Part shown: piece by piece, positions 1 to 64,000 of the stretch
Numbering within the stretch: position 1 is the first letter of the stretch
How the letters are laid out: every line of letters starts with the position of its first letter
Source of the DNA: a virus
DNA length: 64,000 bases
Virus record (IMG/VR): IMGVR_UViG_3300027714_000005
Strand: one strand, 5' to 3'
Notes under the pieces: generated by a model
Seen by the model: the letters and a program-made list of their open reading frames with translations, nothing else
Database searches by the model: none
What the model was told of the DNA's origin: nothing
Made by a program: the position numbers and the translations under genes

Positions 1-18
1 GAGGTAAGAGTGCATATT

Positions 19-150
19 ATGTCTAAAGATGAAGCAAGAGAGATTGCCGAAGAAAGAGTTAATGTACTTATAGATAAAGGATATATAGACCCTTTATCCT
101 TCGAAGAGAAGGTACAACAACTGGTTGATAAACTATGTTTGACGAATTGA
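19..150 (+). CDS. small hypothetical protein (43 aa, MSKDEAREIAEERV...)
   Basis: Read manually; below ORF-track cutoff; overlaps next ORF in typical phage packing. Confidence 0.55.
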   Translation: MSKDEAREIAEERVNVLIDKGYIDPLSFEEKVQQLVDKLCLTN

Positions 151-269
151 AAGAAACTTTTAAAGTAAACAAGGTCTACCAATCTCGGTGGGTATGGTAT
201 CATACTATACTTGCCGCAGAGATTTTTCTGACCAACATCCTACTGATCGCTATATTATTTAAATTGTGA
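135..269 (+). CDS. small membrane protein (44 aa, MFDELKETF...LLIAILFKL)
   Basis: Read manually; hydrophobic C-terminal helix; stop overlaps uvsW GTG start. Confidence 0.55.
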   Translation: MFDELKETFKVNKVYQSRWVWYHTILAAEIFLTNILLIAILFKL

Positions 270-1753
270 GTATACCTAATACTATACGTGTAGGTCTTCG
301 TGACCATGCGATGATGATCATCGATGCGGAAGCACACCAGATTCCTGAACTGAGAGAGTACTTCTCATTCTTTGTGCCTGGCCATAAGTATATGCCCGCG
401 TTTAAGTCTCGCAGATGGGACGGTAAAATCAAACTCTTTAACCAAATTACTCGTGAACTGAATGTCGGTCTGTATGCACATCTAAAGAAGTTCTGTGCTG
501 ATAGAATGTATCCCATAGAGTTGATCGACAACCCTGAGTACGGTCACCCTGAGAATAAGAACCAAGTACCACACCAAGAGTTAATCAAATTTCAGGGTGA
601 ACTTGGTATGCCCTTTCCGTTACGTGACTACCAGTATGATGCGGTGACCCACGGTATCGAACAGAAACGTGCCATACTATTATCCCCTACTGGTAGTGGT
701 AAGTCTTTCATTATCTACAACCTAATGCGATGGTTCATGGATGCCTACGATGGTCAGAAGATTCTGGTTGTCGTTCCCACAACATCTCTGGTTGAACAGA
801 TGCACAAAGATTTTGCGGACTACGGATTCGACCCTGAGTTATGTCACAAGATATATGGTGGCAAAGAGAAGGTGACCGACAAACAAATCTTAATCTCCAC
901 GTGGCAATCAATCTACAAGTTCCCTGCGGAATGGTTCGAACAGTTTGGTTGTGTCTTTGGTGATGAGGTTCATCTATTCAAGGCGAAGTCCCTGTCCGGT
1001 ATAATGAACAAGTGTATCAACGCACCATACCGATTTGGTACTACTGGTACGTTAGATGGTACAGAGACAAATAAACTGGTACTCGAAGGTCTGTTTGGGC
1101 CCACCAAGACAGTGACCTTGACTCGTGACCTACAGGTACAAGGTACTCTTGCACAGATTAATATCTCTATACTATTACTCCGTTACCACAACGATGTCTG
1201 TCACATGATGCAGGGTAAGACCTATCAGGAAGAGATGGACTATATCGTAACCAACGAGAAACGCAACAAGTTAATAACCAACCTTGCGTTAGATCAGAAG
1301 GGCAATACTCTGGTGTTGTTTCAATTCGTAGAGAAACATGGTAAGGTTCTCTTTGACATGATGAGAGACAAAGCAGAAGACGGTCGAAAGATATTCTATG
1401 TGTCTGGTGAGGTAGATGCCGCAGACCGTGAACAGATTCGTGGTATAGTAGAAGGTCAAAAAGATGCAATTATTGTCGCCTCTCTCGGAACGTTCTCTAC
1501 AGGTATCAATATTAAGAATCTACACAATATAGTATTCGCATCCCCTAGTAAGAGTCAGGTTAAGGTACTACAGTCGATAGGGCGTGGTCTGAGACAGTCT
1601 GAGAACGGTGTGGCTACCAAACTATACGATATAGCAGATGATATGCATATCCAATCACACAAGAACTTTACACTCCGACATAGTGCAGAAAGAATTAAGA
1701 TATATACTAAAGAACAATTCCCTTATAACATATATCAATTGGATTTAAAATGA
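266..1753 (+). CDS. uvsW: UvsW SF2 DNA/RNA helicase
   Basis: SPTGSGKS Walker A, DEVH, QSIGRGLR motif VI; WDGKIKLF N-terminus; T4 synteny before gp55. Confidence 0.95.
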   Translation: MSIPNTIRVGLRDHAMMIIDAEAHQIPELREYFSFFVPGHKYMPAFKSRRWDGKIKLFNQITRELNVGLYAHLKKFCADRMYPIELIDNPEYGHPENKNQVPHQELIKFQGELGMPFPLRDYQYDAVTHGIEQKRAILLSPTGSGKSFIIYNLMRWFMDAYDGQKILVVVPTTSLVEQMHKDFADYGFDPELCHKIYGGKEKVTDKQILISTWQSIYKFPAEWFEQFGCVFGDEVHLFKAKSLSGIMNKCINAPYRFGTTGTLDGTETNKLVLEGLFGPTKTVTLTRDLQVQGTLAQINISILLLRYHNDVCHMMQGKTYQEEMDYIVTNEKRNKLITNLALDQKGNTLVLFQFVEKHGKVLFDMMRDKAEDGRKIFYVSGEVDAADREQIRGIVEGQKDAIIVASLGTFSTGINIKNLHNIVFASPSKSQVKVLQSIGRGLRQSENGVATKLYDIADDMHIQSHKNFTLRHSAERIKIYTKEQFPYNIYQLDLK

Positions 1754-2244
1754 CAGAATCTACAGTAGAGATGGAAGTAAAACAGTTTAAGTTATCGTCC
1801 GGTGAAGAGATTCTTGCGGAGGTAGTACAGTGGCAAGATGATGATGACATTGAAGTCTTAATCAGAAAAGCGATGCGACTTGTTATGATGGAGAATGAAG
1901 AAGGGTTTAAATACTATGCATTCCGACCTTGGATGGTGTATCAGGAAAGTAATGATGATTTGATAATCCTTCTAGCTACACATATTGTCGGGATAGGATT
2001 CCCTACAGATAGTCTACTAGTACAGTGGGATGAGGCAGTGGCTGATATGAAAGACATGCACACTGCACGTGAACAAGAATATGCTGAGAAACATGGTGAC
2101 CCTGAGAACGGTCTATCCGCAACTGAAAAGATGGAATCACGTGCGGTAACCGCTAGTGATAAGATTGATGATTATATAGAGAGGATGAATAGTGATTCTG
2201 CTTCTAATAATGTTATCCAGTTTAACTCTAAAAAATTACATTAA
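1750..2244 (+). CDS. hypothetical protein, probable Sm-like fold
   Basis: FKLSSGEEILAEV...RPWM pattern; position after uvsW as in marine T4-like phages. Confidence 0.5.
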   Translation: MTESTVEMEVKQFKLSSGEEILAEVVQWQDDDDIEVLIRKAMRLVMMENEEGFKYYAFRPWMVYQESNDDLIILLATHIVGIGFPTDSLLVQWDEAVADMKDMHTAREQEYAEKHGDPENGLSATEKMESRAVTASDKIDDYIERMNSDSASNNVIQFNSKKLH

Positions 2245-2813
2245 TGGAAAAGATTGGTGATGAGTATGTCTTTGTCAAGATGATTGATGACGAAGACATG
2301 AACACTAGGATAGTCAATAGAGTTTGTGATATTGGTGATGAGACTAGTCGTATGACTAATGTTAAGGCAGACTGTACGTTAGGTCAATTACATTGGGAGT
2401 ACCCTGAGTTTACAAAACTAGCAGAGATTATCGAAGAGTTCTGTATAGAGTCTTCCTTAGAGATGAACATGGATAACAAGAACCATAGACATCGGGTGGG
2501 TATGCCTCTCTGGAATAACTTATATATACAATCACAGAAAGTAATTTCTATGTGGGGTACAAGATCAATAAGTGAAGAGGTTACTACACCTCACGACCAT
2601 TGGCCTTGTACATGGGCATTCTGTTATTATATTGATCCACCTGAAGGGTGTTCAAATCTAGTCTTCCCAACACTAGGAAAAGAAATTCAAATTGAGAATG
2701 GTAAATTGGTTATCTTCCGAGGACATCTTATACATGAAGCGATATCCAAAGAGTTTGATGGTGACCGTTTTTGTATTGCAGGAACTGTAGTATTCAACCC
2801 TCCGCAGCAGTAA
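2244..2813 (+). CDS. 2OG-Fe(II) oxygenase-like protein
   Basis: HDH...YY...LVIF..HLIH...R.CIAG DSBH pattern. Confidence 0.7.
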   Translation: MEKIGDEYVFVKMIDDEDMNTRIVNRVCDIGDETSRMTNVKADCTLGQLHWEYPEFTKLAEIIEEFCIESSLEMNMDNKNHRHRVGMPLWNNLYIQSQKVISMWGTRSISEEVTTPHDHWPCTWAFCYYIDPPEGCSNLVFPTLGKEIQIENGKLVIFRGHLIHEAISKEFDGDRFCIAGTVVFNPPQQ

Positions 2814-2840
2814 AGCTTATTATACAGTGAGTAACAACTT

Positions 2841-3305
2841 TTGTCAACCCTAAAAGTAAAAAATAAAATCGGATTCACCTGTAGCGCATTCGACCTGTTT
2901 CATGCGGGTCATGTTGCTATGCTTAAAGAAGCACGGTCTGTGTGTGACTACCTTATAGTAGGACTACAGACTGACCCCACCATAGATCGTCCTGACAAGA
3001 ACAAACCCCTACAATCAATCGCTGAAAGATATTTGCAGGTTCAAGGGTGTAAGTATGTTGACGAGATAATCCCTTACGAGTCAGAAGAGGACTTGTTACG
3101 ACTGATGCAGTTGGTTCAGTTTGATGTACGTATCATCGGTGAAGAGTACAGAGAAAAAGATTTCACTGGAAAGGATTATCAGCTTGACAATTACGTTGAA
3201 GTGTATTATAATAGTAGACATCACAATCTATCAAGTACTAATTTGAGACATAAAATCGGAATTAAAAATGACAACAACAATTACCCCAACCGTAAAGAAA
3301 GTTAA
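2841..3305 (+). CDS. glycerol-3-phosphate cytidylyltransferase-like (TagD family)
   Basis: FDLFHAGH (HxGH), LIVGLQTD, SST motif. Confidence 0.85.
   Translation: MSTLKVKNKIGFTCSAFDLFHAGHVAMLKEARSVCDYLIVGLQTDPTIDRPDKNKPLQSIAERYLQVQGCKYVDEIIPYESEEDLLRLMQLVQFDVRIIGEEYREKDFTGKDYQLDNYVEVYYNSRHHNLSSTNLRHKIGIKNDNNNYPNRKES
3184..3212 (+). promoter_or_regulatory. sigma70-type promoter for gp55
   Basis: TTGACA-17-TATAAT. Confidence 0.8.
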
Positions 3306-3888
3306 ACCAAAAGACAAACCGCATTACGTAAACAATGCGATGTTCTCACAAGCAGTCGTGGATTATGTAACGACACTGAACGAGGCACGTGAGTCCTGTA
3401 TTGAACAACCTAAAGTAACTGACTACATTGCTCAGTGTTTTCTCAAGATATGTGAAGGGTTGTCTCACAAGTCTAACTTTGTCCGTTACACCTATCGTGA
3501 AGAAATGGTGATGGATGCGGTAGAGAACTGTCTCAAAGCAATCGAGAACTACAACCTAGAAGCAGCGACCCGCACTGGTAAACCTAATGCGTTTGCATAC
3601 TTCACCCAGATATCGTGGTTCGCATTCCTACGTAGGATTGAGAAAGAGAAGAAACAACAAGACATCAAGATGCGTTATATGGAACAGGCTGGTGTTGATA
3701 TGTTTCTTGATAACGAACTCGGTGATGAACGATCTGGTCAGTATGCGTCTGCGTTTGTTGACTCACTCCGTATACGTATCGATGATGTTAAGGATAGGGA
3801 TACCGAGTGGAAAGAGATTGTTAAGAAGGAACGTAAGAGACGTACCGTTAAGGCAGACTCAGACTTAACAAATTTTATAGTTGACTAA
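3268..3888 (+). CDS. 55: late-transcription sigma factor gp55
   Basis: HYVNN, NFVRYTYREEMVMDAVENC, NAFAYFTQI..AFLRRI.KEKKQ. Confidence 0.95.
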   Translation: MTTTITPTVKKVKPKDKPHYVNNAMFSQAVVDYVTTLNEARESCIEQPKVTDYIAQCFLKICEGLSHKSNFVRYTYREEMVMDAVENCLKAIENYNLEAATRTGKPNAFAYFTQISWFAFLRRIEKEKKQQDIKMRYMEQAGVDMFLDNELGDERSGQYASAFVDSLRIRIDDVKDRDTEWKEIVKKERKRRTVKADSDLTNFIVD

Positions 3889-3909
3889 TCATGTTTTCTG
3901 TGTTATACT
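3881..3909 (+). promoter_or_regulatory. sigma70-type promoter for gp47
   Basis: TTGACT-17-TATACT. Confidence 0.7.
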
Positions 3910-3938
3910 ATACACTAATAAATGAATAAAGGTTTTAT

Positions 3939-4994
3939 ATGAAGGTCGCCATTCTAAACGACACACACGCAGGGTGTCGCAATTCCTCTGACATTTTTAT
4001 GGCATATCAGGAACGCTTCTATAGTGAAGTGTTCTTTCCATATCTGTTAGAGAATAATATTAAACATATCTTACACTTGGGTGATTACTACGATAACCGT
4101 AAGACAATCAACTTCAAGGCACTGCAACACAACCGTAAGATATTTCTAGAACCTATGCGTAAGCATGGTATTACTATGGATATAATTCCTGGCAATCATG
4201 ACGTGTACTACAAGAACACCAATGAGTTGAACGCACTGAAGGAACTACAAGGTCACTACATGAATGAAGTGAACCTCGTAATGGAACCATGCGTCATTAA
4301 CTACGGTGGAACTGATATGGCATTGATTCCTTGGATTAACCCTGAGAACGAAAAATCAACACTTGAGTTTCTAAAGAACACCAAAGCAACACTTGTGGGC
4401 GCCCACTTGGAACTGGCAGGTTTTGAGATGTCACGTGGTCAGGTATGTATGGACGGTATGGACAAGAGTGTGTTCGATAGATTCGAGACTGTTCTGACTG
4501 GCCACTTCCATGCCAAGTCTAGTATGGGTAACATCCATTACCTTGGTGCTCAGATGGAGTTCTTCTGGAACGACTGTGGTGACCCTAAACACTTCCATGT
4601 GCTTGATATGGAAACGAGAGAACTAACACCTGTTCGTAATCCGATTACTATCTTTGAGAAGATTTACTACGATCACGAGAACATGGCAAAGTTCCAAGAC
4701 CTCTCTTATCTTGACAATAAGTTTGTGAAGGTTATCGTTACTAACAAGGGTGACGCATACGATTTCGAACGATTCATTGATCGGGTACAATCACAGAAGA
4801 TTCATGAACTGAAGATTGCTGAAGACTTCAAAGAATTCACTGGTGAGAACGTTGCGGACACGGTGTCGGTCGAAGATACCGAACAGTTGGTAATCAACTA
4901 CATTGACGCTGTTACTACTGACCTAGATAAGTCACGTATTAAACGAGAGGTGTCTAGTCTAATGACTGAAGCACAGAGTATGGAAATTGTATGA
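3939..4994 (+). CDS. 47: recombination endonuclease gp47 (Mre11/SbcD-like)
   Basis: DTH, LGD, GNHD, GHFH metallophosphoesterase motifs; synteny. Confidence 0.95.
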   Translation: MKVAILNDTHAGCRNSSDIFMAYQERFYSEVFFPYLLENNIKHILHLGDYYDNRKTINFKALQHNRKIFLEPMRKHGITMDIIPGNHDVYYKNTNELNALKELQGHYMNEVNLVMEPCVINYGGTDMALIPWINPENEKSTLEFLKNTKATLVGAHLELAGFEMSRGQVCMDGMDKSVFDRFETVLTGHFHAKSSMGNIHYLGAQMEFFWNDCGDPKHFHVLDMETRELTPVRNPITIFEKIYYDHENMAKFQDLSYLDNKFVKVIVTNKGDAYDFERFIDRVQSQKIHELKIAEDFKEFTGENVADTVSVEDTEQLVINYIDAVTTDLDKSRIKREVSSLMTEAQSMEIV

Positions 4995-5218
4995 GTACTA
5001 AGAACGACATTACTGGAGATAGCATCCAGTCTAAAGTCCTTTCCGAGAAGGGTAGAGACAACTGGGATGCCATCTTTGGTAAGAAGGAAGAAGAAAAGAA
5101 GTCCTCGACATGGGAACACTATTGTATGGCTGAAGCAACCCTATTGGGTGTCGAGGCGGGTCAAGAGTGTAACTGGTGTGGACTTAGTGAATATGATTTT
5201 GATGAAGAGCTTGACTAA
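4991..5218 (+). CDS. hypothetical protein with Cys motifs
   Basis: KNDITGD..., HYC...CNWC; coupled between 47 and 46. Confidence 0.6.
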   Translation: MSTKNDITGDSIQSKVLSEKGRDNWDAIFGKKEEEKKSSTWEHYCMAEATLLGVEAGQECNWCGLSEYDFDEELD

Positions 5219-5239
5219 AATTAATAACTGTGGTATAAT
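5211..5239 (+). promoter_or_regulatory. sigma70-type promoter for gp46
   Basis: TTGACT-17-TATAAT, extended -10 TG. Confidence 0.75.
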
Positions 5240-5245
5240 TACATC

Positions 5246-6961
5246 ATGATAAAATTTCAGAAACTACGATTCAAAAACTTCCTGTCTACCGGCAACAACT
5301 TCACCGAGGTTGAGTTCGACAAGACCCCTACCACTCTGGTTATAGGACAGAACGGTGCGGGTAAGTCTACTATGTTGGATGCCCTGTCGTTTGGTCTGTT
5401 CGGTAAACCACACCGGAAGATATCCAAGGGTCAGTTGGTTAACACCATTAATGGTAAGGGTACTCTTGTAGAGGTAGAGTTCGGTATCGGTACACAGGCA
5501 TATAAGATTGTGCGTGGTATCAAACCTAATCGATTCGAGATATGGGTTAACGATAACATGGTTAATCAAGATTCTCATGCCAAAGAGTATCAATCGATGC
5601 TTGAGAAGAACATCATCAAGTTGAACCACAAGTCTTTTCACCAGATTGTTGTACTGGGATCGTCATCCTTTGTACCGTTCATGCAGTTGGCTGGTGGTTC
5701 TAGACGTGAGGTAATCGAAGACCTACTCGACATCAATATGTTCAGTAAGATGAACTCTCTGTTAAAAGAGAAGGTGTCTATACTCAAAGACCAGATAGCA
5801 AACAACTCCCATCAACTAAATCTTGTTGATACCAAAATCAATGCACAGAAGAAGTATCTCCGTGACCTGAGTGCGATATCCTCGCAACAGAAGAAAGAGA
5901 AACTTGACAACATCAAACACTTACAGGAAAACATCCGCAAACTCAATAACTCTAATGAGTCACTTACCAATGCAATAACGACATACGAAGTTCTCGGTGA
6001 CCAAGTTGATAAGAATACTGAGGAGTTGAATAAACTTAATGAGTTTGCCGCACAGTTTAAGGTACAACAGAAGCAAATCGTCAAGCAGGCAAAGTTCTAC
6101 GAGAATACTGACTTGTGTCCTACGTGTGACCAAACGATTGACAAGAAGTTAAAAGAGTATCATCTCAATACGTGTAAGACCAAGGCGGGTACTATCGCAT
6201 CTGCGTTGGAGATGCATTCTCTCCGTAAGGAACAACTTGACGCAAAGACCGCTGAGTTGAATCTCAAGTTGTCAGAGATTCGTGAATGGCAGTCTACTAT
6301 TCGTGCAAACGCTCAGGAGATTGGCACACTCAACCGTAACATTGACGGACTCAATAGTGACATCACTCGTATTGATAATGAGAGTGGTGACCTGTCTGAA
6401 GCGAACTCTGAGTTAGAGACTCTACGTACCGACAAAGAAGAACTCCAAGACTCCAAGTATAAGCTGAACGAACAGGGTTCATACAACCAAGTCTATAGTG
6501 AGTTGTTAAAAGATACTGGTATCAAGACTAAGATTATTAAACAGTACCTCCCAGTCATCAACCAGTTGACTAACAAGTACTTACAGATTCTAGACTTCTT
6601 TGTACACTTTGACTTAGACGAGAGTTTCCAAGAGACTATCCGTTCACGTCATCGTGATGCCTTCTCTTACGATTCATTCAGTGAAGGTGAGAAGCAACGT
6701 ATAGATTTGTCCCTACTATTCACGTGGAGACAGATTGCGAAGATGAAGAACAGTGTTGCGACCAATCTACTAATCCTTGACGAGACCTTTGACTCGTCTC
6801 TGGATGAGGACGGTATTGAAAACCTCATGAAGATTATATCAACATTGGGTGAGGATACCAACGTGTTTGTTATCTCCCACAAGAGTGAACTCGAAGATGC
6901 CGCATTCCAGCGCAAGATAGAGTTTGTAAAAGAGAAGAACTTTAGTAAAATTAAAGCTTGA
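5246..6961 (+). CDS. 46: recombination ATPase gp46 (Rad50/SbcC-like)
   Basis: GQNGAGKS, CPTC zinc hook, FSEGEK signature, LDE Walker B. Confidence 0.95.
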   Translation: MIKFQKLRFKNFLSTGNNFTEVEFDKTPTTLVIGQNGAGKSTMLDALSFGLFGKPHRKISKGQLVNTINGKGTLVEVEFGIGTQAYKIVRGIKPNRFEIWVNDNMVNQDSHAKEYQSMLEKNIIKLNHKSFHQIVVLGSSSFVPFMQLAGGSRREVIEDLLDINMFSKMNSLLKEKVSILKDQIANNSHQLNLVDTKINAQKKYLRDLSAISSQQKKEKLDNIKHLQENIRKLNNSNESLTNAITTYEVLGDQVDKNTEELNKLNEFAAQFKVQQKQIVKQAKFYENTDLCPTCDQTIDKKLKEYHLNTCKTKAGTIASALEMHSLRKEQLDAKTAELNLKLSEIREWQSTIRANAQEIGTLNRNIDGLNSDITRIDNESGDLSEANSELETLRTDKEELQDSKYKLNEQGSYNQVYSELLKDTGIKTKIIKQYLPVINQLTNKYLQILDFFVHFDLDESFQETIRSRHRDAFSYDSFSEGEKQRIDLSLLFTWRQIAKMKNSVATNLLILDETFDSSLDEDGIENLMKIISTLGEDTNVFVISHKSELEDAAFQRKIEFVKEKNFSKIKA

Positions 6962-6986
6962 CAACCCGTGCATTATACTGTATAAT
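6958..6986 (+). promoter_or_regulatory. sigma70-type promoter for gp45
   Basis: TTGACA-17-TATAAT. Confidence 0.8.
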
Positions 6987-7024
6987 TCACTTATATTATT
7001 AAATAAACCAGAGAGAAGTACATT

Positions 7025-7702
7025 ATGGAACTATCCGACATCACCATGCAGGTTCTCAAGAACTATGCTACCATCAACCCTAACATCGTTATCACCGAAG
7101 GTAATACGATCAAGACTATTTCTGTTGCACGGAATGTCTTATCCAAAGCAGAACTCTCTGAGGAGTTTCCGCAATCATTTGGTATCTATGACCTGACAGA
7201 ATTCTTAAACGTTCTGTCGTTGGTTGATCAACCCCGACTCAAGTTTGAGAAAGACTTTGTGACCGTGGGTGACTCGACTGGTCGTTCGTCTGTGAAGTAC
7301 TTCTTCTCTGACCCTGAGATGTTAACCTCGCCCGGCAAGGACATCAATATGCCAGAAGCGGACGTTAAGTTTACCCTAGATACTGACACACTTGGTAAAG
7401 TGAAACGTGCCGCAGCTGCACTCGGTCATGACGAGATATCAATCGCCCCAACTCAAGGTGCAATTCGACTATCTGTTGTTGACAGTAAGGACGCGACAAG
7501 TAACACATTCTCTATTGACGTAGAGGGTACGTACCCCGAAGGAGTTGACTTCAACTTCATCATGAATGTTAGTAACCTAAAAGTTATTAACGAAGACTTT
7601 GAGGTTGGTATCAGTAAGAAACTTATCTCACAGTTTACTAGTAAACAATCTACGATTGAATACTTTATTGCACTTGAAAAATCATCTACTTACGGAGAAT
7701 AA
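7025..7702 (+). CDS. 45: sliding clamp gp45
   Basis: LKNYATIN, FGIYDL.EFL, YFIALE C-terminus. Confidence 0.93.
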   Translation: MELSDITMQVLKNYATINPNIVITEGNTIKTISVARNVLSKAELSEEFPQSFGIYDLTEFLNVLSLVDQPRLKFEKDFVTVGDSTGRSSVKYFFSDPEMLTSPGKDINMPEADVKFTLDTDTLGKVKRAAAALGHDEISIAPTQGAIRLSVVDSKDATSNTFSIDVEGTYPEGVDFNFIMNVSNLKVINEDFEVGISKKLISQFTSKQSTIEYFIALEKSSTYGE

Positions 7703-7921
7703 ATGATGGCAAAACCCAACAAAGCAGAACGAGACCACACATCAATGTACGAACTGGGTAACCGAGTTGCCCGTTCATCAGTCGCGGTGATCGATACCGT
7801 AGTACAACGTGGTGGATTCAAGGGAGAAGAACTCTCTACCATTGGTCAATTACGTGACCAAGCAGTTCAGATTATCCAACTCTGTGAAGAGTATCAGTCT
7901 GAACAATCTGTTGACGAGTGA
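7703..7921 (+). CDS. hypothetical protein
   Basis: IDTVVQRGGFKGEELSTIGQLRD; RBS GGAG upstream. Confidence 0.7.
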   Translation: MMAKPNKAERDHTSMYELGNRVARSSVAVIDTVVQRGGFKGEELSTIGQLRDQAVQIIQLCEEYQSEQSVDE

Positions 7922-7929
7922 ACAAAACT

Positions 7930-7954
7930 GGGGGTGATAAAACACCCCCTTTTT
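7930..7954 (+). terminator. Rho-independent terminator
   Basis: GGGGGTG-ataaaa-CACCCCC followed by T-run. Confidence 0.8.
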
Positions 7955-7956
7955 GC

Positions 7957-7985
7957 TTGACTTTTTGTTTCATATACTGTACAAT
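7957..7985 (+). promoter_or_regulatory. sigma70-type promoter for gp44
   Basis: TTGACT-17-TACAAT with TG extension. Confidence 0.7.
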
Positions 7986-8029
7986 GTACACTTAATGAAA
8001 CACTTTATTACTTATATTATGGAGACACC

Positions 8030-8968
8030 ATGTCCAAAGAATTCCTCTGGGTCGAGAAATATCGACCACACTCTGTCGCAGACACTATCCTCCAGTCTGA
8101 CCTCAAGACTACCTTTCAAAAGATCGTAGACTCTGGTGAGATTCCCAACATGATGTTCACTGGTACGGCTGGTACTGGTAAGACCACAATCGCACGTGCA
8201 ATATGTGACGAACTTGGTTTGGACTACATCGTTATTAACGGTTCCGAAGAAGGTAACATCGATACCCTACGTGGTAAGATCAAACAGTTTGCGTCCTCGG
8301 TATCCCTATCAGGCGGTTACAAGGTTGTAATCCTCGATGAGGCAGACTACCTTAACGCACAATCAACTCAACCCGCACTACGTGGTTTCATCGAAGAGTT
8401 CTCTCAGAACTGTCGATTCATCCTGACGTGCAACTTCAAGAACAAAGTAATCGAACCACTACACTCTCGTTGTGGTGTCATTGAGTTCAACACCTCCAAG
8501 AAAGAGATGGCAAAGTTGTGTGGTCAGTTCATGACCCGACTACAGACTATCCTTGATGGTGAGGGTGTGACTTACAATAACGAAGTCATTGCTGGATTGA
8601 TTAAAAATTACGCACCAGACTGGAGACGTGTTCTTACTGAATCGCAACGTCATTCTATCTCTGGTAAATTGGACACTATAGTTATCAATAACGGACTTAA
8701 TGCGAACTATAGCATCCTTTTCAAGTCCCTCAAGTCCAAGGACTTCAAGAAGATGCGTTCGTGGGTCGTGAACAATATGGATGTTGAACCAGCATCGGTC
8801 TTCCGTGGTATCTATGATTCTATGGAAGGTTCTGTACAACCCCAATCCATTCCACAACTGGTTCTAATCCTTGCTGACTACCAACACAAGAACGCTTTTG
8901 TAGCAGACCACGAACTAAACCTTGTTGCTTGTTTGACGGAATGTATGGCAAACGTAGAGTTTATATAA
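8030..8968 (+). CDS. 44: clamp loader large subunit gp44
   Basis: LWVEKYRP, GTAGTGKT, DEAD, SRC (RFC-type AAA+). Confidence 0.95.
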   Translation: MSKEFLWVEKYRPHSVADTILQSDLKTTFQKIVDSGEIPNMMFTGTAGTGKTTIARAICDELGLDYIVINGSEEGNIDTLRGKIKQFASSVSLSGGYKVVILDEADYLNAQSTQPALRGFIEEFSQNCRFILTCNFKNKVIEPLHSRCGVIEFNTSKKEMAKLCGQFMTRLQTILDGEGVTYNNEVIAGLIKNYAPDWRRVLTESQRHSISGKLDTIVINNGLNANYSILFKSLKSKDFKKMRSWVVNNMDVEPASVFRGIYDSMEGSVQPQSIPQLVLILADYQHKNAFVADHELNLVACLTECMANVEFI

Positions 8969-8971
8969 ATA

Positions 8972-9370
8972 ATGAGTGAGCTGAAGATGAGATTAATAAG
9001 AAACGCATTACAAACCCCAGACGGGACTATACTAGAGTCTACACATAGACATGACTATAAAGAATACACCGATGCCAATGGTAAGTACTACATGGTTGAC
9101 GGTGGTCTGGATTACGTAAGACGTACCGTTCATACCGATCAAATTAATTTGTGTGAGTACGATGACGCACCACATGAACGTCAACGTAATATCCTCAAAT
9201 GGGGTACATATGGTAAGGACGGTCTTCAGCAATTACATTACAAGACTATTGCAGAGATGGAGACCGCACATTTGGGGTCTGTTATTGCTCTTCGTGGTAT
9301 ATCTCCTATACTGCGAGAATGTATGGTTAACGAACTGGAGTGGAGAAAAGTAAATGACAATGCCGGATGA
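8972..9370 (+). CDS. conserved phage hypothetical protein
   Basis: S.HRHDY...VDGG.DY.RR...WGTYGKDG pattern. Confidence 0.65.
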   Translation: MSELKMRLIRNALQTPDGTILESTHRHDYKEYTDANGKYYMVDGGLDYVRRTVHTDQINLCEYDDAPHERQRNILKWGTYGKDGLQQLHYKTIAEMETAHLGSVIALRGISPILRECMVNELEWRKVNDNAG

Positions 9371-9557
9371 ACGAAGAAGTGCTGTCTTACGCACCGAGAA
9401 GTTTCTTATTGACTTATTGAACCCCAAGATGACTCCTAAAGTCCCTAGTGATATTCGAAAACGTGCATACAGTTGTTTAAAACATTTCCCACGAGAGTAT
9501 GATATGGAACGTGCCGCACACACTTCCCCCCAAATATTTGGTGAATGGGATGACTAA
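9354..9557 (+). CDS. hypothetical protein
   Basis: MTMPDER...TPKVP..IRKRA...LKHFP. Confidence 0.6.
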   Translation: MTMPDERRSAVLRTEKFLIDLLNPKMTPKVPSDIRKRAYSCLKHFPREYDMERAAHTSPQIFGEWDD

Positions 9558-9726
9558 AAAGAACCCGAAGATTAGAATGAAGGGTGGTGCGGAGTACGAT
9601 GCCCTCACATCGGCTAAACAATTCTATTGTTATTTGGCACGAAGTAAAGTTGCCAAACGTATTAAAAGAGGGTATAATAAGAGATTCCGTAGAGAAGGAA
9701 AACAAGAGAGTAAGAATGATGAGTGA
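9550..9726 (+). CDS. small basic hypothetical protein
   Basis: In-frame ATG at 9550 within ORF 9499..9726; KGGAEYDAL...KRGYNKRFRR. Confidence 0.55.
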   Translation: MTKKNPKIRMKGGAEYDALTSAKQFYCYLARSKVAKRIKRGYNKRFRREGKQESKNDE

Positions 9727-10105
9727 ACATACACCAGACAACTGGGTAGTGATTAAGTTTACCCAACAAGTAAAGAGTGGCAACACTGGATATGGTAGAA
9801 CAGAAAAGGTGTTTTACAAAGTACTCGGTGGTTGGTCAGGTGGTTATCTCGATGGCGATTCATGGAGACTGAACAGTGGTATCGTTGACGTTGAAGAGAC
9901 TACTGATTCATATATCTTTATTGGTGGTAGTGGTAGTCGTTACATATGTAACAAGACTCAGGAATGTCTGAGAATGAATACTGCCGGTATATGGAGACAA
10001 ATGCAGGAAGCTAGTTCAGATACACTAGGTCAAGTTAAACTTGAACTGATGGAACCTGATAACGAAACCACTCGTAAGGATTGGAAGGCACTGCTAAGTG
10101 AATAA
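9716..10105 (+). CDS. conserved phage hypothetical protein
   Basis: TPDNWVV...YKVLGGWSGGYLDGDSWRLNSGI; start reassigned to ATG 9716. Confidence 0.65.
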   Translation: MMSEHTPDNWVVIKFTQQVKSGNTGYGRTEKVFYKVLGGWSGGYLDGDSWRLNSGIVDVEETTDSYIFIGGSGSRYICNKTQECLRMNTAGIWRQMQEASSDTLGQVKLELMEPDNETTRKDWKALLSE

Positions 10106-10277
10106 GTGGTGGAGAATCTGGGCAAAGAGTCTAGGCGAGAAAGTTGGAGAAACTGATAAACAAGCAAACACTATCGCAGCTATTCGTAGCATCTGGTGGT
10201 TTACTCACATGGCAACTTGTGTGGCAATCATTCTTAACGCAATAGCAAACCACGGTTGGAACTTAATAGGATTATGA
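10098..10277 (+). CDS. small membrane protein (59 aa, MNKWWRIWAKSLGEK...)
   Basis: Read manually; fills gap exactly; WRIWAKxLGEK motif recalled from marine T4-like phages. Confidence 0.6.
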   Translation: MNKWWRIWAKSLGEKVGETDKQANTIAAIRSIWWFTHMATCVAIILNAIANHGWNLIGL

Positions 10278-10648
10278 TTATGAATTATCAAAAAGATGTA
10301 GAAGATTTTATGGAATCAGGACAACAAGACTTTCCCGACTTCCAAGGTATGACGAGTAAACAAGCAAAACTGTATATGGATTTGATTACCGAAGAGTATA
10401 ATGAGACGTGGAGAGCATTCAACGTTGATAAGGACATTGTAGAAGTCGCAGATGGACTTGCTGATATGGTGTGGGTTATCATGGGTATGGCATCTACTTT
10501 AGATATTCCCTTTGATAAGGTCTGGAACGAAGTGAAGGCATCGAATATGTCTAAGTTCGTTAACGGTAAAGTTGTTAAGAACTCAGACGGTAAGATTATG
10601 AAACCTTCAGGGTACTTCCGTCCTAACATTGGAGACATCCTCGCATGA
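10274..10648 (+). CDS. MazG-like/PRA-PH nucleotide pyrophosphohydrolase
   Basis: LITEEYNE, EVADGLADM, SNMSK, DGKIMKP. Confidence 0.85.
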   Translation: MIMNYQKDVEDFMESGQQDFPDFQGMTSKQAKLYMDLITEEYNETWRAFNVDKDIVEVADGLADMVWVIMGMASTLDIPFDKVWNEVKASNMSKFVNGKVVKNSDGKIMKPSGYFRPNIGDILA

Positions 10649-10842
10649 TAAAGTATCTACGTAACAGTGCTAAGATTGACGAGTGTCTGGAGACAGACCA
10701 GTACGGTAATAGAATACATAAGTCCACTGGGGACTATGTTATTGTTATCGAAGGTGATGGGAAACCTGTTTACAAACCTATGTCATTGACTAAGGTTGGT
10801 GGTGAATGGGTTCCTATGCAGATGGAACTAGACCTTGGATAA
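10645..10842 (+). CDS. hypothetical protein
   Basis: ORF coupled with neighbours. Confidence 0.5.
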   Translation: MIKYLRNSAKIDECLETDQYGNRIHKSTGDYVIVIEGDGKPVYKPMSLTKVGGEWVPMQMELDLG

Positions 10843-11308
10843 GTGGGATGTGGCACATCTAAAGGTCGCAGAGACCTATGCTGAATTATCAACAGCTAAA
10901 CGTCTGAAAGTTGGTGCGGTTATTGTAAAAGATAATCGTATCATCTCTATAGGATACAACGGAATGCCGGCCGGTTGGACTAACGAATGTGAACACACTA
11001 ATGGCGCATACGAACTAACAGCAACACTAGTCACTAAAAGGGAAGTTATTCATGCGGAATCGAACGCGATTACAAAGGTCGCAAAGTCAACGGAATCATC
11101 GGAGGGTGCAGTTCTATACACAACCTGTTCCCCCTGCCTCAACTGTGCAAAACTCATCCACCAAGCCGGAATCTCAAGGGTTGTTTACGGATACAAATAT
11201 AAAGCAACCGAAGGATTGACTTTCCTTGAGAAGTGTGGTATAATTCTTGAAACGAACGATAAACCAGACCCTACTAATTTGCCTTGGCAACGGAACCTTA
11301 TACCATGA
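10835..11308 (+). CDS. cd: dCMP deaminase
   Basis: HAESNA and PCLNC zinc motifs, IGYNG. Confidence 0.92.
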   Translation: MDKWDVAHLKVAETYAELSTAKRLKVGAVIVKDNRIISIGYNGMPAGWTNECEHTNGAYELTATLVTKREVIHAESNAITKVAKSTESSEGAVLYTTCSPCLNCAKLIHQAGISRVVYGYKYKATEGLTFLEKCGIILETNDKPDPTNLPWQRNLIP

Positions 11309-11682
11309 ATCCCTTTGATTATGTAAATGCGATTAACTATTCCAAGAAAGACATCATGCAGACTCGCGATGACGAGAAAGCATATAGTCCTTATATGGTC
11401 AATCGTTCATTGTCCTACTTTCAGGATACTGTTGTACTCGCTAATGAGATGAACAAGTATCACCACCTCGACTCACGTCTTCAATTTTCTTTTCTTATAA
11501 ATATAGTTAGAAAGCGCAAACGCTTCTCTAAATGGGTAAAACCTGAATTGGAAAATGACCTTGAGTCGGTTAAAAGATATTATGGATACAGTAACGAAAA
11601 GGCACGTCAAGTGCTATCCCTATTATCACCTTCTCAAATTAAACTTATTAAAGAAAAGGTGAACAAAGGTGGAAGAAAGTAA
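11305..11682 (+). CDS. 62: clamp loader small subunit gp62
   Basis: MNPFDYVNAIN, ANEMN, RKRKRFSKW, YYGYS.EKA; precedes regA. Confidence 0.9.
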   Translation: MNPFDYVNAINYSKKDIMQTRDDEKAYSPYMVNRSLSYFQDTVVLANEMNKYHHLDSRLQFSFLINIVRKRKRFSKWVKPELENDLESVKRYYGYSNEKARQVLSLLSPSQIKLIKEKVNKGGRK

Positions 11683-12079
11683 TTTAGTCGCATGGAGTCC
11701 AGTGCATATGTTAGAGATCACTCTAGCAGAACCTGACGATTTCCTCAAAGTACGTGAAACTCTGACCCGTATCGGTGTCGCATCACGCAAAGAACAGAAG
11801 TTATTTCAGTCCTGTCATATATTGCATAAACAGGGACGGTACTATATCGTCCACTTTAAAGAACTATTTATCCTTGATGGCAAGAAAGCAAACCTAGAGA
11901 AGACAGATGTAGAGAGACGTAATACTATTGCGACACTGCTATCAGACTGGGGACTTGTTGAGATACAGAACAAAGAAGTCGCGGTAGATTGCGCTCCACT
12001 TCGACAGATTAAGATCATCGGATTTAAAGAGAAAGACCAGTGGGAGTTGTGTCCCAAATATAATATTGGAAACAAATAA
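11669..12079 (+). CDS. regA: translational repressor RegA
   Basis: DDFLKVRETLTRIGVAS, QSCHILHKQGRYYIVHFKELF. Confidence 0.95.
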   Translation: MEESNLVAWSPVHMLEITLAEPDDFLKVRETLTRIGVASRKEQKLFQSCHILHKQGRYYIVHFKELFILDGKKANLEKTDVERRNTIATLLSDWGLVEIQNKEVAVDCAPLRQIKIIGFKEKDQWELCPKYNIGNK

Positions 12080-12649
12080 ATGAGTCTGTTTGATGATAAC
12101 ATACAATCCATCCGTGATAAGAAACATTGGTGGGGTCGGATAGAAGATATAGTGGGGTATTCTTGGAATGACATAATGCCCCTCGTTGACTCTCATCCAT
12201 CCAAGTTGTATGATTGGAACCGAGAGAAACAGAGACTCGGTATGAACTCGTTCCATATGCGTGACTCAGCTCCGCAGGTTGCCAAGGATATTGTTGCGGA
12301 GATGCACGAGTGTTTTGTAGAACCCGCACCAAAGAAGTTCGAATATGATAAGGGCGAACCCCACATCACAAACATTGCGTTCTGTGGATTCGGTCAGTTC
12401 TCCGGTTCGTATCCGAGACATAAAGACAGTATGGATGTATTCCTACTTCAAGTAATTCGTGAGTGTAAGATCACCATTGGTTACACCGAAGAACCAACGG
12501 ATGCTGATGAAACTGTTGTTATGAAACCAGGCGACTGTGTATGGATTCCACGGGGAACGTGGCATAAACTGGAACCCTCGGTATCACGGGTTACGTTCTC
12601 GTTTGGTTTTGAGAGTGATAAAGATACCGATCCATCCTTGTTTGTGTAA
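12080..12649 (+). CDS. JmjC/cupin-like oxygenase
   Basis: HKD..DVFLLQ...MKPGD.VWIPRGTWH. Confidence 0.75.
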   Translation: MSLFDDNIQSIRDKKHWWGRIEDIVGYSWNDIMPLVDSHPSKLYDWNREKQRLGMNSFHMRDSAPQVAKDIVAEMHECFVEPAPKKFEYDKGEPHITNIAFCGFGQFSGSYPRHKDSMDVFLLQVIRECKITIGYTEEPTDADETVVMKPGDCVWIPRGTWHKLEPSVSRVTFSFGFESDKDTDPSLFV

Positions 12650-12753
12650 CAAAGTGATATGATATTTGGTTATAACCTCTATCAAGTAACATTACAATTA
12701 TATATAATAGTGGAAGAATAATCTTCCAACAAACAATCTGGAGTAAAAAAGTT

Positions 12754-12855
12754 ATGAAAACCCGCACATTCGGCCGAGCGGAAAGCCTCGGAAATGCGCT
12801 ATTAAGTACGATAATTATAGTAACCTCTATTATTGCTATCGCACCAATATTATAG
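12754..12855 (+). CDS. 33-aa single-TM peptide
   Basis: GGAG RBS, TATATATA motif upstream, hairpin downstream; MKTRTFGRAESLGNALLSTIIIVTSIIAIAPIL. Confidence 0.5.
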   Translation: MKTRTFGRAESLGNALLSTIIIVTSIIAIAPIL

Positions 12856-12864
12856 ACTGAACTA

Positions 12865-12885
12865 GGGTGACTTAGTAGGTCACCC
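12865..12885 (+). terminator. stem-loop (terminator-like)
   Basis: GGGTGAC-ttagtag-GTCACCC; weak U tail. Confidence 0.5.
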
Positions 12886-12906
12886 GAAATTTATTATGAG
12901 TACACT

Positions 12907-13656
12907 ATGAAAGCATATATGATTACAGACCTGAACAACCCAACTTCCGTGAAATACTCGGAGATTGCTTTAGAGTCTTGGAAACAACAATCTCTTCTTG
13001 ACATTGAAGTCATTCAGTGTTATACTCCCAGTACCATCTCAGAATTAGAACCCCTCTACAACTGGCAACCCCTCCTTCACGGAATGCAGAACGGTAAGAT
13101 GAGTTCTCCGTCTGAACGTGCCGGTGACATATCGCACTGGCAGATGATACAAAAACGATCAAAGAGTATGGAACGATTCTATGTGATGGAACACGATTCA
13201 TACCTAGAAGACCCTGATGAGTTTAAACGACAGTTTGATTTCACTATGGAACATGGATTAGACTACGCGAATCACGGACTGTTTATGTCTTGTTACTCGT
13301 TCTCTCGTAGATGTGCCATATACATGAATGACCTATTATTAAAACGAGGATTCCCCCTCAATGGTGGCCCTTATGGATGTGTTGAGAGACTTGTTAAGAC
13401 TTACCTATCTAACAATAATGACAACAACCGACCATACACGTTTATGACTCATCATCCGAATACTGAGAATGTTAGTGTTGGTGCGACTGCCAAAGAACTG
13501 TATAAGGTATATAATAAAACGAGCGAAGATTCAATGTTTTCGAGGTCATCAACCCAAGTTATATCCAAGTCCTTCGGTATAACTCAAACACATGATGGGA
13601 TGAATTCTAATCCTTGGGAAAGGCACAGAGAAAATACTTTTAAAGTTATTGATTGA
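12907..13656 (+). CDS. glycosyltransferase, GT25-like
   Basis: E.A..ISHW.M...YVMEHDS resembles GT25 SH/EDD motifs. Confidence 0.55.
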   Translation: MKAYMITDLNNPTSVKYSEIALESWKQQSLLDIEVIQCYTPSTISELEPLYNWQPLLHGMQNGKMSSPSERAGDISHWQMIQKRSKSMERFYVMEHDSYLEDPDEFKRQFDFTMEHGLDYANHGLFMSCYSFSRRCAIYMNDLLLKRGFPLNGGPYGCVERLVKTYLSNNNDNNRPYTFMTHHPNTENVSVGATAKELYKVYNKTSEDSMFSRSSTQVISKSFGITQTHDGMNSNPWERHRENTFKVID

Positions 13657-13681
13657 CATTACCAGTACACTAGTGTATAAT
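13653..13681 (+). promoter_or_regulatory. sigma70-type promoter for gp43
   Basis: TTGACA-17-TATAAT. Confidence 0.8.
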
Positions 13682-13705
13682 GGTACTTCATTATGAGGAT
13701 TAGTT

Positions 13706-16174
13706 ATGAATTTTTACACATCTATTGACCGTTACGGTAGTACACTTCTTTATAGAGGATATAAGGATGGTGAACGAGTCAAGAAGCGCATCCCGTTTAA
13801 ACCTACTATGTACGTGAGCTCACGTCAGAATAATAGTGGATGGTCTACCTTAGACGGCAAACCAGTCGATCCGATTGAGTTTGACACTATGCGAGAAGCA
13901 ACAGAATTCTCCAAGCGTTACCAACACGTGGACAACTTCAAGGTTCACGGTCAGAATAATTTTATCTCACAGTTTATTGCAGAAGAGTTCCCGAACGACA
14001 TTGAGTTTGATCGTGACCTCCCAGTAATTACAACTATCGATATCGAGGTTCAGTCTGATCAAGGGTTCCCTGAACCTGACAAAGCAGACTATCCAGTTAC
14101 TGCAATCTGTACCAAATCTAATAAGGAAGACTTCTTCCGTGTCTGGGGTCTAGGTGACTATACCCAAGAAGAGGGTCGGGTCATCTACACCAAGTGTGAT
14201 ACTGAGTTGCAACTGCTAGACCAGTTCCTTACCTATTGGCAACATCACGGTGCACCAGATATCGTCACTGGTTGGAACTCTAAGCAGTTCGACATTCCCT
14301 ATCTTGTTAACAGAACCAGAAAGGTTATCGGTGAAGAGTCTACCAAACGTTACTCTCCGTGGGGTGTTGTGTCTAGTCGTACCGTCCGTGGTAAGATGGG
14401 TATGAAAGATGTGGACACCTATGACCTGATGGGTATTGCTCAGTTGGATTACTATGACCTGTTCCGCAAGTTTACCTACAACACACTAGGTCAACAAGAG
14501 TCCTATCGTCTTGACCATATCGCACACGTGGTATTGGGTGAACGTAAACTCTCGTATGAAGAGCACGGTAACCTACACACACTATACAAGGAAGACCACC
14601 AGAAGTTCATCGACTATAACATCCGTGATGTTGAGTTGGTTGATATGTTCGAGGAGAAGCTTGGACTAATTACCCTTGCAATGACTATGGCATATCGTGG
14701 TGGTTGTAACTATGAGGAAGTGTTTGGTACGACCACTATCTGGGATACCATCATCTATCGTATTCTAAACCTACAGAAGATTGCAGTTCCTGCCAAGACC
14801 GAGAAACCCAAGGGTGACTTCGCTGGTGGTTATGTGAAAGACCCCCAAGTAGGTTCGCACGACTGGGTCACATCATTCGATTTGAACTCACTGTATCCAA
14901 TGATTATTGTTCAATACAATATGTCACCTGAGACTGTGGTCGATGGTCTGGTGGATACTGATGTTCCCCGTATGATGGCAGGTGTTACTAACACTAGTGG
15001 CCCGTATGCGATTGCACCATCTGGTGTTCGTTTCACCAAAGAGAAAGAGGGTATCATCCCTAGTGTGATTCGACAGTACTATGCTGAACGTAAACAGATC
15101 AAACGTCAGATGTTGGACGCACAATCTGAGTACGAGGTGAACCCCACCAAAGAGTTGATGAACAAGATTGCGACACTTGACAACCAACAGATGTCTATCA
15201 AGATTCTTATGAACAGTCTCTATGGTGCGTTGGGTAATCGATGGTTCCGTTACTTTGACCAACGTGTTGCAGAGTCTATTACTCTCGCTGGACAGTTGTC
15301 TATCCTATGGGCAGAACGTGCGGTCAACAAGGAGATGAACACTCTGTTGAAGTCTGATAAGGACTATGTGATCGCAATCGATACCGATTCACTGTACATC
15401 AATATGAGTAAACTTGTCGAACAGTTCTCCCCCAAAGACCCTGTTAAGTTCCTTGACAAGATATGTCGTGAACACTTCGAACCTGTACTCACCAAGTCTT
15501 ATGTCCAACTCGCTGACTATACCAATGCGTATGTCAACCGTATGGAGATGGGTCGTGAGGTTATTGCTGATCGTGGTATCTGGGTTGCTAAGAAGAGATA
15601 CATACTGAACGTCCACAATAACGAGGGTGTCCAGTACGCAGAACCTAAGATGAAGATTATGGGTATCGAGGCAATCAAGTCTTCGACCCCACAGATTGTC
15701 CGCGAGAAGATGAAGGAGATGTTTCATATCATTGTTAATGGCACTGAGTCGGACACACAGAAGTACATTTCTACGTTTAAGTCCGAGTTTCGGAAGCTTC
15801 CCCCCGAAGACATTTCATTCCCCCGTGGTGTGAGTGACGTGAAGAAGTGGAGTGACCGTAAGACTATCTACAAGAAAGCGTGTCCTATCCATGTCCGTGG
15901 TGCTTTGTTGTATAACAAGTACACCAAGGGTATGCGACACGAGACTATCAAGAATGGTGAGAAGATCAAGTTCTGTTACCTCAAGGTTCCTAACCCAATC
16001 AAAGAGAACGTTATCTCGTACCCACAACGATTGCCTCGTGAGTTGAAACTGGAACGATTTGTTGACTATGACAAGATGTTTTCCAAGACCTTCACTGACC
16101 CACTCGAACCAATCTTGGATGCGGTTGGTTGGACTGCTGAACCAAGTTCGTCCCTTGACGAGTTCTTTGGATAG
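13706..16174 (+). CDS. 43: family B DNA polymerase gp43
   Basis: DIE exo [25 protein letters not shown]-terminal clamp-binding SLDEFF; uninterrupted. Confidence 0.97.
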
Positions 16175-16200
16175 GAGTGGTGTAATGGGACAAATAACGC

Positions 16201-16229
16201 TTGACAATACGTGATAGGAGTAGTATAAT
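16201..16229 (+). promoter_or_regulatory. sigma70-type promoter
   Basis: AAATAACGC-TTGACA-17-TATAAT. Confidence 0.8.
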
Positions 16230-16235
16230 AGGACA

Positions 16236-17192
16236 ATGAAATATTCACTTACTATATTTAAAAATACGTTTGACAACCAAACACATCGTGGTATGATCCT
16301 CGATTCGTGGGACGGTGTCGAGAAACTACTTCGTGATTTGTATAAACAGGAGGGTAAGAAAGGTGGTAGAAATTCTAGTGTGCTTATTAGTCCTGCTCGT
16401 TATTTTCCCGACTCTACTAGGTCTAATAAGAATGTTGATATATGGGGTGGTTGGGCTTGTCTTGATGTCGATGATTATGTTGTACATCCTCATCCCACTC
16501 GCAGTCCTGTTGAGTGCTTGACTATACAGTTAGCAGAAGCGTTTGGTCGTTTCCACTATGTGTGTTATAATACTGCGTCATCCAGAGAAGAGAAACCTAA
16601 GTTCCGTCTCGTATTCCCATTAACAAGACAGGTGGCTAGTAAAGAACTTCCGCACTTCTGGTTTGCGATGAACAAACAGTTTGATGGACTTGGCGACAAG
16701 CAGACCAAAGACCTGTCACGGATGTACTACGTCCCTGCACAGTATCCAGATGCGTACAGTTTTATCTTCACCAATGAGGGTGTGCATCTTGACCCTGATA
16801 TGTTGATGGACAAGTATTCGTTTATCGAAACGTCTGGTAAGACCTTTATGGAAAGACTACCACTTGAGTTGCAACAGGCAGTAATGCAACACCGTAAGGA
16901 TGCGTTAGAAACAACTGACATCACATGGAGTGGTTATCGAGACTGTCCGTTCTTCCCTAAACGTATGGGGGTTGAGTATCAGACTATCAGTGAGACTGGT
17001 TGGTACAGTAAGATGTATGCGATAATGATTGCGACTGCGGGTAATGCATATAAGCGGGGGTATCCAATATCTTCTATTCAAATTGCACAGATGTGTTCTG
17101 AGTTAGACCTTGAGACTGGCAACTGGTATAAGAATCGGCCCTTGGATAAGGAAGCAGACCGTGCACTAGAATACATCTATAGGAATGGATAA
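16236..17192 (+). CDS. AEP-superfamily primase/PrimPol-like protein
   Basis: CLDVDD (DxD), YNTASS..KPKFRLVFPL, KDLSRMYYVP; helical C-terminal domain. Confidence 0.65.
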   Translation: MKYSLTIFKNTFDNQTHRGMILDSWDGVEKLLRDLYKQEGKKGGRNSSVLISPARYFPDSTRSNKNVDIWGGWACLDVDDYVVHPHPTRSPVECLTIQLAEAFGRFHYVCYNTASSREEKPKFRLVFPLTRQVASKELPHFWFAMNKQFDGLGDKQTKDLSRMYYVPAQYPDAYSFIFTNEGVHLDPDMLMDKYSFIETSGKTFMERLPLELQQAVMQHRKDALETTDITWSGYRDCPFFPKRMGVEYQTISETGWYSKMYAIMIATAGNAYKRGYPISSIQIAQMCSELDLETGNWYKNRPLDKEADRALEYIYRNG

Positions 17193-17884
17193 TGGAAGTA
17201 AATAACTATCTAGCATTTCCTACGGTCATTTCTCGTACAAAGTGTGTGGTCTCGGAACAAGAGAAAGACCAATGGTTTGACTTGTATTTAAAACACTCTA
17301 ATAGTGATGGTCAGTCTCACGACTTTGTTGGTTTTGAATCTGTACAGACCGATGAGTTGTTTCGTGATCTTTTTATGGACAGATTGAAGAGTGGTGTTGA
17401 CGAGTATCTCCGTCATCTTAGAATACGTCAAGACAAACTAGATATTCAACTGACCAAATGTTTCTTCAATGTTACTGACCAGAACGGGATCAACTTACAC
17501 GATCACGCAGAGAATCATATATCGTTTACATACTACCCTCACATTGCTGATGGTAAAGAAAGAAACATCAATTTTCAATATCCACATAGGGCACAACCTA
17601 ACGAACCGTATGAACATTTCTTTGAATGTCACGGTAACCCTAACAACAAAGTAGATTCTTTTCCTATATCAGAGGGGGTGTTGTACATATTCCCCTCAAG
17701 TTTATTCCATGATATAGAAACGAGAAAGGGAGATAGTGGGGGTGTGGTACAACCGTTTAAGGACAAGGAGTCTTTGCGGAATAGTAGGTTTTGTGTAGCA
17801 GGTGATTTACTATACACAAGGAAGATCGGTGTGACGAAATACGAGAGAGTATTATCTAATCCTAAACTTTGGAGGACGGTATGA
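17192..17884 (+). CDS. 2OG-Fe(II) oxygenase-like protein
   Basis: HDH..NHISFTYY, LYIFPSSLFH, R.CVAG. Confidence 0.7.
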   Translation: MEVNNYLAFPTVISRTKCVVSEQEKDQWFDLYLKHSNSDGQSHDFVGFESVQTDELFRDLFMDRLKSGVDEYLRHLRIRQDKLDIQLTKCFFNVTDQNGINLHDHAENHISFTYYPHIADGKERNINFQYPHRAQPNEPYEHFFECHGNPNNKVDSFPISEGVLYIFPSSLFHDIETRKGDSGGVVQPFKDKESLRNSRFCVAGDLLYTRKIGVTKYERVLSNPKLWRTV

Positions 17885-17916
17885 TAAGACTATATAATGT
17901 ACTAACTACGGAGTAA

Positions 17917-18867
17917 GTGATGAAAATTTTAATAACGGGTGCGGCAGGATTCATTGGTAGTCATTTATCAAACACCCTATTGGACGATGGGTTTGATGTC
18001 ATTGGGTTGGACAACTTCAATGACTATTATGACCCTACCCTAAAACATGACCGCATAGCATACTTTGGTCATCATGTTGTGGAGTGTGACCTAAAAGACT
18101 TCGATGACCTTGATATAGTCTTTAACGAATATCAACCAGATATTGTCATTCACCTCGCTGCACGTGCGGGTGTACGTGACTCGGTCGGTAACGAACAACT
18201 ATATCATAATGATAACATCATTGCTACACAGAATCTTATTCAAGTGTGTAAGATGTATAATGTCGCAAAGGTGATATATGCGTCAACTAGTTCAGTCTAC
18301 GGTGGTACACCTATCCCTGATACTGGTTGGACTGAGGACGAGGTTACTGGTCACCAGTTGAACCCATACGCATACACCAAGTATTGTAACGAATGTCAGT
18401 TTAAAATCTCTGGTTTAAACACTGTTGGACTAAGATTCTTTACTGTATATGGCCCTTGGGGTAGACCTGATATGGCACTATATCAGTTCACCGACAAAAT
18501 TGCGGTAGGTGAACAGATTCAAGCATTCAACTATGGTAAGATGAAACGAGACTTTACATATATCGGTGACATCATCGAAGGTATTAAACTTGTATTATTC
18601 TCTGAAATTGAGTCTGGTGAGATATTTAATATTGGTAGAGGAAAACAGGTAGAGTTGATGCACTTCATCGACAGTATAAGTAAAGAGGTTGGGGTAAAGG
18701 CAGACATACTTCTTGCGCCCCGACATCCTGCTGATACTTTAGAGACTTGGAGTGACACATCTAAATTGCGAAAACTGGGTTATGAACCTAAAGTGAACAT
18801 AGAACAGGGTGTAGCTGCCTTTGTTAGATGGTTCAAAAACTATTATGGAAACGGAGAGATTAAATGA
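17917..18867 (+). CDS. NAD-dependent epimerase (UDP-glucuronate 4-epimerase-like)
   Basis: ITGAAGFIG, YAYTK, RFFTVYGPWGRPDMA. Confidence 0.9.
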   Translation: MMKILITGAAGFIGSHLSNTLLDDGFDVIGLDNFNDYYDPTLKHDRIAYFGHHVVECDLKDFDDLDIVFNEYQPDIVIHLAARAGVRDSVGNEQLYHNDNIIATQNLIQVCKMYNVAKVIYASTSSVYGGTPIPDTGWTEDEVTGHQLNPYAYTKYCNECQFKISGLNTVGLRFFTVYGPWGRPDMALYQFTDKIAVGEQIQAFNYGKMKRDFTYIGDIIEGIKLVLFSEIESGEIFNIGRGKQVELMHFIDSISKEVGVKADILLAPRHPADTLETWSDTSKLRKLGYEPKVNIEQGVAAFVRWFKNYYGNGEIK

Positions 18868-19814
18868 GTAATGTGACAGAAGGTGATTTTAACACCAACA
18901 ACGACCCAGAAGTGACTGGACAATTAGTACAAGAACTAGACGAGAACGGAGAATATCCTAAGTTGCGAATGGGTATTGTGGGACACGGATTCGTGGGACA
19001 AGCAGTGGACTATGCCTTCACTCATAGAGACATCGAGAAGTTCTATGTAGACCCTAAACACGGAACGACCATTGATGACCTATTGGATTGGAAACCGAAT
19101 GTGACATTCGTTTGTGCACCAACACCAATGGCAGAGAGTGGGTTTATTGATGCGTCTATTGTAGAAGATGCCGTACTGAAGTTACTGGAACACACTGAAG
19201 GTGGTGTTGTTGTTAAATCAACTATCACACCAGACATTGTTGACCGTTTGTATTCTTCGGTATTTGAGGAAGATGTTAAACGTCTGACTATCAACCCTGA
19301 GTTCCTGACTGAGTCTGCTAATAAAGAAGCATTCGTAATGGCAAAGTATCACGTAATCGGTGGCCACCCCGATGCCGCACAGGGTCTCGCACAGTTGTAT
19401 GAAGTGTACAGTCTATGTACCGCAACTGAGTTTCTCTTCTGTAGTGGTTCAGAAGCAGCGTTTATTAAGTATGGAGTGAACTCATACCTTGCGACCAAGG
19501 TTACCTTCTTCAACCAATTATTCGATTCGATTGAGAAGTTTGGTTGTAACTTTCCAACAATTGTCAATGCTATTGGTAAAGACCCCCGTATCGGTTTAGG
19601 TCACACGAGAGTGCCCGGCTATGATGGTAAACGTGGATTTGGTGGTGCTTGTTTCCCCAAGGATACAAAAGCATTTACCTTGTTTGATAAAGATTTGACA
19701 TTGATTGATAAGTGTGTTACTATCAATAACGAATACAGAAAACCATATGAGTTGGACTCTCGCGAACAATCTAATAATATTAGTTACGGGAAAACACTTG
19801 ACAATAAAGAATAA
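18864..19814 (+). CDS. UDP-glucose 6-dehydrogenase (short phage form)
   Basis: GHGFVG, NPEFL.E, K...NSYLATK, GFGGACFPKD. Confidence 0.88.
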   Translation: MSNVTEGDFNTNNDPEVTGQLVQELDENGEYPKLRMGIVGHGFVGQAVDYAFTHRDIEKFYVDPKHGTTIDDLLDWKPNVTFVCAPTPMAESGFIDASIVEDAVLKLLEHTEGGVVVKSTITPDIVDRLYSSVFEEDVKRLTINPEFLTESANKEAFVMAKYHVIGGHPDAAQGLAQLYEVYSLCTATEFLFCSGSEAAFIKYGVNSYLATKVTFFNQLFDSIEKFGCNFPTIVNAIGKDPRIGLGHTRVPGYDGKRGFGGACFPKDTKAFTLFDKDLTLIDKCVTINNEYRKPYELDSREQSNNISYGKTLDNKE

Positions 19815-19826
19815 TTGTGTTATAAT
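19798..19826 (+). promoter_or_regulatory. sigma70-type promoter for uvsX
   Basis: TTGACA-17-TATAAT. Confidence 0.8.
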
Positions 19827-19859
19827 TATGAATACAAAAACAGATATAGGTGAAGTAGT

Positions 19860-20918
19860 ATGAGTAGTATGATGGACAAACTAAAGAAGAATAGTAAAAT
19901 CAAGACCGCAGAAGTGTTGTCTGAAAGTAAGTTCTTCACGGAAAAAGATATGGTAACGACCGATGTTCCGATGGTGAATGTCGCGTTAGCCGGAAGTATT
20001 GACGGTGGTGTCACGCCAGGATTAACAGTCCTAGCAGGCCCTAGTAAGCACTTCAAGACCTCGTTCGCACTGCTTATGGCAGGTGCGTATCTGAGAGCGA
20101 AGAAGGACGCTGTGTTGTTGTTCTATGATAGTGAGTTTGGTAGTCCCCAATCTTACTTTGAACAATTTGGGATCGACACCTCACGGGTGTTACATACGCC
20201 CATCACCAATGTTGAAGAGTTAAAGTTTGACTTAGTAGGTCAGCTTGAGAACATCGACAGAAAAGATGACGTTATAATCGTTATCGATTCAATTGGTAAC
20301 CTTGCATCTAAGAAAGAACTTCAAGATGCAATCGATGAGAAGTCCGTGGCAGATATGTCCCGTGCTAAAGCATTGAAGGGTCTGTTCAGGATGTGTACTC
20401 CATATCTTGCAATGAAGAATATCCCTATGCTTGCCGTCAACCACACATATAAGGAAATTGGACTATTCCCTAAAGACATCGTAGGTGGTGGTACTGGTAT
20501 TTACTACAGTGCAGATAACATCTGGATTCTGGGAAGACAACAAGATAAGGTTGGTACAGAGATTAAAGGTTACCGCTTTATAATCAACGTGGAGAAATCT
20601 CGTTATGTTAAAGAGAAATCTAAAATCCCCATCACAGTATCGTGGGACGGTGGTATCGCGAAGTATAGCGGTATGCTTGATGTGGCTGTCGCTGGTGGTT
20701 ATGTTGCTAAGCCTTCTAACGGTTGGTATTGCGCTGTTGATAGGAATACTGGTGAACTTATGCAACCAAAAGTTAGGGAGAAGGATACGATGCAAGAAGA
20801 GTTCTGGAAACCAATCTTCGCATCAACCGACCTCGCAGACTTTATCAAGTCGCAGTACTCAATCGGAAAAGCACAACTAGTTGACATGGAAGAGATAGTA
20901 AATGCAGTCGATGAATGA
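19860..20918 (+). CDS. uvsX: RecA-like recombinase UvsX
   Basis: AGPSKHFKT, FYDSEFG, DSIGNLASKKE, GGTGIYYSAD. Confidence 0.96.
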   Translation: MSSMMDKLKKNSKIKTAEVLSESKFFTEKDMVTTDVPMVNVALAGSIDGGVTPGLTVLAGPSKHFKTSFALLMAGAYLRAKKDAVLLFYDSEFGSPQSYFEQFGIDTSRVLHTPITNVEELKFDLVGQLENIDRKDDVIIVIDSIGNLASKKELQDAIDEKSVADMSRAKALKGLFRMCTPYLAMKNIPMLAVNHTYKEIGLFPKDIVGGGTGIYYSADNIWILGRQQDKVGTEIKGYRFIINVEKSRYVKEKSKIPITVSWDGGIAKYSGMLDVAVAGGYVAKPSNGWYCAVDRNTGELMQPKVREKDTMQEEFWKPIFASTDLADFIKSQYSIGKAQLVDMEEIVNAVDE

Positions 20919-21312
20919 TATTGAAACTATCCTGAGTGAAGACGTTCATTATAAGATTATCCCAGCCGATAACCCTCACGGGTGGGATATTCGTCTCTTG
21001 GAAGAACACCCTGAGACTGTAATAGCGTTTGACGTGATAGAACTAGTCGAAGGTAAGGAAGAGATTAGTTTTAACTTTAGAATTGTTTCTACCCCAGATA
21101 CAGATTTAACTGTTGATGACTTGACTCTTCAGGAGTATTGTGGTAGAATACTTACTAGTTTACTGCAAGTTGCGGTAAGTGATGGTACACTGGTTGCACA
21201 AGATATTAAGACTGGTGACATAATGGCAACAGAACACATTCATGAACAGGAGTCACTATATAATGAACATCAATCTGGAACAGACGATTCTGAGGAATCT
21301 ACTAACGAATGA
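20902..21312 (+). CDS. hypothetical protein, positional gp40-like
   Basis: Lies between uvsX and gp41 as gene 40 does in T4; sequence similarity not verifiable. Confidence 0.4.
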   Translation: MQSMNDIETILSEDVHYKIIPADNPHGWDIRLLEEHPETVIAFDVIELVEGKEEISFNFRIVSTPDTDLTVDDLTLQEYCGRILTSLLQVAVSDGTLVAQDIKTGDIMATEHIHEQESLYNEHQSGTDDSEESTNE

Positions 21313-22672
21313 CCCCTATATGCGGAAGGTCGGTGCGTTTCTATCGCCCGACTACTTCCAAGGCGTATACAAGGGACTCTTCAAGGAAGTAACCAAGTTT
21401 GTTGCAAAGTATAACAAACTACCTTCACTTGAAGCATTCAAGATCGAAATGGATGAGAGTGCCGCCTCGATGGGTGATGAAAACTATCGAGGTGCGGCAG
21501 ACTTGCTCCAAGACCTTTTCCAACCCGAACCTGAGAACCTTGAGTGGTTAGTTGAACGTACTGAGAAGTGGTGTCAAGACCGTGCAGTATTCAATGCAGT
21601 GATGGAGTCTATCTCTATCATTGATGGTAAACACGCAACCCTACAGAAGAACGCAATCCCTGATGTCTTATCCAAGGCACTGGGTGTTACGTTCGATACT
21701 AACATTGGTCACGATTACCTTGCGGATGTCGAAGGTCGTTATGCCTTCTATCACGAACAAGAAGAACGTGTTTCCTTTGACCTTGATATGTTCAATCAGA
21801 TTACCAAAGGTGGTCTAACAAACAAATCACTCAACATTGCCCTTGCGGGTACTGGTGTTGGTAAGTCACTCTTCATGTGTCACATGGCTGCATCTGCCCT
21901 CTCCCAAGGACGGAACGCACTGTACATCACTATGGAAATGGCAGAAGAACGTATTGCAGAACGTATTGATGCGAATCTACTGAACGTAGATATCAGTCAG
22001 TTGGAGAATCTATCTAAGGATATGTTCACCGACAAGGTACGTCAAGTTGCGTCCAAGACCCTAGGTAAACTTATCATTAAAGAATACCCGACTGGACAGG
22101 CAAACACCTCTCACTTCCGTGCGTTACTTAACGAGATGAAGTTGAAGAAGAACTTTGTCCCTGAGATTATCTTTGTTGATTACCTGAACATCTGTTCGTC
22201 ATCTCGTATGAAAGGTATGGGTGGTGCGATTAACTCTTATTCTTATATCAAGAGTATTGCAGAAGAGTTACGTGGACTCGCAGTAGAGTTCAATGTACCC
22301 ATCATGTCTGCTACCCAGACTACACGTTCAGGTTACGGTAATGATGATGTTGGTCTAGAGGATACATCCGAGTCGTTCGGTCTACCCGCTACCGCTGACC
22401 TGATGTTCGCACTCATCACTAATGATGAACTAAATAACCTAGGTAAGATTATGGTTAAACAGTTGAAGAATCGTTACAATGATGCGACTGGTGCAAACCA
22501 GAAGTTCACCATTAAGGTTGACCGTAGTAAGATGCGATTGTCTGATGATGATGACGAAATGATGATTCCCCATGACCCCGATAAGGGTTGGGATGATAAA
22601 CCAGTCTTTGATAATACCTCTAGTGGACAGAGAATTAAATCAGAGAACTTTAAAAACTTTAAGATGGGGTAA
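21263..22672 (+). CDS. 41: replicative helicase gp41
   Basis: AGTGVGKSL, ITMEMAEE, DYLNIC, SESFGLPATAD, KQLKNRY. Confidence 0.96.
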   Translation: MNINLEQTILRNLLTNDPYMRKVGAFLSPDYFQGVYKGLFKEVTKFVAKYNKLPSLEAFKIEMDESAASMGDENYRGAADLLQDLFQPEPENLEWLVERTEKWCQDRAVFNAVMESISIIDGKHATLQKNAIPDVLSKALGVTFDTNIGHDYLADVEGRYAFYHEQEERVSFDLDMFNQITKGGLTNKSLNIALAGTGVGKSLFMCHMAASALSQGRNALYITMEMAEERIAERIDANLLNVDISQLENLSKDMFTDKVRQVASKTLGKLIIKEYPTGQANTSHFRALLNEMKLKKNFVPEIIFVDYLNICSSSRMKGMGGAINSYSYIKSIAEELRGLAVEFNVPIMSATQTTRSGYGNDDVGLEDTSESFGLPATADLMFALITNDELNNLGKIMVKQLKNRYNDATGANQKFTIKVDRSKMRLSDDDDEMMIPHDPDKGWDDKPVFDNTSSGQRIKSENFKNFKMG

Positions 22673-22675
22673 AAG

Positions 22676-22927
22676 ATGGATATTCAATATGGTTGGCCCC
22701 TATTCACCTTGTTCTTAATGTTCGTTTCTTTTTGGTACGGAAAGGTGGTAGGGTTCGGATATGGTCAAGACGAGGGGTTCACGTATGGGTGTGAACAGGG
22801 TGCACAAGCAACCGCAAAGGTTCTCATAAAATATATGAGAGCCGAACATGATTTAGTAATTGATGACGCAACCGAATTAGCGATAATAAATAATATTAAT
22901 ATAGAGGAAATTGAATATGATGATTAA
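22676..22927 (+). CDS. membrane-anchored hypothetical protein
   Basis: N-terminal TM helix. Confidence 0.5.
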   Translation: MDIQYGWPLFTLFLMFVSFWYGKVVGFGYGQDEGFTYGCEQGAQATAKVLIKYMRAEHDLVIDDATELAIINNINIEEIEYDD

Positions 22928-23180
22928 CAAACTATCCCCGCAAGACCAAAAGAAAGTCGTTGGTGCAATCAAAGAGTTGTCTGATAGCATGACTCGTATC
23001 GATGCAGAGAAAGACTTAATTAAGGACATCGTACAGGTGACCTTCGAGAACCACGAGATTGATAAGAAGCACATCCGCAAACTGGCATCAATCTACCATA
23101 AAGCAAATATGGATGAAGTGCGAACTGAGTTTGATGACCTAGAGTCATTGTACGAAACATTATTTAGTACGGGGAAGTAG
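22911..23180 (+). CDS. dsbA: DsbA-like dsDNA-binding protein
   Basis: IKE.SDS..RI..E.DLIKDI...K..RKLA.IYHK...E.LYE.LF resembles T4 DsbA. Confidence 0.65.
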   Translation: MNMMINKLSPQDQKKVVGAIKELSDSMTRIDAEKDLIKDIVQVTFENHEIDKKHIRKLASIYHKANMDEVRTEFDDLESLYETLFSTGK

Positions 23181-23181
23181 T

Positions 23182-23838
23182 ATGAGTCAGGTAAGTCTAA
23201 TAGCACTGAGTAGTCCGTCTGCGATTACTGATTGTCACACCGCTGGCGAACTCGTGGCATATACGGCAAGGGTCAGTAATCCAGCTAACCAGTCTAACAA
23301 GAAGACCGCACCCAAACTACTGAGTTACCTGATGAAAGAGAATCATTGGTCACCCTTTGAGATGGTGCATATGACTATGGAAATCAAAACGACTCGTGAT
23401 ATTGCACGACAGATTCTACGTCACCGCTCGTTCTCATTCCAAGAGTTTTCTCAACGGTATGCGGTAAGTGAGAACATCGATGTAGTACGTGAAGCACGTC
23501 TACAGGACGAGACGAACCGTCAGAACTCGGTTGTAACGGATGACCAACACATTAAGAGTGAATGGGGTCGAGCACAGGCAAGAGTCCGTAACTTCGCGAA
23601 GAAAGAGTATAAGGACGCACTCAAGATGGGTATCGCAAAGGAACAGGCACGTGCGTTGTTACCCGAAGGTTTGACCGAGACAACCTTGTATATGGCAGGT
23701 AGTCTACGTAGTTGGATTCACTACTGTGACCTGAGACGTGCGAACGGTACGCAGAAGGAACATATGATTGTTGCGGAACAGTGTTGGGATATTATCGGCA
23801 CACACTTCCCCGACATAATAAGTGTATACAATGACTGA
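23182..23838 (+). CDS. thyX: FAD-dependent thymidylate synthase
   Basis: HWSPFE, RHRSFSFQEFSQRY, ARALLP, TQKEH. Confidence 0.95.
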   Translation: MSQVSLIALSSPSAITDCHTAGELVAYTARVSNPANQSNKKTAPKLLSYLMKENHWSPFEMVHMTMEIKTTRDIARQILRHRSFSFQEFSQRYAVSENIDVVREARLQDETNRQNSVVTDDQHIKSEWGRAQARVRNFAKKEYKDALKMGIAKEQARALLPEGLTETTLYMAGSLRSWIHYCDLRRANGTQKEHMIVAEQCWDIIGTHFPDIISVYND

Positions 23839-24496
23839 GATAGTTATCAGGAACGAGGGTCTACTACAGACCCTCAATGATACTGTAGAGATGTTCCTAG
23901 AACATAGGGAACTTATGACAGAACTGTCGGACAATCTACAACGTGACGTTCCTGTTGAGGAATGGGAGAAGTTCTGTAAGGAAGATTACCTACACGAGAT
24001 GATCGTTACAGGTGTAGATCATGCGGGGTTTCCTGAGACTGGTTACGGTTTTCAGGTCGCACAAGGTGTTAAACAAAGACCTGATGTGTTCACACCACTT
24101 AAACATTGGACAAAGAATGAACTCCCCATGATGTTTGGTGCGAGGTCTAACTCATTGACATCCTACTATCCACCCAATGGATTTGTGGGGTGGCATACCA
24201 ACTGGAACGCATCCGCATACCAAATCATCATAACGTGGAGTGAGAATGGTGATGGCTACTTCTCTTATTATGATAAAGAGACTGATACTATCATCACTGA
24301 ACAAGACGTTAAAGGGTGGCAAGCACGATGGTATAGGTTTGGTCGTTATGATGAACCGCAACATCACTGTTGGCATACCGCATGGACAAACTCCCCACGA
24401 TTCACACTCGCGTTTAAGTTTCCCTATAATAACGTTAACGAAGATTCGGCATTACTGGCATTAAAAGATTTCGTAGAAGAGTTGGAAACCGCTTGA
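23822..24496 (+). CDS. cupin/2OG-oxygenase-like protein
   Basis: YYPPNGFVGWHTN...CWH.AWT..PR.T. Confidence 0.5.
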   Translation: MYTMTEIVIRNEGLLQTLNDTVEMFLEHRELMTELSDNLQRDVPVEEWEKFCKEDYLHEMIVTGVDHAGFPETGYGFQVAQGVKQRPDVFTPLKHWTKNELPMMFGARSNSLTSYYPPNGFVGWHTNWNASAYQIIITWSENGDGYFSYYDKETDTIITEQDVKGWQARWYRFGRYDEPQHHCWHTAWTNSPRFTLAFKFPYNNVNEDSALLALKDFVEELETA

Positions 24497-24521
24497 CAAT
24501 GGTCAGACCTTCTGTTATAAT
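24493..24521 (+). promoter_or_regulatory. sigma70-type promoter (upstream of fabF-desaturase unit)
   Basis: TTGACA-17-TATAAT. Confidence 0.8.
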
Positions 24522-24551
24522 TACCTAAATACAATTAAACTGAGAGAAATA

Positions 24552-24830
24552 ATGAAACCACAAATTGATTACAAATATAGTGAACACCACGCAATTAAGG
24601 AATTGACCGATTACATTGACGGTACGTATGGTGAACACTACTCGAAGAATAAGTTTCAGGCGACTGAGTTTATTATTGATGGTGGCCACGGTGATGGTTT
24701 CTGTATCGGAAACATCATGAAGTATGCACAACGTTACGGTAATAAGAACGGTTTTAACCGCATAGATATAATGAAGGTATTACATTATGCCATCATCCAA
24801 CTCCACGTACACGACCACGAGAATCGATAA
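24552..24830 (+). CDS. DUF3310/SaV-like small phage protein
   Basis: TYGEHY...GFCIGNIMKYAQRYG.K...D..K..HY. Confidence 0.7.
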   Translation: MKPQIDYKYSEHHAIKELTDYIDGTYGEHYSKNKFQATEFIIDGGHGDGFCIGNIMKYAQRYGNKNGFNRIDIMKVLHYAIIQLHVHDHENR

Positions 24831-24832
24831 TT

Positions 24833-24925
24833 ATGAGTGATTTATTATTTTATATTAAGTGGGGAATAATCGGGTTTGTAATCGGTTGGCCCATTGGTTA
24901 CGCAATAGGAACATATATTTTATGA
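24833..24925 (+). CDS. 30-aa hydrophobic peptide
   Basis: MSDLLFYIKWGIIGFVIGWPIGYAIGTYIL; stop overlaps fabF ATG (ATGA). Confidence 0.4.
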   Translation: MSDLLFYIKWGIIGFVIGWPIGYAIGTYIL

Positions 24926-26085
24926 AAGATAGAGTAGTGATTACTGGTGTTGGTTTGGTGGACACACTCGGAACATATCCAATGGAGTGTTTTGAGAACA
25001 TGATCAGTGATCACTATGAACACCCAGTTGATTTTAAGACAGATATAGAGTCTCTCAAAGGATTGGTGTGTTTCAAGTCACGTGATGTGAACTATACGAT
25101 TCCAGATGGTATTCGTAAACCAGTCTTCGGTTCTCTATCAACAGCATCTAAAAACGCTCTTCATGTTGTACAACAGGCAATGGGAGATATCGACAGTACC
25201 GATGTCGCGGTTGTATTCAGTTCGATTGCAGGAAAGGAAGGTGTTAGGAATACAGACTTCTGTAATAAGATGGAGGGTGGTAAACGACTATCCCCCCGAA
25301 CTGCTGTACAGTATCTGAGGGACTTCTCCGCAGGGGTAATCAGTCAGACATTCGACTTCCGTGGTGCGTGTGTCAGTATGGATGCCGCTTGTGCGACTGG
25401 ACTGTACTCTATTGATTATGCAATACACCTACTGGACACACATAGGTTTGTTATTGTTGGTGGGACAGATAATCCTGCTATGGATGATAATATGTTCATC
25501 TTCAGTCAGTTGGGTGCGCTTGGCACTGCGTCAAAACCCTTTGATAAGAAACGTGATGGGTTCGTCATGGGCGAAGGTGCGGGTGCCTTGTTATTAGAGA
25601 AAGAGTCTGAAGCACGGTTACGTGGCGCAAACATCATTGGGTACATTAACACTGTGTCTCACCATTCAGATGGTGCACTTGGTGCACCTACTGCACCAGA
25701 CCCAAACAGTACGGGATCAATTGCGTCCATGACATCTGTCACCCAGAATATAGTTGGGGATGTTGCCTTTGTTAACGCACATGGTACATCAACACCAATG
25801 GGAGATGACCTAGAGTACAATGCGATTCAGGAAGTCTTACCCAAAGTTCCGGTGATTAGTTTCAAGTCAAAGATTGGACACTCTCTTGCGGCCAGTGGTA
25901 TCAATGAAACAATCTATAGTCTGTTGTGTCTCTATAACGGGGTTATACCGAAGAACTTTAATATAGATGAGTGTGACCATGAGTTTGTTTATAAATACAA
26001 GCATCGATTGACAAGTAAAATTGCTGTGAAGAACTCGTTCGCATTTAGTGGAAGGTCTTCGTCACTAGTTCTGGAGGTAGAATGA
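24922..26085 (+). CDS. fabF: beta-ketoacyl-ACP synthase (FabF-like)
   Basis: RVVITGVG, catalytic AAC, PFD..RDGFVMGEGAG, NAHGTST, KSKIGH, NSFAF. Confidence 0.9.
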   Translation: MKDRVVITGVGLVDTLGTYPMECFENMISDHYEHPVDFKTDIESLKGLVCFKSRDVNYTIPDGIRKPVFGSLSTASKNALHVVQQAMGDIDSTDVAVVFSSIAGKEGVRNTDFCNKMEGGKRLSPRTAVQYLRDFSAGVISQTFDFRGACVSMDAACATGLYSIDYAIHLLDTHRFVIVGGTDNPAMDDNMFIFSQLGALGTASKPFDKKRDGFVMGEGAGALLLEKESEARLRGANIIGYINTVSHHSDGALGAPTAPDPNSTGSIASMTSVTQNIVGDVAFVNAHGTSTPMGDDLEYNAIQEVLPKVPVISFKSKIGHSLAASGINETIYSLLCLYNGVIPKNFNIDECDHEFVYKYKHRLTSKIAVKNSFAFSGRSSSLVLEVE

Positions 26086-26795
26086 TAACTGAATATCTAG
26101 GTAAAAACAGTGGGTACGTACATACAATATTTTATATAACGTGTGTACTCTTTACTGTGTTGTGGGTGCCGACATTATCAGTTGTCGAGTTCTTAGTCTG
26201 GTTTGTCGGTGCTCATACTTTTGTCGGATATCTAGTCTCTGCTTTCCAACATCGATACTGTGCACATAAGAGTTGGCAACCGTCAAGGTTCGTTGAAATT
26301 CTCAGTGTTTTCCTGTGTGCCGGATTCGTGTTGATACCGAATATGGGATGGGCATCTGTTCACAAAAATCACCACAGATACACCGATACCGAGAAAGACC
26401 CACATGGTAATGTGCATAGTGTCTGGGATAACTTCATGGCGTTCAACATTGCCCCCTCGAAACATGGTTGGCCTCGATGGATGTTCCGTGACCTACTGTA
26501 CCTTTACCAATTAAAATACTATTGGGAAATTGCGATCCTCTTTGGGGCATTGATGTTTGTGATTGGTATTGGTGAACTATGGTTATCGACTATTGCTGTT
26601 GCATACATCTTCCAAGTCACTCTCAATATTGTAGGTCACCCAAATAGAAGTCCTGCTAATAGACCGTGGTTGGGACTATTATACAGTGGTGAACTATACC
26701 ACAAGAACCACCATGATAACCCCAGTCTATCTAGGTTTGGTTTGATCGATGTTCCATACCTTTTATTCATAAAGTTCTTAGATACCAAGAAATAA
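26082..26795 (+). CDS. membrane fatty-acid desaturase (delta-9-like)
   Basis: His boxes HRYCAH, HKNHH, HKNHH; DTEKDPH; TM helices. Confidence 0.88.
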   Translation: MITEYLGKNSGYVHTIFYITCVLFTVLWVPTLSVVEFLVWFVGAHTFVGYLVSAFQHRYCAHKSWQPSRFVEILSVFLCAGFVLIPNMGWASVHKNHHRYTDTEKDPHGNVHSVWDNFMAFNIAPSKHGWPRWMFRDLLYLYQLKYYWEIAILFGALMFVIGIGELWLSTIAVAYIFQVTLNIVGHPNRSPANRPWLGLLYSGELYHKNHHDNPSLSRFGLIDVPYLLFIKFLDTKK

Positions 26796-26798
26796 CGC

Positions 26799-26855
26799 TT
26801 GACAAGTGATGCATAATCTGATATAATACTTGTATTGATAATGAGAAGAGAGATT
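26799..26855 (+). promoter_or_regulatory. early promoter-leader, class B
   Basis: TTGACA-17-TATAAT-ACTTGTATTGATAATGAGAAGAGAG. Confidence 0.8.
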
Positions 26856-26858
26856 GTT

Positions 26859-27017
26859 ATGGTGTATTTAATCGTTGGTGGTTTGATGATGATGTTTGGT
26901 GTTGGTGGAATGGAGACTAACATGGATGCCTCGTTCCCTTTGGTCGAGTTTTTTGTTGCGTTGGTTGGTGTTCCTGTAGCGTTACACGGTGCAATGAAAC
27001 TTAATATGGAAGAATAA
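26859..27017 (+). CDS. small two-TM membrane protein
   Basis: Hydrophobic; start placed after leader RBS. Confidence 0.5.
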   Translation: MVYLIVGGLMMMFGVGGMETNMDASFPLVEFFVALVGVPVALHGAMKLNMEE

Positions 27018-27019
27018 CT

Positions 27020-27232
27020 ATGAGCAAGATGGGAACGTTTGTTTTACAAGTACAAGAGGTCGTTGAGAACAACGCCTTTCAAAGTTTTGATGTCGTAACG
27101 GATGCACTGGCAATGGAGTTTGCTGATACAGAACTGTTCGATTTCGCAAAAGAGATCGCTTATCAACAGTACGAAGAGATTCGTTCAGATATGGAGTCTT
27201 ATAGTGAAAACCAAAACAACCAAGAAAGGTAG
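27020..27232 (+). CDS. hypothetical acidic protein
   Basis: GGAG-like RBS; MSKMG..V..VQE. Confidence 0.55.
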   Translation: MSKMGTFVLQVQEVVENNAFQSFDVVTDALAMEFADTELFDFAKEIAYQQYEEIRSDMESYSENQNNQER

Positions 27233-27353
27233 TAATAAGAACCCTGTAGCAAAGAACATGGAGAAGTTCAATCGACCTGTTACCCACGTTGATAAGAAGA
27301 AAGCATCTAAGATCAAGGGTCTCGATGTAGACAAAGTGTGGTTTGACGATTAA
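27204..27353 (+). CDS. small basic protein (NPVAK...FN...H.DKKK)
   Basis: GTG 27204 with GGAG RBS, in frame of ORF 27102..27353. Confidence 0.55.
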   Translation: MKTKTTKKGSNKNPVAKNMEKFNRPVTHVDKKKASKIKGLDVDKVWFDD

Positions 27354-27361
27354 TCCCCTCT

Positions 27362-27388
27362 AAATCGACTACTCAGTCGATTTTTTTT
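27362..27388 (+). terminator. Rho-independent terminator
   Basis: AAATCGACT-actc-AGTCGATTT plus T-run. Confidence 0.8.
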
Positions 27389-27418
27389 AATAAAATTTAC
27401 GTTTAAAACTTCAACTTG

Positions 27419-27426
27419 TATAAATA
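27419..27426 (+). promoter_or_regulatory. gp55 late promoter heading the csg/cyclase operon
   Basis: TATAAATA (T4 late consensus) between terminator and ATG 27432. Confidence 0.7.
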
Positions 27427-27431
27427 ACAAC

Positions 27432-27710
27432 ATGGATATACTAACCCTCATTTCAGAATTGGGGTTTCCTATTGCATCTGCCTTAATAGGTGGTTTCTTT
27501 ATGTTTCTGACACTAAAGTATATTATGGATGGTGTGATAGGTCAGGTGAAATCCCTCAAAGGGATCGTAGGTAGCCTTGATAATCGTGTCAAAACTATGA
27601 ATCATGATATGATTCGTATGGATACTACTATGTGTGTTGTTCTGGGAATAAGACCAGACCTCAATCGTATTAGTCGTGCAGACGGTAAGAACGATGCGAG
27701 GAGAGATTAA
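27432..27710 (+). CDS. YvrJ-like single-TM coiled-coil protein 1
   Basis: ISELGFPIA..TM..LDNRVKTMNHDMIR. Confidence 0.55.
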   Translation: MDILTLISELGFPIASALIGGFFMFLTLKYIMDGVIGQVKSLKGIVGSLDNRVKTMNHDMIRMDTTMCVVLGIRPDLNRISRADGKNDARRD

Positions 27711-28186
27711 TGATCGATCCAGTATCCGCAGTAATGACAGCAACTGCCGCATTCAATGGTATTAAGAAATTAGTAGAACGTGGTCAAGACATGGAACACA
27801 CGTTTACACAGATTGGCAAGTGGTACGGTGCCGTTAGTGATTTTAACGAAGCGAAGAGACAGGCGGAGAACCCTCCACTCTTTCGTAAGTTGATCAACAA
27901 GTCTTCGGTAGAAGAAGAAGCAATGAACATCTTCATCTCTAACAAGAAGATTAAAGAACAAGAGACCCAGTTGCGTGAACTCTTACTCTATTCCTATGGC
28001 CCCAGTGCATATCAGGAATTAACTCAGTTACGGAGAGACATCCGAGAGAAGAGGGAAAGGGACGTGTATGCACAAGCGAGGAAACGGAAGTCACTCTTCT
28101 GGAACGCCCTTGGTTGGACATCAGTACTGGTGTTAGGTTATGGATTCTTCATAGTATTTAAACTCATATATTCGAATATCCCGTAA
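27710..28186 (+). CDS. hypothetical helical protein with C-terminal TM
   Basis: MIDPVSAV..ATAAF.GIKK; coiled coil; C-terminal anchor. Confidence 0.6.
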   Translation: MIDPVSAVMTATAAFNGIKKLVERGQDMEHTFTQIGKWYGAVSDFNEAKRQAENPPLFRKLINKSSVEEEAMNIFISNKKIKEQETQLRELLLYSYGPSAYQELTQLRRDIREKRERDVYAQARKRKSLFWNALGWTSVLVLGYGFFIVFKLIYSNIP

Positions 28187-28434
28187 TGGATGTTGTATCA
28201 GTAGTTAACGATTTCGGTTTTCCGATAGTTGCGGCTGTCGGTATGCTTTATATGATTTACTTTGTGTGGAAGACCATTACAAACGAAGTCGAAAAGAACT
28301 TGTCCGAAACAATGACGGTGTTGATAGGTCTCATTGACCGTATCAGGATGTTGGATAATGATATAATTAGATTGCAACAGAAGTTAGACACCGCAATCGA
28401 AATGAGGAGAAAAACAGATGAAGAAGAGATATAG
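28186..28434 (+). CDS. YvrJ-like single-TM coiled-coil protein 2
   Basis: VNDFGFPIVAA..TM..LIDRIRMLDNDIIR; paralogous to 27432..27710. Confidence 0.55.
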   Translation: MDVVSVVNDFGFPIVAAVGMLYMIYFVWKTITNEVEKNLSETMTVLIGLIDRIRMLDNDIIRLQQKLDTAIEMRRKTDEEEI

Positions 28435-28903
28435 TTGGATACAACTCTTTGAGGGTACGTCACTGACAGTTGCGATGATTCTGATGATGTTGATAATCAC
28501 AGAAGTATCAGTTGCCGCACCCATAGAGCACAAATTCAAATCTCCTTCCTTCAGTGGTATTAATCAGTCTAGTCACTATTTGACGATAGAGAACCAAGAG
28601 ACCTCTAGGAAACAGGCGATAAAACAAGAGATTGAAGACCTCCAAGAACAACTGGAGAGGGACGCAGAGAATACTACTCTAGCAAAATTTATTAGGAATG
28701 TGGAATCACGTATTTACTCTACACTATCCAGACAGATCGTTGACGGTATGTTCGGAGAGAACCCAAGCGACACGGGTTCGTTTAACATCGAAGGTACGGG
28801 CATATCATACGTTACAGACGGTGATAACGTAATATTAACAATAACAGACGAGAACGGTAATGTCACGACTATTACTATTCCCCTTGGTGATTTTGGTATC
28901 TAG
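28418..28903 (+). CDS. csgF: curli assembly protein CsgF-like
   Basis: Signal peptide, F..PSFSG, F...ESRI...LS.QI...MFG, C-terminal G..T.I.IP; adjacent to csgG. Confidence 0.8.
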   Translation: MKKRYSWIQLFEGTSLTVAMILMMLIITEVSVAAPIEHKFKSPSFSGINQSSHYLTIENQETSRKQAIKQEIEDLQEQLERDAENTTLAKFIRNVESRIYSTLSRQIVDGMFGENPSDTGSFNIEGTGISYVTDGDNVILTITDENGNVTTITIPLGDFGI

Positions 28904-29660
28904 TTGTGCCAGTCTCGGAGGAGGTAATTTCGAGATACCAAGTGTGGAAGAACCGAAAGTACAACTTACTCTGTTACAGAAAGAGTTAAAGAATGTTTCG
29001 GAACCGACTAGGAAACCCACGGTGGCAGTGTATGAATTCACTGACCAGACGGGACAGAAGAGACAGAACAGTAGTGGCGGAACCTCATTCAGTTCTGCGG
29101 TTACTCAGGCACCCAATGTATATTTGATAAGAGCGTTGACACGTGCATCCAACGGAAACTTCTTCCGAGTGGTTGACCGTCAAATTATTGACCATGTGAC
29201 GAGGGAACGACAGTTAATCCGTCAAACCCGACAATCATACGAGGGAAACGACTCTCAGAAGCTGCCAGCACTCACTTTTGCTGGTATGATTATTGCAGGA
29301 GGTATAGTAGGGTACGATACCTCTGTTGACACAGGCGGAGCTGGTGCTAGATATCTTGGCATCGGTACTTCCCGTGAATATAGTAGAGACACTGTGACTA
29401 TCAATATTCGATTAGTGTCTGTGGCAACAGGTGAGGTTTTACTTGATGTGATATCAAGCAAGACCATACTCTCCACCGCTTTTGGCGGAGATGTGTTTAA
29501 ATTTATCGAACAGGGTACTGAACTGGTTGAGATTGAATCGGGCAGTACAAAAAACGAATCCGTTTCCATTGCAACACAAAGGGCGATAGAAGCGGGAGTC
29601 TTGGAACTTATACTGAGAGGAAGTAAGTATGGTTTCTGGACGCTTAATGGAGAGAAGTAA
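28860..29660 (+). CDS. csgG: curli secretion channel CsgG-like lipoprotein
   Basis: Lipobox VSSC; VAVYEFTDQTGQ, FSSAVTQ, ERQLIR, GGIVGYD..TGGAGARYLGIG. Confidence 0.92.
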   Translation: MSRLLLFPLVILVSSCASLGGGNFEIPSVEEPKVQLTLLQKELKNVSEPTRKPTVAVYEFTDQTGQKRQNSSGGTSFSSAVTQAPNVYLIRALTRASNGNFFRVVDRQIIDHVTRERQLIRQTRQSYEGNDSQKLPALTFAGMIIAGGIVGYDTSVDTGGAGARYLGIGTSREYSRDTVTINIRLVSVATGEVLLDVISSKTILSTAFGGDVFKFIEQGTELVEIESGSTKNESVSIATQRAIEAGVLELILRGSKYGFWTLNGEK

Positions 29661-29661
29661 A

Positions 29662-30396
29662 ATGAACGCAAAGCAAACGGGTGCGATTCCTATGTTCGCT
29701 ATGATGTTCGTGATTGGTGCTGTGTATGCAGACAATGAAATATATATTGATCAAGTAGGAAGTAGTACTGCTATCGAGATTATTCAAGATGGCAGTGGTA
29801 ACAAAATAGGTGGCGGACTCACTGATGAAACAAAGATGTTACTCAGTGGTGACGATATGGACATTAACTTAAACTTCAGTGGTTCTACGAACAACTTGAT
29901 TGGTTCCGTGATTGGTTCTAATTCGGTACTAGACGTAGACGTGACAGGGTCAGGTAACGACCTGTTCTTTGATGTTGATAAAGATAATGCCTATGGCGCT
30001 ACAGGCGGGAACTATCTTGTATCTATCACTGGTGGTAACAACGCAGTGGACTTTGATTTTGGTTCACTTGATACCGCAAACGATACGGACTTTGACTTTA
30101 TATTGGACGGTGATTTTAACACTGGCGATATAAACGTAGATGCATCTAGTCTTACATTCAACATGGATGTGATATCAGATAATTCCAATCTAGATTATTC
30201 GGCAACTGGTTATGATGGCCATCAGTTTATATTGACTGGTACAGGAAACTATTGGGACATTGATGTTGTCCAAGAGTCTACTCTACAGTCTGATTCTTTG
30301 GAGTTAAATTATGATGGTTCAGGAACAAGCACGACTGATGCTACTATTTGTATTGTTCAGTCTGACGGTGGTTTCGTCAACACTTGCGGCCAGTAA
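29662..30396 (+). CDS. curlin-like secreted beta-repeat protein (CsgA/B-like)
   Basis: Signal peptide ending VYA, DNEIYIDQVG..I.Q.G.GN, Gly/Asn/Asp/Ser-rich repeats of about 20-25 aa. Confidence 0.7.
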   Translation: MNAKQTGAIPMFAMMFVIGAVYADNEIYIDQVGSSTAIEIIQDGSGNKIGGGLTDETKMLLSGDDMDINLNFSGSTNNLIGSVIGSNSVLDVDVTGSGNDLFFDVDKDNAYGATGGNYLVSITGGNNAVDFDFGSLDTANDTDFDFILDGDFNTGDINVDASSLTFNMDVISDNSNLDYSATGYDGHQFILTGTGNYWDIDVVQESTLQSDSLELNYDGSGTSTTDATICIVQSDGGFVNTCGQ

Positions 30397-31429
30397 TGAC
30401 GTAGGTTTGGTTGACCGAGCAGTTGGATGGAGACAGATAGTAAGGAATGAACAACCCTTAGAACCCAATAAGGGTGAAGAGGTGATATCTAAGGACGACC
30501 TTCGCACAGGTGAGGGTCGTCTACAGGTACGATTCAGAGATGACAGTAAATTAAGAATGACCGAACACACACGTATTGTGATTGATAATATGGTGTTCGA
30601 TGATGACCCAAGCAAGTCTGCCTTGGCGATGACGTTTGCCCAAGGTACTGCGAGATTCATATCTGGTCAGTTGGGTAAGGTAGACAAAGAGAATATCAGA
30701 CTCAAGACCCCTACCGCATCTATCGGTATCAGGGGTACAGACTTCACAGTAACCGTTGATGAGTTCGGTAAGACGCTCGTGGTACTTTTGCCAGACGTTA
30801 ACGGAATCTCTTCGGGTGAGATTATTGTTTCGACAATGACAGGTGAAGTCACACTCAACAAACCTTTCCAGTCTACCACAGTAGACGTGATGGAGAACCC
30901 CCCTAGTGCGCCAGCAATCCTAGACCTTACTCTGGATATGTTGAACAACATTATGATTATCAATCCCCCTAAAGAGAAACAGTCTAAAGAAGACTTCATG
31001 GATACTATAAACGCATCCAAGGGCATTAGTTCGTTAGACGTGGACTTTCTTAACGAAGACTTGTTACAAGAAGAAGAACTTGGGAAAGACTATCTGGAAT
31101 TTAATGAACTCGACATCAACTACTTGGACGTTGACTTGTTAGAAGACCTACTGGATAATTTCGATTCTTTGGGAGAGGACGTGTTGCAAGAACAACAGTC
31201 TAGTGGCGACTTACGTATCGAAGGTACTGAAGAAGGGTTCGACCCAGTCACACAGGTTGCCACTATAGTAGAGGGCGACAAGGTGACGATACGCAGAGAG
31301 GTGAATGACAAGGTGTCTATCACGGTGGACAAGTCAGCTGCGACAGTTATAAGTATAGAGCAGGACGGTAAGGAACTAGAGACAATCAAACTTAATGGTA
31401 TCGACAACTTGATAAGTATAGTACAATGA
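30338..31429 (+). CDS. FecR-domain periplasmic protein
   Basis: D.LRTG.G...F.DDS, GTARFISG, TPTASIGIRGTDF; acidic linker; start 30311 or 30338. Confidence 0.85.
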   Translation: MLLFVLFSLTVVSSTLAASNDVGLVDRAVGWRQIVRNEQPLEPNKGEEVISKDDLRTGEGRLQVRFRDDSKLRMTEHTRIVIDNMVFDDDPSKSALAMTFAQGTARFISGQLGKVDKENIRLKTPTASIGIRGTDFTVTVDEFGKTLVVLLPDVNGISSGEIIVSTMTGEVTLNKPFQSTTVDVMENPPSAPAILDLTLDMLNNIMIINPPKEKQSKEDFMDTINASKGISSLDVDFLNEDLLQEEELGKDYLEFNELDINYLDVDLLEDLLDNFDSLGEDVLQEQQSSGDLRIEGTEEGFDPVTQVATIVEGDKVTIRREVNDKVSITVDKSAATVISIEQDGKELETIKLNGIDNLISIVQ

Positions 31430-33246
31430 AGACATGGCACGTATTCGTAACACTTGCGATACTGGTGGGACTGAGGTTACTTGACCCGTTCCTATTGGAG
31501 AGTACTCGACTGTCATTCTTTGACTCATTACAACGTGGTCAAGAGACCCAACTGTCCGAACAGATTGTCCTTGTTGATATTGACGAGGAGACTCTGGCAA
31601 AGTTTGGTCAGTATCCAATCCCCCGTAAGGTAATGGCCGATGAGATTGATAAGATAGAAGGTAGTCTTATTGCGTTCAACATTCTGTTCAGTGAACCTGA
31701 CAGGGCGGGTGGAGACGAATACTTTGCGGACATCCTATCGTGGAAGAATACAGTAGTTGCCATTGCACCGTCCAACAGAACCAACACAGACTACAGACCA
31801 CCCCGTATTGGAACCGCAACGTTCGGTGACAGAGATGCCGAAGACTTCCGACCTTTGGTGGAAGGTATGCTTTTTGCACAACCAGTGATACATGAAGCGG
31901 CACTTGGTTATGGAACTATCTCATCCGCACAGGACGTTGATGGTATCATCCGTAGACAACCACTACTAGAAAACTTTGACAACAGACTCTATCCCGCATT
32001 TGCGTTAGACGTATTGAGGGTTGCAGCCGGAGATTCGTCCTACCAGATATCAACAGACGAGTACGGTATTCAGTTTGTTCGTATTCCCAAGTTCACACCA
32101 ATACCCACAGATAGTCAGGGTAACGTTACAGTCGCATACTGGAATGAGTTCAAGAGATATTCCTTTACTGACCTCTCAAGTATACCAGAGGGGTCTATAA
32201 TCATCGTAGGCGGGAGTTACGCAGGTTCTAGTGTGGTTAGTACACCTATGGGTTCTATGTATCCGCATGACGTACAAGCAAATCTGGTCAAGACAATGAT
32301 CGGGGGTGTGACCATCGAACGACCCCCAGAATTTATTTTCTATGAGCTCTTGACAACTCTTGTATTATGTGGTATAATCCTAGCTCTTCTAGGGAAGGCT
32401 GATATACTAATTTCAGGAGTGTCGTATGTCATCATAATTGGTGGTATTCTGTATGTGGTCAACGAACTATTCAATACCCAGTATCTCCAACTAGACCCAA
32501 CATTCCCAATTATCACATTGACCTTGGTGTTTGCTCACGGTTCCTTTGTTCAGTTCTATGTACAGTTCAAAGCTAAACAACTTATTAAAGGACAGTTCGG
32601 TACGTACCTATCACCCGACATGGTAGATATGTTGGCCAAAGACCCCAGTCTACTGAAGTTGGGTGGAGAGAAAAAAGAGATGACATTCCTCTTCATGGAC
32701 ATTGTAGGATTCACCCCCATATCAGAACACTATAAAAACAAGGACGATGCGGAAGGGTTGGTTATACTCATTAATAACTACCTAAATGAGATGACTAATA
32801 TTATCCTAAATAACGGTGGAACCATAGATAAGTATATGGGTGATTGTATCATGGCGTTTTGGAACGCCCCCTTACCTTGTGAGAATCATGCTGAGATGGC
32901 AGTGAAGTCCGCAATAGAAATAGAAGAGAAGACAGATGAACTTAGACAGAGATACATTGCGGAAGGTTTACCACCGATTAACGTTGGAACTGGTATCAAT
33001 ACTGGGTCTTGTATTGTTGGTAATATGGGTAGTGAGTCACGGTTTGATTATTCAGTCATCGGAGACGCAGTCAACCTTGCCGCAAGACTTGAAGCAACTG
33101 CCGCAAGAGGAGACTATCTCGAATACAAAACTATCTACTCCAAAGCAACCAAAGACCAACTCATAGATATAGAGTCAAGTCCGATAGGACTCATTAAGGT
33201 AAAAGGAAAGGAAGAAGAAATTGAAATCTATACACATAATCGATGA
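31426..33246 (+). CDS. CHASE2-domain class III adenylate cyclase
   Basis: IVLVDIDE..L...GQYP.PR, DVDG.IRR, 3 TM, FMDIVGFT, DKYMGDC, GINTG, YSVIGDAVNLAARLE. Confidence 0.93.
   Translation: MKTWHVFVTLAILVGLRLLDPFLLESTRLSFFDSLQRGQETQLSEQIVLVDIDEETLAKFGQYPIPRKVMADEIDKIEGSLIAFNILFSEPDRAGGDEYFADILSWKNTVVAIAPSNRTNTDYRPPRIGTATFGDRDAEDFRPLVEGMLFAQPVIHEAALGYGTISSAQDVDGIIRRQPLLENFDNRLYPAFALDVLRVAAGDSSYQISTDEYGIQFVRIPKFTPIPTDSQGNVTVAYWNEFKRYSFTDLSSIPEGSIIIVGGSYAGSSVVSTPMGSMYPHDVQANLVKTMIGGVTIERPPEFIFYELLTTLVLCGIILALLGKADILISGVSYVIIIGGILYVVNELFNTQYLQLDPTFPIITLTLVFAHGSFVQFYVQFKAKQLIKGQFGTYLSPDMVDMLAKDPSLLKLGGEKKEMTFLFMDIVGFTPISEHYKNKDDAEGLVILINNYLNEMTNIILNNGGTIDKYMGDCIMAFWNAPLPCENHAEMAVKSAIEIEEKTDELRQRYIAEGLPPINVGTGINTGSCIVGNMGSESRFDYSVIGDAVNLAARLEATAARGDYLEYKTIYSKATKDQLIDIESSPIGLIKVKGKEEEIEIYTHNR
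32350..32378 (+). promoter_or_regulatory. internal consensus sigma70 promoter inside cyclase gene
   Basis: TTGACA-17-TATAAT with extended -10 TG. Confidence 0.65.
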
Positions 33247-33724
33247 TTTCCTAACACCCGAAGATTACGCGGAAGTTATGGAACTTTCAAAAGATATTCA
33301 TCTACACGAAGCTGAAGACTATTCTAAGAAGTATGGTACAAAGACTAACGACTATGCGTGGAAAACGTGGAATGGTTGTAGACGTAGTGACAACTATGTG
33401 GACTTTCTCGACTTTTTCAGTGATAAGGTCAACCTTCACTATAACGTAAAGATTTCTAGGTTAGAGTTCTTTACCCACCCCCTAGAGAAGTTTCCCATAT
33501 ACGAACAGGAGACTCAACAACACATCGATGCCTTGTTCGAGTTCTCTGGTGTCCTCTACCTTGACGAAGGTGCTGTAGGACTAGGTACTACAATTGGTAC
33601 TGAATATGTTGAGTGGAAACCCAATCGATTAGTGACATTCCCCGCATTAACCTACCACAATCCCCACTTTGGCGGAACTGAACGAACCGTTCTGACTTTC
33701 TTCTCTCATAAGAAAAAGTTATAA
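33221..33724 (+). CDS. 2OG-Fe(II) oxygenase-like protein
   Basis: IIDDFL, HID, GVLYL, NRLV.F...YH, R.VLTFF. Confidence 0.7.
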   Translation: MKSIHIIDDFLTPEDYAEVMELSKDIHLHEAEDYSKKYGTKTNDYAWKTWNGCRRSDNYVDFLDFFSDKVNLHYNVKISRLEFFTHPLEKFPIYEQETQQHIDALFEFSGVLYLDEGAVGLGTTIGTEYVEWKPNRLVTFPALTYHNPHFGGTERTVLTFFSHKKKL

Positions 33725-33773
33725 GTAACACCCCCTTTATTCGATCTTAGTCTACTCATTATGAAAATAAGAG

Positions 33774-33838
33774 TGGACAAAGTGTGCCTATTCGGTTATA
33801 ATAAGTACTTAGTTAATCGAGTTGAGAGAGAGAAAGTT
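33774..33838 (+). repeat. early promoter-leader cassette, class A, copy 1
   Basis: TGGACA-17-TATAAT-AAGTACTTAGTTAATCGAGTTGAGAGAG. Confidence 0.85.
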
Positions 33839-33982
33839 ATGATTAAGTATGTATTGAGAAACGTTGTTAATGACCAGTTAGTTAACTGTAAGATGTTTGA
33901 CACTGCTGTCGATGCCATGTGGTATCGTCATACTTATCTTGAACGTGATACTGCTTGGGTTGACCAAGTGGAGGTGAAGTAG
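33839..33982 (+). CDS. small early hypothetical protein
   Basis: Start reassigned to ATG directly after leader. Confidence 0.55.
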   Translation: MIKYVLRNVVNDQLVNCKMFDTAVDAMWYRHTYLERDTAWVDQVEVK

Positions 33983-33986
33983 AGAT

Positions 33987-34265
33987 ATGGCACTTGCCCC
34001 GATGAATGTTGAAAACGTATTAGGTGAGTTCACCGAGAAAGAGTTTGGTAACTACTTCCACTACTCTGAGAATGCTAACAGAGTTGGAGGGTGTAAGGAT
34101 TGGTGTTGTTTCCCCCACCTCGTATGGGTTGGTGGTTTACATCAAGCGTATCGTTATGCGAAGGTCAAGAAGACTGTTGCTTACGTTGTGACTGATGAAA
34201 ATGATGACGGCAGTCCCGTTATCGAAAAATGGTTTCTTAAAAAGAATGTGGAGTATGTTGTATGA
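33987..34265 (+). CDS. conserved phage hypothetical protein
   Basis: FPH.VWVG....RYAKVKKTVAYVV.DE....EKW. Confidence 0.65.
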   Translation: MALAPMNVENVLGEFTEKEFGNYFHYSENANRVGGCKDWCCFPHLVWVGGLHQAYRYAKVKKTVAYVVTDENDDGSPVIEKWFLKKNVEYVV

Positions 34266-34507
34266 TTAATGAAAATGGTATTGAAGTAATCCCTACCCAT
34301 ATTGGTGGCCTGTGGAATATAACTCATAACATGGCGGTAATGGAAACCGATGTCAATGAATACTTCTACAACCCTGAGTTGGACAAGTTTGGTAACAAAG
34401 ATGACTGGGTCTGCAAAGACGGTTGGGAACGTATCATCGTATCCAATTATCTGACTGCACAAGAAGTTGACAAAATCTTTTTCAAATTATATTCAAATAA
34501 CGCTTGA
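34262..34507 (+). CDS. hypothetical protein
   Basis: Coupled ORF in early island. Confidence 0.5.
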   Translation: MINENGIEVIPTHIGGLWNITHNMAVMETDVNEYFYNPELDKFGNKDDWVCKDGWERIIVSNYLTAQEVDKIFFKLYSNNA

Positions 34508-34566
34508 CAAACACTGCTGTTGTTGTTATAATAAGTACTTAGTTAATCGAGTTGAGAGAGAGAATT
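34504..34566 (+). repeat. early promoter-leader cassette, class A, copy 2
   Basis: TTGACA-17-TATAAT-AAGTACTTAGTTAATCGAGTTGAGAGAG. Confidence 0.9.
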
Positions 34567-34707
34567 ATGTTTGATAATGAAGTTGGTAACCTAATGAACG
34601 ATCTAGTAATGCTGATTGATGCTGCTGAGTGTTACAATGAAACTTACTACGACAGTGAGTACAAACGAATTGTCAACCGATTGGTTGAGTTAGGAGGATT
34701 AAAATAA
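34567..34707 (+). CDS. small early protein (46 aa, MFDNEVGNLMNDL...)
   Basis: Read manually; directly after leader. Confidence 0.6.
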   Translation: MFDNEVGNLMNDLVMLIDAAECYNETYYDSEYKRIVNRLVELGGLK

Positions 34708-35039
34708 TGGGTATTCACGTAAACATTTATAAGCAGGGTGACTACGATTGCACCGCAGGTGGTGAGTCAAGTTACGCAAAAGGTTTCTGTGTTGTAAACG
34801 CAGAAGGGCCATTCGAACCGTGTGAGGACTACCCGTCCGCAACACTGGTGATGGCAGAACCAATTGGTGGTAGGAAAATCCTGAGAATGATTCCGACTTC
34901 GAAGTTGGGAAACAACATGACCATGTTCGGTGGAAACTATGCGGGTTGTTCTGACTCAAGGTTCTCAAGACTTTGTGACCAGTTACTCGGTAGTACGTTC
35001 TACGGTGCGGTTGCTATCCACGATAGGGTGGAAGGTTGA
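34707..35039 (+). CDS. conserved phage hypothetical protein
   Basis: DCT.GG.SS...MFGGNYA..SDSRF...AIHDR.E. Confidence 0.65.
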   Translation: MGIHVNIYKQGDYDCTAGGESSYAKGFCVVNAEGPFEPCEDYPSATLVMAEPIGGRKILRMIPTSKLGNNMTMFGGNYAGCSDSRFSRLCDQLLGSTFYGAVAIHDRVEG

Positions 35040-35048
35040 AATTAACGC

Positions 35049-35117
35049 TTGACTTTACTACAAGAAGTGTGTTATAATACTTGTATCGAAACCAATAATG
35101 AAAAGAGAGAATATATT
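35049..35117 (+). promoter_or_regulatory. early promoter-leader, class B
   Basis: TTGACT-18-TATAAT-ACTTGTAT...AATGAAAAGAGAGA. Confidence 0.75.
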
Positions 35118-36086
35118 ATGAGCATGAATGACGTTTTACAAATTGAGACTATGGCTTACGCTGGCAAATCACCTTGGGGTGAGATTGGTACGCAAGTATC
35201 AAACGACCTATCCCCACAACAAATTATGACTAAGGCAGGTCTTGACTGGTCTGTCGAGAAAGTCCCGACCTTCGCAATCATGGGTGACGAACAAATCCCT
35301 ACGGGTCAGGAAGCACTTGTCCGGTCTTCGGACAAAAAGATTCTAACCCAAGTTGGTACGAATTGGCATCCTGTCCAGAACGAAACTGCGTTTGAGTTCT
35401 TCAACGACTTCTGTCTGGAAGGTGGTATGGAGATGCACACTGCGGGTTCACTAAAGGGTGGCAAAATGGTCTGGGCACTTGCCAAGATTAACGAGTCATT
35501 CGATGTGTTGAAGGGTGACCAAGTAGATTCCTACCTGTTGTTCTCCAACCCACACGAGTACGGTAAGTCAATCGATGTTAGATTCACACCAATCCGTGTT
35601 ACCTGTATGAACACCCTTGCGATGGCAATCAAAGGTTCTGCGGTTAACGGAATGAAACTTAACCACCGTAAGGCATTCGACCCTCGTAAAGTAAAAGAGA
35701 CTATGGGTATCGCACACGAGAAGTTTGAACAGTACAAAGATGTTGCTCAGTTCCTTGCGGGTAAGCAGTTCACTATGGACGCATTGATTCAGTACTACAA
35801 CAACGTGTTCCCTAGAACTTACCAAGGTAAGGAAACAGTCCAAGTCAAAACTGTTCAGGACTTGACATCGAACGGTCAGAAAGCGTTTGAGTTCTTGGAG
35901 TCACAGCCTGGCGCTGAGTTCGGAAAGGGTTCATGGTGGCAAGCACTTAACAGTGTGACCTACTTGACTGACCACCAGATGGGTCGTGAAGCAGATTCAC
36001 GTATGACTTCTGCATGGTTCGGTGTCAACCAGACTCGAAAGATTAGAGCAGTTGAAACAGCAGTCGAATTGGCGACTGCTCAATAG
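35118..36086 (+). CDS. DUF932 family protein
   Basis: AGLDW.V, PVQN..AF.F, TAGSL.GG..VW, TPIRV.C.NTL. Confidence 0.85.
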   Translation: MSMNDVLQIETMAYAGKSPWGEIGTQVSNDLSPQQIMTKAGLDWSVEKVPTFAIMGDEQIPTGQEALVRSSDKKILTQVGTNWHPVQNETAFEFFNDFCLEGGMEMHTAGSLKGGKMVWALAKINESFDVLKGDQVDSYLLFSNPHEYGKSIDVRFTPIRVTCMNTLAMAIKGSAVNGMKLNHRKAFDPRKVKETMGIAHEKFEQYKDVAQFLAGKQFTMDALIQYYNNVFPRTYQGKETVQVKTVQDLTSNGQKAFEFLESQPGAEFGKGSWWQALNSVTYLTDHQMGREADSRMTSAWFGVNQTRKIRAVETAVELATAQ

Positions 36087-36097
36087 GTGTATATATA

Positions 36098-36283
36098 ATG
36101 AGAAGGGGAAAACAACCACTTGCGACACGAGCAAAACAACAGATATCCATTTGTTGCAAGACACTGTGTGAACGTGAAGTGGTTGAGGAGTACATAAAAG
36201 AACTTGAAGACGAAGTAGAATGGTACAGAGAATGGTGGAAACTATCCACCCAAAAAACTATTAATGGAGAAAATAATGAGTGA
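36098..36283 (+). CDS. hypothetical protein
   Basis: ORF in packed run. Confidence 0.5.
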   Translation: MRRGKQPLATRAKQQISICCKTLCEREVVEEYIKELEDEVEWYREWWKLSTQKTINGENNE

Positions 36284-36557
36284 ATTTAAATTAAACGATG
36301 TAGTTGCGGTAATGTGTAACTCAGGTGAATATGTAGGTAAGTTCAAACAAGAAGGTGCTAATACTATTACAATCACTGACCCCCGTATGGTGGTGAGTAA
36401 TGAACAGGGACTTGGATTCGCACATGGTATTTGTGTTACTGGTAAGGCAGATGTGACTGAGGTTGACATCTATAAGAGTAGTATTTGTTTTGTGACGATG
36501 GTCAACGAAGACCTGCGTAAAGCATACACCACTAACACGAGTGGTATTATTCTGTAA
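36264..36557 (+). CDS. Sm-like fold hypothetical protein
   Basis: DVV.V...SGE.VGK...I..P...Y...TSGI.L. Confidence 0.55.
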   Translation: MEKIMSEFKLNDVVAVMCNSGEYVGKFKQEGANTITITDPRMVVSNEQGLGFAHGICVTGKADVTEVDIYKSSICFVTMVNEDLRKAYTTNTSGIIL

Positions 36558-37717
36558 TGAAACGTAGGATACTCTGTTTAGATTATATTCTCTGTAATTT
36601 TCATAATCTAATAGCATTGGCCAAGGATGGTCATACAGTCTTTATGACCACATCCGAAGAGAATTTTCCTACTGCGTATTACGAATCTTTTGGTATAACA
36701 ACGGTTGATTCTGTTACAAGTTCGAGAGACTCTTTGTTACAACAGTTTATAGTGTCTAATAAAATAGATACTGTAATCAACCAAAACCCAAACAGAGATG
36801 TGCATAATAGTCTGTTTCGAGACTTAGATTATATTGGAATTAGTTTGTTGAGTGGCCATTTGGAATCTCGTAAAGTATGGTGTCGAAAAAACGTTGGTGA
36901 CCTCGGAGTTAAACTACCGAGATTGTTGGACAATATTGAAATACCTTGTGTTATCAAACCATGTAAGACACTCAATAAAAAGTTAGGCAGAATCCGTAAT
37001 ACTGTTGTTTTGTTAGATGAACGCAATGTCAAATATCTAGATGAACCTTACTATATAGAAGAATACCTGTCGGGTTGTATTGAGACCAATGTAGAGTTTG
37101 TTGTGTCTGGTGGCAAATGGTCTATACAACACTGCCAACAGGCTCTAGGTGAGGAGTCGTCAAAGATTGCGGGTAATCTTCGTCACTGGACAAAAACTGC
37201 GAGTTATGCCAAGTTGTCTGATGTCAATAGGTCACTTACCATAGATAATGCGACCAAGATTCTTGATTGGGTTGCGACATTGGGTGGTAGTTTTCAAGGT
37301 CAGTTAACGGGTCTAATCAAAAATAATGAGTGGTATTTCTGTGAGATAAACTCAAGACCTGCCCAGTGCAATAGTCTGCCAATTTTCTGTACTGGGGACG
37401 AGTATCTTGAATCGATGTTGGAGGGTAAACCCAATATCATTGGCAATGCGTTCCCTTGGGATGTTCATAAGGTGATAGTACAACCGATGACCCCAGATGC
37501 CATATATCCCTTTGAGTTACATGAGAAATATGGAGTGTCTGTACCTTGTGGTCTTGACATCATTGATGGTGAATATAGGGTCTCTATGATATGGTTTCGG
37601 GATACAGCACCAGAGGAATTGATGGGAATTGCTATAATTGACGACCAGATACCTGATGATTTCATCAAAGAATTTGAAAATAATTCGAACTTTTCGGTAA
37701 GTCATTGTTTTATATAG
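36557..37717 (+). CDS. ATP-grasp enzyme, divergent PurD/GARS-like
   Basis: LESRK (cf. LEGSK), PCVIKP, IEEYLSG, EINSRP. Confidence 0.6.
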   Translation: MKRRILCLDYILCNFHNLIALAKDGHTVFMTTSEENFPTAYYESFGITTVDSVTSSRDSLLQQFIVSNKIDTVINQNPNRDVHNSLFRDLDYIGISLLSGHLESRKVWCRKNVGDLGVKLPRLLDNIEIPCVIKPCKTLNKKLGRIRNTVVLLDERNVKYLDEPYYIEEYLSGCIETNVEFVVSGGKWSIQHCQQALGEESSKIAGNLRHWTKTASYAKLSDVNRSLTIDNATKILDWVATLGGSFQGQLTGLIKNNEWYFCEINSRPAQCNSLPIFCTGDEYLESMLEGKPNIIGNAFPWDVHKVIVQPMTPDAIYPFELHEKYGVSVPCGLDIIDGEYRVSMIWFRDTAPEELMGIAIIDDQIPDDFIKEFENNSNFSVSHCFI

Positions 37718-37738
37718 CATTCTTATTTTCGAAATAAG

Positions 37739-37800
37739 TTGACAAAAGGTGCCCAATAGACTATAATAGGTACTTAGTTAATCGAGTTGAGAGAGTTATT
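37739..37800 (+). repeat. early promoter-leader cassette, class A, copy 3
   Basis: TTGACA-17-TATAAT-AGGTACTTAGTTAATCGAGTTGAGAGAG. Confidence 0.88.
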
Positions 37801-38211
37801 ATGTTTTGTATTGAAGGTCGTCATGCCAAACCAGAGATTGTTGAAGAGTACGTTGTCCGTCTCATGCAAGCTTTGAAGATTCACCGATTCACTTCTAAGT
37901 TGATAACAGTCCAGTTCAAATCTGAATTGACTAATTATGCTCAGGGTCTATGTGAGGGTGACAAAGATTATGCCACCATTCAGATCGGCAAGTTCGATCA
38001 GACCTTCCTTCAACAGATGCAAGCACTTGCTCACGAGATGGTTCATGCTCGACAGTTCTTACGTGGTCAATTGAGTGCTGTAGGTGTGTGGAAGTGGAAG
38101 GGTCGCAATGCTGACAACTACGCTTACACTAACCAACCTTGGGAGAAAGAAGCATATCGTCTTGAACGTGAACTCTTTCTCGATTGTTTCCCGTTTGAGA
38201 AAATGGTGTGA
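37801..38211 (+). CDS. zincin-like metallopeptidase
   Basis: LAHEMVHARQ...PWEKEAY. Confidence 0.75.
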   Translation: MFCIEGRHAKPEIVEEYVVRLMQALKIHRFTSKLITVQFKSELTNYAQGLCEGDKDYATIQIGKFDQTFLQQMQALAHEMVHARQFLRGQLSAVGVWKWKGRNADNYAYTNQPWEKEAYRLERELFLDCFPFEKMV

Positions 38212-38219
38212 TTTAGGGG

Positions 38220-38274
38220 TTGACGATTGTTGTTTTGTGTGGTATAATACTTGTATTGATAATGAGAAAGGAAA
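38220..38274 (+). promoter_or_regulatory. early promoter-leader, class B
   Basis: TTGACG-17-TATAAT-ACTTGTATTGATAATGAGAAAGGAAAG. Confidence 0.78.
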
Positions 38275-38907
38275 GTGATTATGAGAATAGGTGATAGAAC
38301 ATTGTACAGTTTGTACACCGAAAAACATGAACGTAATCAGAATAAGGGTGCCACTTGGTGCGGTTTCCGTCAAAAAGATACCGAACGCCTGAAGACCTAC
38401 CGAGCAGAGTGGACTTTCCAGTCTAAGATTACCAACCCTGAGTTCACGTCCATTAAGGACGCAGAGAAGTTTGCGAAGAAAGTTTACAAAAGTAAGACTT
38501 GGTCAAACCTCTGGGCAAAATCTGTCGAAGAAGATGTTGGTCGTATATTCAACAACTACCCTACTGTAGTGCAGAGTAAGAGTCGCAGTAAGAAACTTGC
38601 GGGGTCTACTGACGGTAAGGTTGTCTCACTAGACTTGATTAGTGGTTTGAATGTATACACCCTGTTGCATGAACTTGCTCACACTCTGGGTCATATGCAC
38701 CACGGCCGTTCGTTCCGTCAAACTCTGTTGACCTTGGTTGGTCAGTTCATGGGTGCGAAAGAGAAGAAGACTCTCAAAGAAGAATTTAAGAAGAAGAAAC
38801 TCCACAGTGGTGACGCAAAGAAACCGCAGGAGTTTGACAAGTGGGTCGAGACTAAAGAACGACTGGAGAAAATGCGTGATGCCAAGTGGCTTGCCGAGAA
38901 CGCATAA
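38275..38907 (+). CDS. zincin-like metallopeptidase (SprT-like)
   Basis: LLHELAH...HHG..F. Confidence 0.72.
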   Translation: MIMRIGDRTLYSLYTEKHERNQNKGATWCGFRQKDTERLKTYRAEWTFQSKITNPEFTSIKDAEKFAKKVYKSKTWSNLWAKSVEEDVGRIFNNYPTVVQSKSRSKKLAGSTDGKVVSLDLISGLNVYTLLHELAHTLGHMHHGRSFRQTLLTLVGQFMGAKEKKTLKEEFKKKKLHSGDAKKPQEFDKWVETKERLEKMRDAKWLAENA

Positions 38908-39077
38908 TGACTAAAGGTATATTAGAGTATGACTGCGAAGACCCACCCGCGATAACAGAACTGGAAATGGACTATTTTGAATTCCTTACTTTGTGTAAGG
39001 AACGGGGTGTCGATGAGAGTAAGTGGCCCTCACTAAAAAGATTTGCGAAATTACGCAGACAACTAATGAATGAATGA
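38907..39077 (+). CDS. hypothetical protein
   Basis: ATG overlapping previous stop (TAATG). Confidence 0.5.
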   Translation: MTKGILEYDCEDPPAITELEMDYFEFLTLCKERGVDESKWPSLKRFAKLRRQLMNE

Positions 39078-39441
39078 GAGTGATATGAGTATAATAGATA
39101 ATGATATGAAAAACGCACACAATATTGAGACGGTCAGAACTGACATGCCTCCGATTGAGGAGATTGCAAACAGTAAACGATGGTTCAAGTCCGCAACCCC
39201 CAAACAAACTTTGGATTGGTATCTCAAGTGGGTGGCATCTATCTTGCTTCTATGCGGAATGTCTATGAGAGGAATTGACGGTCTGCAAATATATGACTTG
39301 ACAATCTCGGTCATTGGTGTTATACTATGGTTATGGGTTTCGATGTTGTGGAGAGACCGTGCATTAATCGTTGTGAACAGTGTAGGACTATTATTACTCA
39401 TCCGCAACCTTATACAATTACTCTATGGAGATACATTATGA
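39070..39441 (+). CDS. 3-TM membrane protein
   Basis: WYLKW.AS...W.WV..LW.DRALIV.N. Confidence 0.65.
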   Translation: MNESDMSIIDNDMKNAHNIETVRTDMPPIEEIANSKRWFKSATPKQTLDWYLKWVASILLLCGMSMRGIDGLQIYDLTISVIGVILWLWVSMLWRDRALIVVNSVGLLLLIRNLIQLLYGDTL

Positions 39442-40157
39442 ATTTTAAACATGAACCAGTCACGTTGACTGAAATGAATGCAGTGACCACTGATACTGGT
39501 CGTAAGTATATGACACCCGAAGGCATTAACCTTCCGTCTATTACAACGGTGCTATCCATTTTGTCACGTGACTCCATCGCCAAGTGGCGTAAACGTGTTG
39601 GTGATGCAGAGGCGAACCGTGTCTCATATCGTGCATCGACCCGTGGTACATCTGTTCACGAAATCTGTGAGAAGTACGTGAACAACGACCCAGCCTATGA
39701 CAAGTTCATGGCAACCGACCCCGACACTGGGGAACAAACGTTGACTACCCGCACACCTGACCTAATCGATTCTTTCCTAAAGATTAAACCAATCCTCGAT
39801 GAACGTCTGACTACGGTGTACGCACAAGAAGCACCCCTGTACTCTACCCATCTGGGTGTTGCAGGTCGTGTGGATTGTGTGGGTATCTTCGATGGTAAAC
39901 TATCCATCATTGACTACAAGACTTCTATGAAACCCAAGAAACTCGATTGGGTTAAGAACTACTTCATGCAGGAAGCAGGTTATGCTGTAATGTGGGAAGA
40001 ACGTACTGGTCAACCGATTACTCAGTTGGTTACTATTATCTCTGTTGATAATAACGAACCTCAAGTCTTCATCGAACATCGTGATAACTGGATTAATACG
40101 TTAAGAAATACAATTAAACAGTATAATGAGGAAAACTCTGCTTCCATTTTGTTATAA
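39438..40157 (+). CDS. PD-(D/E)xK exonuclease (Cas4/RecB-like)
   Basis: PSITTVL, RGT.VH, AGRVD, IIDYKTS, Y..Q..GY. Confidence 0.88.
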   Translation: MNFKHEPVTLTEMNAVTTDTGRKYMTPEGINLPSITTVLSILSRDSIAKWRKRVGDAEANRVSYRASTRGTSVHEICEKYVNNDPAYDKFMATDPDTGEQTLTTRTPDLIDSFLKIKPILDERLTTVYAQEAPLYSTHLGVAGRVDCVGIFDGKLSIIDYKTSMKPKKLDWVKNYFMQEAGYAVMWEERTGQPITQLVTIISVDNNEPQVFIEHRDNWINTLRNTIKQYNEENSASILL

Positions 40158-40160
40158 ATA
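40153..40160 (+). promoter_or_regulatory. gp55 late promoter
   Basis: TATAAATA. Confidence 0.7.
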
Positions 40161-40193
40161 GTGGTATAATAACATTTTACTTATGGGAATTCG

Positions 40194-41492
40194 ATGTTAC
40201 AGTTTAGTCAACTCAATGAGACATCTCTCACTTTTGCTGAGATTGTACGTCCTGACAGGGCGTACCGTGCAGACCTCTTTATTCAAAAACTAAAATCAGG
40301 CGAACCCTTTGAAACTACAAAGGGTGACTCGATAGTTTTACAGTACGACCCCGCAATTGAAAAGGCGATTCGTACAGGTGATAAAAAGGGACTACCAATC
40401 AAGGCACTAAAAACCTTGGATGGCACAGAGATTGCGTTTGGTGTACTCTCAAAGACCGCAGAGTTTGGTGGTGGCCGTGGTTCTGGCGGTGGTTCGGATA
40501 ACACCCGTGCAACCGAATCCGCTCAGTGTGTCTACGCACAACTTATGTGGGACAACCCCAAAACAAACTTCTCTCCTGACGAACTCCGCTCCACCTTTAC
40601 AAAGGTTCAGGTTGACGCAAATTTGTCTGATGTTCTTCTTGGTGATGACCAGTGGATTGCATCATCTATTAACACGGCAAAACTTCTCCATAAGGTATTA
40701 AAGAAGAAACAGTACACGTGGCATCGTGGTTCACAGTGGGTTAGTAAACTTGAAGACACCTTCAAGAAACTCAACCGTGAAGAGAAACTATTCAGTAATC
40801 TAAACAAATGGACTCCTGCCGACATCTGGGCAATCGCTCGTGGTGCAGAAAACAAGTATAATATCCTTGACGCAAATAGTATTTCCGAGTTAAACAATGA
40901 GTTGATGAAAGCCTATGCTGCTCGTGATATCATGGGTATCTCACTCAAACAGACGGGTAAAAAATCTAAGTTGTCGCAAGTTAACTTCCGTGCTCCATTC
41001 GTACCACCAAAATTCATCAAACAAACCTTCGGTAAAAGAAACTTCTACGGTGCGAAGGATGGGTACTTGTTTGGGTCTGGTGGATTCGAACTTCAATTCC
41101 GAACCTTCCCAACCTTCCAGTGTGAGATTATAGGTAAGAAAGCAAAACACGGTAAAGTATCCTACGGTGGTATCAGTGATGCTATGAAGGATGCTGTCGG
41201 TAGACCACTTACTCAGAAGAAGGTTGTAGAACAATTACTCAAGAAAAATCCAGTGATGTTCTATGAACAGTTCTGGAAGTACTATGTGATGACTAGTGTA
41301 AAACAAAGTGACAGTAAAGAAGAACTGATTGCAAATCTAGAGAAGAAAGGTTTCGAGTGGTCTGTATCCAAGTACATGGTATTAGAACTGTTCACTTCGA
41401 TTAAGGGTAGAGAACAACAAGTGTTAGACTATATTGTTCGTATTGCAAAGTCACAAACAAAGAACTCAGCCGTTCACTTGAAGGTGTTGTAA
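40194..41492 (+). CDS. restriction-endonuclease-fold protein with capsid-targeting-like N-terminus
   Basis: MLQFSQLNE leader; ATE..Q, WTPADIW...GISLK. Confidence 0.55.
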   Translation: MLQFSQLNETSLTFAEIVRPDRAYRADLFIQKLKSGEPFETTKGDSIVLQYDPAIEKAIRTGDKKGLPIKALKTLDGTEIAFGVLSKTAEFGGGRGSGGGSDNTRATESAQCVYAQLMWDNPKTNFSPDELRSTFTKVQVDANLSDVLLGDDQWIASSINTAKLLHKVLKKKQYTWHRGSQWVSKLEDTFKKLNREEKLFSNLNKWTPADIWAIARGAENKYNILDANSISELNNELMKAYAARDIMGISLKQTGKKSKLSQVNFRAPFVPPKFIKQTFGKRNFYGAKDGYLFGSGGFELQFRTFPTFQCEIIGKKAKHGKVSYGGISDAMKDAVGRPLTQKKVVEQLLKKNPVMFYEQFWKYYVMTSVKQSDSKEELIANLEKKGFEWSVSKYMVLELFTSIKGREQQVLDYIVRIAKSQTKNSAVHLKVL

Positions 41493-42712
41493 TGAAATTT
41501 AAGAACTTTATAACAGAACAAAAGAACACTCACATGACCCATATCGAGGATAAGGTTCTCTATGGTGGTGTGAACGGTACACGTCAAGCAATCAATGCAC
41601 TACGTGAACTCCGTGATATGTTGTCTGGTCAGACTAAGAGTAAACTGTCAACCAAGTGGGACGGTGCTCCCGCAATCTTCTGTGGCACAGACCCTAGTGA
41701 TGGAAACTTCTTTATTGCAAAGAAAGGCATTTTCAATAAGAATCCCCAACTCTTTAAGTCTGCTCAAGAGATTGATGCAGAACTTTCGGGTGACCTTGCG
41801 GTCAAGATGAAACTCGCATTGAAACACGTACCTGAACTTGGTATCAAGGGTATCATTCAGGGAGATTTCTTATTCTCAACCGGAGATACTAGTAATGAGG
41901 TTATTGAAGGTGACAAGTATACAACCTTTCATCCCAACACCATCATATATGCGATACCTTATGATCAAGCTGCCGATGTACGAAAGGCGAAGATTGGAGT
42001 CGTGTGGCACACAACCTACACAGGTGATACTTTCGAGTCACTCAAGGCATCCTATGGAGTGGACGTATCCAAATTTAAGGATTCGAAGAATGTCTGGTCA
42101 CAGGACGCAATGTTAAGAGATGTGTCTGGTGCGACTATGGATGCGAAGGAAACTAAGGAAGTTACGGAACACCTAAGTAAAGCGGGTAAGATATTTAACC
42201 AGATTTCTGGTTCTACTCTCCGTGAGTTAGAAGGTAATAAAGACCTCGCAACACTAATTGAACAGTATAACAACACTTTTGTGCGGCAACAAACGGTCAT
42301 TACTAACACTAAAGCGCACGTTCAGGGTTTAATCAAGTGGTTGGATGCAAAGTTTCAGAAAGAGAAAGATAAGAGAAGTACTGAGAAAGGTAAGGCAACC
42401 CAACAGAAGAAGTTGGATGACTTTATGAAGTTCTTCTCCACCAAAAATCAAAAGAATCTAGTTGCGATGTTTGATTTACAAAAAAGTATTGTACTTGCAA
42501 AACTGAAACTTATAAATAAACTTAATAGTATCTCTAAAATCGATGCGTTTGTACAAACCAAAACTGGTTATAAGATTCGTACAGGTGCAGAGGGGTTCGT
42601 TGCTATTGACAAGTTAGGTGGTGACGCGGTCAAGTTAGTTGATCGACTAGAATTTTCTTATAATAACTTTAGTCCAGATATCCTAAAGGGTTGGGACAAA
42701 GTTAAGAAATAA
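41492..42712 (+). CDS. ligase/nucleotidyltransferase-fold protein (DUF6267-like)
   Basis: MKFKNFITE leader; TKWDG (motif I), QGDFLF, EGFV, VKLVDR. Confidence 0.65.
   Translation: MKFKNFITEQKNTHMTHIEDKVLYGGVNGTRQAINALRELRDMLSGQTKSKLSTKWDGAPAIFCGTDPSDGNFFIAKKGIFNKNPQLFKSAQEIDAELSGDLAVKMKLALKHVPELGIKGIIQGDFLFSTGDTSNEVIEGDKYTTFHPNTIIYAIPYDQAADVRKAKIGVVWHTTYTGDTFESLKASYGVDVSKFKDSKNVWSQDAMLRDVSGATMDAKETKEVTEHLSKAGKIFNQISGSTLRELEGNKDLATLIEQYNNTFVRQQTVITNTKAHVQGLIKWLDAKFQKEKDKRSTEKGKATQQKKLDDFMKFFSTKNQKNLVAMFDLQKSIVLAKLKLINKLNSISKIDAFVQTKTGYKIRTGAEGFVAIDKLGGDAVKLVDRLEFSYNNFSPDILKGWDKVKK
42511..42518 (+). promoter_or_regulatory. gp55 late promoter (intragenic)
   Basis: TATAAATA about 220 nt upstream of 42739. 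Confidence 0.45.
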
Positions 42713-42738
42713 ATGGGATAAACCAGAGAGGTAAACCA

Positions 42739-43122
42739 ATGTCCAAACTAATCGGACTAAAAGAATTTATTAAGGTACTCGAATCACCGGACGAAGCATT
42801 GAATATGCAACAACGTCTGAAGATGGCACGTACCTTCAAGAAGAACAAAGCAAAAATCGCAATGGGTCGCAAACGTGCGGAACGTAAAGTTGCTGATATG
42901 CCCACTCTAAAGAAACGTGCACAGAAACAAGCACGTCAAGTCTTCCTCAAGAAAATCACTAAAGGTGTCGAAAAGGGCGATCTCTCTATGGCACGTAGAG
43001 CGTCCATCGAGAAACGATTATCCAAGTTTAAACCTAAGATAGATAAACTAGCAAAGAAACTACTTCCTGCGGTACGTAAGGGTGAACTAGCTAGAAAACG
43101 AGGCGGAAACAAGAGTGATTAA
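42739..43122 (+). CDS. highly basic putative internal head protein
   Basis: LKEF...DE leader then K/R-rich helix. Confidence 0.55.
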   Translation: MSKLIGLKEFIKVLESPDEALNMQQRLKMARTFKKNKAKIAMGRKRAERKVADMPTLKKRAQKQARQVFLKKITKGVEKGDLSMARRASIEKRLSKFKPKIDKLAKKLLPAVRKGELARKRGGNKSD

Positions 43123-45031
43123 AGATTTTAAATCATACCTAACCGAAGAAGCGAAGGAGGTTTATTTTACGTTTGGTAGAATGAATCCACCTACTATCGG
43201 TCACGGTAAAGTATTAGATACTATTGCAAAAAAAGCAAAGGGTGCGGACTATAAAGTCTACGTATCCCAGTCACAAGGGCCTAAAGACCCACTGTCATAT
43301 TCTGACAAGGTAAAACACCTACGTAAGATGTTACCCAAACATGGTCGAAACATCATGGTTGATAAGGGTGTACGAAGTGTGTTCGATATCGCAACTAAGT
43401 TGTATGACCAAGGATACAAACGAATCACTATGGTAGTCGGAGAAGACCGTCTACGTGAGTTCGAAGTCCTGTTGAACAAGTATAACGGAACCAAAGCACG
43501 TCACGGTTTCTATAATTTTGAGAAGATATCTGTTGTATCTGCTGGTCGTAGAGACCCAGATGCAGAAGGTGTTGAAGGTATGTCTGCGTCTAAGCAACGT
43601 GCCAATGCAAAAGAGAATGATTACACCGCATTTACTCAGGGTGTACCAACGTCTATGTCCGATAAAGATACACGGAAGTTATTCAATGATGTACGGAAGG
43701 GACTAGGTCTCAAGGAAGAGACATCTTTTAAACGTCACATTAACATGGGTTCTGCGGGTGATATCCGTGAAGCATATGTTGAAGGTAAGTTGTTTGAACT
43801 TGGCGACATTGTTGTTATCAAAGAAAGCGAAGAAGTCGGTGTGGTATCTGTACTGGGTGCGAACTATGTTATCGTTGAATGCGGTGACAAGAAAGTTCGC
43901 AAGTGGTTGGATGCTGTTGAACTTGTTGAGAAACAGGACAAGGACATCAAAGACCGTGAAGGAACTCAACCCGCACGTTATCATTCAGGACTCAAGAAGT
44001 CTACCAAGGTAAAACGTGACGCACACTTCAAAGCAAAGAAAGATGGCCCTGCGCCAGGCGATGCGACTGCCAAGACTAAACCATCCAAGTACACCAAAGC
44101 ATTCAAAGATATGTATGATGAAGACTGTTGGGATGGGTATAAACAAGTAGGTGTGAAGAAGAAAGGGAACAAGACTGTTCCTGACTGCGTACCAGTAAAT
44201 GAGTATGGCGGCCCTGAAATCTCCAAAGCAGATTACCTGAAGAAACAACGTAATAGTACCCCCCCTATCAAAGAAGATGTTTCTCAGAAAGAGTTGGATG
44301 ACCTAGAAAAATTCGGTGATAGATTACTCAATAAGTTTGATGTTGATATCGAATTCACTCGTCACTTCAAAGACCGTATGAACGACAAACGTAACAAACC
44401 TGCTATTACTGTTGTAGAGATAGAACGTCTATTCAAGAAGATGGCAGATAACAAGGGTAAGAAGATTAAGAAGCACGGTAACTCAGAAGCAATCCTCAAG
44501 GATATGCAGTCTGACCTAAACCTACCTGTTGTGGTTAACTGGAAGAACGGTGAGTTCGAAGTTGTTAACAAAACAATAATGCGTAAGAAGGGGTTCAAGT
44601 CACCCGATCCAGTTCTCACTTACGAGGGTAAGATGCTCGACAAACTGAAATCAGTAACTATTGGTAAGAAGTCATATCAGGACGCATTAAAAACACTCCA
44701 GACTTTGTTGATACGCAAAAAGAAAGAGGGTGGTGGTAAACTGAGACATGGTACTGAGTACTACGCTGCACAAGTCGCTAAGTCATATCAGGGTATGAGT
44801 GACCGAACTCTCCATAAGATGTTAGGAGAAGATTGTGGTGCTGGTGAAGAAGGTACAGACAAACTCATCAAGAAGTATAAGAAAGATACTCCGATGTCTG
44901 AAGATGCAGTCAAGGCAGCGCAGGAAAGAATCAAGTCTGAAAAAGATGCCGACAAGAAGAAGCATGATGGACTACTAGATCGTGCTAGACTTGCTCGTGC
45001 AAAAGCAAAGAACGCGAGTACAAAACCATGA
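43115..45031 (+). CDS. HxGH nucleotidyltransferase fused to multiple small modules (putative polyprotein)
   Basis: MIKDFKSYLTE leader; FGRMNPPTIGH, VVG.DR, GMSASK; C-terminal modules separated by xxE sites. Confidence 0.75.
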   Translation: MIKDFKSYLTEEAKEVYFTFGRMNPPTIGHGKVLDTIAKKAKGADYKVYVSQSQGPKDPLSYSDKVKHLRKMLPKHGRNIMVDKGVRSVFDIATKLYDQGYKRITMVVGEDRLREFEVLLNKYNGTKARHGFYNFEKISVVSAGRRDPDAEGVEGMSASKQRANAKENDYTAFTQGVPTSMSDKDTRKLFNDVRKGLGLKEETSFKRHINMGSAGDIREAYVEGKLFELGDIVVIKESEEVGVVSVLGANYVIVECGDKKVRKWLDAVELVEKQDKDIKDREGTQPARYHSGLKKSTKVKRDAHFKAKKDGPAPGDATAKTKPSKYTKAFKDMYDEDCWDGYKQVGVKKKGNKTVPDCVPVNEYGGPEISKADYLKKQRNSTPPIKEDVSQKELDDLEKFGDRLLNKFDVDIEFTRHFKDRMNDKRNKPAITVVEIERLFKKMADNKGKKIKKHGNSEAILKDMQSDLNLPVVVNWKNGEFEVVNKTIMRKKGFKSPDPVLTYEGKMLDKLKSVTIGKKSYQDALKTLQTLLIRKKKEGGGKLRHGTEYYAAQVAKSYQGMSDRTLHKMLGEDCGAGEEGTDKLIKKYKKDTPMSEDAVKAAQERIKSEKDADKKKHDGLLDRARLARAKAKNASTKP

Positions 45032-45270
45032 TTAAGATGGCATTAACCAGACGGGCGGGTGAACTCATTGAGGGTGCTCTTGCGGATAAGTCTAAGAAGT
45101 CGGGTATCTCCGTAGATACATTAAGAAAAGTATACAATCGTGGTGTTGCCGCATGGAAGACTGGTCACCGGCCAGGCACTACTCCCCAACAGTGGGGATA
45201 TGCCCGTGTAAATGCCTTCATAGTAAAGAAGAAAAAGGGTGGTCTGAACCACGATAAGGATTTAGCATAA
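45028..45270 (+). CDS. small basic protein (DUF5824-like)
   Basis: KSGIS...L.KVYNRG.AAW..GHRPG.T.QQW..ARVN.F. Confidence 0.65.
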   Translation: MIKMALTRRAGELIEGALADKSKKSGISVDTLRKVYNRGVAAWKTGHRPGTTPQQWGYARVNAFIVKKKKGGLNHDKDLA

Positions 45271-45271
45271 C

Positions 45272-46786
45272 ATGAAAACTATTAAACAGTTGTTAGAAAC
45301 GTATCAACAATTCTTGGATAAGTCACCTAGTAACTGGGGTGAGGAAAAGGTAGTTGCCTACGGAGAAAAGAAAGGTTACAAAGTGATCGGTGTATGTGGC
45401 CACGGTAGGATAGACGGTATCGTACTGTTCGGTCTGGATGCGGGAGACAAGAAGTATGTCGGTAAGGAAGCAAAAGTCAAGACTGGTCAAACAGTATTCC
45501 GTTATGCTACTCGCAATAGTATGGCAGGTGACATCTTTCCGTTAGTTAAGATTGATGTTAAGAAAGGTCTTCTGTATAACCTATCTCAGAAGTCAAGTGA
45601 AGGTGAGATTGAACACGCAGAGTTTGAGACCAAAAGTGTTAAGTTGCGTTACTTACGTCTTGCCGCGACTGCCAACCTCCGTGATATTACTGGGTTCGAT
45701 CCCGGCTTTGGTTCAATGAAAGAGTCTGTTGAAGAAGGTAAGAAACCTTCTGCCGCTGATAGACTGACTTCTCGACTCAAGAAGGGTGGAGTGGACTTGG
45801 ATAAAAGAGCTAAGGATAGAAAGTCTGAACACGACAAACTGAAGAAAAAGTATGCCAATGAGTCTGTAGACCTTGACGAAGGTAAGATGAAAGAGTTTCA
45901 TGGTTACGTAAAAGCAGGGAAGTCCGCAGAGTGGATTTCTAAAAAGATTGGTATCGATGTCAAAGCAATAAAGGATTTCATGAAAGATATGAAAGAATCA
46001 AACGAATTACAAGAGGGTAAGAACTTCATCCCCGACCTTCAAAAAATCGTAAAGAATAAGAGTGCGGGTAAAGTTGGTGGTGTCATGATTGATATGTTTA
46101 CCGCCAGTGCTATCACCCAAGCATACGATAAAGTTAACCCCGCAATGAAGAAGAAGATGGAAACATCTGATGTTAACAAGCTTGTTGGACTTGCACAGAG
46201 ACTCATGGGAGAGTCTGTAGAAGTTGAACAGGTTTCCGAAGCAATTAAAACGTTTAAAGATATTAACGAAGCAATTATGTCTACTTGGACAGTTACTGTT
46301 CAAAAACCAGTTAATAAGCTTAAGAAAGGTGATAAGCAAGTTGTTAACGCTCGTTCTGCTTTTGAAGCAATTAATAAAGCTATGAAGTTGTGGAAAGACC
46401 CTGCTCTTAAATCTGCTTCTGCTGATTCATTTAAGATTACTAAGGAATCTCTTGATGAAGCATCTGCAAGAGCAGACGCAATGAGAGCAATGGGTAAACG
46501 TGGTAAGGACAGTGCGGATGATGATAATGACGCAACCGATGATGACCGCAAGGCGGCATCTAAGAATGTTCTAATGCAAGTACGCAAAGCATCCGACCTA
46601 CCCAAAGGTGGGGATATTGAGTTTGAAAACGGTAAGAAGGGTAAGATTTCTCAAGACGATGCACAGAAGATGACTCGACTGTTCGGTATGTTGAAGAAAC
46701 CACAGGACAAAGAAAAGTTTCAGAAAATAATTTCAAAAGATTTGAAGTCTCTTCAAGGTCTTCTTAAACGATTGGGAAAACACTGA
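45272..46786 (+). CDS. modular putative internal-head polyprotein
   Basis: MKTIKQLLE leader; repeated ES(V/L)..xxE linkers between K-rich modules. Confidence 0.6.
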   Translation: MKTIKQLLETYQQFLDKSPSNWGEEKVVAYGEKKGYKVIGVCGHGRIDGIVLFGLDAGDKKYVGKEAKVKTGQTVFRYATRNSMAGDIFPLVKIDVKKGLLYNLSQKSSEGEIEHAEFETKSVKLRYLRLAATANLRDITGFDPGFGSMKESVEEGKKPSAADRLTSRLKKGGVDLDKRAKDRKSEHDKLKKKYANESVDLDEGKMKEFHGYVKAGKSAEWISKKIGIDVKAIKDFMKDMKESNELQEGKNFIPDLQKIVKNKSAGKVGGVMIDMFTASAITQAYDKVNPAMKKKMETSDVNKLVGLAQRLMGESVEVEQVSEAIKTFKDINEAIMSTWTVTVQKPVNKLKKGDKQVVNARSAFEAINKAMKLWKDPALKSASADSFKITKESLDEASARADAMRAMGKRGKDSADDDNDATDDDRKAASKNVLMQVRKASDLPKGGDIEFENGKKGKISQDDAQKMTRLFGMLKKPQDKEKFQKIISKDLKSLQGLLKRLGKH

Positions 46787-46789
46787 ACC

Positions 46790-47299
46790 ATGAAATCCTT
46801 TGACGAACATTGCAGTTGTGTAAAAGAATCATCTCTGATTGAGAATAATCAGTACAGGGTTGGTTCTGAGAAATACTTCGAGTACTTCCGTGATGTTCGT
46901 GAAGCATATCATGCCGGAGAACTGACAGTAGACCCCAGTGAGATTGATATCGTTGAGGGTAACCTTGGTGAGTTCGCAACCTATAAGGGTGAAAATGTTG
47001 CGTTAGATTGTATCTTCGAAGCAGAAGAGAAGAACCCACCATTGAACAAACCCAAAGTCGGTGGTGCAAAGAAGTACTATGTGTATGTCAAGGATGGAGA
47101 CAAGGTAAAGAAAATCTCTTGGGGTGACACCACTGGACTCAAAGTTAAGTTGAATGACCCAGCTGCACGTAAGTCTTTCGCTGCACGACACGATTGTGCG
47201 AACAAGAAGGACAAGACTAAAGCAGGATACTGGGCGTGTAACCTACCACGTTATGCCAAACAACTCGGACTATCTGGAGGAGGAAACTTCTTTTGGTAA
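46790..47299 (+). CDS. DUF6321-like protein
   Basis: MKSFDEH leader; KKYYVYVK..KVKK..WGD...RKSFAARH.C...AGYWAC. Confidence 0.65.
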   Translation: MKSFDEHCSCVKESSLIENNQYRVGSEKYFEYFRDVREAYHAGELTVDPSEIDIVEGNLGEFATYKGENVALDCIFEAEEKNPPLNKPKVGGAKKYYVYVKDGDKVKKISWGDTTGLKVKLNDPAARKSFAARHDCANKKDKTKAGYWACNLPRYAKQLGLSGGGNFFW

Positions 47300-47574
47300 A
47301 TTATGTAACTAGAGCATATACCGAATTATCAGTAAGTAATGGTAAGATAAGGGTATTCCGAGAGGATGTATCCGAATCACAATTGGTTTGGCATATGGAT
47401 GAGCGGGATAGGAGTTTCCACGTTATAGAGGGTTGTGGATGGATGTTGCAACGCGACAACGAAGAACCTGTAGATATGTTGGAAGGTCATAGTTATAGTA
47501 TAGATAAGATGGAGTATCACCGTATCCTAAAGGGTGACGGTGATTTAATAATTAGAATATATGAAGCTGCTTAA
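47293..47574 (+). CDS. small cupin-like protein
   Basis: LVWH.DE.DR...W..Q.DNE.P...YHR..KG. Confidence 0.6.
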   Translation: MVNYVTRAYTELSVSNGKIRVFREDVSESQLVWHMDERDRSFHVIEGCGWMLQRDNEEPVDMLEGHSYSIDKMEYHRILKGDGDLIIRIYEAA

Positions 47575-48250
47575 TGTATTATATCGTGGTGGTGCTGGTG
47601 GCGAATTCTTTGGTGGATTGTTAACAGAACATCATAGTATTGCTACCAAAGGATTGCGGTATAACACTGAAACCGAAAGATGGTTTCTAGAGAGGGAAGA
47701 TTACCAGTCACACGAACCAGAGGTGACCAGAGTACACCCTAGAGATGTACAGAGACCGATATGGAATGGCAGTCTATGGAATGTAAGGTTAGACCACGGA
47801 TATGGTTTTCCTATCAATCAAGACTTCTGGATTGATTATCTCTGGAAAGATTGTAATGAGAACAAGACTATATTGTTCTTATCTGTAACAAGAGAAAGTC
47901 TTGATTACACCCAGAGTCTTGCTAAGAAGAAACTAATTAAGACCTCGGATCACCAGTCCGGTCAAGATATGATAGATGATGGTATCCTAGATGTTGAACA
48001 GTTCTGGGATAGACCTTGGGAATCTCAAGCATACTATTATAATATGTTCATGGAGATGATACCAGAAGGACAGAGTGTCCACGTAGTAGACCCGTATGAA
48101 CTGTTGTTTAAAGACGATGATAGTACGGTAAAAGAATTAGACAAGTTAACTGATTACCTTGGGATAACATATCCAATCAATTGGTTAAATAAAATAAGTT
48201 CTTATAGGACTAAAAATATTAATCTTATAAATAGAACTATACCAAATTAA
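47561..48250 (+). CDS. P-loop/sulfotransferase-like hypothetical protein
   Basis: YRGGAGGEF N-terminal loop; YE.LF...L.DYLGI. Confidence 0.4.
   Translation: MKLLNVLYRGGAGGEFFGGLLTEHHSIATKGLRYNTETERWFLEREDYQSHEPEVTRVHPRDVQRPIWNGSLWNVRLDHGYGFPINQDFWIDYLWKDCNENKTILFLSVTRESLDYTQSLAKKKLIKTSDHQSGQDMIDDGILDVEQFWDRPWESQAYYYNMFMEMIPEGQSVHVVDPYELLFKDDDSTVKELDKLTDYLGITYPINWLNKISSYRTKNINLINRTIPN
48226..48233 (+). promoter_or_regulatory. gp55 late promoter
   Basis: TATAAATA. Confidence 0.7.
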
Positions 48251-48267
48251 ACACAGGGTTCACGAAC

Positions 48268-48582
48268 ATGGCATCGGAAACACAGTCTTCAAGGTTAGCA
48301 AGAATAGAGATGGACTCTGTTGCTAGATTTGACCGTCTAGAACAAAAACTGGATAGACTTGCCGAGGCATTAGTTACGTTGGCCCGTGTTGAGGAGAAGA
48401 TGAGTTCCTTGGAAAGAAACAATGAAAATAACTATGATAGGATGAATAAGTTCTCTCAGAAATTAGATGATATAGAAAAGAAGGTTGATGAGAACGCACA
48501 TACTGTTGCGATCATCAATAAAGTAGTTTATTTAATCACTGTCGCTGTAATCGGTGGCGCAATCAAATTAATGTGGATGTAA
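48268..48582 (+). CDS. coiled-coil protein with C-terminal TM
   Basis: RLE.KLD.L.EA...LARVEEK; C-terminal anchor. Confidence 0.6.
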   Translation: MASETQSSRLARIEMDSVARFDRLEQKLDRLAEALVTLARVEEKMSSLERNNENNYDRMNKFSQKLDDIEKKVDENAHTVAIINKVVYLITVAVIGGAIKLMWM

Positions 48583-48591
48583 CGGAGAACA

Positions 48592-49665
48592 ATGATGAGA
48601 ACTAAAGACATGAGAGGGTTGATGGAAGCAATATCTTCCGTTATGACTCCTCAAGTAACAATAGACGAAGCCCGTCAAATGAAAGACCCAAAGAAAGACT
48701 CTATGATTACTAAAGGTGGTAAGACCATCGTAATCGATAAGTCTAAAGAGAAAGAATACCTTGCAAAAGGTTGGACTCTTTCTGAGAAGAAGAAACTCGA
48801 CCCTGTAGACGATAAGGCAAACGATAAAGAATTTAAAGACCGTAAAGACAAAGACATCGATAACGATGGTGATGTTGATTCGTCTGATGAGTTCCTGCAC
48901 AAGAAACGTGCTGCAACGGATGATGCAATTGATGGTGGAGACAAACCCGCCAAGAATGCTAAACCTAAGAAGGAAGCAGTTGAAGACGAAGACGAAGACG
49001 GTAAGAAGAAGTCTAAGAAACCTAATCCATTCGCTAAGAAGAAAGACGATGGCGAAGAGAAGGATTCCGAAGATAAGTCTGAAGACGATTCTGATGATGA
49101 CGAAGAGAAAGAAGTGAAAGACCCTAAAGTTGCTGGTAAGAAAGATGACAAGAAGAAAGTCGCATCTAATGCCAAGACTGCTGAAATCTCTAAGATTGGT
49201 GAAGGTTACACCACTAACGAAGAAATCAGAGGACTAGCTGACGCAATCACAGAACTCCACAATATGTGGGAATCTGCCGCACGTAAGTCTAATGCAACCA
49301 AACCTGAAGAGATGGATTCTAAAGACTCTCCCAAGGCAAAAGAGTTTGCCAAGAAGTCTGGTAAAGGTTCTGAAGAAGTAAACAATGATATAGAAGATGC
49401 AAAAGTAAAATCTAAGTCTGCCGAAGATGCAACTAAAGCATCATCTGGTAAGCGTAATGTAGACAACACTCTCGGTGACAACAAGATTGTCAAGTCAACT
49501 GTTGCAGAAGACGCAGATAACGTTATTGCACAAGCACAAAACATCATTGATGGTAAGACCATGAGTGAGATTGCCGCAATGGAAGAACCTAAATCAAAGA
49601 ACCCGCATGATGCACGTACTAGAGAAGCACGTTCATTCCTACAACGTATGGCTAAGAGAGGGTAA
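48592..49665 (+). CDS. low-complexity K/D/E-rich putative prohead core/internal protein
   Basis: LDPV..DKDIDNDGDVDSSDEFLHKKR; multiple xxE sites; late promoter. Confidence 0.55.
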   Translation: MMRTKDMRGLMEAISSVMTPQVTIDEARQMKDPKKDSMITKGGKTIVIDKSKEKEYLAKGWTLSEKKKLDPVDDKANDKEFKDRKDKDIDNDGDVDSSDEFLHKKRAATDDAIDGGDKPAKNAKPKKEAVEDEDEDGKKKSKKPNPFAKKKDDGEEKDSEDKSEDDSDDDEEKEVKDPKVAGKKDDKKKVASNAKTAEISKIGEGYTTNEEIRGLADAITELHNMWESAARKSNATKPEEMDSKDSPKAKEFAKKSGKGSEEVNNDIEDAKVKSKSAEDATKASSGKRNVDNTLGDNKIVKSTVAEDADNVIAQAQNIIDGKTMSEIAAMEEPKSKNPHDARTREARSFLQRMAKRG

Positions 49666-49667
49666 TC

Positions 49668-49928
49668 ATGATACAGTTACTTGGAACAGAAGCTGCCTGT
49701 GGAGATTCCACAGGTACAGCATCAAACTTTAGTGGTGCATCACTTGTACGACTATACAACTCAACCACCTCTGACCATCTAGTAACACTGGAACAGACTG
49801 GTGGTACTGATATCGGAACACTTACCCTTACAGCAAAGGGTGTTGTTGAACTAAGAAAATTACCGACTGATAAAATCTTTGCTGCCAATGTTGGTGTCAA
49901 GGGTGTTGCAGTTGGATTCACTTACTAA
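49668..49928 (+). CDS. small beta-rich putative virion protein
   Basis: A..VRLYN...GT.TL.....K...D. Confidence 0.5.
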   Translation: MIQLLGTEAACGDSTGTASNFSGASLVRLYNSTTSDHLVTLEQTGGTDIGTLTLTAKGVVELRKLPTDKIFAANVGVKGVAVGFTY

Positions 49929-49944
49929 ATTATAGGAACACAAT

Positions 49945-50310
49945 ATGACTATTCAAGCTCCCGCATGGTGCGAAAACGCAGTACCGACAGCGAACGGTTG
50001 GACAGACCCACAGACTGGTGAAGTGTATTCTTCTGGACGATTCACCCCAGAACAGATTGCAGAGTTTCACGGTGTAACCGCACCACAGAAAGCACCAGAA
50101 GTACTGGTAGAAGTTCCGGTCAATGACTTTACAAAATCTCAGGGTCATTACAAAACTCCAACTATGTTAACTGAAGCACCTGTTGGTGGTAAGTCTCTTG
50201 ACGAGATGACTAAGATTGAACTTGAAGCACTAGGACGTACCCACGGTATCGAACTTGACCGCAGAAAGTCTAAGTCAGACCTTATTGACGAAGTAAAAGA
50301 CTTACTTTAA
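49945..50310 (+). CDS. protein with C-terminal Rho-N/HeH-like domain
   Basis: MTK.ELE.LGR.HGIELDRRKSK.DLI. Confidence 0.6.
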   Translation: MTIQAPAWCENAVPTANGWTDPQTGEVYSSGRFTPEQIAEFHGVTAPQKAPEVLVEVPVNDFTKSQGHYKTPTMLTEAPVGGKSLDEMTKIELEALGRTHGIELDRRKSKSDLIDEVKDLL

Positions 50311-50325
50311 ACAAACCCTAAGTAG

Positions 50326-50350
50326 AGGGGTATACTAAAATACCCCTTTT
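50326..50350 (+). terminator. Rho-independent terminator
   Basis: AGGGGTAT-actaaa-ATACCCCT-TTT. Confidence 0.65.
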
Positions 50351-50365
50351 ACTTGGAATTACATA

Positions 50366-50734
50366 ATGTTGCAACTCACTAAAGACAACCTTACTCTATA
50401 CGCTGCACAACACTATGTCAATCCCCTGTGTATTGATAGTGAAGAGTTCTTCGAAGACCTCAAGAAATTCAAGTACGTAAAACGGTTACTCAATCGTTAT
50501 AGAGACACGGGTGTATTATCCGAACGTCTCATACTCAACCATCTAATAGTAATATTCAACGTGTTTGGATACCAAGCAGGATTAGACATCCTTGAATTAA
50601 AGGTAGAACTCGAACACTGGGGTACACTCAAACCATTCCTTATATTCCTCAAGGCAATCAACAACACCGAATATACCAATATAGAAATGGATAAGGTTGT
50701 TGTCGAATCACTCCGAGCGATAACAGACAAATAA
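50366..50734 (+). CDS. conserved T4-like hypothetical protein
   Basis: Y.NP.C...EEF.EDL..FKY.KRL..RY...G.L.ERLILNH. Confidence 0.75.
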   Translation: MLQLTKDNLTLYAAQHYVNPLCIDSEEFFEDLKKFKYVKRLLNRYRDTGVLSERLILNHLIVIFNVFGYQAGLDILELKVELEHWGTLKPFLIFLKAINNTEYTNIEMDKVVVESLRAITDK

Positions 50735-50757
50735 ATTAAAAACATTTGAATTTAAGG

Positions 50758-50765
50758 TATAAATA
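50758..50765 (+). promoter_or_regulatory. gp55 late promoter
   Basis: TATAAATA before ATG 50771. Confidence 0.7.
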
Positions 50766-50770
50766 GTATT

Positions 50771-51391
50771 ATGGGAATATTAAAAACAGCAGCAGACTTA
50801 GTATACACGATTCGGTTCTTGAAACTGTTAGTCACTCCGATTGAGAACACTGACGCATTCAAGAAAGGTATTGTTGATATAAACGGTAAACGTAAGAAGG
50901 AATTCAATACGAATAGTACTGATGACCGTGATGCGTATCGTTCACACTATACACCTTTCCACCGACTTGTATTCAACCTCAAGAAGATCATGGCGAAAGC
51001 ACCAGGCGGTTCGTCTGTGATTGCACGTTATGGTGCCGCACTCGCACTCATTAAAGAACACGGTGAACTGTCTGATAAGAATCTAGACAGGATACACAAT
51101 GCCACTGGTATCGATATTTTGGATTGTCTTGCAGAAGACTCTCAGTGGTTTATGATTGAGAACAAAGAACTATCCCACGGCATCTATCGCATGAAATACG
51201 ATACTGTCACCGCAAACTCCGCTGGGAATACGATACAATGCGAAGATGTTGTTAAGAAAGATGACAAGGTACGAATATGTCTGGGTCATCAAGAACCTAT
51301 TATGGAAGTATTAGGTATTGACATCTATAAAGGAATACACCTGAACTCTAACCAGTGGGTGTATTTCACAACCGGAGAAATAGTTCGATGA
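50771..51391 (+). CDS. conserved T4-like hypothetical protein
   Basis: D.VYT.RFLKLLVTP...AFK.GI.D.NG...YT.FHRLVFN.K. Confidence 0.72.
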   Translation: MGILKTAADLVYTIRFLKLLVTPIENTDAFKKGIVDINGKRKKEFNTNSTDDRDAYRSHYTPFHRLVFNLKKIMAKAPGGSSVIARYGAALALIKEHGELSDKNLDRIHNATGIDILDCLAEDSQWFMIENKELSHGIYRMKYDTVTANSAGNTIQCEDVVKKDDKVRICLGHQEPIMEVLGIDIYKGIHLNSNQWVYFTTGEIVR

Positions 51392-51558
51392 GAAATTTCA
51401 ATAAGTTTTATGAGGAGATGACCAGTGTTGGTTCAGTGGCCGGTCTTACTGGCGAACCTCCTGTTCATCTAAAGAAGAAGAAGAAGAAGAAACCCGATGT
51501 TGTAAAACGGTTCATGGCTAATCGTAAAGAACACAAGGGTGTAACGCATAGGAAGTAA
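51388..51558 (+). CDS. small basic protein with capsid-targeting-like leader
   Basis: MRNFNKFYEE...VAGL..EPPV..KKKKK. Confidence 0.55.
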   Translation: MRNFNKFYEEMTSVGSVAGLTGEPPVHLKKKKKKKPDVVKRFMANRKEHKGVTHRK

Positions 51559-51561
51559 ATT

Positions 51562-52020
51562 ATGTTAAGTGGATTATTAGGTAGTCTGTTAGGATTTGGT
51601 GGTTCTGTTGTACCCGCAATCACCGGACACTTTCAAAAGAAGTCGGACAACAAGTTCGAACTCCAGAAGATGGAGAAAATGGCAGAACTCCGTGCAAAGG
51701 GTTTTGACCATGAAGTCAAGATGTATGAACAGCAGGGTGCGGATAAAGAGCATGACCGTCTGATTCAACACGACATTTCAATCAACCAAGGTACAGGTAT
51801 CATTGCAGGTCTACAGAAATCTGTACGTCCAGTAATTACATACGCATTCTTCGGTCTGTTCGTTACAATCGAGATTGCACTTCTAAGGGAAGCACTGGAT
51901 AGTGGTTTGCCACTTGCAGATTCTCTGGGACTATTGTGGGATGGTGACACCAAGGCAATCTTTGCCGCTATCATATCGTTCTGGTTCGGTTCTCGCGCCA
52001 TAGACAAACAACGAAAATAA
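51562..52020 (+). CDS. putative holin (3TM GTA-holin-like)
   Basis: SVRPVITY...AII.FWFG.R. Confidence 0.65.
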   Translation: MLSGLLGSLLGFGGSVVPAITGHFQKKSDNKFELQKMEKMAELRAKGFDHEVKMYEQQGADKEHDRLIQHDISINQGTGIIAGLQKSVRPVITYAFFGLFVTIEIALLREALDSGLPLADSLGLLWDGDTKAIFAAIISFWFGSRAIDKQRK

Positions 52021-52033
52021 ATTTCAAATAAGC

Positions 52034-52104
52034 TTGACTATACCCCTTAATTGGGGTATAATACACCAATTGAAAAATCTAAGGGGTATATATAATACTA
52101 CCCC
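52034..52104 (+). promoter_or_regulatory. nrdAB promoter with inverted repeats
   Basis: TTGACT-17-TATAAT overlapped by TATACCCC-N6-GGGGTATA; second IR GGGGTA-N10-TACCCC enclosing TATATATA. Confidence 0.7.
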
Positions 52105-52128
52105 CCAGAATAACTATACTTATGGAAA

Positions 52129-54120
52129 GTGAAAATGCCCCTCAAAATTGACAAGAAGAAAGACTCCCTACTAGAAGAATACGCAGTTGGGATGTTAAAA
52201 GATTTTTATTTAAATGATAATGAAAAAAGTCCTCAAGAGGGGTTCGCAAGAGCATCACAAGCATGGAGTAAGTACCGAGATGAAATGGACGATGAGTTAG
52301 CTCAACGTCTATACAATTACGTCTCTAATAAATGGTTCATGTTCGCATCACCTGTACTATCTAATGCACCTAGTGGTGATAAGAAAGGCAAAGGTATGCC
52401 TATCAGTTGTTTCCTTACCTATGTACCCGACACACTAGAAGGTCTGATTGGACACTCATCCGAGTTAAGATGGTTATCCGTCATGGGTGGTGGTGTAGGC
52501 GGTCATTGGTCTGATGTAAGAACTGTATCTGATATTGCGCCTGGCCCAATGCCGTTCCTTCATACTGTTGACGCAGATATGATTGCGTACCGTCAAGGTA
52601 AGACTCGCAAGGGTTCCTATGCGGCATACATGGATGTGAGTCATCCAGACATCATCGAATTCTTAAATATGCGTGTACCTACGGGTGACGTACAACGTAA
52701 AGCATTGAACCTACACAATGCTATCAATATTACTGATGAGTTCATGGAAGCGGTTACTAGTGGTAACACGTTCGACCTACGTGACCCCAAGGACGGTTCT
52801 GTCAAAGAATCTGTCAATGCACGTAAGTTATGGGAACGTATCCTAGAGACACGATTCCGTACTGGTGAACCGTACATGAACTTCATTGACACCGCAAACG
52901 CATCGTTACCCCAACCACTGAAAGATAAAGGATTGAAAATACATGGCTCTAATCTATGCAATGAGATACATTTACCCACAGATGCACAACGCACTGCCGT
53001 TTGTTGTCTGTCTTCTCTAAATCTGGAATACTACGATGACTGGAAAGATACCAGTATTGTTCGTGACATTATCCGTATGTTGGATAACGTCTTGCAGTAC
53101 TTCATTGACAATGCACCCGACACAATTTCACGTGCAAGGTTTAGTGCCTCCCGTGAACGTAGTATCGGACTTGGTGCAATGGGATTCCACTCACTATTAC
53201 AGAAACATGGAGTGGCATGGGAATCTGAAGCAGCACGAGAAATCAACAAAGTCGTGTTCCGTCATATTCAAGACGAAGCTATCCGAGAAACCGAGTTACT
53301 CGCCACCGAACGTGGAGAGTATCCAGACGGTGAAGGGAGTGGTAGACGTAATTCTCACCTTCTTGCAATCGCTCCAAATGCGTCAAGTGGTGTTATCCTG
53401 TCAACCTCCCCGTCCATCGAACCACTGAAGGCGAATGCATACACCCACAGAACACGTGCGGGTTCATTCCTTGTAAAGAATAAATACCTTGACCAATTAC
53501 TTACTGATAAGGGTCAGAACAACGAGTCCAACTGGACATCGATTATCACTAACAAAGGTTCGGTACAACATCTACCATTCTTCACAGAAGGTGAGAAGGC
53601 AATCTTTAGGACTGCCGCAGAGTTGGACATGAACTGGGTTGTTACCCATGCGGCAGAGAGACAACCGTTTATCTGTCAGGGTCAATCCGTTAACTTGTTC
53701 TTCCCGTCTGGTGCGGACAAGTCATATGTAAACAAGGTACACATAAAAGCATGGAAAGAAGGACTTAAAGGTCTGTATTACCTACGCACAGAAGCAAAAC
53801 AAAGAGCAGAGAATGTATCTGAGAAGGTAGAACGTGTGGCACTTGCGGGTGATATGCGTAGTATAGTCTATAGTAAAGCAGACTGTCCTTTCTGTTCAAT
53901 GGCAATGGAAGAACTGAAGTTGAGAGGAATACCTTATGATAAGATAGACCTCAAAGAAATCGGTAAGACTGCAAAAGAAGTAACAGGACGAGATGTTAAG
54001 ACAGTCCCCCAAATCTATATTGAAGGTGAGTATGTAGGTGGATATGAAGACTTAATGGAATATTTAAATAAACCAATAGAGACAAGCGAAGACGATGAAT
54101 GTCGCGCTTGTGAGGGATAA
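52129..54120 (+). CDS. nrdA: class I ribonucleotide reductase alpha subunit with fused glutaredoxin
   Basis: PISCF, SNLCNEI, IAPNASS, LYYLR; Grx CPFC/TVPQI/VGG; terminal CRAC; no ATP cone. Confidence 0.95.
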   Translation: MKMPLKIDKKKDSLLEEYAVGMLKDFYLNDNEKSPQEGFARASQAWSKYRDEMDDELAQRLYNYVSNKWFMFASPVLSNAPSGDKKGKGMPISCFLTYVPDTLEGLIGHSSELRWLSVMGGGVGGHWSDVRTVSDIAPGPMPFLHTVDADMIAYRQGKTRKGSYAAYMDVSHPDIIEFLNMRVPTGDVQRKALNLHNAINITDEFMEAVTSGNTFDLRDPKDGSVKESVNARKLWERILETRFRTGEPYMNFIDTANASLPQPLKDKGLKIHGSNLCNEIHLPTDAQRTAVCCLSSLNLEYYDDWKDTSIVRDIIRMLDNVLQYFIDNAPDTISRARFSASRERSIGLGAMGFHSLLQKHGVAWESEAAREINKVVFRHIQDEAIRETELLATERGEYPDGEGSGRRNSHLLAIAPNASSGVILSTSPSIEPLKANAYTHRTRAGSFLVKNKYLDQLLTDKGQNNESNWTSIITNKGSVQHLPFFTEGEKAIFRTAAELDMNWVVTHAAERQPFICQGQSVNLFFPSGADKSYVNKVHIKAWKEGLKGLYYLRTEAKQRAENVSEKVERVALAGDMRSIVYSKADCPFCSMAMEELKLRGIPYDKIDLKEIGKTAKEVTGRDVKTVPQIYIEGEYVGGYEDLMEYLNKPIETSEDDECRACEG

Positions 54121-54125
54121 GACAG

Positions 54126-55112
54126 ATGGCACTACTAGAATTTAGCAAAACATACAAACCATTCAAGTTTCCGTGGGCCGTAGAACTGACCAAGAAACAT
54201 GAAGAGATTCACTGGACAGAGGATGAGGCAGATTTATCTGAAGACATCCAAGATTGGAAACTTAAACTTTCTACACAGGAAAAGGAATTCATTACTCAGG
54301 TACTACGATTGTTCACACAGTCGGACGTACAGGTTGGTGAGAACTACCATGAGTTGATGATACCCAAGTTTAAGAACAACGAGATACGCAATATGTTATC
54401 CTCGTTCGCAAACCGTGAAGGTGTACACCAACGTGCGTATGCTCTACTGAATGATACCCTTGGTCTACCAGACGAAGAACATTCTGCCTTTATGGAATAC
54501 AAAGAGATGGCAGACAAGATTGACTTTATGAAAGAGGGTGACATTCACTCTCATACAGGACTGGCACTAGTACTCGCACAGTCTGTATTCAACGAAGGTA
54601 TGTCTCTGTTCGCATCATTTGTTATGTTACTGAACTTCCAACGTTTCGGTAAGATGAAAGGTATGGGTACTATTGTTGAGTGGTCTATACGTGACGAGAC
54701 AATGCACGTACAGGGTAACGCAAAGCTGTACCGTGAGTTCTGCGAAGAACATCCACGTATCGTTAACGATGAGTTGAAGTCTAAGATTTACGAGATGGCA
54801 AAGAATGCTGTCAAGTTAGAAGAACGATTCATTCACCTTGCATACCAGTCTGGTGAGATTGAAGGACTATCAGAGAATGACGTTAAACAATACATTCGAC
54901 ACATTGCTGATCGTAGACTACTACAACTTGGTATGAAACCTAAGTTCGGTGTGAAGGACAATCCACTACCGTGGTTGGACTGGGTACTGAATGGTGCGTC
55001 ACACGACAACTTCTTTGAGAAGAGAGTCACCGAGTATTCTGTAAATGGTATGGAAGGTGACTGGGGTTGGGACGAAGAACCTCCTGTGCGTGATGTTGCC
55101 AGTTACGTATGA
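54126..55112 (+). CDS. nrdB: class I ribonucleotide reductase beta subunit
   Basis: EGVHQRAY, EG..LF, RDETMH, NFFEKRVTEY. Confidence 0.95.
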   Translation: MALLEFSKTYKPFKFPWAVELTKKHEEIHWTEDEADLSEDIQDWKLKLSTQEKEFITQVLRLFTQSDVQVGENYHELMIPKFKNNEIRNMLSSFANREGVHQRAYALLNDTLGLPDEEHSAFMEYKEMADKIDFMKEGDIHSHTGLALVLAQSVFNEGMSLFASFVMLLNFQRFGKMKGMGTIVEWSIRDETMHVQGNAKLYREFCEEHPRIVNDELKSKIYEMAKNAVKLEERFIHLAYQSGEIEGLSENDVKQYIRHIADRRLLQLGMKPKFGVKDNPLPWLDWVLNGASHDNFFEKRVTEYSVNGMEGDWGWDEEPPVRDVASYV

Positions 55113-55234
55113 TCGACTTTGAACCTGAAACATACGAATTGGACTGTGGTGTATGTGAATCACATACCGAAGTACTTGTGGTGAACAGTGAGGAGGAACC
55201 TCAGTACTGTCCTATGTGTGGTACACCAATATAA
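55109..55234 (+). CDS. 41-aa zinc-ribbon protein
   Basis: Read manually: CGVC...YCPMCG. Confidence 0.65.
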   Translation: MIDFEPETYELDCGVCESHTEVLVVNSEEEPQYCPMCGTPI

Positions 55235-55253
55235 CCTAGTTATATATAACTTC

Positions 55254-55670
55254 ATGTGGATATATGAAGATAAAGAGTTTGAACCAGAAGACGAGTTCTT
55301 GGAGCAATTCCAAGGATTCGTGTACTGCTTGACTGAGTTAAGTACTGGTAAAAAGTATATCGGTAAGAAATTCTTCTGGAAACCCAAGATACTCCCTGTT
55401 ACAAAAACGAGAAAGAGACGTAAACGAACACGAGTCCAATCGGACTGGCGTAAGTACTATGGTTCCTCGGAAAGTGTAAAAACCCTTGTTGAAGGTGGCC
55501 AGAACTTCAGGAGAGAGGTTCTCAGACTATGTCACACCAAAGGTGACTGTTCATACTACGAAGCAAAACTACAGTTCCAATACGATGTTCTATTGAGTGA
55601 CGAATACTTTAACGAATTTATAGGGTGTAAAATTCATGCAAAACACATTAGACCGAAAATTAATAAATAA
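55254..55670 (+). CDS. GIY-YIG endonuclease (EndoII/DenA-like)
   Basis: GFVY...KKYIGKK, SDW..YYGS, E...Q..Y.N. Confidence 0.85.
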   Translation: MWIYEDKEFEPEDEFLEQFQGFVYCLTELSTGKKYIGKKFFWKPKILPVTKTRKRRKRTRVQSDWRKYYGSSESVKTLVEGGQNFRREVLRLCHTKGDCSYYEAKLQFQYDVLLSDEYFNEFIGCKIHAKHIRPKINK

Positions 55671-56574
55671 AGATATTGGTTATATCGGATTTGGAGAAGG
55701 GGTTCCCCTGACCTATGATGACCTGTGTGTTAGAATCAATAGAGTAAAACACGCATTACTCCAACGAGGCGTACAGAAGAATGATATTGTTAGAATCGAC
55801 TGTCTCTCAGCAAACCCCGATTCTGTTGCTTCATTCTTTGCTGTTGCTGAGTTAGGTTGTAATACACCTTTATTGTATGACAACTTATGGGCCAGTACTG
55901 ATCATTACATGAACAAGGAAAATATTCTCCCAGACCCAGAAAACACGTGGGAGAACATCAGGGATAAAGAGTTTCGATTGTCAGATATGCTCACCCCCAT
56001 CGCACAGGGAATGACTAAGGGTGATATCATGGGTGGTATTGGAAACAAATACCACTATGCAGCGGGTTCGTTTGGTAGAGAAGTTATAACGATAAACTAC
56101 TCCGAGTTTGTGGATATGCCCGACCATGATATTGAACCACCGTGGGACGTGACCGAGAATGATTTATTTGGTTTGCAGACCTTTAATAGTTTAGTATATC
56201 CAATAACACAGAAAGAGATTGTTGATAAGGCACGTGACTGTATCGACATCTTTGGTTATGCGGGAAAGAAGGTTGTGATTACTAAGAGTCAACACCATCA
56301 AAACTCTTTTGAGTTGTGTATCCTTCCCGCACTAATGTCTGCTCGTAGAATTTTCGAAATACCAGTGCCGGATTCGTACACCGATTTGGATGAAAATGTT
56401 AATGCGATTACGGATAGACTGAGACGAACGTGCACTCTGATGATGAAGAGAAACGGAGTTGACCTTGTCTGGGGTGTGTCGGAAGAGTTTCACGCAAAGG
56501 GTTTGACATACATTAGTGCTCAAGGAAACGACTGTACGGATGTAAACTCAAGGCCGACTTGTCATGTTAATTAA
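55636..56574 (+). CDS. degenerate AMP-binding (ANL-fold) protein
   Basis: LTYDDL..R..R....L...GV...D.V; HH..S.....PALM; P-loop absent. Confidence 0.5.
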   Translation: MQNTLDRKLINKDIGYIGFGEGVPLTYDDLCVRINRVKHALLQRGVQKNDIVRIDCLSANPDSVASFFAVAELGCNTPLLYDNLWASTDHYMNKENILPDPENTWENIRDKEFRLSDMLTPIAQGMTKGDIMGGIGNKYHYAAGSFGREVITINYSEFVDMPDHDIEPPWDVTENDLFGLQTFNSLVYPITQKEIVDKARDCIDIFGYAGKKVVITKSQHHQNSFELCILPALMSARRIFEIPVPDSYTDLDENVNAITDRLRRTCTLMMKRNGVDLVWGVSEEFHAKGLTYISAQGNDCTDVNSRPTCHVN

Positions 56575-57790
56575 CCGTAATATGGTAGGTCTACATGGAC
56601 GTGGCATTGTCTTTGATAAAGGCAGAGGATTGTCTGAACTACATGAGAAGATAGATTCGGTAAAGACTCTGTTGAGTAATGTTGGTGCGAACAAGGGTGA
56701 CCTAGTCACCATTGCTATTATGGAGGTAGACCTTACACATATCGCATCGATCTTTGCGTGTGGTGAATTAGGACTGAGAATCTTTATCTTAGATAGTCCT
56801 GCGACCAGAGAGTCTCTCCCGTTTACCAAACTTGCTTTACACGGGCCATCCGACTACTACCTCTACAGTACTCAAGAAGATACCGAGAATATATACAACG
56901 GTCTTCACGATGAGATGTTGGGACGTTATGGTGGTCTTGGTATTGACGCAACAGCACAACCAGATTACCTAGACTTTCCAAATGTTGAAGTGTTACCAAC
57001 AGACCCATTCTTGGTAAGTTCTACATCTGGAACCACCGGCCCGAGTAAACCCATCACTTTCTCACACCAAGAAGTCTATGACATATCCAAACGTAATATT
57101 AACGTGTTTTGGTTTGGACATGATGCCAAGGTGGTACATTCCAGAAACCTACACCATGCATCCGCAATATTGACTCACCTGTTTCCCGCACTGATGAATG
57201 CGTACTCACACAGTTCATTTGCGATTGGACACGACCTGAGTGCTGATGAAGATGCTGACCGGATGGTAGGTCTCAAAGACTTACTGAGAGAACCTCCATC
57301 CAATATTATGATACCCAACAAGGAAGAACTCTATGATTTCTTAGAGACATTTGGGGGTGCATTCCGTAATACAGTCAATATCAATATGTGTGGATTCGTA
57401 CTGGACGAGGAGTTTGTTGACCTTGCGAGAGAATACAATGTTTGTTTCCAGTCACATTTTGGTAGTATTGATACTGCTATACCATTGTTTATAAACCGTG
57501 TGGACAAGGACTCAATCGTCATTCCCAATTCACTAGGGGTACTATGTGATGACTTTTACAAGACAACCCTTGAGAATGGACGTATGAAGGTAGAACACCC
57601 CCTCTGGGACGCACCAAGGTACATTGACGATGATCTTATGATATTTGACGGACAGTATATTCTAATGAGTTCTCGTGATGTTGATGTCAACCTACCAGAT
57701 GGATTTGACATATCACCGTTCTTTCAAGACACCAAAATTAATTACGAACAACTAAGAGGGCACTTAAATGTTATTGCTAAACGGGTGTAG
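56564..57790 (+). CDS. AMP-binding (acyl-CoA synthetase-like) protein
   Basis: SSTSGTTGPSKP...SH (A3), HFGSID (A5-like); short C-terminus. Confidence 0.7.
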   Translation: MLINRNMVGLHGRGIVFDKGRGLSELHEKIDSVKTLLSNVGANKGDLVTIAIMEVDLTHIASIFACGELGLRIFILDSPATRESLPFTKLALHGPSDYYLYSTQEDTENIYNGLHDEMLGRYGGLGIDATAQPDYLDFPNVEVLPTDPFLVSSTSGTTGPSKPITFSHQEVYDISKRNINVFWFGHDAKVVHSRNLHHASAILTHLFPALMNAYSHSSFAIGHDLSADEDADRMVGLKDLLREPPSNIMIPNKEELYDFLETFGGAFRNTVNINMCGFVLDEEFVDLAREYNVCFQSHFGSIDTAIPLFINRVDKDSIVIPNSLGVLCDDFYKTTLENGRMKVEHPLWDAPRYIDDDLMIFDGQYILMSSRDVDVNLPDGFDISPFFQDTKINYEQLRGHLNVIAKRV

Positions 57791-58586
57791 TTTTGTCTAC
57801 GGAGATGAACTAGAAGGTTATGACAACACACCACCAACACATTGGCCTCATACATTTGGTCACCAACTTGCGGAGAAACTAGACATTGATTATGATAACA
57901 TCGCTGCGTGTGGTAATTGCAATCAAAAGATATTTCGAGAGACTGTAGACTACTTGACTAGTAGTAAAGACACACCGTCACACATGATGATATTGTGGTC
58001 AGACCCCATCCGAAAAGAAACGTTACTTGAAGTGAAGGATTCAGTTGAAACTTCAGAATTCGAAACACCTCGTAATATGTCTATGACACAGTGGCACGAA
58101 AATCGAATAGGGGATCTGTTACTCTCTATGTCAGAAAATGTTGCTGTGAAACACTCCAATCATATGTTATATAACCATTTAATAAACTTTGAACTCGAAC
58201 GAAGAACTGTTGACATATTTCTATCCACGTTTTGTACAGGGATGACCCACCAATTATCACTGATGTTGGGAATGCAAACCCTGTGTGACAGTATGGGTAT
58301 TAAGTTGGTACAGGGAGTATTCCACCTAAATATCAGGACAGAATTAAATAAGTTCTTAAATAGAATAGACAGGGAAGCAAGAGTTACCTCCAGTCAGGTA
58401 ATTGATTGGAGGAAATGGGTACTCGAAACACTAGACAAACTTCGGCCAGAGTGTCAGGTTGGGTTGGTGGGGTCTAGTAAGACCTTAATAGACTTTAACA
58501 ACTCTCGCAGACTTAAAAAATATGGTCACCCTGACGAGCAAGCAAACAAGGAATTCGCAGATTATTTGGAAACTTTCTTCAATTAA
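57768..58586 (+). CDS. SGNH/GDSL-like hydrolase
   Basis: NGCSFVYG.E, N.A..G..N, GHP...A...FA. Confidence 0.65.
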   Translation: MLLLNGCSFVYGDELEGYDNTPPTHWPHTFGHQLAEKLDIDYDNIAACGNCNQKIFRETVDYLTSSKDTPSHMMILWSDPIRKETLLEVKDSVETSEFETPRNMSMTQWHENRIGDLLLSMSENVAVKHSNHMLYNHLINFELERRTVDIFLSTFCTGMTHQLSLMLGMQTLCDSMGIKLVQGVFHLNIRTELNKFLNRIDREARVTSSQVIDWRKWVLETLDKLRPECQVGLVGSSKTLIDFNNSRRLKKYGHPDEQANKEFADYLETFFN

Positions 58587-58599
58587 TTGAAAATAATGC

Positions 58600-58660
58600 T
58601 TGACAAAGGGTGCTGTTGTTGTTATAATAAGTACTTAGTTAATCGAGTTGAGAGAGAAAT
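58600..58660 (+). repeat. early promoter-leader cassette, class A, copy 4
   Basis: TTGACA-17-TATAAT-AAGTACTTAGTTAATCGAGTTGAGAGAG. Confidence 0.9.
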
Positions 58661-58846
58661 ATGATTGAAGTTGGTGATGTTGTTTATTGTAACTGGGGTG
58701 CGATGCATCCAACCGAAGAACTTGCTGTTACCAAGATCGAAGGTGATCGTATGTGGTGCGAAGGTGGTTTTACCATGTTGCTTCGTGACCTACGTAATAT
58801 GAGCATGAACTATAACAGTCCTATCGGTGTCTATTTATTGAAATAA
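58661..58846 (+). CDS. small early protein (SH3/KOW-like)
   Basis: IEVGDVV...WGAM.P; follows leader. Confidence 0.6.
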   Translation: MIEVGDVVYCNWGAMHPTEELAVTKIEGDRMWCEGGFTMLLRDLRNMSMNYNSPIGVYLLK

Positions 58847-58849
58847 CGC

Positions 58850-58914
58850 TTGACAAACGTTGCCCTTGTTGTTATAATAAGTACTTAGTTAATCAATTTG
58901 AGAGAGAATATATT
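58850..58914 (+). repeat. early promoter-leader cassette, class A, copy 5
   Basis: TTGACA-17-TATAAT-AAGTACTTAGTTAATCAATTTGAGAGAG. Confidence 0.88.
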
Positions 58915-59175
58915 ATGAACCACGTTAACGCGATCCAAAACGCAAAAGAATTCGGTCAAGAGTTAGAAGTATTCACCAACTACGTCAACACCTTCTACGG
59001 TCAAGGCGGTATCTACGCCAAGCATGATCATGCAACTATTGACCAGATTCAAGCTGCAATTATGACTTACATTACTACATTGACTGATTTAGTCACTTGG
59101 GGTGGAGGTGATAGTCTTGATAGAGAAAGAGTCTCTATAATTCTGACTGACGAATTTAATGTTAATCTTTACTAA
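58915..59175 (+). CDS. early hypothetical protein
   Basis: FYG..GIY...GGGDSLDRERV. Confidence 0.65.
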   Translation: MNHVNAIQNAKEFGQELEVFTNYVNTFYGQGGIYAKHDHATIDQIQAAIMTYITTLTDLVTWGGGDSLDRERVSIILTDEFNVNLY

Positions 59176-59182
59176 AAAAACC

Positions 59183-59250
59183 TTGACAAACGTTGTTGTT
59201 GTTGTTATAATAAGTACTTAGTTAATCGAGTTGAAGAGAGAGAATATATC
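59183..59250 (+). repeat. early promoter-leader cassette, class A, copy 6
   Basis: TTGACA-17-TATAAT-AAGTACTTAGTTAATCGAGTTGAAGAGAGAG. Confidence 0.9.
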
Positions 59251-59673
59251 ATGGCCTATGTATCACAAGAAGAGAAAAAAGTCCTTGCAGTCGAAATCAA
59301 GAAAGTCTGTAAGAAATACGGATACAAAGTATCTTTAGCAATCCGTCATCATAGCACTCTTGTTGCTAAAGTGAAGGGTGCAGAAGACCTGATGAAAGGT
59401 TACTGTGACGTTCAGATGACTCCAAATAAAGTACTAAAGAGAGAGTTGAACGGTTACAACAACTTCTCTGTTGAAAGAGTCCTTGAAGAGTCTGCGAAGT
59501 GGGGACATGATGTTAACACTTACTGGCATTGCGAGAACTACTGTGAGAAAGGTGTTGCGTTCTTGACTGAGTTAAAGTCTGCAATGGAAGGAAAAGACTT
59601 CTTCAACGATGACGATTCAATGACTGACTACTTCCACAGAAGTCACTACACAGATATCAAACTTTACGCATGA
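59251..59673 (+). CDS. early protein, LPD-type (polyvalent-protein-associated) domain-like
   Basis: MAYVSQE.KK...DDSMTDYFH...Y..I. Confidence 0.55.
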   Translation: MAYVSQEEKKVLAVEIKKVCKKYGYKVSLAIRHHSTLVAKVKGAEDLMKGYCDVQMTPNKVLKRELNGYNNFSVERVLEESAKWGHDVNTYWHCENYCEKGVAFLTELKSAMEGKDFFNDDDSMTDYFHRSHYTDIKLYA

Positions 59674-59693
59674 CATATATAAAAGGGTAAGAA

Positions 59694-59879
59694 ATGGAAA
59701 CCACACCAACAACTGAAGAACGATGCGCTAAGGCGATGGAGTTAGTGGTCGCTGCGGAAGATGAACTTGCTATTGCTATCGTGGAAAAGAACCTAGTAAG
59801 GATTGCAACCTATACCACGTTAGTTGATGAGTATCAACAGATGCATGATGAATTAAAAGCGTATTTAAAGTCTCAGTGA
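59694..59879 (+). CDS. hypothetical protein
   Basis: ORF with RBS. Confidence 0.5.
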   Translation: METTPTTEERCAKAMELVVAAEDELAIAIVEKNLVRIATYTTLVDEYQQMHDELKAYLKSQ

Positions 59880-59916
59880 AAAACATTCAACGTATATATA
59901 ATATTAAGAGGAATAT

Positions 59917-60351
59917 ATGATTCACGTTACAAATAAAGAAGTGTTCGAAATTTTCGAGGACTTCACTAAACTTAAAACTAAAAAGGATAAGGTACTCTTT
60001 ATCCGTGAGCAGGGTAATCTAGTACCCGCAGTAAAAGATGTCATTCGAGGCGCATTCGATGACCGTCTGAAATTTGTGTTACCAGTTGGTAAACCACCGT
60101 ACACCCCGAACAGACCTGAAAGCGTACCCTCATCATTAAAGATGTTGCATCGTCAATTCAGTACATTCGTTGTGGGTGCTACTTCAGAAGGTCTGGGGCA
60201 AATGCACATCGAGAAAAAATTCATTCAGATGCTAGAATCTATTCATGCCGAAGATGCATTGATTGTTCTAGACATGGTGGCCAAAAAACCACCAGTAAAA
60301 GGATTGACAGTTAAGATAGTAGAAGAGGCATTCCCTAACTTACTACCCTAA
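59917..60351 (+). CDS. conserved T4-like hypothetical protein (DUF6433-like)
   Basis: FD....F.LP.G.PPY, E..FIQMLE.IH..DA, V.EAFP. Confidence 0.7.
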   Translation: MIHVTNKEVFEIFEDFTKLKTKKDKVLFIREQGNLVPAVKDVIRGAFDDRLKFVLPVGKPPYTPNRPESVPSSLKMLHRQFSTFVVGATSEGLGQMHIEKKFIQMLESIHAEDALIVLDMVAKKPPVKGLTVKIVEEAFPNLLP

Positions 60352-60397
60352 TTGATTTTCGTTATGTTTCTTTCAACTAACAGCAGGAGCGCGTTTA

Positions 60398-60571
60398 ATG
60401 CCAAGAAACCAAATAGAGCGATTGAAGAACGATAGCAGAGAACTTGACCAATACATTCACCGTCTCAAAAGGAAAGGTCGAGACAACTTAGCGCATAAGT
60501 TATCTGCAAAGAAATTGTACCTCAATCAAACTATTGCTGAGTACGAAAAATCAACTCATGTTCTAGCATAA
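60398..60571 (+). CDS. 57-aa basic helical protein
   Basis: Read manually; AGGAG RBS; IERLKNDSREL..YI.RL..KG. Confidence 0.6.
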   Translation: MPRNQIERLKNDSRELDQYIHRLKRKGRDNLAHKLSAKKLYLNQTIAEYEKSTHVLA

Positions 60572-60597
60572 AAAGGTAGGTGATACAGTATCTCGTG

Positions 60598-60617
60598 TGG
60601 GGTGCTTCGGCACCCCA
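60598..60617 (+). terminator. cUUCGg hairpin (terminator-like)
   Basis: TGGGGTGC-TTCG-GCACCCCA. Confidence 0.7.
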
Positions 60618-60645
60618 TTCGTCAATTTAAGGAAATAAAAAAGTA

Positions 60646-60882
60646 ATGCCCCTATATATTATAAAAAACAGAAAGACAGAAAATACCCAAACTATCATGT
60701 GTTCTTGGAACTCTCTACAGGAAAAATTAACCGACCTAGGCGAAGACTGGACTCAACAGATTGGTGCACCCGCACTGATATCCCATACGGGTAACATCGT
60801 AAACAAGACTTCCTCGGAATTTAAACAACTTCTTGGCAACATCAAGAAGGGTTCTGATAAATCTTCTACCATCGAGAACTAG
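60646..60882 (+). CDS. FmdB-like small protein
   Basis: MP.Y...N..T.....; F...L..IK; precedes phoH as in marine T4-like phages. Confidence 0.5.
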   Translation: MPLYIIKNRKTENTQTIMCSWNSLQEKLTDLGEDWTQQIGAPALISHTGNIVNKTSSEFKQLLGNIKKGSDKSSTIEN

Positions 60883-60885
60883 ATT

Positions 60886-61572
60886 ATGACCATGAAACGT
60901 CTAAAGATAGACAACCTCTTGACGTACCAACCTATCACCGAAAACCAACGAATCGCATACCAGTCATTCAAAGAAGGAGATCACCTTGTTCTTTGTGGTT
61001 CTGCGGGTACTGGTAAGTCCTTTGTTGGAATGTATCTCGCACTACAGGACGTACTCGACAAGTCTTACGAACAGGATAAACTTGTTATAGTAAGAAGTGT
61101 CGTTCCTACCAGAGAGATGGGTTACCTGCCCGGCTCAGTAGAAGAAAAGTTCGCACCTTATACCGCACCCTATAAATCTATTGCTACCGAACTCTTTAAT
61201 GAGAAGATGGCATACGAGAATCTGGAAGCACAAGGTGTCGTTGAGTTTGTATCAACATCGTTTATACGTGGTACTACTCTGGACAACTGTATTGTGATGG
61301 TGGACGAGATGCAGAATCTCACCTTCCATGAACTAGACTCCATTATCACAAGGGTTGGTAAGAACAGTCGTATCATCTTCTGTGGTGATTACTATCAGTC
61401 TGACCTAAATAAAGAGTCGGACAAAAACGGAATACTTCACTTCATGAATATTATGGAAGTGATGAATAATTTTACAACCGTAGAATTTGGTTGGGCGGAC
61501 ATCGTTCGTTCGGACTTCGTCAGAGACTATATAATGACAAAGGATATGGTTGAACGAGGAAACCTAAAATGA
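60886..61572 (+). CDS. phoH: PhoH-like ATPase
   Basis: GSAGTGKS, GYLPG, RG.TL, DE.QN, GD..QSDL, DIVRS. Confidence 0.93.
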   Translation: MTMKRLKIDNLLTYQPITENQRIAYQSFKEGDHLVLCGSAGTGKSFVGMYLALQDVLDKSYEQDKLVIVRSVVPTREMGYLPGSVEEKFAPYTAPYKSIATELFNEKMAYENLEAQGVVEFVSTSFIRGTTLDNCIVMVDEMQNLTFHELDSIITRVGKNSRIIFCGDYYQSDLNKESDKNGILHFMNIMEVMNNFTTVEFGWADIVRSDFVRDYIMTKDMVERGNLK

Positions 61573-62033
61573 ATTTAAGTAAAAACTTCACACTCCAAGA
61601 GTTCACCAAGTCTATGACTGCAACTCGACTGGGTATCGATAACACACCTCAAGGCGATCATCTGAGGGCAGCGCAAGAGTTATTCACTCAAGTCGTTCAA
61701 CCCGTTAGGGAACACTTTGGTACAACCCGAATTAATTCAGGATATCGTTCGCCCGCATTGAACGAAGCTGTAGGTGGGTCTTCACGGTCACAACATTGTA
61801 AGGGTCAAGCAGTTGACTTGGAATGTGATAAGGCGGATAACCTTGTTGTCGCACAGTGGATTAGAGATAACCTAGGGTTTGATCAACTAATCTCTGAGTA
61901 CTACGAAGAGAATGACCCATCATCTGGTTGGGTTCATGTGTCATATGTGAGTCCAGAAGAGAACCGCGAAGAGTGTTTGACTGCACAACGTGTTGATGGC
62001 AAGACCGTGTATAGTTTAAGTTTACCTGAATGA
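61569..62033 (+). CDS. peptidase M15 (putative endolysin)
   Basis: LSKNF.L.E, SGYRS..LN..VGG...SQH..G.A.D, W.H.S. Confidence 0.88.
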   Translation: MNLSKNFTLQEFTKSMTATRLGIDNTPQGDHLRAAQELFTQVVQPVREHFGTTRINSGYRSPALNEAVGGSSRSQHCKGQAVDLECDKADNLVVAQWIRDNLGFDQLISEYYEENDPSSGWVHVSYVSPEENREECLTAQRVDGKTVYSLSLPE

Positions 62034-62854
62034 ACATAATCTTTCAGTATATGATTACCAACGAAGAGACGGAGAAACGATCTCCTGTCCCACAGTATCC
62101 TCAAGGTACACGTTCGGAACTGTATCGTGTAACCGGTGACCTGTCGGCAAAGTCCTTTCAAATCTATGCTGATAAGATTGGTTGTAAACATCACTACTCA
62201 ACTAACCAAGTATACACCAAGAACTTCGATGGGTCAACTGTTTTGTTGTTCGAATGTCTACGTATGATATATGACCCGATGTACGATGAGTACGACAAGG
62301 TCGCATTCATTGATTCCGATATCATATGTAATACCGAAGAGAATATCTTTGATGAGACCAATGGTTACGAGGTGACCGGAGTATTCGAGTCTGAGATACG
62401 CACATCTAAGGACGGTGGATACAATACTTGGGATTACGATGACGAGACTAAGAAACAACTGATTACCAAGTTAGAACGTAATGGTATGCCAATTGTCCCC
62501 ACAGAACCCCCATATAGACCGTCTTGCGTCACTACGTTCAATACTGGAGTGTTGGTATGGACTAAGGAAGCACGTCTTAAAGCACGGGAGTTGTTCGACC
62601 CTTGGTACAGTTATATGATGGATGGTGACAAACATGGTGACCCCTTCTGGTTGAACAATGACCAACCTTGGATATCTGGCCAGCTGACTAAACACGGATT
62701 CAAGATACAGAGTATTGACCAGAAATGGAACGATACCCCTACACACTGGCACGATGATCGTGGATATGAGGCAAACTTCCTTCACTATACTGGGGGTGGT
62801 AACAAGGTTGTTATGTTGGATGATTGGAAGAAAGGTAAATTTAAATACGTTTAA
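62030..62854 (+). CDS. GT-A glycosyltransferase (GT8/GT34-like)
   Basis: FIDSD, FNTGV, DQ, KWN, FLHY. Confidence 0.75.
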   Translation: MNIIFQYMITNEETEKRSPVPQYPQGTRSELYRVTGDLSAKSFQIYADKIGCKHHYSTNQVYTKNFDGSTVLLFECLRMIYDPMYDEYDKVAFIDSDIICNTEENIFDETNGYEVTGVFESEIRTSKDGGYNTWDYDDETKKQLITKLERNGMPIVPTEPPYRPSCVTTFNTGVLVWTKEARLKARELFDPWYSYMMDGDKHGDPFWLNNDQPWISGQLTKHGFKIQSIDQKWNDTPTHWHDDRGYEANFLHYTGGGNKVVMLDDWKKGKFKYV

Positions 62855-62857
62855 CGC

Positions 62858-62905
62858 TTGACAAAGTACCACTCTTAGTGTTATAATAAGTACCTAATTG
62901 AGAGT
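62858..62905 (+). promoter_or_regulatory. early promoter, degenerate class A leader
   Basis: TTGACA-18-TATAAT-AAGTACCTAATTGAGAG. Confidence 0.75.
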
Positions 62906-62923
62906 AAAGTAACTAAGGTATAT

Positions 62924-63523
62924 ATGAAGAAGGAAATACAATTGAACAAGCAAGTACATAAAGTAATACTAACAGACGCAGACGGTGTACTCCTGAACTG
63001 GGGTTACGCATTTGATGTCTGGATGTTAGAGAGAGGTTACAAAGCAGTAAACCCTCTCGAATATGACATCGCAAAAATCTACGATATCCCAAGAAATTTG
63101 AGTAAGAAGTTCGTAAGAGAATTCAACGAGAGTGCTCACATGGGATTCGTTCCCCCTCTGCGAGACGCAATGCAGTATGTCAGAAAGTTACACGAAGAAC
63201 ACGGTTATGTGTTTCACTTGATAACTAGTATGAGTAAAGACGAGAACGCACAGAAGCTAAGAACAATGAACATTAAGAAGTTGTTCGGTGAGACTGCGTT
63301 TACCAAGTTCATCTATCTGGACACGGGTGCTGACAAGGACGAGGTGTTGAGTCAATACGAAGGTACTGATTACGTCTGGGTTGAAGATAAGATAGAGAAT
63401 GCAATTGCGGGTAAGAAGTTCGGTCTAGAGAGTCTGGTCATGGAACATGGTTACAACATGAACGATGAAGAGTTCCCTCTGATGAAGAACTGGAAAGATG
63501 TCTACGAATACCTAGAAGGGTAA
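62924..63523 (+). CDS. HAD-family phosphatase (T4 gp30.2-like)
   Basis: LTDADGVLL.W, ITS, WVEDK..N. Confidence 0.8.
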   Translation: MKKEIQLNKQVHKVILTDADGVLLNWGYAFDVWMLERGYKAVNPLEYDIAKIYDIPRNLSKKFVREFNESAHMGFVPPLRDAMQYVRKLHEEHGYVFHLITSMSKDENAQKLRTMNIKKLFGETAFTKFIYLDTGADKDEVLSQYEGTDYVWVEDKIENAIAGKKFGLESLVMEHGYNMNDEEFPLMKNWKDVYEYLEG

Positions 63524-63547
63524 AATAAGAAACTGATATATACCTAC

Positions 63548-64000
63548 ATGAAAAAAAGATATGTAGGTTACTCAGAGTTTTATCACGATGCAGGTCTCGC
63601 CATCATTCAAGATGACGGTACTGTTGAATTCGCATCTCAGTCGGAACGTTATACTGGCATTAAGAATGACGGTAACATTCCCGATGAGATGTGGCATTTT
63701 GTCACCAAGGACGATCACGTCACTTTCTACGAAGATTACGAACTACGTAGAACTAAGATGGGTGGTCTCCGAACCTTTGGTATGTGGCAGTGGGGTAAAC
63801 AAAATGAAGATAAAACATATGAACAATTGGAGATTGGGGAAGAAAAAACCCCAATGTATGGTCAGTTGTCATTCGATGACTTCAATCTTCACCACGAAAG
63901 TCATTGCGCTCTAGCATTCTTTACCCGTCCTTGGGAATCCAAAGAAGATACTGTAATGGTATCCGTTGATGGTTCGGGTGAACTCGAATCACTCTCTATC
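63548..64000 (+). CDS. carbamoyltransferase (NodU/CmcH family), N-terminal part, truncated by window
   Basis: Read manually: FYHDAG...SERY..IKND...HHESH...VDGSGE; absent from ORF track because it has no stop in the window. Confidence 0.85.
   Translation, partial: MKKRYVGYSEFYHDAGLAIIQDDGTVEFASQSERYTGIKNDGNIPDEMWHFVTKDDHVTFYEDYELRRTKMGGLRTFGMWQWGKQNEDKTYEQLEIGEEKTPMYGQLSFDDFNLHHESHCALAFFTRPWESKEDTVMVSVDGSGELESLSI

Follow-up and report, generated by a model that had tools for sequence, protein, structure and literature searches.

Curli-type (type VIII secretion, T8SS) modules of marine phages have been described in three papers (PMC9599517, PMC7029224, PMC9004378). The first of these includes a FecR protein and an adenylate cyclase in the module as putative regulators of the phage T8SS, and it also states that module genes are detected in metatranscriptomes, that approximately 0.1% of the viral proteins assembled in GOV2.0 belong to the modules, and that some podophage versions have no cyclase (PMC9599517). 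The modules are reportedly among the commoner auxiliary gene sets of marine phages, and their cultured carriers infect two streamlined marine groups, SAR11 and OM43, both of which lack curli genes. The pelagiphage T8SS region (HTVC008M, KC465899; Melnitz, MZ577097) is composed of two small membrane proteins, CsgF, CsgG, a curlin-like protein, FecR, and the cyclase, in this order. The occurrence of csgF/G operons in SAR11 phages, mentioned in the initial annotation of the present locus, is already in print (PMC9599517).

CHASE2 cyclases with a signalling partner are known from bacteria. The outer-membrane protein NsrA of S. meliloti signals to the inner-membrane CHASE2 class III cyclases CyaD1, CyaD2, and CyaK (PMC13001267, PMC7529298), while gene clusters of Campylobacterota encode a FecR-domain protein, a CHASE2 cyclase, a phosphodiesterase, and a TPR protein (PMC9239204); the latter document the bacterial pairing of FecR proteins with CHASE2 cyclases that the initial annotation had asserted. 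The locus described here likewise combines a CHASE2 class III cyclase with an outer-membrane/periplasmic partner, and its partner gene is of the FecR-domain type as in Campylobacterota. It differs from both systems in having a CsgG secretion channel and a fibre subunit on the outer-membrane side, in encoding no phosphodiesterase or Crp-type receptor alongside, and in being phage-borne and predicted to be expressed late.

The window, a stretch of 64,000 nucleotides from a virus record of IMG/VR (IMGVR_UViG_3300027714_000005), carries an intact module of eight abutting or overlapping genes on the plus strand (27432-33246), and its ORF list contains all eight reading frames as first described. 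The module shares gene set and order with the pelagiphage T8SS region, with 29-50% identity between the proteins, and differs from it in a 158-aa gene inserted between tm1 and tm2, in the lack of a second curlin-like gene, which would lie after fecR and ahead of the cyclase gene, and in a shorter cyclase of 606 aa. The phage backbone is also different from that of the pelagiphages, the DNA polymerase matching Phage C48C1 at 61% identity and cyanomyophages at approximately 47%, and the window phage is placed in a previously unnamed T4-like lineage. Its GC content is 0.41. Because the module has been published, the window is an added example from a different T4-like lineage without the second curlin gene; it contributes a further lineage and an architecture variant to a system that is functionally unsolved. 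The locus is read here as one of the curli-type auxiliary modules carried by marine phages of the T4-like and podo types, and it may work as a trans-envelope fibre-to-cAMP relay, a plausible interpretation held with somewhat less than even confidence. Since the link of FecR and cyclase to the phage T8SS is also published, this interpretation is a refinement rather than a discovery.

The upstream transcription unit is closed by an intrinsic terminator (27362-27390, plus strand), whose hairpin at 27362-27383 has a 9-bp stem and a 4-nt loop followed by a T-run; relatives possess hairpins of differing sequence with a T-run at this position. It is followed by a T4-type late promoter motif, TATAAATA, at 27419-27426 (plus strand), and both elements that had been placed ahead of the eight genes are thus present. 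Only 5 nt separate the end of TATAAATA from the ATG of the first gene, which implies a near-leaderless transcript. Among 61 loci, NATAAATA was found no more than 80 nt upstream of the first gene in 42; in 28 of these its distance from the ATG is 4-8 nt, and 18 have a distance of exactly 5 nt. The position of the motif is conserved across relatives, as expected for a T4-type late unit. The eight-gene module is a predicted late-expressed operon, which would be transcribed from the TATAAATA promoter as a single unit.

Pelagibacter phage HTVC008M, Methylophilales phage Melnitz, and more than 50 viral contigs all keep the gene order of the module. IMG/VR yielded more than 597 cyclase matches, and in every viral locus among them that has enough flank csgFG is accompanied by fecR and the cyclase gene; the refuting condition named in the initial annotation, a failure of this adjacency in related genomes, did not arise. 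When 50,697 phage records were searched with the region by megablast, none matched. Sequence comparison supports the module genes as one coherent, co-inherited unit. The same five-gene core, without tm1 and tm2, is also found in the chromosome of Henriciella, where three independent assemblies show it amid ordinary bacterial genes; a search of 200 other genomes of the Henriciella family yielded no further bacterial copy. Most contigs labelled as MAGs that carry the module also carry tm1 and tm2 and therefore look like phage contigs binned with bacteria; two loci (L106 and L143) lack tm1 and tm2, yet their CsgG groups with phage sequences. In a quick tree, the window CsgG falls in a phage-type clade that stands apart from the CsgG of proteobacterial curli, and Henriciella lies on a long branch. 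The genuinely bacterial csgFG loci retrieved from Erythrobacter, Sphingomonas, Azospirillum, and other alphaproteobacteria have no FecR or cyclase gene within 10 kb.

The module opens with tm1 (92 aa, 27432-27710, plus strand), whose N-terminal TM helix bears a GFPI motif and whose C-terminal part is a basic coiled coil; it matches phrog_18771 (2e-31). Its paralogue tm2 (82 aa, 28186-28434, plus strand) matches the same family (7e-27). In the phage collection, tm1 was found only in six records, all of them with the module, and both proteins appear to be specific to it. They are separated by p158 (158 aa, 27710-28186, plus strand), a protein with a C-terminal TM helix that is confined to a few close relatives (L007, L009, and L019 only, a count that leaves out L003, a fragment identical to the window). 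PMC9599517 labels tm1 and tm2 as histidine kinases, a reading that was rejected for proteins of 82-92 aa whose aligned family has no conserved DHp-type His; the sole His-rich column contains His in one third of the members, and no histidine-kinase family appears among the Pfam matches of the 57 tm members.

A weak match of tm2 to a holin PHROG (1e-4) bears on a lysis-timing explanation, put forward for Melnitz in PMC9004378, in which a CsgG(F) channel, perhaps together with holin-like tm1 and tm2, would permeabilise the envelope late in infection while the cyclase and FecR time the event. The late promoter motif and the holin-like architecture of tm1 and tm2 are consistent with it, as is a YvrJ lead (a Pfam match in 3 of 57 tm family members and 0.89 in an Atlas search, a lead only). 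However, the holin family phrog_4898 is matched by just 4 of the 57 members, with a best E of 1e-4, and CsgG resides in the outer membrane rather than at the holin-controlled step. A lysis role is also improbable for the five-gene core in a free-living bacterium, and the explanation gives the secreted solenoid subunit no role. Lysis timing is regarded as quite unlikely.

The CsgF homologue (28418-28903, plus strand; Pfam PF10614, 1e-17) has a signal peptide followed by an N-terminal F-x-S-P-x-F-x-G motif (F-K-S-P-S-F-S-G), the peptide by which CsgF of type VIII systems binds its channel; a broader form, F-x-[NSTD]-P-x-F-x-G, is found in 64 of 120 homologues. CsgG (28860-29660, plus strand; Pfam PF03783, 4e-49) is an outer-membrane lipoprotein of the CsgG family, and the VSSC lipobox reported for it holds up, as Cys16 is near-invariant (alignment A1). 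A CsgG lipoprotein and a CsgF with the channel-binding motif are likewise present in E. coli, where CsgGF accompanies CsgA/B, and in alphaproteobacterial csgFG loci. Unlike in gammaproteobacterial curli, the periplasmic gating factor CsgE (PF10627) was not found in five related phage records, a search in which the E. coli control was positive.

This result fits a proposal raised in PMC7029224 and PMC9599517 that the channel, ungated without CsgE, would admit nutrients or cofactors to the periplasm of a streamlined host, with FecR and CHASE2 sensing the import. An uptake pore, however, leaves the conserved CsgF, the secreted curlin-like subunit, and the curlin-type tail of FecR unexplained, and neither an anti-sigma nor a TonB-transducer partner goes with the phage FecR protein; we consider this proposal very unlikely.

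The fifth module protein shared with pelagiphages is a putative secreted curlin-like beta-solenoid subunit (29662-30396, plus strand), assigned by its repeat motif and an AF2 model. The longest ORF of its gene begins at 29629, while homologues begin at ATG 29662, which is the more likely start. The protein has one canonical Q-x-G-x-G-N repeat followed by approximately seven G-x-x-N turns (alignment A3); it is a degenerate candidate counterpart of the secreted Q/N-rich beta-solenoid subunits of proteobacterial curli, with the first repeat alone canonical. Pfam Curlin_rpt gave E=0.027 against the window protein, which does not reach the cut-off, and the curlin-like call therefore rests instead on the repeat motif and on the model, an all-beta solenoid with a pLDDT of 83. 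A wide VIA search with the model reached Z 16 to beta-helices, all of them generic (SufD/SufB, lyases, tailspikes) and with no CsgA chain in the top rows, and Foldseek against the PDB returned nothing at E <= 0.001. The Henriciella homologue possesses 19 G-x-x-N turn motifs, 11 of which lie within clear curlin-type repeats.

The secreted FecR-domain protein (30311-31429, plus strand; Pfam PF04773, 3e-12) begins with a signal peptide and comprises a beta core at approximately 30-205, a conserved acidic linker at 210-300, and a small C-terminal beta domain that ends in a curlin-type I-x-I-V-Q strand. Its periplasmic beta core has the fold of the FecR/PupR anti-sigma regulators, the model aligning with the PupR CCSSD (6ovk chain R) at Z 15.6 and an rmsd of 2.6 over 137 residues, an alignment that covers PupR 111-251 only. 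The cytoplasmic anti-sigma domain, TM helix, and STN subdomain of those regulators, which act with a TonB-dependent transducer, are absent, and the signal peptide, linker, and C-terminal beta domain stand in their place. The G-x-x-N / I-x-I-x-Q tail motif is found in 62 of 64 FecR homologues and in 48 of 50 curlin tails; of the other five module proteins, tm2 has it at a rate of 34% and the remaining four at 0-5%. An hhalign comparison of the FecR and curlin-like families was not significant (probability 5%), with no domain-level homology, and the common strand is therefore a short motif only.

These features can be set against the proposal, made in PMC7029224 and PMC9599517, that the module serves adhesion by itself, curli-like fibres acting in aggregation ("sibling capture") or in a superinfection block, with FecR and the cyclase as loosely linked regulators or as auxiliary genes in their own right and no direct coupling across the envelope. 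In its favour, the module encodes CsgF and CsgG along with a secreted curlin-like solenoid, and the podophage versions without cyclase (PMC9599517) point the same way. Against it, an ATGA overlap couples the translation of fecR to that of the cyclase gene, and the order of the two is fixed in the bacterial copy as well as in all myophage-type loci examined; moreover, the FecR tail bears the curlin-type strand, and Melnitz infections proceeded without clumping (PMC9004378). Fibre or adhesion function alone is judged unlikely.

The module ends with a CHASE2 class III adenylate cyclase of 606 aa (31426-33246, plus strand; CHASE2 PF05226, 3e-39; Guanylate_cyc, 1e-18). Its hydrophobic segments (8-24, approximately 304-322, 329-345, and 359-375) give a topology of 1+3 TM helices, with the periplasmic CHASE2 domain between the first helix and the later three and a cytoplasmic catalytic domain, which among PDB entries matches P. 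aeruginosa CyaB best (3R5G, 1.5e-36). In 84 homologues, the two metal Asp (D425, D473), the adenine-specifying Lys (K469), and the transition-state Asn and Arg (N550, R554) are invariant or nearly so. The claim that all class III catalytic residues are kept is thereby sustained, with the correction that Ser543, and not Asp/Thr, occupies the second base-specifying position (80 Ser, 3 Thr, and 1 Asp among the 84); the cyclase is predicted to be catalytically intact. When the FecR core (29-215) and the periplasmic domain of CHASE2 (25-305) were predicted as a complex, the score was 0.03 (mark 0.32), which has no bearing either way. Domains that bind cNMP were not found in five related phage records, and of 81 genomes searched in the Pelagibacter-MAG family only 8 have them; this is the family of known hosts and may not be that of the window phage.

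For the fibre-to-cAMP relay, we infer the following course. In a host without a channel of this kind, CsgG and CsgF would build one in the outer membrane, and the curlin-like subunit would leave the cell through it and form a fibre. The FecR-domain protein, located in the periplasm, could engage curlin subunits or the fibre base with its C-terminal curlin-type strand, and, if bacterial FecR/CHASE2 pairs are a guide, its core would report to the CHASE2 domain on the periplasmic side. The cyclase would then produce cytoplasmic cAMP acting on a putative target, and the membrane coiled-coil proteins tm1 and tm2 may work with it at the inner membrane. Evidence weighing against the relay comprises the Melnitz infections without clumping (PMC9004378), the scarcity of cNMP-binding domains in the genomes searched, the non-significant comparison of the FecR and curlin-like families, and the Curlin_rpt score short of its threshold.

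A more specific and distinctly improbable version takes FecR as a through-pore tether, whose curlin-type strand would join or nucleate the fibre beyond CsgG while the acidic linker of approximately 90 residues threads the channel and the core remains at CHASE2, so that fibre assembly, load, or contact would be turned directly into synthesis of cAMP. On this view, the five-gene core would act as an autonomous mechanosensor of the envelope, also in Henriciella, and the phage version may be wired to tm1 and tm2 rather than to Crp; canonical cAMP receptors are lacking in most searched genomes of the known hosts' family.

If a surface fibre is indeed linked to cAMP, the module would be a phage-installed sensory organ altering how infected plankton cells interact, and it would offer a tractable system in which to study signalling by CHASE2, a domain with no known ligands. 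The available text of PMC9599517, PMC7029224, and PMC9004378 makes no mention of the Henriciella five-gene core, of tm1 and tm2 as module-specific proteins other than histidine kinases, of the curlin-type G-x-x-N / I-x-I-x-Q strand ending FecR, or of the failure to find canonical cAMP-binding domains in the phages searched and their low count in the Pelagibacter-MAG family. The end of the cyclase gene is overlapped by p167 (33221-33724, plus strand), which has no family match; it adjoins the cyclase gene in most clade relatives with a long enough flank and is a possible ninth gene in this clade.

The module comprises eight ORFs on the + strand of the window (27432-33246), all of which abut or overlap. 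They encode tm1 (27432-27710), p158 (27710-28186), tm2 (28186-28434), CsgF (28418-28903; Pfam, 1e-17), CsgG (28860-29660; Pfam, 4e-49), a curlin-like protein of 255 aa (29629-30396) that reaches no better than E=0.027 against Pfam Curlin_rpt, a FecR protein (30311-31429; Pfam FecR, 3e-12), and a CHASE2 cyclase (31426-33246; Pfam CHASE2, 3e-39, and a class III cyclase domain, 1e-18), whose gene is joined to fecR by an ATGA overlap. Of these, tm1 and tm2 are paralogues (phrog_18771). The core proteins each match a separate PHROG family of unknown function. CsgG carries the lipobox VSSC with a Cys that is near-invariant in the alignment, and signal-peptide-like hydrophobic segments are found at the N-termini of CsgF, the curlin-like protein, and the FecR protein. 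The gene set proposed in the initial annotation is borne out by ORF calling, Pfam, and alignments; its interpretation as a surface-to-cytoplasm relay is plausible but unproven and is largely anticipated in print. The csgFG cluster was reported in pelagimyophages (PMC7029224), a lysis role was proposed (PMC9004378), and the full region, FecR and adenylate cyclase included, was described in podo- and myophages together with its global distribution and its detection in metatranscriptomes (PMC9599517). The module is therefore known as a kind, and the window adds a further member.

The gene order is the same in Pelagibacter phage HTVC008M and Methylophilales phage Melnitz, both of which possess an extra curlin-like gene ahead of the cyclase gene, whereas fecR abuts the cyclase gene directly in the window's clade (loci L004-L020, 70-100% identity). 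IMG/VR holds at least 597 relatives of the cyclase, and tm1, tm2, csgF, csgG, curlin, fecR, and the cyclase gene are all present in every viral locus with enough flank, so that the synteny survey suggested earlier finds fecR and the cyclase gene beside csgFG in all of these viral loci. Two viral loci (L064 and L069) have the order tm2, csgF, tm1, csgG, with tm1 between csgF and csgG; therefore, the two small genes can be rearranged inside the module. Within the window's clade, p158 occurs in only three relatives besides the window-identical fragment L003.

A hairpin with a T-run (27362-27390) and the late promoter motif TATAAATA (27419-27426) lie upstream of tm1, as had been claimed, and the position of the motif is kept across loci. 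In 42 of 61 loci, NATAAATA occurs in the 80 nt before tm1; its distance from the ATG is 4-8 nt in 28 and exactly 5 nt in 18, while the surrounding sequence, terminator stems included, varies from locus to locus. This conserved spacing amid divergent surroundings supports a functional T4-type late promoter ahead of tm1. Under textbook T4 late promoter geometry, the module transcript would be nearly leaderless. Directly after the desaturase gene, a perfect match to the sigma-70 promoter consensus, extended -10 included, stands at 26799-26827 and is followed by two small ORFs (26835-27017 and 27020-27232).

The tm1 and tm2 proteins have an N-terminal TM helix with a GFPI motif, followed by a basic, probably cytoplasmic coiled coil. 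They are labelled 'histidine kinase' in PMC9599517, but the label is unsupported, since neither a conserved His in a DHp-type position (family alignment) nor a kinase domain (Pfam) was found; their holin and YvrJ resemblances are weak. Among 50,697 phage records, tm1 is confined to six, all of which also have the module.

Common to the 41 curlin-like homologues are a signal peptide, a single canonical curlin repeat (N-E-I-Y-I-D-Q-x-G ... I-x-I-x-Q-x-G-x-G-N), approximately seven G-x-x-N turns, and the C-terminal end I-x-I-x-Q-x-D. The AlphaFold2 model predicts an all-beta solenoid (pLDDT 83, pTM 0.77) that matches generic beta-helices; the protein is named curlin-like rather than assigned to the curlin family.

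In its predicted model (pLDDT 74), the FecR protein matches the PupR cell-surface signalling domain over residues 59-218 (Z 15.6, rmsd 2.6, 137 residues aligned). Unlike PupR, it lacks the anti-sigma domain and the STN subdomain, and has in their place a small beta domain at the C-terminus, preceded by a conserved acidic linker (about 210-300, modelled at low confidence). Its final strand follows the curlin-type pattern G-x-x-N ... I-x-I-x-Q. Of the FecR homologues, 62 of 64 carry this pattern, as do 48 of 50 curlin-like ones; among the other five module proteins, four have it at 0-5% and tm2 at 34%. Compared as profiles, the two families give no significant match, so the resemblance is taken as a motif and not a shared domain.

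In the cyclase, a single TM helix is followed by the CHASE2 domain, three more TM helices, and the catalytic domain, for which the closest solved structure is that of P. aeruginosa CyaB (3R5G, 1.5e-36). The class III catalytic residues are complete, as first noted: D425 and D473 (metal), K469 (adenine), and N550 and R554 (transition state) show little or no variation across 84 full-length homologues, and the partner specificity position, Ser543, is Ser in 80, Thr in three, and Asp in one. An active adenylate cyclase is therefore predicted from the sequence. On the side of cAMP output, searches of HTVC008M, Melnitz, and three large related contigs detected no cNMP-binding domain; within the Pelagibacter-MAG family, one was detected in just 8 of 81 genomes, and Henriciella has four matches. 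An invariant Met419 and a GGAG-like stretch stand just ahead of the catalytic domain. A further perfect sigma-70 consensus (TTGACA, 17 nt, TATAAT, with TG upstream) lies inside the cyclase gene at 32350-32378, where the post-CHASE2 TM helices start; TTGACA and TATACT are kept there in six close relatives and not in more distant ones, a conservation confounded by coding.

FecR and cyclase are described as absent from bacterial T8SS operons (PMC9599517). Most of the best 80 loci from a CsgG profile scan of species-representative genomes are alphaproteobacterial csgFG without FecR or cyclase within 10 kb, and a dozen or so of the 80 are short or MAG contigs with the phage-type module. The exception, also to the published statement, is a Henriciella MAG (L087), in which genes for CsgF, CsgG, a curlin-repeat protein (504 aa, 19 G-x-x-N turn motifs), FecR, and a CHASE2 cyclase sit amid ordinary chromosomal genes with uniform GC. 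The locus recurs on two more contigs, one of them a 190-kb TARA scaffold in which its position is internal. It differs from the phage module in lacking tm1 and tm2, its CsgG sits on a long branch at the phage side of a quick CsgG tree, and the cyclase is found in one of 201 genomes of the Henriciella family, that of L087. The length of the curlin-repeat protein varies from assembly to assembly (504 aa, L087 7774-9288; 622 aa, L166 5981-7849; 575 aa, L167 4051-5778), which suggests that its repeats expand and contract.

As its backbone, the window carries a T4-like replication module, whose DNA polymerase is 61% identical to that of Phage C48C1 and about 47% to those of cyanomyophages. This backbone also encodes a helicase, an SbcC-like protein, UvsX, a DnaB-like helicase, ThyX, and NrdA fused to a thioredoxin-like domain; a DUF932 protein is encoded at 35049-36086. 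All ORFs of at least 200 aa in the window (1-64000) are on the + strand, and it contains no tRNA genes. A tandem FabF-like ketosynthase (PF00109/PF02801) and fatty-acid desaturase (PF00487) pair lies just upstream of the module (24859-26795). Such a pair is typical of freshwater fonsimyophages, which are reported to lack the curli operon (PMC7029224), whereas the window combines both. The cyclase gene is overlapped at its end by a 167-aa ORF (33221-33724) that keeps this place in the window's clade; its product has no Pfam match, and by eye the I-I-D-D-F-L at its N-terminus is reminiscent of cyanophage 2OG-Fe(II) oxygenases.

Follow-up and report, generated by a model that had tools for sequence, protein, structure and literature searches.

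The 64-kb stretch of DNA analysed here (the window) belongs to a T4-like marine myovirus and carries a gene for a 606-residue class III cyclase. The protein consists of a CHASE2 domain (Pfam PF05226, residues 9-316, E = 2.6e-39), three transmembrane (TM) helices, with hydrophobic stretches at residues 306-380, and a class III cyclase domain (PF00211, Guanylate_cyc, residues 416-599, E = 1.4e-18). Asp425, Lys469, Asp473, Asn550 and Arg554, which are invariant in our alignment A1, correspond to the two metal-binding aspartates, the substrate lysine and the transition-state asparagine and arginine. Class III catalytic domains are active as dimers. The gene order csgF, csgG, curlin-like, FecR, cyclase is common to the window, Pelagibacter phage HTVC008M and Methylophilales phage Melnitz, and the cyclases of the latter two are 44% and 36% identical, respectively, to that of the window. 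The curli operon of pelagimyophages and of Melnitz has been described previously (PMC7029224, PMC9004378); the word cyclase is absent from both main texts, and no intragenic promoter is described there. The operon and the signals that precede it are as follows.

27362-27383, + strand: intrinsic terminator with a 9-bp stem and a T-run, which would insulate the curli/cyclase operon from upstream early transcription
27419-27426, + strand: TATAAATA, a late promoter of the T4 type, from which the mRNA for the full-length cyclase presumably starts; the first gene of the operon (ATG 27432) begins 5 nt further on
31426-33246, + strand: the CHASE2 cyclase gene

TATAAATA occurs at eight sites in the window, all on the + strand and most of them just ahead of gene starts. 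Since the operon sits behind both the terminator and this element, the full-length cyclase is most simply regarded as a late protein.

An early-type promoter inside the cyclase gene

The earlier note had placed a consensus promoter with an extended -10 TG at 32350-32378, within the cyclase gene, at the point where CHASE2 ends and the TM helices begin and about 850 nt from the next gene. The site lies where the note had put it, and its elements are listed here.

32329-32343, + strand: AT-rich tract resembling an UP element (about -56 to -42), of which 32329-32339 (GAATTTATTTT) is invariant in eight diverged relatives
32350-32355, + strand: -35 hexamer TTGACA, formed by codons Leu309 (TTG) and Thr310 (ACA) and invariant across the clade
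32370-32378, + strand: extended -10 TG (32370-32371) and -10 hexamer TATAAT (32373-32378; TATACT in relatives)
32385, + strand: predicted transcription start, about 7 nt past the -10, from promoter geometry

The spacer, read from the window sequence, is 17 nt long (32356-32372), and the two hexamers match the sigma70-type (housekeeping) -35/-10 consensus at 12 of 12 positions. The promoter occupies codons 309-318 of the gene, at the start of the first hydrophobic helix after CHASE2, in agreement with the Pfam boundary at residue 316. The open reading frame starting at 33221 is the next gene, 843 nt past the -10. Transcription in vivo from a start near 32385, early in infection, would be the expectation from this anatomy. 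A second, TATACT-like element (GATATACTA) is found at 32397-32403, about +12 to +18 relative to the predicted start, where the ATA codon of Ile327 is invariant in the clade; it could be a chance occurrence or a sigma-dependent pause element.

To place this site among the other promoters of the phage, we counted perfect TTGACA-N16-18-TATAAT sites. The window contains 15, against 0.04 expected from shuffles, with 14 on the + strand and one on the - strand. The 32350 site is the sole perfect promoter deep within a gene; the other 13 on the + strand lie 7-56 nt ahead of a gene start, and many of them have in common TTGACAA, TGTTATAAT and a recurring leader that ends in GAGAGAG. The 32350 site resembles these T4-like early (host sigma70-type) promoters in its hexamers, 17-nt spacer, TG, TTGACAA and AT-rich upstream tract. 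It differs from the intergenic members of the set, several of which carry the leader cassette AAGTACTTAGTTAATCGAGTTGAGAGAG, in that it has no cassette, is far from the next gene start and lies 309 codons into a gene of the late operon.

We further characterized the site by its conservation. A scan of viral contigs for cyclase homologues yielded 80 loci of 44-100% identity, from which a codon alignment was made. A second viral scan, with one of the relatives (L009) as query, returned one further sequence (L111), which was left out of the analysis, and a metagenome scan with the FPIITLTLVFAHG codons revealed no lineages beyond those of the viral scan. TTGACA-17-TATACT with the TG is kept at the same codons in L004/5, L006, L008/L030, L009, L011 and L012/13 (75-86% amino acid identity), while the spacer sequence varies. 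The eight distinct relatives differ at 34-65% of 4-fold degenerate sites, which is near saturation. The bases that are nevertheless invariant among them are GAATTTATTTT, TTGACAA, the TG, and the TATA and final T of the -10. Among degenerate codons whose amino acid is invariant in the eight relatives, 61 of 377 are codon-invariant gene-wide (Leu 2/31, Thr 3/23, Ile 8/39), compared with 7 of 8 eligible codons at residues 302-318 (binomial P = 2e-5). Residue 316 is Gly, Val or Ala (GGT, GTT or GCT), and the sole changing base is one that is dispensable to the promoter. In a set of near-identical strains (L083-L087), the promoter is unchanged and the gene as a whole shows 0-13 differences, so that these strains are too close to be informative.

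We then reshuffled synonymous codons within each gene and counted the sequences with a site of 11/12 or better at the promoter position. Ten sequences have such a site at residue 309, against 0.16 expected, all from one clade of 10 distinct sequences and about six lineages. The earlier note had proposed conservation of the promoter bases at synonymous sites in homologous phage cyclases as a check on its reading, and this result bears it out. On the maximum-likelihood tree the history of the promoter consists of one gain and two losses (L007 and L010). Distant homologues, including those of HTVC008M and Melnitz, are without the site.

The same gene provides a negative control. A promoter look-alike at residue 467 (window 32825-32852) is encoded by the conserved catalytic motif IDKYMGDCIM and is found in 26 sequences against 20 expected under the same codon shuffle. 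It reaches a 12/12 match (TTGACA-16-TATAAT) only in L077 and L082, is 9-11/12 elsewhere, and its synonymous positions drift freely. Because the shuffle reproduces only the residue-467 site, we conclude that this one is imposed by the protein and that the residue-309 site is selected at the DNA level. The pair illustrates how synonymous-codon nulls can separate a selected intragenic promoter from a protein-imposed look-alike. The number of perfect sites in the window, the conservation in relatives and the codon shuffle together argue that the 32350 promoter is not a chance match; it is very probably genuine and maintained by selection.

A candidate internal start at Met419

Downstream of the promoter, the earlier note had pointed to an in-frame ATG at 32680 preceded by GGAGAG at 9 nt, which would open a 188-residue product exactly at the first catalytic strand. 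The positions, spacing and length are correct.

32665-32670, + strand: GGAGAG, a Shine-Dalgarno (SD)-type motif 9 nt before ATG 32680, on the Gly414-Glu415 codons of the conserved LGGE[KR]KEM
32680-33246, + strand: candidate internal in-frame open reading frame, Met419-Arg606, the catalytic domain alone
32686-32694, + strand: TTCCTCTTC, which encodes Phe-Leu-Phe; in the predicted hairpin it is paired to the SD-type motif, and the ATG lies in the loop

A product starting at Met419 would hold the whole catalytic fold. Its best solved relatives are the catalytic domains of Pseudomonas aeruginosa CyaB and Synechocystis Cya2, the native sensors of which are, to our knowledge, not CHASE2. Both structures (PDB 3r5g, E = 1.8e-37, and 2w01, E = 3.9e-30) were obtained from soluble constructs of 198-208 residues that begin a few residues before the Met419 position (5 residues for the 198-residue CyaB construct); these are engineered truncations and not natural isoforms. 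A stand-alone cyclase annotated to an 'Acinetobacter phage' was considered as a natural precedent and rejected, its neighbours mfd, hscA and fdx making the contig look like bacterial chromosome.

Nested in-frame products are known from phages, such as the two products of T4 gene 49 and T7 gene 4A/4B. The two forms from T4 gene 49 arise from different transcripts. In these genes translation also begins in frame at an internal codon that has a ribosome-binding site of its own, which yields a shorter protein without the N-terminal domain, and the same could hold here. Unlike them, the short form of the cyclase is a candidate from sequence, and its start residue is ancestral to the protein family and not a phage innovation. 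Every one of the 79 other distinct phage homologues, with or without the promoter, has LGGE[KR]KEM, bar Melnitz (Ile); among 80 bacterial CHASE2 cyclases, 68 have Met at the position of Met419, 11 have Leu and one has Ile. Since the motif is present in promoter-less phage and bacterial homologues, the ATG and its purine run predate the promoter.

The GAGAG-type ribosome-binding site that the earlier note ascribed to this phage is real and belongs to its repeated promoter-leader cassette. For ATG419, a set of SD-type motifs was fixed beforehand and counted at -16 to -4. Nine of the 10 promoter-bearing sequences have such a motif, compared with 3.5 expected from their own codon usage, whereas promoter-less homologues are at chance level (25 of 68, 28.4 expected). 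The excess is significant by sequence (Fisher P = 0.002) and less so by lineage (about 0.02), the lineages being few and related. The motif is built from different codons, either GGA-GAG or GAG-AGA. As a background, 16 of 488 internal in-frame ATGs in the window have an SD-type motif. The ancestral motif is in line with the earlier caveat that the GGEKKEM codons could create the ribosome-binding site by chance; in promoter-bearing lineages the SD is commoner than codon chance.

Other features of the region are less favourable to initiation. In promoter-bearing sequences, the 60 nt surrounding ATG419 have more structure than the codon null predicts (mean z = -1.1, compared with +0.2). The SD pairs with a pyrimidine run just past the ATG (TTCCTCTTC in the window; TTTCTCTTC or TTCCTG in others) in the window, L011-13 and L030, about half of the promoter-bearing lineages. 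Residues 405-418 show no significant extra synonymous constraint, with 4 of 11 eligible codons invariant. Two further starts just past the predicted transcription start were rejected: GTG 32419, in frame, is directly abutted by its own AGGAG with zero spacing, and the ATG of AGGAG-N6-ATG at 32426 is out of frame and begins a mini-ORF of 3 codons, which is not conserved in relatives. The proposal of two isoforms therefore stands in part. The promoter is conserved, the full-length gene lies in a late operon and the fold from Met419 would be complete; the start motif is ancestral and the SD is in a predicted hairpin in about half of the lineages. We put the chance that a sensor-less catalytic-domain polypeptide is made early, at some level, at somewhat short of even.

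Downstream genes and the role of the promoter

The predicted early transcript would continue past the cyclase stop codon into the following features.

33221-33724, + strand: 167-aa gene that shares 26 nt with the end of the cyclase gene and lacks a promoter of its own; it would be the first gene carried complete on the early transcript
33774-33802, + strand: the early promoter that follows (TGGACA-17-TATAAT), whose leader contains GAGAGAG and precedes ATG 33839

The N-terminus of the 167-residue protein, IIDDFLTPEDY, may resemble 2OG-Fe(II) oxygenase-like phage proteins. It has no Pfam match, and its only match is to PHROG 274, labelled 'DNA endonuclease V' (E = 1.6e-7). The leader of the predicted transcript contains no terminator and gave no hit in Rfam (E <= 1), and shuffled sequences fold just as well (z = +1.33).

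A promoterless gene lies directly 3' of the cyclase in 4 of the 6 promoter-bearing lineages: the 167-aa gene in the window, L008/L030 and L011-13, and pstS with a 107-aa gene in L004/5. In the latter (5916-7247 of L004/L005), a PstS-like phosphate-binding protein of 332 residues and a 107-residue exported protein replace the 167-aa gene; neither gene has a sigma70-type promoter, and the nearest one upstream is the internal cyclase promoter. L006 and L009 keep the internal promoter, yet their next promoter is 66-130 nt past the cyclase stop with no gene between, and in L006 a remnant of a deleted 167-aa gene follows the cyclase. L007 has lost the promoter and kept the 167-aa gene; in L010, where the internal promoter is also lost, a perfect promoter lies 24 nt past the cyclase stop. 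Counted by lineage, promoter and promoterless gene occur together in four, the promoter alone in two, the gene alone in one and neither in one, which reveals no link. Thus, with L006, L009 and L007 breaking the pattern, promoter presence does not track downstream gene content. Retention in L006 and L009 is itself weak evidence either way, because their terminal branches are short. In line with the earlier caveat that the promoter may simply serve 33221, the transcript would serve that gene equally.

We give about an even chance to the reading that a selected early promoter lies within the TM1-coding segment and has early transcription of 3' sequence as its main role. The full-length CHASE2 cyclase would then come from the late transcript, together with the curli and FecR genes, starting at TATAAATA (27419) behind the terminator. 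Early in infection, host RNA polymerase with its main sigma factor would start at about 32385 and produce a transcript that spans only the final 860 nt of the cyclase gene, the 167-aa gene that overlaps it and anything beyond. Long untranslated leaders are exposed to Rho-dependent polarity. As the leader would be so exposed, and as the 33221 start overlaps the cyclase end, initiation at Met419 would help the downstream gene too. Translation from Met419 would be a likely accompaniment of early transcription, with ribosomes covering the ~840-nt leader and feeding into the 33221 start. What counts against this reading is the lack of a match between promoter presence and downstream gene content in L006, L009 and L007, and the leader itself, which at 843 nt (295 nt to Met419) is unlike those of the other 13 promoters (7-56 nt). 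An early/late duality of the cyclase locus is plausible on these predictions.

It is possible, although we consider it doubtful, that the promoter is kept in order to make an early soluble, sensor-less cyclase (Met419-Arg606), which would raise cAMP before the late CHASE2-controlled enzyme. The position of the promoter between sensor and catalytic domain is consistent with such a purpose, as are the SD-type motif ahead of an ATG at the first catalytic strand, its excess over codon expectation in promoter-bearing sequences through different codon combinations, the retention of the promoter in L006 and L009 without a promoterless downstream gene, and the close agreement in start with the soluble CyaB construct. 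Met419 and the GGE[KR]KE codons are ancestral, however, in the phage homologues bar Melnitz and in most bacterial ones; the ATG region is structured, with the SD paired in the window, L011-13 and L030; residues 405-418 show no significant extra synonymous constraint; and the lineages are few and related. The short protein would also be without its TM anchor and without the segment ahead of the catalytic domain that usually promotes dimerisation. The wider scenario of one gene with two temporally separated forms, an early unregulated catalytic domain and a late cyclase coupled to CHASE2, FecR and curli, with the SD motif co-evolving with the promoter, is likewise a tentative one.

We regard it as unlikely that the site does not serve as a promoter in vivo and is kept as another DNA-level signal, for RNA polymerase sequestration or by a codon or amino acid constraint that our null did not capture. 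T-centred codons, which favour hexamers of this kind, abound where TM helices are encoded, and L007 and L010 have lost the site, in L007 with no visible compensation. Against this, the observed footprint of conservation fits the UP-like tract, -35, TG and -10 base by base and skips the spacer, the codon shuffle falls far short of the ten sites observed, and all other perfect sites on the + strand precede genes. Service to an overprinted gene in the +1 frame of the catalytic-domain coding region (32936-33166; 76 aa, including a hydrophobic stretch) is very improbable. In most homologues this frame stays open over 50-106 codons, compared with only 4-28 for the +2 frame, and codon invariance within it is mildly raised (14 of 55, against 16% gene-wide). 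Its openness is nonetheless expected from the NNT-rich codons of a very conserved Gly-rich motif, its start ATG arises from conserved Asp/Asn-Glu codons, and the frame is broken in L010 and L018, which are close relatives, as well as in many of the more distant homologues. We judge this open reading frame to be probably a by-product of codon composition.

In our interpretation, the locus holds an intragenic early promoter that is well supported and whose gene context is new, and the short isoform is a hypothesis that can be tested. Purifying selection on a promoter within the cyclase gene would imply that part of the operon is wanted at a different time, which bears on the function of the curli/FecR/cyclase operon (PMC7029224, PMC9004378). 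The locus also offers a simple experimental handle, namely one fragment, one predicted start and one predicted 21-kDa product.

Early promoters elsewhere in the window

The repeated early promoter-leader cassette has the form TTGACAAA..GTTGC..TTGTTGTTATAAT, followed by AAGTACTTAGTTAATCGAGTTGAGAGAG and then ATG. Copies are found at 34504-34566, 37739-37800, 58600-58660, 58850-58914 and 59183-59250, with a variant at 33774-33838. The only perfect promoter on the minus strand, at 2819-2847 (TTGACAAAAG...TGTATAAT), has an AT-rich upstream tract and points leftward, antisense into the + strand gene at 2244-2813. No minus-strand open reading frame of more than 45 residues lies downstream of it, and it could be a source of early antisense RNA. 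The stretch 2813-3268, between this promoter and a + strand promoter at 3184, may be non-coding. The GAGAG-type leaders also bear on gene starts: the longest-ORF starts at 33761, 34552, 35049 and 29629 are probably too early, and better starts follow such leaders at 33839, 34567, 35118 and 29662.

Follow-up and report, generated by a model that had tools for sequence, protein, structure and literature searches.

In a marine T4-like myovirus whose relatives include Melnitz, C48C1 and HTVC008M, the nucleotidyltransferase gene occupies positions 43115-45031 (+ strand) of the 64,000-nt window, the whole stretch of DNA analyzed here, and encodes a 638 aa protein with a GTG start that is built as a chain of discrete modules. 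On balance we lean towards reading this protein as a late-expressed, capsid-destined polyprotein cut at glutamate junctions by the prohead protease, not as a cytoplasmic metabolic enzyme. T4-like cyanophages and their relatives rank among the ocean's most abundant viruses, and the 'cytidylyltransferase' is one of their core genes. To our knowledge, its presence in virions has been reported and never explained.

The protein is ordered as a leader, a PPAT/NMNAT-like HIGH nucleotidyltransferase, an SH3-like barrel and seven small modules, all encoded on the + strand. The leader MIKDFKSYLTEE (residues 1-12, 43115..43150) was recognized by its likeness to the T4 capsid-targeting sequence and precedes strand 1 of the transferase in the model. 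The HIGH-type nucleotidyltransferase (residues 13-201, 43151..43717) was placed by Pfam PF01467, PHROG and fold matches and by its end contexts and ends at the junction LKE, and a linker plus SH3-like beta-barrel (residues 202-272, 43718..43930; strands 232-270 with pLDDT 76-85), placed by the predicted structure and end contexts, ends at LVE. These are followed by a basic, predicted-disordered module with a match to the N-terminal half of DUF5824 and MYDE at its end (residues 273-336, 43931..44122), a CWDGY...PDCVP beta-hairpin module ending VNE that was identified by homologue comparison and modelling (residues 337-363, 44123..44203), and an YGGPEISKADYLKK module ending IKE whose presence varies between homologues (residues 364-387, 44204..44275). 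A RegB/RelE-fold (BECR) domain ending TYE (residues 388-504, 44276..44626) was defined by structure matches, invariant residues and junction statistics, and a three-helix module ending LGE (residues 505-572, 44627..44830) by the model and homologue contexts. The chain closes with the short linear motif module GAGEEGTDKLIKKYKKDTPMSE (residues 573-596, 44831..44902), which recurs across the cluster in other phages, and a long basic C-terminal helix (residues 597-638; 44903..45031 with the stop codon) at which the stop and the start of the following gene share the letters ATGA.

The preliminary description had read the protein as modules bounded by xxE sites, and every motif it listed was located where it had been placed: LKE at residue 199, LVE at 270, YDE at 334, VNE at 361, IKE at 385, TYE at 502, LGE at 570 and MSE at 594, with EFTRHF at 413 and VNKTIMRK at 484; its span 44276-44626 corresponds to residues 388-504. 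The modular reading was borne out by breaks in pLDDT, by indels and permutations in homologues and by Glu enrichment. In the full-length AlphaFold model the folded blocks were residues 13-200, 221-270, 336-360, 387-503, 517-572 and 596-638, and low-confidence stretches coincided with the proposed xxE boundaries. The small modules 273-335, 364-386 and 573-595 were predicted to be disordered and, judging from the model, may be spacers or basic peptides, not effectors. The DUF5824 (PF19141) match covered profile positions 1-56 at 22.8 bits, below the cut-off of 25, and the Pfam search returned no full-length DUF5824 match above the gathering score. A sequence search of the protein and its DUF6267 neighbor against PDB chains gave no match, and the sole NCBIfam match was faint and generic.

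Module boundaries in homologues matched the xxE sites, as the preliminary description had proposed to check. Among 270 homologues at least 60 module orders were found, the indels and permutations coincided with xxE sites, and modules were also split into, or fused from, adjoining genes. The window itself contains several of these parts as separate genes. The basic 127-aa protein at 42739..43122 (+) overlaps the start of the transferase gene by 8 nt, and PHROG 23027 (phiM12 type) joins it to the RNase-fold module in one protein. The 80-aa ORF at 45028..45270 (+) matches the C-terminal half of DUF5824 (profile positions 64-125), and its counterpart is incorporated into the transferase protein in Melnitz (gp18) and HTVC008M (gp130). 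The 169-aa ORF at 46790..47299 (+) (MKSFDEHCSCVKE|SSLIE...) has its counterpart at the C-terminal end of the Melnitz transferase protein gp18, making gp18 a fusion of three window ORFs. The neighboring gene at 41492..42712 (+) encodes a 406-aa DUF6267 protein with a KWDG motif and the leader MKFKNFITE; PHROG 455 contains a fusion of this protein with the transferase. A module similar to the CWDGY type was found in the S-CREM2 virion protein gp160. As in polyvalent proteins, many unrelated domains occur in mosaic architectures. Neither DUF6267 nor DUF5824 was the subject of any paper in the literature searches, and a neighboring 504-aa ORF gave a faint LPD22 match with Pfam.

The glutamates at the junctions were evaluated both within the single sequence and across homologous contexts. 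Within the sequence, a plain 'xxE' pattern was uninformative in the shuffle comparison and [LIVMFY]xE occurred 16 times against 11.7 expected (p about 0.1, non-significant), as would fit an xxE pattern arising by chance in a Lys/Glu-rich protein; [LI]xE gave a modest signal, with 10 observed against 4.4 expected (p about 0.01). Across homologues, however, chance is effectively refuted and we give it hardly any credence. Glu was the next residue after module 388-504 in 115 of 115 distinct continuing contexts, it followed the ends of M1, M2, M3, M4, M7 and M8 in 59-97% of contexts compared to a 7% background (some junction classes having Glu at the fixed position in just 59-75%), and the predicted domain boundaries fall at the Glu sites. 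These module-anchored counts replaced a generic test of BLAST alignment ends, in which Glu made up 0.15 of ends and 0.13 of starts against a background of 0.08, an about twofold and noisy enrichment. The module ends carry the Glu C-terminal to which T4-family proteases cut (L/I-x-E in T4). Of 7 junction classes, 5 show a hydrophobic-x-E pattern. The K-Y-E and P-G/M-E classes depart from it, and P3 can be a residue other than the Leu or Ile of T4 (e.g. K-Y-E, P-G-E). The Glu codon after module 388-504 was GAA in 22 and GAG in 22 of 44 distinct DNA contexts. An origin of the junction Glu as a stop-codon relic (TAA to GAA) or as recombination microhomology was rejected because GAA and GAG were used equally, the flanking bases varied and the stops were both TAA and TGA.

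The same junctions bear on whether the chain is cut at all. The protein could be a packaged or virion-associated polyvalent multidomain effector that stays uncut save for possible removal of the leader, with the linker Glu serving something other than cleavage, for example as a carboxylate cap in place of each domain's free C-terminus or for linker solubility. One precedent for an unprocessed polyvalent protein is the N4 virion RNA polymerase (PMC5512222), and P3 is often off the T4 consensus. In addition, 49 proteins that end at the RNase-fold module stop one residue earlier, without the Glu; these free-ending forms terminate in the carboxylate of ...KY where fused forms have Glu next, which fits a charge mimic. 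However, the Glu rule is common to seven structurally unrelated module ends and the leader, which points to one shared external constraint and not to seven separate capping needs, and modules also occur as separate genes with their own leader. We regard an uncut effector as unlikely, if still a serious competitor to the cleaved polyprotein.

The leader is the second feature shared with T4 internal proteins. In MIKDFKSYLTE, F5 and Y8 occupy the targeting positions and L9 and E11 the processing positions of the T4 capsid-targeting sequence, and the F5-x-x-Y8-L9-x-E11 spacing is identical to that of T4 IPII/IPIII MKTYQEFIAE. In T4, residues 4 and 7 of this sequence serve targeting and residues 8 and 10 processing, and in IPIII these are Y4 and F7 for targeting and I8 and E10 for processing (PMC9026906). 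The protein has both the short propeptide and the four key residues of a T4-type capsid-targeting sequence. The same type of leader was found on unrelated cargo, namely the DUF6267 protein, the transferase, solo RNase-fold proteins and Melnitz gp2, gp15 and gp16, and otherwise unrelated proteins carrying the RNase-fold module begin MKTFKEFIAE, MKSFKEFIYE or alike. Strict matches were found in 3 of 95 ORFs in the window, two of them within the cluster, and some homologues lack the leader and begin at the first strand. The YLTE end also resembles a capsid-protein maturation site, as T4 gp23 FLTE|A aligns with Melnitz FLSE|A. By analogy to T4, the leader would direct the chain into the prohead and would then be removed by the gp21 homologue. 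Literature searches found no link between capsid-targeting sequences and cyanophage proteins, and the phiM9 paper held no relevant content.

Late expression was indicated by a T4-type late promoter box, TATAAATA, at 40153..40160 (+), 41 nt ahead of the cluster's first gene. The box occurs 8 times in the window, every copy on the + strand. In Melnitz it is a single copy in 13 kb at the equivalent position, 47 nt upstream of gp15, and it is also found before S-CREM2 gp154.

Virion association has been reported for short homologues. The cyanophage cytidylyltransferase was detected by mass spectrometry in virions of S-SM1 (PMC3037559) and, with 3 peptides, of S-CREM2 (PMC10665884); these data cover the short cyanophage forms (NTase and SH3 only), not the long multi-module form. 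S-CREM2 gp154, the virion protein in question, begins MKNFSSFLTE and ends ...ELV without Glu, which indirectly supports a targeting role for such a leader. T4-family prohead proteases all cut after Glu (PMC5694885), and a gp21 homologue (38% identity, E 5.5e-26) is present in Melnitz, a phage with the same cluster. A tblastn search with Melnitz head proteins found no head genes, including a gp21 homologue, in the 64-kb window. The capsid entry proposed in the preliminary description is supported by four independent lines: the leader resembling the T4 capsid-targeting sequence, the late promoter, virion mass spectrometry of homologues and the gp21 homologue of relatives. The T4-type leader and the conserved junction Glu together suggest that the protein is probably packed into the head and cut there by the head protease.

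The first domain could instead mark the gene as an auxiliary metabolic gene. It has the features of a HIGH-signature nucleotidyltransferase in Pfam score, motif and fold: PF01467 (CTP_transf_like) scored 22.5 bits against a cut-off of 21, PHROG 395 and 3041 were matched, TIGH lies at residues 27-30 and SASKQR at 158-163, and Foldseek placed the fold near PPAT, NaMNAT and NMNAT (E about 5e-5). Like PPAT (CoaD) and the NMN/NaMN adenylyltransferases, it has a TxGH motif, an SxxxxR-like motif and the Rossmann-like fold of the HIGH superfamily, but identity is only 12-20%. The sole source of the 'cytidyltransferase' label is the name of the Pfam family. An ordinary cytoplasmic nucleotide or cofactor enzyme with a variable, largely disordered tail, shuffled by recombination in low-complexity linkers and carried over into virion preparations, would agree with these intact PPAT/NMNAT-like catalytic motifs, with only 3 peptides in the S-CREM2 virion mass spectrometry, and with a gene that in all relatives adjoins the primase-helicase and other replication genes, not head genes. 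We nonetheless consider it improbable. The tail holds well-folded domains in the model, the leader and late promoter are conserved, and virion detection came from two different phages in two laboratories. A recombination signal at the DNA level is also disfavored, since the junction amino acid is invariant but is encoded by either GAA or GAG without constraint.

The module at residues 388-504 had been described as RelE/BECR-like, and this was supported at the level of the fold, with T4 RegB and RelE as top structural matches. The module model (pLDDT 89) has the BECR core arrangement of helices followed by an antiparallel sheet of four or five strands. VIA-align gave RegB Z 5.9 over 113 residues and RelE Z 5.8, both middling values, and nearly all of its top 16 were of the RelE/ParE superfamily. 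BFVD returned a RegB-type 'site-specific RNA endonuclease' (E 4.7e-6, TM 0.69/0.61). Foldseek against the PDB returned weak rows alone (E 0.06-0.6), so the RelE/ParE/RegB signal was clear with VIA-align and BFVD and not with this search. At the sequence level, a Pfam scan of 30 module-carrying proteins assigned no family and no curated RelE, ParE or PBECR model was matched, one member giving a faint ParE_toxin hit (E 0.072), and aligning the module's profile to T4 RegB with hhalign gave no significant match (probability 0.4%). The family comprises 1,222 clusters at 50% identity and has no Pfam coverage.

H417, R421, R426, K486, T487 and R490 were invariant in the module, and H417 and T487 were invariant both in 30 and in 60 sequences. 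In BECR RNases the active site has a His close to the first core helix and a Ser or Thr on strand 4 (PMC5512222). Residues 385-504 have the same fold as T4 RegB, including its extra first helix, and the motif [FY]-[ST]-x-H-x-x-D-R aligns with RegB so that H417 and R421 lie opposite H48 and R52. In contrast, the second catalytic His of RegB, H68, is Lys in the module. Set against RegB and the RelE, YoeB and HigB toxins, the module lacks an antitoxin partner, and it sits inside a polyprotein and is not a free-standing early gene. The module may act as an endoribonuclease.

Several known systems resemble the proposed one. T4 IPI, IPII, IPIII and Alt carry a capsid-targeting sequence, are cut by gp21 and are ejected with the DNA. 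Shared with the T4 internal proteins are a 10-11-residue leader with equally spaced aromatic, aromatic, aliphatic and Glu residues, late expression, very diverse cargo behind a conserved leader and, in T4, a protease that cuts after Glu. Here, however, a single leader heads up to nine modules in a row, each closed by its own Glu site, and enzymes are among the cargo (a HIGH transferase and a RegB-like domain); the phages are marine Kyanoviridae, in which targeting and cutting are predicted. The polyvalent proteins of Iyer et al. 2017 (PMC5512222) are likewise many-domain chains with extreme mosaicism of domain order, BECR-fold RNases with His and Thr, solo versions of domains and predicted packaging and delivery. 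In contrast to these, processing would fall to the prohead protease, acting at stereotyped Glu junctions, in place of a built-in peptidase, none of the Pfam PBECR models matches the RNase domain, and the Pfam scan of the ORF at 43115-45031 found none of the hallmark MuF, zincin-like peptidase or LPD domains. The inner-body and ejection proteins of the giant phages phiKZ, 201phi2-1 and SPN3US also have several post-Glu (x-x-E) sites per chain, cut by a gp21 homologue, and cargo packaged with DNA; their cuts mostly trim propeptides off single proteins, whereas here they would part independent, shuffled modules.

As a working model of the cleaved polyprotein, the leader of 11-12 residues would act like the capsid-targeting sequence of a T4 internal protein and carry the entire chain into the prohead. 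A Glu-specific prohead protease of the T4 type (gp21 homologue) would take off the leader and then cut after the Glu behind each module, so that one chain would yield 7-9 mature products. These would be a PPAT/NMNAT-like nucleotidyltransferase with or without the SH3-like domain, a RegB/RelE-fold endoribonuclease that would be harmless until cut out in the head, a small helical domain and short basic peptides. The freed products would remain with the DNA and be ejected into the next host. As a chain has one leader and each module its own C-terminal Glu site, modules could be inserted, deleted, permuted or split off, the last as separate genes with their own leader. We suggest more tentatively, as a plausible extension short of a probable one, that the whole late cluster (about 40153-47299) is a Kyanoviridae-type cassette system that delivers proteins with the DNA, in which a leader and a Glu site suffice for packing, cutting and ejection, and a RegB-like RNase inactive until its release in the capsid acts immediately on host mRNA or anti-phage defence in the next cell.

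If the polyprotein model holds, these phages deliver a reshufflable set of enzymes plus an RNase to the cell together with their DNA, and the rule for loading cargo would be a simple one, one leader and a Glu after each module. This reading would extend both the T4 internal-protein paradigm and the polyvalent-protein idea.

The window derives from a marine T4-like myovirus with ~41% GC and all large ORFs on the + strand. The transferase ORF (43115-45031) has a GTG start and encodes 638 aa. Database searches placed it closest to proteins of Phage C48C1 (61% identity over 70%), of Melnitz, a Methylophilales phage, of the Pelagibacter phage HTVC008M and of cyanomyoviruses in their hundreds; all of these phages are Kyanoviridae and the proteins are annotated as 'cytidyltransferase'. 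The gene is a member of a conserved cluster 3' of the primase-helicase, in the order 432-aa protein, DUF6267, 127-aa basic protein, transferase, 80-aa, 504-aa and 169-aa proteins. The transferase ORF overlaps both neighbours (GTGATTAA at its start and ATGA at its end), suggesting coupled translation. The TIGH and SASKQR motifs of the transferase domain were intact, its Pfam CTP_transf_like match was barely above threshold and its fold matched PPAT, NaMN and NMN adenylyltransferases (E ~5e-5, 12-20% identity); the 'cytidyl' label is a family name only.

The preliminary description had proposed that this ORF encodes a polyprotein punctuated by xxE protease sites, and every motif that it listed was found in place. 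The single-sequence pattern was weak, with 10 [LI]xE observed vs 4.4 expected (p ~0.01); 'xxE' itself describes any Glu. Folding of the full-length protein with AlphaFold using 60 homologues produced confident blocks at residues 13-200 (transferase), 221-270 (SH3-like barrel), 336-360 (beta-hairpin), 387-503, 517-572 (three helices) and 596-638 (one long helix), and low-confidence stretches at 207-214, 273-335, 364-386, 505-516 and 573-595. From these blocks and the stretches between them, the folded units end at the proposed sites E272, E336, E363, E387, E504, E572 and E596.

Residues 388-504 (44276-44626) had been likened to RelE/BECR ribonucleases, and the likeness held at the fold level. 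A model of residues 385-504 (pLDDT 89) was compared to 48,161 PDB chains and the best match was T4 RegB (Z 5.9 over 113 residues), followed by RelE, HigB, YafQ and ParE; almost all of the top 16 were in this superfamily, with middling Z values. In BFVD the module matched a 'site-specific RNA endonuclease' of RegB type from a T4-like coliphage (E 4.7e-6, TM 0.69/0.61), and a 602-aa phiM12 protein contained a copy of it with 51% identity. H417, R421, D424, R426, K486, T487 and R490 are among the invariant residues; BECR active sites combine a His close to the first helix with a strand-4 Ser or Thr (PMC5512222 section 19). In an hhalign alignment that was not significant, FTRH417FKDR421 fell on RegB YSQH48LLDR52 and a Lys on the position of His68, the second catalytic His of RegB (PMC3014915 section 9). 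No Pfam model covered the module. The module thus has a RegB/RelE fold and is plausibly catalytic.

Alignment of 27 homologues demonstrated that whole modules are cleanly present, absent or even permuted; instead of lying ahead of the RNase-fold module, the QDPDIKD...CWDGY block follows it in P0088 and P0099. HMMs for nine modules detected at least 60 different module orders in 270 proteins. The RNase-fold module alone formed 1,222 clusters at 50% identity and was found at the N-terminus, middle or C-terminus of proteins of 136-1,317 aa, with partners including the transferase, DUF5824 and AAA_33/Zeta-toxin-like P-loop kinases, the latter fused to it in long metagenomic proteins. Melnitz gp18 combines in a single protein the window transferase (residues 2-364), the 80-aa ORF and the 169-aa ORF, and the 80-aa ORF is contained within HTVC008M gp130. 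PHROG profiles held fusions of DUF6267 with the transferase and of the 127-aa protein with the RNase-fold module. Pfam DUF5824 is split in the window between transferase-ORF residues 286-337 (N-terminal half, in 43931-44122) and the next ORF (C-terminal half, 45028-45270), whereas in Melnitz and HTVC008M both halves are near each other within one protein. It is these comparative and structural data, not the single sequence, that make the xxE module pattern real, and chance was excluded as its source. A short motif, G(A)GEEGTDxLxKKYKKDTP(G/M)(E/Q) (44831-44902), recurs in different cluster proteins across phages, including HTVC008M gp128 (L003 3779-4291), the C48C1 transferase (L001 6067-7410) and many metagenomic proteins, and may be a binding peptide.

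The strongest result of the analysis is the junction Glu. The RNase-fold module ends in KT[IV]MRK plus 12 residues, the last being Y, V or F. In 49 distinct contexts the protein stops there, and wherever the chain continued the next residue was Glu (115/115 distinct contexts), followed by many mutually unrelated sequences. This Glu is not needed by the fold, as the last strand ends at Y503 in the model. Among distinct DNA contexts from 80 viral contigs its codon was GAA in 22 and GAG in 22, and the stops were TAA or TGA. These codons and stops indicate selection on the amino acid rather than a DNA recombination signal or a former stop codon. Against a background Glu frequency of 7%, Glu also followed the ends of M1 (transferase, ...GMxΦx/E, 56/75 contexts), M2 (SH3-like, ...ELV/E, 38/39, within two residues), M3 (residues 273-336, ...M[YF](G/D)/E, 54/72), M4 (337-363, ...PNCVx/E, 45/51), M7 (505-572, ...LHKMLG/E, 20/34) and M8 (573-596, ...DTP(G/M)E, 46/62).

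The N-terminus of the transferase ORF, MIKDFKSYLTE, shares an equally spaced aromatic, aromatic, aliphatic and Glu with MKTYQEFIAE, the IPII and IPIII leader encoded in the T4 genome. Targeting in T4 requires positions 4 and 7 of this capsid-targeting sequence, and processing requires positions 8 and 10 (PMC9026906 section 2.6). Leaders of this type were found on unrelated cluster proteins of C48C1, Melnitz and HTVC008M, and the strict pattern matched 3/95 window ORFs, two of them in the cluster. Many solo RNase-fold proteins also bear it (e.g. MKTFKEFIAE, 8/10 identical to T4), and in solo forms the leader Glu directly abuts the module (MKTFNTLFE/EVSQ...), as at internal junctions. Distant from the cluster, Melnitz gp2 (L005 82-1131), a RimK-like ATP-grasp protein, begins with the leader MTQKFSQFITEE and may be another packaged enzyme. 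Cleavage after Glu is common to all T4-family prohead proteases (PMC5694885), and Melnitz encodes a homologue of the T4 protease gp21; the protease gene of the present genome is located beyond the window. The leader YLTE resembles the capsid-protein maturation site, at which T4 gp23 ...SFLTE/AE aligned with Melnitz ...AFLSE/AA.

Several neighbours had features of their own. The DUF6267 protein (41492-42712) begins with the leader MKFKNFITE and had no match in sequence searches of PDB and NCBIfam; it contains KWDG, like motif I (KxDG) of covalent nucleotidyltransferases (ligases, capping enzymes). The 504-aa ORF (45272-46786) is Lys/Glu-rich, starts with MKTIKQLLE and had a faint LPD22 (polyvalent-protein domain) match as its sole family match (E 0.023); another such polyprotein may be encoded here. 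S-CREM2 gp156 (L089 7013-7726), adjoining the transferase, includes a stretch, GG...DIDLHLVV, that recalls nucleotidyltransferases of the Pol-beta type, and HTVC008M gp129 (L003 4291-4953), within the cluster, is kinase-like and has a P-loop (GGPGSGKT).

The first gene of the cluster is preceded, at a distance of 41 nt, by a late promoter box of T4 type, TATAAATA. In the 13-kb Melnitz locus this box occurs once, at the corresponding gene, and S-CREM2 gp154 has one 25 nt upstream, after a terminator. The window contains eight boxes (8964, 11496, 25990, 27419, 40153, 42511, 48226 and 50758), all on the + strand, vs 3.3 expected on both strands combined; those at 40153 and 48226 are 41-42 nt upstream of ORF starts. 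By mass spectrometry, the cyanophage cytidylyltransferase (T4-GC190) is present in S-SM1 virions (PMC3037559 section 26), and gp154 and the products of downstream genes 155, 156 and 160 in S-CREM2 virions (PMC10665884). S-CREM2 gp160 has a CW...NCV module resembling residues 337-360, and gp154 terminates in ...DVELV, one residue short of the Glu. A purely cytoplasmic enzyme fits poorly with the leader, late promoter and virion data and is improbable. The main rival, a polyvalent protein that is packaged but uncut, with the junction Glu serving another role, is a less likely though serious alternative. The most economical reading, which we favor with some reserve and which agrees with the original proposal, is as follows: the cluster would be transcribed late, the T4-type leader would carry its proteins into the prohead, the Glu-specific prohead protease would take off the leader and separate the modules, and the freed products would be ejected along with the DNA.

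The targeting leader of T4 internal proteins and polyvalent proteins with BECR RNases (PMC5512222) are both known themes, and no paper in our literature search connected capsid-targeting sequences with proteins of cyanophages. New are the union of these themes in the core cluster that carries the 'cytidylyltransferase' gene in marine T4-like phages, the stereotyped Glu as cassette boundary, and a large RegB-like domain family outside Pfam coverage.
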